A stretch of 9,660 bases of DNA from Candidatus Nanopusillus sp. GTDB lineage: Archaea; Nanobdellota; Nanobdellia; Nanobdellales; Nanobdellaceae. The DNA lies in NCBI GenBank assembly GCA_028275775.1, contig JAPWTZ010000015.1:1-9660 (forward strand). Direction: 5' to 3'. Below, piece by piece: positions 1 through 9,660 of the stretch. Every line of letters begins with the position of its first letter. Position 1 is the first letter of the stretch. A program made the position numbers and the translations under genes. Below the pieces are notes generated by a model. It ran no database searches and was not told the DNA's origin. It was given only the letters and a program-made list of their open reading frames with translations.

Positions 1-482
1 ACTTTATATCCTAAAGAATATACAATTTCTCCAATTTCATTGTTAAATACAAGTTCAAAGTTTCTAAAGCTTTTAGATTTATAATTAAATATTTCTTTTA
101 TTTTCTTTTTATGTAATTTTATTTGATTAATAAATTCTTCTTTATCAATTAAATATGCTAATGAATGATAGTAAGTTTCTGATACAATTTCTACATTTCC
201 AGTATCTACCAATTTTTTCCATAATTCTAAAATTTCTGGATGATATAGTTCTAATTGCTCAATTAATGTTCCTGAAATTGAAAATGATACTTTTATATCA
301 TATTTTGTAATATTATCATATATCATTTCTAATGCTGGTTTATAACATTTATATACAACTCTATCTAATATTCTTTTATTTAGATCGTCATTAAAATAAT
401 TTTTAGATCCAATATCAAAAAATGAATAATATCTTATTCTTCTTGGTTGATGCGCATGGAAGTAAAATACAAGACCTGTCAT
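1..482 (-). CDS. Glycoside hydrolase family 57 (alpha-amylase-like) protein, N-terminal ~160 codons; the gene runs off the left edge of the window
   Basis: Not in the supplied ORF track because it is open at the window edge. My reverse-strand translation from ATG at 482-480 is stop-free to position 1: MTGLVFYFHAHQPRRIRYYSFFDIGSKNYFNDDLNKRILDRVVYKCYKPALEMIYDNITKYDIKVSFSISGTLIEQLELYHPEILELWKKLVDTGNVEIVSETYYHSLAYLIDKEEF... An HxHQP motif a few residues from the N-terminus, then CY-P, SxSG-L-E-L and G-VEI...Y-H, matches the conserved N-terminal regions of GH57 enzymes. 160 stop-free codons is unlikely by chance at this AT content. The subfamily (amylase, glucanotransferase or pullulanase) cannot be decided from this fragment. 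Confidence 0.8.
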   Translation of the reverse strand, partial: MTGLVFYFHAHQPRRIRYYSFFDIGSKNYFNDDLNKRILDRVVYKCYKPALEMIYDNITKYDIKVSFSISGTLIEQLELYHPEILELWKKLVDTGNVEIVSETYYHSLAYLIDKEEFINQIKLHKKKIKEIFNYKSKSFRNFELVFNNEIGEIVYSLGYK

Positions 483-519
483 AAATATTTTTTAAAGGTA
501 TAACAATATAAAATTTAAT
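483..519. promoter_or_regulatory. 37-bp divergent spacer with two interdigitated TATA-like cores (GH57 gene leftward, glycogen-synthase operon rightward)
   Basis: Plus-strand TTTAAAGG at 491-498 starts 29 nt before the A of ATG-520. Minus-strand TTTATATT at 512-505 starts 30 nt before the A of ATG-482. This spacing matches the archaeal TATA-to-TSS distance if both mRNAs are leaderless. AT-rich background makes each single match weak. Confidence 0.4.
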
Positions 520-834
520 ATGATTGAAGTTGATGATGAAAAACAAGCATTTATCACTATTGATGGACAAAAATTATATGGTCTTCAAGATTTATTAATT
601 TGGTTATACAATGCAGATCAAGAAAAATTTAATTATCATAAAAATCATTTTCCTGAATGGATAAAAAATTCATTAAAAGAGGAAGGTTTATATGAAAAAA
701 TAAAAGAAGCAAAAGATAAGGATGAATATATAAAAATTATAGGAAATTTCTTAAAAACCCATGAAATATATGTAAAGAAAAAGTTTTCAAAAGAAGAGGC
801 TGAAATAAAATTTTCAAAATTATTTGGATTATGA
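520..834 (+). CDS. Small hypothetical protein (104 aa), first gene of the glycogen-synthase operon
   Basis: ORF track. Its TGA stop (832-834) overlaps the ATG (831-833) of the next gene as ATGA. The N-terminal half has a globular-looking pattern (FITIDGQKLYGLQDLLIWLYNADQEKFNYHKNHFPEWIKNSL) and the C-terminal half is K/E-rich and probably helical. I cannot assign a family from sequence alone. Confidence 0.6.
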   Translation: MIEVDDEKQAFITIDGQKLYGLQDLLIWLYNADQEKFNYHKNHFPEWIKNSLKEEGLYEKIKEAKDKDEYIKIIGNFLKTHEIYVKKKFSKEEAEIKFSKLFGL

Positions 835-1493
835 TAGTATCTTTTTTATCATTAAAAGGTGGGGTTGGAAAAACTACATTAGCAAATAATCTTGCAGCAT
901 ATTTAAAGAAAGAATATAATTATAAAGTATTAATAATAGATACAAATGGAATTTATTCTTCAAATTTAATATTTCTAGATAATGAAAAATTCTTTGGAAA
1001 TAAAATATATGAGGGAATAAAGGTATTACCATACTTTCATTTAAAAATTATAGATAATTTGGATTTTAATATTAATGATTTAAATTATTTGAAAAGATAT
1101 TATGATGTAATTGTTTTTGATGTTCTTCCAAATATAAATTATATATTAAATATTGAAAAAATATCTGATATAAATTTTCTTGTAATAAATCCAGATTTCT
1201 ATTCTTTATACGTAAATAAAAAATTATATGATCTTTTAGATAAAAATAAGGTTAAAATAATATTAAATAAATATGATAAGAGTATTGAAATAGATTTTAT
1301 AGAAGATTTATTTAATAAAGAAGTATATGCAATTATTCCAATAATTAAAGATTTTATTAATTATCAATTTCAATATCAACCAATTGCATTTTATAATGAA
1401 AAATCAAAGGCATTGAAATATATAGATGAGCTAGCATATTGTATAACTGGTAATAAAAGGAAAAGAAGTATATTTGATATTATATTTAGATGA
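831..1493 (+). CDS. ParA/MinD-family P-loop ATPase (deviant Walker A)
   Basis: Deviant Walker A with the signature lysine, SLKGGVGKTT (nt 855-878), lies 8 residues from the N-terminus as in ParA/MinD/Soj. It is followed by VLIIDTNG (switch I/Walker A-prime position) and a hydrophobic strand ending in Asp, YDVIVFDVLP (Walker B). At 220 aa it is typical of small ParA/MinD proteins. ATGA overlaps at both ends (831-834 and 1490-1493). Confidence 0.85.
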   Translation: MIVSFLSLKGGVGKTTLANNLAAYLKKEYNYKVLIIDTNGIYSSNLIFLDNEKFFGNKIYEGIKVLPYFHLKIIDNLDFNINDLNYLKRYYDVIVFDVLPNINYILNIEKISDINFLVINPDFYSLYVNKKLYDLLDKNKVKIILNKYDKSIEIDFIEDLFNKEVYAIIPIIKDFINYQFQYQPIAFYNEKSKALKYIDELAYCITGNKRKRSIFDIIFR

Positions 1494-3109
1494 TATTGTT
1501 TGAGCAATCTTGGGAAGTATGTAATAAAGTAGGAGGAATATATACTGTAATATCTACTAAAGCAAAATATATAAAGGAAAGATATAAGGATAAATATTTT
1601 TTAATTGGTCCATATAAAAATAATTCGGAATTTATTGAATTAGATCCTCCAGATTATATAAAAGAAATAAATTATCAATTGGATGGAATTAAAGTACATT
1701 ATGGATATTGGAATATTGAATCAAAACCAAATGTATTTTTAATAGAATTTGATGAATTTTTTAATAAAGAAAGAAATTTATGGAAATATAAATATTGGGA
1801 ATGGTATAAAATAGATTCTTTAAATTCAGATTTTACTTTTGATGAGCCATTATTATGGTCTGTTGCTGTAGGAATATTTTTAGAAAAATTGGATAAATAT
1901 TTTAATGAGAAAAAAATATTACATGCACATGAATGGTTATCTGGAGGTACAATATTATATATAAAGAAAAATAATCTAAGTTATAAAACAATATTAACAA
2001 TCCATGGAACAATTATTGGAAGAACATTATCTGAAAAAAATGTAAATGTAGAAAATGCATTGAATATAATAGATCCTGATAAAGATTCATATAGATTGGG
2101 AATAAATTCAAAATATCAATTGGAAAAACAGGCAATATTAAATTCTGATATATTTACAGTAGTATCAGATAATTTGGGAGAAGAAGCATATAAAATATAT
2201 AAGAGAAAACCAGATTATATAACATACAACTATATAAATGTAAAAGAAAAAGAATTATTTAATTATTATAAAATTTCAAAGAAATGGATTGATGAATTTT
2301 TAACATGGTATTTTTATCCATATTATGATTTACCAGAAAAATATTTACTAATATATACAATTGGTAGATATGAGCCATATAATAAGGGTTTAGATCTATT
2401 TATTGATTTGTTGAAATATTTAGATGAAAAGAAATTAAATACCATTGCATTCATTTTTGTTCCTTATATTATTAAAGGACAAAATAATGATATAATTAGA
2501 TCTTATAAAGAGTATATTAAATTGAAAGAAAATATAGAGGAAAATATTCATTTAATTATTAGATCTTTATATAATGGAAAAAATATATTGAATAAATTAG
2601 ATAGGATAAAGAATAGAAATCCGCCAATATGTACTCATGATGTAGAAAATAATATTATAATTGAAAAATTAAGAGAAAACAATTTAAATAATGATAAAAA
2701 TAATTATGTAAAAGTTATATATGTTCCAGTTTATCTCGGAAATGATATATTATTTAGTTTAGATCAAGAATATATATTACCAGCATTCGATTTTGGTATT
2801 TTTTTATCAAGATATGAACCTTATGGATATACACCATTAGAAGCATTGAACAATTTTGTTCCAATTGTTTTATCTAATAAAACTGGATTTTATAGAAACT
2901 TAATAAGTAAAAATATAAGTCATGAATATATAATTAATGTAGATCCAAACAATTTAGATAAAGAATTTATATATAATAAATTTTTACAATATTATAATTT
3001 AGATTTATATGATAAAATGGAAATAAAAAAGCAAATGTATGAAATATCTAAGAAATTTGATTGGAAAAATAATATAAACGAATATATAAATATTTATGAT
3101 TCTATGTAA
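1490..3109 (+). CDS. Glycogen synthase, eukaryote-type (CAZy GT3 family)
   Basis: Motifs are collinear with animal/yeast glycogen synthase as I remember it: EQSWEVCNKVGGIYTVISTKAK...YFLIGPY, HAHEWLSGG, TIHGTIIGR, KRKPDYIT, GRYEPYNKGLDLF, NPPICTH, VKVIYVPVYL, SRYEPYGYTPLEAL, and FDWK near the C-terminus. It is 539 aa with no long N- or C-terminal tails. Confidence 0.9.
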   Translation: MILFEQSWEVCNKVGGIYTVISTKAKYIKERYKDKYFLIGPYKNNSEFIELDPPDYIKEINYQLDGIKVHYGYWNIESKPNVFLIEFDEFFNKERNLWKYKYWEWYKIDSLNSDFTFDEPLLWSVAVGIFLEKLDKYFNEKKILHAHEWLSGGTILYIKKNNLSYKTILTIHGTIIGRTLSEKNVNVENALNIIDPDKDSYRLGINSKYQLEKQAILNSDIFTVVSDNLGEEAYKIYKRKPDYITYNYINVKEKELFNYYKISKKWIDEFLTWYFYPYYDLPEKYLLIYTIGRYEPYNKGLDLFIDLLKYLDEKKLNTIAFIFVPYIIKGQNNDIIRSYKEYIKLKENIEENIHLIIRSLYNGKNILNKLDRIKNRNPPICTHDVENNIIIEKLRENNLNNDKNNYVKVIYVPVYLGNDILFSLDQEYILPAFDFGIFLSRYEPYGYTPLEALNNFVPIVLSNKTGFYRNLISKNISHEYIINVDPNNLDKEFIYNKFLQYYNLDLYDKMEIKKQMYEISKKFDWKNNINEYINIYDSM

Positions 3110-3112
3110 TAA

Positions 3113-3120
3113 TTTAAAAG
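3113..3120 (+). promoter_or_regulatory. TATA-like core upstream of the 3143 membrane-protein gene
   Basis: TTTAAAAG starts 30 nt before the A of ATG-3143. The same octamer occurs 29 nt before ATG-9405. The gene could instead be co-transcribed with the upstream operon, since the gap is only 33 nt and contains no oligo-T. Confidence 0.3.
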
Positions 3121-3142
3121 TAATAAAAGCAAATCTTTATAT

Positions 3143-3811
3143 ATGACATCATTTGCTGATTTTATAATAAACTTAGTAAATGTATTAGGAATAAATTTGA
3201 TATTTGTTTTTCTATTCTATTTTGGAATATTATATTTTCTAATAAAATTTTTAATGGATAGTATGGTAAAAGCAGGTGAAAAAGGAGAAAAGAAAGATGA
3301 AGGAGGAGCAAAGAAAGACATATATAGTACATTAGCATTTATAATATCTCTTTCTGCATCAATATTATTAACAACATTTACTGGTTTTGCATTATATACT
3401 CAATATTTTGCAGCTTTTGTAGTTTCAATGATTTTAGTATTCTTTTTCTTTATACTTTTGGGAGCCTTGTTAACAAATGGTAAAATATTTGAATTAATAG
3501 AAAAAAGAATGTTTTCAACTGAAGGAAGACCAAGTAGTGCTAGATATATACCAGTAATAATAGTACTATTTATTATTTTATTTGCCTTATTAGCTATGTA
3601 TTATGCATATCAAAGTTATTTTTTACCATTAACTCTTGGTACATCCCCACAGGCACAAACTTATATAATAACTTTTAATCCTTATATATTATTTGCAGTA
3701 ATATTTTTTGTTTTAATAGGTATATTTTTAATATTCTCTGGTACTGGTGTTAGTCCTGAAGGTGGAAAGGGACCTGAAAAGCAGGGAGGAGATAAAGGGA
3801 AATCTGGATAA
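3143..3811 (+). CDS. Polytopic membrane protein of unknown function (about 5 hydrophobic segments, G/K/E-rich loop and tail)
   Basis: ORF track. There are long hydrophobic runs (INLIFVFLFYFGILYFLIKFL, FAAFVVSMILVFFFFILLGALL, YIPVIIVLFIILFALLAMYY, ILFAVIFFVLIGIFLIF). There are also low-complexity charged segments: GEKGEKKDEGGAKKD and the C-terminal SPEGGKGPEKQGGDKGKSG. I recognise no family. Confidence 0.65.
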   Translation: MTSFADFIINLVNVLGINLIFVFLFYFGILYFLIKFLMDSMVKAGEKGEKKDEGGAKKDIYSTLAFIISLSASILLTTFTGFALYTQYFAAFVVSMILVFFFFILLGALLTNGKIFELIEKRMFSTEGRPSSARYIPVIIVLFIILFALLAMYYAYQSYFLPLTLGTSPQAQTYIITFNPYILFAVIFFVLIGIFLIFSGTGVSPEGGKGPEKQGGDKGKSG

Positions 3812-4501
3812 TTATTTTTTTATTTCTTCTACTATACAACTATCCCCGCATAATTTTCCTATATCTGAATAAAATTCTGATAATAATCCAATTGGAATTT
3901 CTAATATTGCTTCATAATTTTCACCCCAATTTTCTTTTATAATTTTATATTTATTTTTTATTATTCCAATTATTTTGAACTTATTTGGATATACTATAAG
4001 TTTTATATTTTTATATTCAACTTTTAATGGATATTTTTTTCTTATTTCTTTTAAAACTTCTTCAGCTTGTTTTTCTACAGGTTTGTTTATATCTACATTA
4101 TATTTTACCATTTCAAATAATTCTTTTGCTCTTTCATATGTTAATGGCATATTGTTTTTACTATCATATGCTATTCTTCTTATATATTCAATAATTTGTT
4201 TTTTCTTTTCTTCAATTAATTCTCTCTTATATTCTGTTGGTAATGGAATTTCAGAATTTTCCAATATTTCTTTTGCGATTTCAAGAATATCTGTAGTTCC
4301 AAAAGCTTTCTTTAAAGATTCTGTTGATGCCCTTTCTCCTTTTTTAGAATCTTTAAAAATCTCTTCTACAGCCAATACTTCTCTTATATCCTTTATTTTT
4401 CCTTCTTTATATTCTAAAGCCTTTCTTAAATATACAATTATTTCAAAATTATAACCTTCTTTCTTATATTTTATACTTATTTCTGTATCCTTATCCTTCA
4501 T
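3812..4501 (-). CDS. sdo1: SBDS-family ribosome maturation protein (Sdo1 homologue)
   Basis: 229 aa, the typical archaeal SBDS size. The N-terminal FYSH-domain-like region is ...EVLAVEEIFKDSKKGERASTESLKKAFGTTDILEIAKEILENSEIPLPTEYKRE..., followed by helical and C-terminal ferredoxin-like portions. It sits immediately downstream of psmA, as in the conserved archaeal superoperon. Its start overlaps the psmA end by 11 nt. Confidence 0.85.
   Translation of the reverse strand: MKDKDTEISIKYKKEGYNFEIIVYLRKALEYKEGKIKDIREVLAVEEIFKDSKKGERASTESLKKAFGTTDILEIAKEILENSEIPLPTEYKRELIEEKKKQIIEYIRRIAYDSKNNMPLTYERAKELFEMVKYNVDINKPVEKQAEEVLKEIRKKYPLKVEYKNIKLIVYPNKFKIIGIIKNKYKIIKENWGENYEAILEIPIGLLSEFYSDIGKLCGDSCIVEEIKK
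3815..3821 (+). terminator. Oligo-T (T7) tract immediately after the 3143-3811 gene, lying inside the convergent sdo1 coding sequence
   Basis: Seven consecutive T at 3815-3821, 4 nt after the TAA at 3809-3811. Archaeal RNA polymerase terminates at oligo-T runs. The tract is also the antisense of the terminal Lys/Ile codons of sdo1, so it may simply be coding sequence. Confidence 0.3.
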
Positions 4502-5207
4502 ATAATTCTTTTATTTCATGATTTTCAAGTGTTTTAACTTTTTCTCCTTTCTTTACATATGATAATATTAATCTTTCATATGCAAAATTATTTCCCAAAT
4601 AATCTTTTAATACATCTATTCCAAATTTAATTGCCTCATTTAAATCCATTTCTTTATATCTTTCTTCTAATATTGGTGTAATTTTATCTTCACCTTCTCC
4701 AATTACAACAGCTTTATATCTATAGAATATTCCAGAAGGATCTAATGAAAATAATTTTGGTTCTCCATCTTTATCTATTCCTCCAATTATTAATGATACA
4801 GCAAAAGGTCTTACTCCTCCAAATCTTGTATAAGATTGCATTACATCACTTATTTCCCTTACTAATAATTCTATATCTATTTGTTTTCCATATTGTAATT
4901 TATGTTGTTGAGCAATTTCTCTTGCATAATCAATTAATACTCTTCCATCTGGTATAAATCCTGAGAAAGTTCCAATTATATTATCATCAATTTCCATAAT
5001 TTTTTCAATAGAATCTGTTATAATTAATTTACTTGGAATTTTTTTATCTGCAATTATTAATATACCATCTGTTGTACATATTCCAATTGCAGTTGATCCA
5101 GCTTTTGCAGCTTGTTTTGCATATTCTACTAATATTAATTTTCCTTCTGGTGAGAATATTGCCCATGTTCTATCTATTGGTCCAAATTGTCCAAGATCAG
5201 TTTCCAT
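4491..5207 (-). CDS. psmA: Proteasome subunit alpha
   Basis: The alpha-specific N-terminal helix region IDRTWAIFSPEGKLILVEYAKQAAKAGSTAIGI (compare the canonical YDRAITVFSPEGRLYQVEYA...GSTA.G). It is 238 aa with Ntn-hydrolase-fold motifs throughout (GGVRPFAVSLIIGGID, LDPSG). Confidence 0.92.
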   Translation of the reverse strand: METDLGQFGPIDRTWAIFSPEGKLILVEYAKQAAKAGSTAIGICTTDGILIIADKKIPSKLIITDSIEKIMEIDDNIIGTFSGFIPDGRVLIDYAREIAQQHKLQYGKQIDIELLVREISDVMQSYTRFGGVRPFAVSLIIGGIDKDGEPKLFSLDPSGIFYRYKAVVIGEGEDKITPILEERYKEMDLNEAIKFGIDVLKDYLGNNFAYERLILSYVKKGEKVKTLENHEIKELYEG

Positions 5208-5218
5208 AAAGATAAAGT

Positions 5219-5497
5219 TTAAGATATATTTAAAAAAGATTTTGCGCCTTTTAATGTTTTAAATATTTTAAAATTTTTTACATTTTGTAAATATAATAAA
5301 AAAATTATTTTATACAAATGTTTTTTGTTTACTGATAAAACTATCCTTTTATTTATTTCTATTTTATTTAAATGTAAATCATAATAATTTATATATCCAA
5401 AATATTTAATAAAATCATTTTTTAATTTTTCTTCATCAAAAAAATCTATTAAAATATATCTATTTTTAATTTTTAATGCCTTTGGTAATATTACCAT
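5219..5497 (-). CDS. rnp2: RNase P protein component 2 (Pop5/Rpp14-like), unusually short (92 aa)
   Basis: By-eye match to archaeal Pop5: N-terminal LPKALKIKNRYILIDF (compare LPPTLRDKKRYIAFKV in Pyrococcus Pop5, from memory), a central ...NKKHLYKIIFLLYL (compare RNHVYDVIFSLTL), and a C-terminal K-L-G-K segment. It occupies the Pop5 position directly upstream of psmA in the conserved archaeal superoperon. Its start overlaps the tfb stop as ATGGTAA. The low-complexity AT-rich sequence lowers confidence. Confidence 0.6.
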   Translation of the reverse strand: MVILPKALKIKNRYILIDFFDEEKLKNDFIKYFGYINYYDLHLNKIEINKRIVLSVNKKHLYKIIFLLYLQNVKNFKIFKTLKGAKSFLNIS

Positions 5498-6417
5498 TCC
5501 TCAGCGCTATTCATTTTTGCTTCAATATCTTTAAGATTTAATTTTTCTAACATTTCTTTATATCTATTTCTTATTGTAACTTCTGTTATTCCAGCAACTT
5601 CTGCTATATCTTTTTGCGTCTTTTGTATACCATGTTTTACACATGCTAAATATATTGCAGCTGCTGCAACTCCTGCAGGACCTCTACCTGCAGTTATATC
5701 AGATTCCTTTGCTTTATTAACAATCTCTATTGCAGTAGATACTACTTCTGGTGGTAGGTTTAATAATGATGAGAATCTATGTACATATTCTGTAACATCT
5801 ATTGGTTGTATTTTTATCTTTAATGCTTGTAATAAATGTTTATATGTTCTTCCCAATTCTTTTTTATGTATATTTGATGCTTTAACTATTTCATCTATTG
5901 TTCTTGCAACATCATGTATTCTACATGCTATATATGTGCATGCAGCAATAACTGTTTCTACAGATCTTCCTCTAATTAATCCCTTTTCAACTGCATCTAA
6001 ATATAATTTTAATGCTGTTTCTTCTACTTGTTTTGGTAATTGTAAGAATGAAGAAATCCTTTTTAACTCTTGTTGTGCTAATTTTAGGTTCCTTTCATAA
6101 GAACTTGTAGATCTTTGTTGCCATTTCTTTAATTTTCTAGATAATGCAATATCTTCATCCTTTGATTCTGCCTTTCCAATTTCTGTTGATATCATACTTG
6201 GTATATTTGTATATCTCATTGCGCTACCAGTTCTTGATAGTTTTTCTGTATCTTCTGAATTTATTGTTCTATATTCTCTTCCTAAATATTGAACTTCTTC
6301 AATTACATATCCACATTTTGCACATACTAATTCTGCTGTCTTCTCATTGTATATAAATTCTGTACTTCCACATATTGGACATTTTAATTCAGGATTTTTT
6401 ATAAGCTTTTGGACCAT
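5491..6417 (-). CDS. tfb: Transcription initiation factor IIB (TFB)
   Basis: N-terminal zinc ribbon CPICGSTEFIYNEKTAELVCAKCGYVIEE. Two cyclin-fold repeats follow (GRSVETVIAACTYIACR... and GRGPAGVAAAAIYLAC...), and the C-terminal helix-turn-helix is TQKDIAEVAGITEVTIRNRYKEM. 308 aa. Confidence 0.95.
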   Translation of the reverse strand: MVQKLIKNPELKCPICGSTEFIYNEKTAELVCAKCGYVIEEVQYLGREYRTINSEDTEKLSRTGSAMRYTNIPSMISTEIGKAESKDEDIALSRKLKKWQQRSTSSYERNLKLAQQELKRISSFLQLPKQVEETALKLYLDAVEKGLIRGRSVETVIAACTYIACRIHDVARTIDEIVKASNIHKKELGRTYKHLLQALKIKIQPIDVTEYVHRFSSLLNLPPEVVSTAIEIVNKAKESDITAGRGPAGVAAAAIYLACVKHGIQKTQKDIAEVAGITEVTIRNRYKEMLEKLNLKDIEAKMNSAEEW

Positions 6418-6438
6418 AATAAATTTTTAAATATTATG

Positions 6439-6446
6439 TTTATAAA
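6439..6446 (-). promoter_or_regulatory. TATA box of the tfb operon (palindromic TTTATAAA)
   Basis: The minus strand reads GGTTAAC-TTTATAAA-(21 nt)-ATG. The TATA core starts 29 nt before the A of ATG-6417, consistent with a leaderless tfb mRNA. Confidence 0.45.
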
Positions 6447-6515
6447 GTTAACCTTTTAAGCATTATCAATTTTTTACTATTAATTAATGGATATAGTCCT
6501 TAAATAATTTTTATA

Positions 6516-7481
6516 TCATTTTGTTAGAACATCAAATTGCTTTCTTATCCATATTACAGAAAATACTGCTAAAGAAAATATTATTACTTCTATTGGATTA
6601 AATATTATTGAAAATATTGGTAATAGAGCAACAGTTACAACAGATGCAATATAAAATGGTGTACTTGATAATATTAATATATCTCCAATAAATTTATTTG
6701 AATATGTATATCCTTTTCTAATTGATAAATATGGAGATAATAATATTCCTATTGGTATTATTGATGAATATGTAAAGAAAAATAAGAAATTAAAGAAATA
6801 ATAAATAAAACCATATAATAATGGTGAATAATATGATATATATTTTATTGATGAATATATTATCCATAATATTATTGTAGAAATTAAAAATATCCTTAAT
6901 AATTCATCATTTCTTACTTCTATATTTTTACTTCTTCCAATTCTTTTATATTCTATTACTATTGGTTTCATTGAAAATATTATTGGAACAAACAATCCAA
7001 GAGTAATTATTGATATTATAATTGTAATTATATAACTTAGATTATGTCTCTTTATATATGTAAAATTTAATTGTTCTTTCTTTGAGCTCTTTATTTTTAG
7101 TTGTTTTATATAATTATAAAAGAATAATATTACAAAGAAGGATATCATAACATATACAAACAAATTGTGTCTAAATATAAAGAATAATATTACTTCTAAA
7201 ATAATTAATAAATAATAAAAAAATGCATAAGATTCTCTTTTATAAAGTAAAATTTTTAATTCTACAATAACATTATCTAAATAAATATATAAACCATAAA
7301 ATGATGAAACCAAATTAAATATAAATAAAAATATAAAGTATGAAATTATTGTATAAATTATTGAGAAAAATAAATTAGACAATCCAATAAATAAATTATC
7401 CCAATGATTAAAAGATAGAAAAAAGCCTATAATTATTAAATAATATATTATTCTTCTATCTATTTTTATATATTCAAACAT
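6516..7481 (-). CDS. Polytopic integral membrane protein of unknown function (321 aa)
   Basis: ORF track. The protein is almost entirely hydrophobic F/I/L/Y-rich segments separated by short basic loops ([39 protein letters not shown]). A 321-codon stop-free frame at this AT content, plus a TATA core at the expected distance, supports a real gene. I recognise no family. Confidence 0.6.
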
Positions 7482-7517
7482 TTCATCTTTTTATTTTTTA
7501 ACTTTATAAAATATATT
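7482..7517. promoter_or_regulatory. 36-bp divergent spacer with interdigitated TATA-like cores (membrane ORFan leftward, lonB rightward)
   Basis: Palindromic TTTATAAA at 7503-7510 read on the minus strand starts 29 nt before ATG-7481, with a 21-nt spacer identical in length to the tfb promoter. Plus-strand TTTATTTT at 7490-7497 starts 28 nt before ATG-7518. Confidence 0.35.
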
Positions 7518-9380
7518 ATGTCTGAAAATAATATAATATCAATAAAAGACTTATATAATATATTTAAATTTAAGACTACGGAAGAAATAAATGTACCTGA
7601 AAAGATATCAGAACAAATTATTGGACAGGATAAGGCATTAGATATAATTAAAAAAGCTGCTAAACAGAGGAGGCATGTTTTATTAATAGGGGATCCTGGT
7701 ACTGGTAAATCAATGTTAGCACAAGCATTGGCAGAAATATTATCAGAAGATAAAGAGCAAGTTAAGAATTTAGAAGATATATTAGTATTTCCAAATCCAA
7801 ATGATGAATATCAACCAATAATAAAAACAGTTCCAATGGGAGTTGGTAAAAAAATTGTAGAAGAAATGAGAAAGAAAGTATTGGAACAAACAAAAATATT
7901 TCAATATTTTTATATTCTATTATTATTTATATCTGCATTTACTCCAATGTACTTTTATTATGCAGGAAATTATATAATGGCTGGTGCAACATTTATTGGA
8001 TTTATGATTTTAATGGCAAGTTTATCATTTTCTTTCCAAGTAATGCAAAAACAAATAATGAAAAATATACCAAAATTATTAGTAGATAATTCAAATAGAA
8101 CTTCTGTTCCATTTGTAGATGCTACAGGTGCATTTGAGGGTATGTTATTTGGAGATGTACTACATGATCCATTCCAATCTGGAGGTCTTGAAACTCCACC
8201 TCATCAAAGGGTAATTGCTGGTGCAATACATAAGGCAAATAAGGGTGTATTGTTTATAGATGAAATTGGAACATTAAGACCAGAAGTTCAGATAGAATTA
8301 TTATCTGTTTTACAAGAAAAGAAGTATCCAATTTTTGGAAGATCTGAAAGATCTGCTGGTGCAATGGTAAGAACTACTCCAGCTCCTGCTGATTTTGTAT
8401 TGGTAGCAGCTGGAAATTTAGAAACATTACAAAAATTACATCCAGCATTTAGATCAAGAATAAGGGGATATGGATATGAAGTATTTATGAATTCTGAAAT
8501 ATTATTTACTGAGGAAACTGCAAAAAAATTTGCTCAATTTGTTGCACAAGAAGTTAAAAAGACAGGTAATATACCGCATTTTACAAAAGAGGCTGTAATA
8601 GAAATTATTAGAGAAGCTCAAAGAAGATCTGGAAGAAAAAGTTATTTAACATTAAGATTAAGGGATTTGGGAGGATTGGTAAGATTAGCTGGAGATATTG
8701 CAAAATCAAAAGGAAAAAAATATGTTGAACCTGAAGATGTTATAGAGGCGAAGGAAAAGGCATTAACAATTGAAGAACAATTATCAAAATATTATATTGA
8801 AAGAAGGAAAGAATATCAAATAATAAAAACTGAAGGATATGAAGTTGGAAGGGTAAATGGATTAGCAGTAATTGGATCAAGATTATATTATTCAGGATTA
8901 GTATTACCAGTTGAGGCAGAAGTTGTTCCTGGAAAGGGTAGTAGGGAAATTATTGCTACAGGAAATTTAGGAAAAATTGCAAAAGAAGCAATAGTAAATG
9001 TATCTGCAGTAATAAAAAAGAAATTTGGAGAAGATTTGAAGAAATATAAAGTTCATGTACAATTTTTACAAACATATGAAGGTGTAGAAGGAGATTCAGC
9101 TTCAATAACTGTTGCAACTGCAATAATATCTGCATTAAAGAATTGGCCAGTAAGACAAGATCTAGCAATGACAGGTTCTTTATCAATAAGAGGAGAAGTA
9201 TTACCTGTTGGTGGTATAATAGCAAAAGTAGAAGCTGCAATTGAATCTAAATTAAAAGAAGTTATAGTACCGGAGGGTAATTATAATGATATACCCGAAG
9301 ATTTATTTGATAAGATAAAAATAACACCTGTAAAAACAATAGATGAAGTTATAGATATCGCAATTGGTAAGAAGATTTAA
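7518..9380 (+). CDS. lonB: Archaeal membrane-anchored Lon protease (LonB type)
   Basis: The N-terminus [19 protein letters not shown]...[19 protein letters not shown] carries the Walker A motif. A hydrophobic two-helix insertion lies inside the AAA+ module (aa ~127-173, nt ~7896-8036: [45 protein letters not shown]). Walker B is GVLFIDEIG. The protease domain has a Ser-Lys dyad context: [13 protein letters not shown] (Ser527) and [12 protein letters not shown] (Lys570). Confidence 0.95.
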
Positions 9381-9383
9381 AAG
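9376..9383 (+). promoter_or_regulatory. TATA-like core for the 9405 gene, overlapping the lonB stop codon
   Basis: TTTAAAAG starts 29 nt before the A of ATG-9405. It is the same octamer as at 3113-3120 and includes the lonB TAA (9378-9380). Confidence 0.3.
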
Positions 9384-9390
9384 TTTTTTT
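9384..9390 (+). terminator. Oligo-T (T7) tract 4 nt after the lonB stop
   Basis: Seven consecutive T at 9384-9390, the usual archaeal intrinsic termination signal. Confidence 0.35.
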
Positions 9391-9404
9391 ATGAATGAAT
9401 TTTT

Positions 9405-9660
9405 ATGAAAAAGATATATTTATTGTCATTTATTTTATTTTCTCTATATTCAATTTTTTCTCAAGGGTATAATATATGGCATTCAGAATATTTATATGAA
9501 CCAGTAGCATTTTTAGGTATAAGTTTATCAAATAATAATTTATCTGTAGGTCAAACATTATATTATAATGTTTATATAAATTATAGAGATATTTATTATA
9601 TACCAAATGCATCATTAGTAATACAAATAATACAAAAAAATGATAATAATAATATTTATC
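9405..9660 (+). CDS. Secreted or surface protein with N-terminal signal peptide, first 85 codons; runs off the right edge
   Basis: Not in the ORF track because it is open-ended. My translation from ATG-9405 is stop-free to the window end: MKKIYLLSFILFSLYSIFSQGYNIWHSEYLYEPVAFLGISLSNNNLSVGQTLYYNVYINYRDIYYIPNASLVIQIIQKNDNNNIY. The MKK + hydrophobic core + SQG layout is a classic signal peptide. The two upstream ATGs (9391, 9395) hit stops quickly. The listed antisense ORF 9430-9615 looks spurious. Confidence 0.5.
   Translation, partial: MKKIYLLSFILFSLYSIFSQGYNIWHSEYLYEPVAFLGISLSNNNLSVGQTLYYNVYINYRDIYYIPNASLVIQIIQKNDNNNIY

What the first reader, a model, noticed from the sequence alone, without database searches (positions are those of the whole stretch)
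520..3109. Small protein / ParA-MinD ATPase / GT3 glycogen synthase triad joined by ATGA overlaps: candidate positioning or regulatory module for glycogen synthesis
Seen in the sequence: three ORFs are chained by ATGA stop-start overlaps (831-834 and 1490-1493). This implies one transcript and probably coupled translation. A GH57 glycoside hydrolase is transcribed divergently only 37 bp away, so the locus is a glycogen cluster. Established knowledge: ParA/MinD ATPases work with small cognate partners to position or control specific cargo. Examples are ParA-ParB for DNA, McdA-McdB for carboxysomes, MinD-MinE, and FlhG. The closest parallel is BcsQ with the small BcsR in the bacterial cellulose operon bcsR-bcsQ-bcsA, where a small protein and a MinD-like ATPase precede a processive glucosyltransferase and support its stability and polar localisation. 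The gene order here (small ORF, MinD-like ATPase, glucosyltransferase) mirrors that layout. Inference: the ATPase and the 104-aa protein may localise, partition or gate glycogen synthase or glycogen granules. To my knowledge no such module has been described for glycogen synthesis.
Basis: partly seen in the sequence, partly recalled or inferred. Interest (0 to 1): 0.7.

Follow-up and report, generated by a model that had tools for sequence, protein, structure and literature searches.

The report
MinD-like ATPase module in glycogen cluster
In a tiny symbiotic archaeon, a small protein of an uncharacterised family and a MinD-type ATPase sit inside the glycogen gene cluster. Comparison with other genomes shows this is a recurring, undescribed accessory module of glycogen-type clusters, not a chance neighbour. 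What it does has not been tested.

Summary
Three ORFs (104-aa protein 520-834, 220-aa deviant-Walker-A ATPase 831-1493, GT3 glycogen synthase 1490-3109) are joined by ATGA overlaps. A GH57 gene is divergent, 37 bp away. The window is from a Nanopusillus-type nanoarchaeon.

The triad is intact in every Nanopusillaceae lineage examined, down to 37-50% ATPase identity. This includes one locus where the downstream synteny is broken.

New here: the small protein is a single-repeat member of the DUF5752/OrfY (PDB 4CSO) superfamily. Relatives of that family sit directly after GT5(GlgA-like)>GH57 in DPANN archaea and CPR bacteria. GH57 lies within 6 kb in 55 of 80 loci, against 0 of 80 control loci. 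In eight Woesearchaeota/Pacearchaeota-type loci a MinD-like ATPase again follows the DUF5752 gene, but the next enzyme is GH15 glucoamylase or sugar kinases, not GT3.

So the link to alpha-glucan metabolism is well supported. The specific GT3-client, BcsRQ-like reading is not. The ATPase derives from archaeal MinD, keeps its ATP-binding motifs and has a MinD-like basic/amphipathic C-terminus.

Best reading: an ATP-dependent MinD-type switch plus a DUF5752 adaptor that organises glycogen enzymes or granules. No interaction, localisation or activity was tested. I found no description of it in the literature.

The parts
1..482 (-). 5' part (160 codons) of a GH57 glycoside hydrolase gene, transcribed divergently from the triad. 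The gene runs off the window.
   Evidence: Pfam PF03065 E=1.7e-40. Full-length ~390-408 aa orthologues occupy the same position in all relatives. It is Nps_00370 in N. acidilobi.
483..519 (.). 37-bp divergent intergenic region, presumably holding both promoters. A/T-rich TATA-like elements lie about 26 nt upstream of each start codon, which would fit leaderless mRNAs.
   Evidence: Sequence read directly. This is by-eye inference only: at 23% GC such elements arise easily by chance, and no archaeal promoter tool was available.
520..834 (+). Small protein (104 aa): a single-repeat member of the DUF5752/OrfY superfamily. It has a folded helical domain (residues 1-80) and a flexible basic/amphipathic C-terminal tail.
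   Evidence: 9 of 10 family members hit PF19027 (best 25.2 bits against GA 23). The family profile finds 601 representative proteins, many annotated DUF5752. AF2 pLDDT is 87 overall and above 94 for residues 1-80. The best fold match is 4CSO OrfY (prob 0.97), and a DUF5752 two-repeat profile hits 4CSO at E=9.6e-5.
831..834 (+). ATGA overlap: start codon of the ATPase overlapping the stop codon of the small ORF.
   Evidence: A 4-nt or 1-nt overlap is conserved in all relatives.
831..1493 (+). 220-aa deviant-Walker-A (ParA/MinD/SIMIBI) ATPase: a shortened, divergent derivative of archaeal MinD. Motifs: KGGVGKT (res 9-15), D37-x-N39 switch I, D97 Walker B, N146-K. The C-terminus (KRKRSIFDIIFR) is a basic cluster followed by a short amphipathic helix.
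   Evidence: Pfam and NCBIfam; alignments; AF2 pLDDT 90. Fold search: A. fulgidus and Aquifex MinD TM 0.76, ParA, SegA, FlhG, then BcsQ lower. Profile search: P. furiosus MinD E=1.9e-46. Tail analysis.
1490..1493 (+). ATGA overlap: start codon of GT3 overlapping the stop codon of the ATPase.
   Evidence: conserved in relatives.
1490..3109 (+). GT3-family glycogen synthase (539 aa), with the N-terminal KVGGIYTV motif and an E-x7-E motif (EPYGYTPLE).
   Evidence: Pfam PF05693 256.6 bits. Motifs read from the translation. The orthologue Nps_00385 was detected in the N. acidilobi proteome.
3143..3811 (+). 222-aa multi-pass membrane protein of unknown family, directly downstream. It may belong to the module, but this is uncertain.
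   Evidence: No Pfam or NCBIfam hit. A 185-222 aa gene holds this position in all Nanopusillaceae loci but is separated from GT3 by two inserted genes in L010. It is annotated as a 5-TM protein (Nps_00390).

Best explanation
The three genes are the 3' half of a conserved alpha-glucan (glycogen) cluster of Nanopusillaceae. The order is GDE(-), GlgA-like GT5(+), GH57(-), small protein(+), ATPase(+), GT3 synthase(+).

The small protein is a single-repeat DUF5752/OrfY-family protein. That family is a hallmark accessory gene placed immediately after GT5>GH57 in DPANN archaea and CPR bacteria. The ATPase is a shortened descendant of archaeal MinD. It keeps everything needed to bind ATP and form the sandwich dimer, and it ends in a basic, amphipathic tail like a MinD membrane-targeting sequence.

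Proposed mechanism: with ATP bound, the ATPase dimerises and attaches to a surface. In this family the surface is most likely the membrane; in the Woesearchaeota-type relatives, whose tails are lysine-rich, it may be the membrane or a polyanion. The DUF5752 protein acts as the cognate adaptor or activator. Its folded domain would bind a component of the glycogen machinery (GH57, a synthase, or the granule). Its flexible basic C-terminal tail would contact the ATPase. Together they would localise, partition or assemble the glycogen-metabolising enzymes or granule, and ATP turnover would reset the system.

Shown: gene structure, family membership, motif conservation, conserved context and statistical association. 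Inferred: co-transcription, all physical interactions, membrane binding, the identity of the cargo, and whether the output is positioning or regulation.
For: Triad conservation:
- The triad is intact, with overlaps, in 9 further Nanopusillaceae loci, down to 37-50% ATPase identity.
- In L010 two genes have been inserted downstream, but GT5/GH57/small/ATPase/GT3 stay together.

Small protein:
- It belongs to the DUF5752/OrfY superfamily.
- Among 80 reference-genome loci found only through DUF5752-like genes, 55 carry GH57 and 52 a GT5-like synthase within 6 kb. The DUF gene is directly adjacent to GH57 in 33 of 73 loci.
- Among 80 loci ascertained through generic ParA/MinD genes, none carries such neighbours (Fisher p=2e-23).

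Second lineage:
- Eight loci (Woesearchaeota, Pacearchaeota, other Nanoarchaeota) read GT5>GH57>DUF>MinD-like ATPase>(DUF)>GH15 glucoamylase, tightly packed or overlapping. One has PfkB and ROK sugar kinases instead of GH15.
- The Nanopusillaceae small-protein profile scores best on the DUF copy directly upstream of the ATPase: median 41.6 bits against 29.6 and 22.5, MWU p=2.8e-5.

ATPase:
- The motifs KGGVGKT, D37, D97 and N146-K are invariant or nearly so, and the fold is predicted confidently.
- C-terminal basic/amphipathic tails are conserved in both cluster-embedded clades.
- N. acidilobi has a second MinD/ParA gene elsewhere (Nps_03280), and the housekeeping MinD clade sits in a different conserved context. 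This copy is therefore an extra, specialised one.
- DUF5752-like domains are fused to other P-loop ATPases (KaiC-type P0279; HerA/FtsK-type P0280 and P0319), which fits an ATPase-partner role.
Against: - No interaction, localisation or enzymatic data exist, and no multimer prediction could be run.
- Within Nanopusillaceae the whole ~12 kb (through SBDS, proteasome alpha, TFB, Lon) is collinear, so conservation of the triad there is not specific.
- In a crude NJ tree the Nanopusillaceae ATPases are only 25-31% identical to both the cluster-embedded and the housekeeping clades, so common origin of the two ATPase-in-cluster arrangements is not demonstrated.
- Most DUF5752-bearing clusters (about 65 of 73) have no adjacent ATPase, so the DUF protein clearly works without one.
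- The small protein and the ATPase were not detected in the N. acidilobi proteome, although GT3, GT5 and GDE were. Only about a third of the proteins were detected, so this is weak evidence.
- Spatial positioning seems of limited use in 100-300 nm cells.
- Switch I has Asn where MinD has its second Asp, so hydrolysis may be slow.
- The 80 DUF loci are the best-scoring of 462 and are phylogenetically non-independent.
Confidence: 0.5

Rival explanations
1. Regulatory pair acting on gene expression. The DUF5752/OrfY protein is a DNA-binding transcription factor for the glycogen genes, and the ATPase modulates its DNA binding, as ParA-type ATPases do with small DNA-binding partners (ParG, SegB).
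For: The depositors of PDB 4CSO name OrfY a 'transcription factor'. The small gene sits at the divergent promoter region next to GH57. The Woesearchaeota-type ATPases have lysine-rich tails that could bind DNA. The sizes (104 aa and 220 aa) resemble SegB/SegA, and SegA (7DUT) is the best single-sequence PDB hit.
Against: No DNA-binding domain was detected by Pfam or fold search, and there is no similarity to SegB, ParG or ParB. DUF5752 genes occur as tandem arrays of up to four copies and as domains of large multidomain proteins, which is unusual for a dedicated operon regulator. The OrfY label could not be traced to any experiment.
Confidence: 0.15
2. Generic housekeeping MinD (division-site, archaellum or other cargo positioning) with an unrelated small neighbour. 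The adjacency to glycogen genes is frozen synteny in a tiny, slowly rearranging genome and has no functional meaning.
For: The entire 12-kb neighbourhood is collinear across Nanopusillaceae. The ATPase descends from archaeal MinD. Overlapping genes are the rule in this genome. The ATPase and small protein were not detected alongside the glycogen enzymes in the proteome. Orthology between the NP and CL clades is unproven.
Against: N. acidilobi has a second MinD/ParA gene. The housekeeping MinD clade of related DPANN sits in a different conserved context, next to Cdc45/RecJ-like DHH, eIF2alpha, RIO kinase and SRP54. The small partner belongs to a family specifically tied to GT5-GH57 clusters across two domains of life. 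The DUF>ATPase pair recurs in clusters of a different architecture. None of 80 generic ParA/MinD loci is near glycogen genes. The triad survives where the flanking synteny is broken.
Confidence: 0.15
3. BcsR/BcsQ-like assembly or stability factor dedicated to the GT3 synthase. The small protein stabilises the ATPase, and the pair chaperones or localises GT3 specifically.
For: The gene order (small, ATPase, glucosyltransferase) has conserved overlaps in every Nanopusillaceae lineage. Pfam CBP_BcsQ gives 26.2 bits against a cut-off of 21.3 over the P-loop region. BcsRQ structures are among the fold matches (TM 0.65-0.70). Nanopusillaceae GT3 is 40-60 aa shorter than other DPANN GT3, so it could have lost an autonomous element.
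Against: In the second lineage the ATPase precedes GH15 or sugar kinases, not GT3. GT3 genes just outside the family lack both partners. The BcsQ equivalog model scores 33.7 bits against a cut-off of 157.85. MinD structures match better than BcsQ. The small protein is DUF5752, not BcsR. GT3 is a soluble GT-B enzyme, not a membrane-embedded processive synthase.
Confidence: 0.15

Closest known systems
Archaeal MinD (e.g. Pyrococcus furiosus MinD, PDB 1G3Q; A. fulgidus MinD-1, 1HYQ)
   Same: Deviant Walker A KGGxGKT with the signature lysine, the same fold (TM 0.76), and the best profile match (E=1.9e-46 with the mixed profile). A basic/amphipathic C-terminal tail resembling a membrane-targeting sequence.
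   Different: About 40 residues shorter, with a deleted segment after switch I. Only 25-35% identical. Scores 42 bits against the 201.75-bit cut-off of TIGR01969. Switch I is DxN instead of DxD. Embedded in a glycogen cluster with a DUF5752 partner, whereas the housekeeping clade is not.
BcsR-BcsQ of the bacterial cellulose secretion operon
   Same: A small protein gene is followed by a MinD-like ATPase gene and then a glucosyltransferase gene. The concept is a SIMIBI ATPase serving a polysaccharide synthase.
   Different: There is no homology between the small proteins. The ATPase is below the BcsQ equivalog threshold and is structurally closer to MinD. GT3 is a soluble GT-B enzyme, not a membrane GT2 synthase. 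In related clusters the ATPase is not next to a synthase.
McdA-McdB (carboxysome positioning) and other ParA/MinD cargo-adaptor pairs
   Same: A ParA/MinD ATPase is encoded beside a small cognate partner inside the gene cluster of the presumed cargo. The partner has a flexible charged tail. Inferring cargo from gene neighbourhood follows the same logic as for these systems.
   Different: The partner family is unrelated. The predicted surface is the membrane (amphipathic tail) rather than the nucleoid. The cargo would be a storage polysaccharide or its enzymes, for which no ParA/MinD system is described in the literature searched. McdA (6NOO) is a weaker match than MinD.
DUF5752 (Pfam PF19027) / OrfY of Thermoproteus tenax (PDB 4CSO)
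   Same: The small protein shares the fold (Foldseek prob 0.97, rmsd 2.1 A over 82 columns) and the H-x-N-x3-N-[DH]-F-x2-W signature. The family profile retrieves DUF5752 proteins at E down to 1e-13.
   Different: It has a single repeat of ~80 residues plus a tail, instead of the two-repeat ~208-residue architecture. The window protein itself is below the Pfam threshold. The function of DUF5752/OrfY is unknown, so membership gives no mechanism.
SegA-SegB archaeal chromosome segregation pair
   Same: A 220-aa ParA-type ATPase plus a ~105-aa partner in overlapping genes. SegA is the best single-sequence PDB hit (E=2.8e-5).
   Different: The gene order is reversed. There is no fold or sequence similarity of the small protein to SegB. 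The context is glycogen genes, and the partner family is tied to GT5-GH57 clusters.

Membership tests
ParA/MinD (deviant Walker A, SIMIBI) ATPase superfamily | Deviant Walker A K-G-G-x-x-G-K-[ST] with the signature lysine, plus the Walker A' (switch I) Asp and the Walker B Asp | tested here: met
   KGGVGKT at residues 9-15. K9, G10-G13, K14 and D97 are invariant, and D37 is conserved in at least 90% of sequences. Pfam AAA_31 48.4 bits and CbiA 43.9 bits are above their cut-offs.
ParA/MinD (deviant Walker A, SIMIBI) ATPase superfamily | MinD/ParA fold | tested here: met
   AF2 pLDDT 90.2. Foldseek gives E of 1e-10 to 1e-11 to ParA, MinD, Soj, SegA and FlhG structures, with TM up to 0.76.
Archaeal MinD proper (NCBIfam TIGR01969) | Whole-protein score above the curated cut-off (201.75 bits) | tested here: not met
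   42.4 bits. The protein forms a separate long-branch clade in the NJ tree.
Archaeal MinD proper (NCBIfam TIGR01969) | D-x-D switch I with a catalytic second Asp | tested here: not met
   N39 aligns with the second Asp of Pyrococcus, Archaeoglobus and Aquifex MinD. The same substitution is found in the related DPANN clades.
BcsQ (cellulose biosynthesis) | Score above the TIGR03371 equivalog cut-off (157.85 bits) | tested here: not met
   33.7 bits, covering the N-terminal 37 residues only. Pfam CBP_BcsQ gives 26.2 bits with no stretch passing on its own.
BcsQ (cellulose biosynthesis) | Cognate BcsR-type partner and a membrane GT2 cellulose synthase | tested here: not met
   The partner is DUF5752/OrfY-like. 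The glucosyltransferase is a GT3 GT-B enzyme.
ParA partition ATPase (NF041546) | Score above the 180-bit cut-off, plus a centromere-binding partner | tested here: not met
   43.2 bits. No ParB, ParG or SegB-like partner was found by Pfam or fold search.
GT3 glycogen synthase (Pfam PF05693) | Whole-protein score above the cut-off over most of the model | tested here: met
   256.6 bits against a cut-off of 27, with residues 5-483 matching model positions 1-524.
GT3 glycogen synthase (Pfam PF05693) | Catalytic motifs of retaining GT-B glucan synthases: N-terminal K-x-G-G and C-terminal E-x7-E | tested here: met
   NKVGGIYTV near the N-terminus and EPYGYTPLE in the C-terminal domain, read from the translation. 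Activity and donor specificity are not testable here; archaeal GT3 enzymes are uncharacterised.
DUF5752 (Pfam PF19027) / OrfY superfamily | Score above the gathering threshold (23 bits) | tested here: inconclusive
   The window protein has no hit at E<=0.01. 9 of 10 orthologues hit, one of them above threshold (25.2 bits). The family profile retrieves DUF5752-annotated proteins at E of 1e-9 to 1e-13.
DUF5752 (Pfam PF19027) / OrfY superfamily | Shared fold with the solved member (4CSO) and the N-D-F-x2-W signature | tested here: met
   Foldseek prob 0.97, TMq 0.50, rmsd 2.1 A. The DUF5752 profile hits 4CSO at E=9.6e-5 with the motif aligned in both repeats. The window protein has N-H-F-x2-W at residues 42-47.
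GH57 glycoside hydrolase | Pfam PF03065 score above the cut-off | tested here: met
   139.6 bits against 21.2 for the 160 residues inside the window. Substrate specificity was not tested.

The most novel reading that the evidence does not exclude
DPANN archaea, and in part CPR bacteria, equip their GT5-GH57 alpha-glucan clusters with a dedicated adaptor family (DUF5752/OrfY). In at least two archaeal lineages the clusters also carry a MinD-derived ATPase. Together these would form the first ParA/MinD-type system whose cargo is a storage-polysaccharide granule or its enzyme set. Because ParA/MinD dimerisation depends on ATP, the module could also act as an energy-state switch. It would tether or activate the glycogen machinery when ATP is available and release it when ATP falls. 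That would matter for host-dependent ectosymbionts, whose glycogen may be the only private energy reserve.
Probability: 0.3. Interest if true: 0.8.

Novelty: new variant of a known kind. Interest (0 to 1): 0.62.

Why it matters
ParA/MinD ATPases are the general prokaryotic solution for placing large cargos, and each new cargo class (plasmids, carboxysomes, chemoreceptor arrays, flagella, cellulose synthase) has been informative. None is known for glycogen.

Archaeal glycogen metabolism is poorly understood. Archaeal GT3 synthases are uncharacterised, priming is unexplained, and the role of the short GH57 enzymes is debated (review PMC11046441). This work ties an uncharacterised Pfam family (DUF5752) to GT5-GH57 clusters across DPANN and CPR, and it gives that family a solved structure (4CSO). 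It also shows a recurrent MinD-type partner. Together these give concrete, cheap experiments.

Two cultivated Nanopusillaceae systems exist (N. acidilobi, Nanobdella aerobiophila). If the module controls a private energy store, it bears on how obligate ectosymbionts survive detachment from the host, a question Wurch et al. 2016 raise.

Tried and rejected
Searches that led nowhere:
- The metagenome scan with the cluster-embedded ATPase alignment was saturated by the generic KGGVGKTT pattern (best hit 44% identity). It gave no independent ascertainment of that clade and was reused only as a negative control.
- The first DUF alignment (A5) was too diverse for pattern scanning.
- The literature search found nothing on DUF5752, OrfY or 4CSO, and nothing linking ParA/MinD with glycogen. 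My recollection that orfY lies next to treT in T. tenax could not be verified and is not used as evidence.
- No tRNA or Rfam family was found in the window.

Ideas considered and rejected:
- A glycogenin-like self-priming role for the small protein. The Tyr20 that is invariant in Nanopusillaceae is not conserved in the wider family.
- A metal or Fe-S-delivering SIMIBI NTPase (HypB, Mrp, NifH-like). There are no conserved cysteines or CxxC motifs.
- A SegAB-type segregation pair. The small protein shows no similarity to SegB.

Not resolved:
- Whether the second N. acidilobi MinD/ParA gene (Nps_03280) belongs to the housekeeping clade. Its sequence was not retrievable with the remaining quotas.

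Full report
**1. Observation**

The window (9,660 bp, 23% GC) encodes on the + strand a 104-aa ORF (520-834), a 220-aa ORF (831-1493) and a 539-aa ORF (1490-3109). They are joined by ATGA overlaps at 831-834 and 1490-1493. A minus-strand gene starts at 482, 37 bp from the small ORF.

Pfam identifies these genes as follows:
- The minus-strand gene is GH57 (E=1.7e-40).
- ORF2 is a CbiA/AAA_31-type deviant-Walker-A ATPase.
- ORF3 is a GT3 glycogen synthase (PF05693, 256.6 bits).

ORF1 has no family at standard thresholds. The rest of the window carries housekeeping genes (SBDS, proteasome alpha, TFB, LonB).

The overlaps are less special than they look. Four of six same-strand junctions in the window overlap.

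**2. Source and conservation**

The ATPase is 92-100% identical to proteins of Candidatus Nanopusillus and Nanobsidianus. A closed family of about 86 clusters then falls to 46-72% identity in other Nanopusillaceae (Nanobdella aerobiophila, NZ13-N and others). After that there is a sharp drop to roughly 30%-identical, ~263-aa MinD-like proteins. The small protein has only 12 close clusters, all from Nanopusillaceae.

Every divergent locus examined (L001, L003, L005, L008, L009, L010, L175, L176) shows small, ATPase and GT3 genes with 4-nt or 1-nt overlaps. All but the short contig L175 also show the divergent GH57, and the longer contigs have a GlgA-like GT5 gene and a GDE_C debranching-enzyme gene upstream.

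The whole ~12 kb is collinear in most of these loci, which weakens the argument from conservation. L010 is the useful exception. There, an AI-2E transporter gene and a KaiC-like gene have been inserted after GT3, and the glycogen block including the triad is untouched.

The next-closest GT3 genes (about 40% identity, other Nanoarchaeota) stand alone among unrelated genes.

**3. The small protein**

Nine of ten family members give weak hits to Pfam DUF5752, and one is above the gathering score.

An exhaustive profile search found 601 representative proteins at E<=0.001. The ~75-residue domain often occurs twice per protein (the 208-position Pfam model is a two-repeat unit). It is also fused to KaiC-type and HerA/FtsK-type ATPases and to large multidomain proteins.

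The AF2 model is confident for residues 1-80 (pLDDT above 94). It shows a short beta-hairpin plus a helical bundle, followed by a flexible basic/amphipathic tail.

The only meaningful PDB fold match is OrfY of Thermoproteus tenax (4CSO; prob 0.97, rmsd 2.1 A). A profile of two-repeat DUF5752 proteins hits the 4CSO sequence at E=9.6e-5, with the N-D-F-x2-W signature aligned in both repeats. ORF1 is therefore a single-repeat member of the DUF5752/OrfY superfamily. I found no paper on either.

**4. Context of the small-protein family elsewhere**

A scan of species-representative genomes with a DUF5752-like alignment gave 462 confirmed relatives. The best 80 loci come from Woesearchaeota, Pacearchaeota, other Nanoarchaeota, Altiarchaeales and Aenigmarchaeota, and from CPR bacteria (Saccharibacteria, Paceibacterota, Parcubacteria).

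I called ORFs locally and searched them with HMMs:
- 55 of 80 loci hold GH57 and 52 of 80 a GT5-like synthase within 6 kb.
- The dominant architecture is GT5>GH57>DUF, with 1-4 DUF copies.
- The DUF gene is directly adjacent to GH57 in 33 of 73 loci.
- About 18 loci also carry GT3, and several carry GDE.

As a control, 80 loci ascertained through generic ParA/MinD relatives hold none of these genes. Fisher's test for GH57 gives p=2e-23. The small-protein family is thus an accessory component of alpha-glucan clusters across two domains of life, whether or not an ATPase is present.

**5. A second ATPase-in-cluster lineage**

Eight of the 80 loci read GT5>GH57>DUF>MinD-like ATPase>(DUF)>~654-aa protein, with genes tightly packed or overlapping. 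A ninth, short contig has the ATPase and the DUF gene divergent.

The ~654-aa protein is GH15 glucoamylase. Pfam gives E=1.2e-26 for L015, and the other six are clear homologues. In L019, PfkB and ROK sugar kinases follow instead.

In a crude NJ tree these cluster-embedded ATPases (CL) are sister to the housekeeping MinD-like clade (HK), at 45-49% identity. The HK clade lies in a conserved context (Cdc45/RecJ-like DHH, eIF2alpha, RIO kinase, SRP54) without DUF or glycogen genes.

The Nanopusillaceae ATPases (NP) form a long-branched third clade, 25-31% identical to both. Orthology of NP and CL is therefore not shown.

However, the NP small-protein profile scores significantly higher on the DUF copy immediately upstream of the CL ATPase: median 41.6 bits, against 22.5 for the downstream copy and 29.6 for all others (p=2.8e-5). 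This fits a shared origin of the DUF>ATPase pair.

**6. The ATPase**

KGGVGKT (with the signature lysine), D37, D97 and N146-K are invariant or nearly so. The model is confident (pLDDT 90).

The closest structures are archaeal and Aquifex MinD (TM 0.76), ParA, SegA and FlhG, with BcsQ lower. A profile mixing NP and outgroup sequences hits P. furiosus MinD at E=1.9e-46. Scores against the curated equivalog models for MinD, ParA and BcsQ are far below the cut-offs.

N39 replaces the second Asp of the MinD DxD switch I. The CL and HK clades share this trait.

The NP proteins are about 40 residues shorter than the outgroups. They end in a basic cluster followed by a short amphipathic helix (KRKRSIFDIIFR, KRKVSILEKIISIFL). 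CL proteins end in (R/M)FSKIKxxLKKK-type lysine-rich tails. From general knowledge of MinD these look like membrane-targeting sequences, but this is inference only.

**7. Published data on the orthologous locus**

In N. acidilobi the cluster is Nps_00360 (GDE), 00365 (GT), 00370 (GH57), 00375 (uncharacterised), 00380 (MinD/ParA ATPase), 00385 (GT, the GT3 orthologue) and 00390 (5-TM membrane protein).

GDE and both glycosyltransferases were detected in the proteome. GH57, the small protein, the ATPase and the membrane protein were not (Wurch et al. 2016, Supplementary Data 1). Only about a third of the proteome was detected.

A second arCOG00589 MinD/ParA gene (Nps_03280) lies elsewhere, so the cluster ATPase is not the cell's only MinD-like protein. 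The authors discuss glycogen as a possible private energy reserve but do not mention these two genes.

A 2024 review of prokaryotic alpha-glucan metabolism states that archaeal GT3 enzymes are uncharacterised. In the text held (the first 300,000 of 445,374 characters) it does not mention MinD/ParA or DUF5752 genes in glycogen clusters.

**8. Interpretation**

The best-supported reading is that the small protein and the ATPase form an accessory adaptor/ATPase pair of the alpha-glucan cluster. By analogy with ParA/MinD systems, the ATP-bound dimer would bind a surface. The DUF5752 protein would couple it to a component of the glycogen machinery, giving localisation, partitioning or assembly control.

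The comparative data point to the GT5-GH57-DUF core rather than GT3 as the conserved partner set.

Three rivals remain open: a transcription-factor pair, a housekeeping MinD held in frozen synteny, and a GT3-specific chaperone. Each is weighed in the rival section. Everything beyond gene content, family membership and association statistics is inference.

**9. Verdict**

The feature is real and conserved. It appears to be an undescribed variant of the ParA/MinD-plus-adaptor theme, with a new predicted client (glycogen metabolism). As a by-product it gives the first contextual assignment for DUF5752/OrfY. Interest is moderate to high. The mechanism is untested.

Noticed in passing
L001:3308-4519 and 6663-8279; also L009, L010, L020, L053, L059, L062, L092, L094: Two different glucan-synthase types, a ~400-aa GlgA-like GT5/GT4 and a GT3 enzyme, coexist in the same cluster in Nanopusillaceae and in many other DPANN/CPR loci. 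This may bear on the open question of how archaeal GT3 synthases are primed.
   Followed up: partly
window 3143-3811 (+): A 222-aa multi-pass membrane protein with no family assignment always follows GT3 in Nanopusillaceae (185-222 aa; 5 TM in N. acidilobi Nps_00390). In L010 it is separated from GT3 by an AI-2E transporter gene and a KaiC-like ATPase gene. It could be a membrane partner of the amphipathic-tailed ATPase, or it could be unrelated.
   Followed up: partly
P0279, P0280, P0319 (representative proteins): DUF5752-like domains are fused to KaiC/RecA-type and HerA/FtsK-type P-loop ATPases, and to very large proteins with CarboxypepD_reg repeats. This suggests the domain is a general ATPase-associated or adaptor module beyond glycogen clusters.
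   Followed up: partly
L022, L089 (four tandem DUF genes); L020, L023, L044, L056, L076, L085, L088 (three): DUF5752-like genes occur as tandem arrays of up to four paralogues after GH57. The reason for this amplification is unknown.
   Followed up: no
L026, L034, L035, L040, L046, L064, L069: A second recurrent neighbourhood of DUF5752-like genes, a co-directional run of ORFs of roughly 321, 305, 152, 216 and 283 aa, was seen but not identified.
   Followed up: no
window 831-1493, residue N39; alignments A2 and A4: All three DPANN MinD-like clades (housekeeping, cluster-embedded, Nanopusillaceae) have Asn in place of the second Asp of the MinD DxD switch I motif. This may mean slow or partner-dependent ATP hydrolysis in the whole group.
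   Followed up: partly
L001:726-1643 (-), L003:669-1583 (-); N. acidilobi Nps_00355: An AAA+ ATPase fused to an ArsR/TrmB-type HTH domain lies next to the debranching-enzyme gene at the edge of the cluster and was detected in the proteome. It is a candidate transcriptional regulator of the glycogen genes.
   Followed up: no
N. acidilobi Nps_03275-Nps_03280 (Wurch 2016, Supplementary Data 1): The second MinD/ParA ATPase of N. acidilobi is also preceded by an 'uncharacterized protein'. Whether that is another small partner could not be checked.
   Followed up: no
window 1490-3109 versus P0170-P0252: Nanopusillaceae GT3 synthases (529-560 aa) are 40-60 residues shorter than the GT3 enzymes of other DPANN (585-620 aa). 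The missing segment was not mapped.
   Followed up: no
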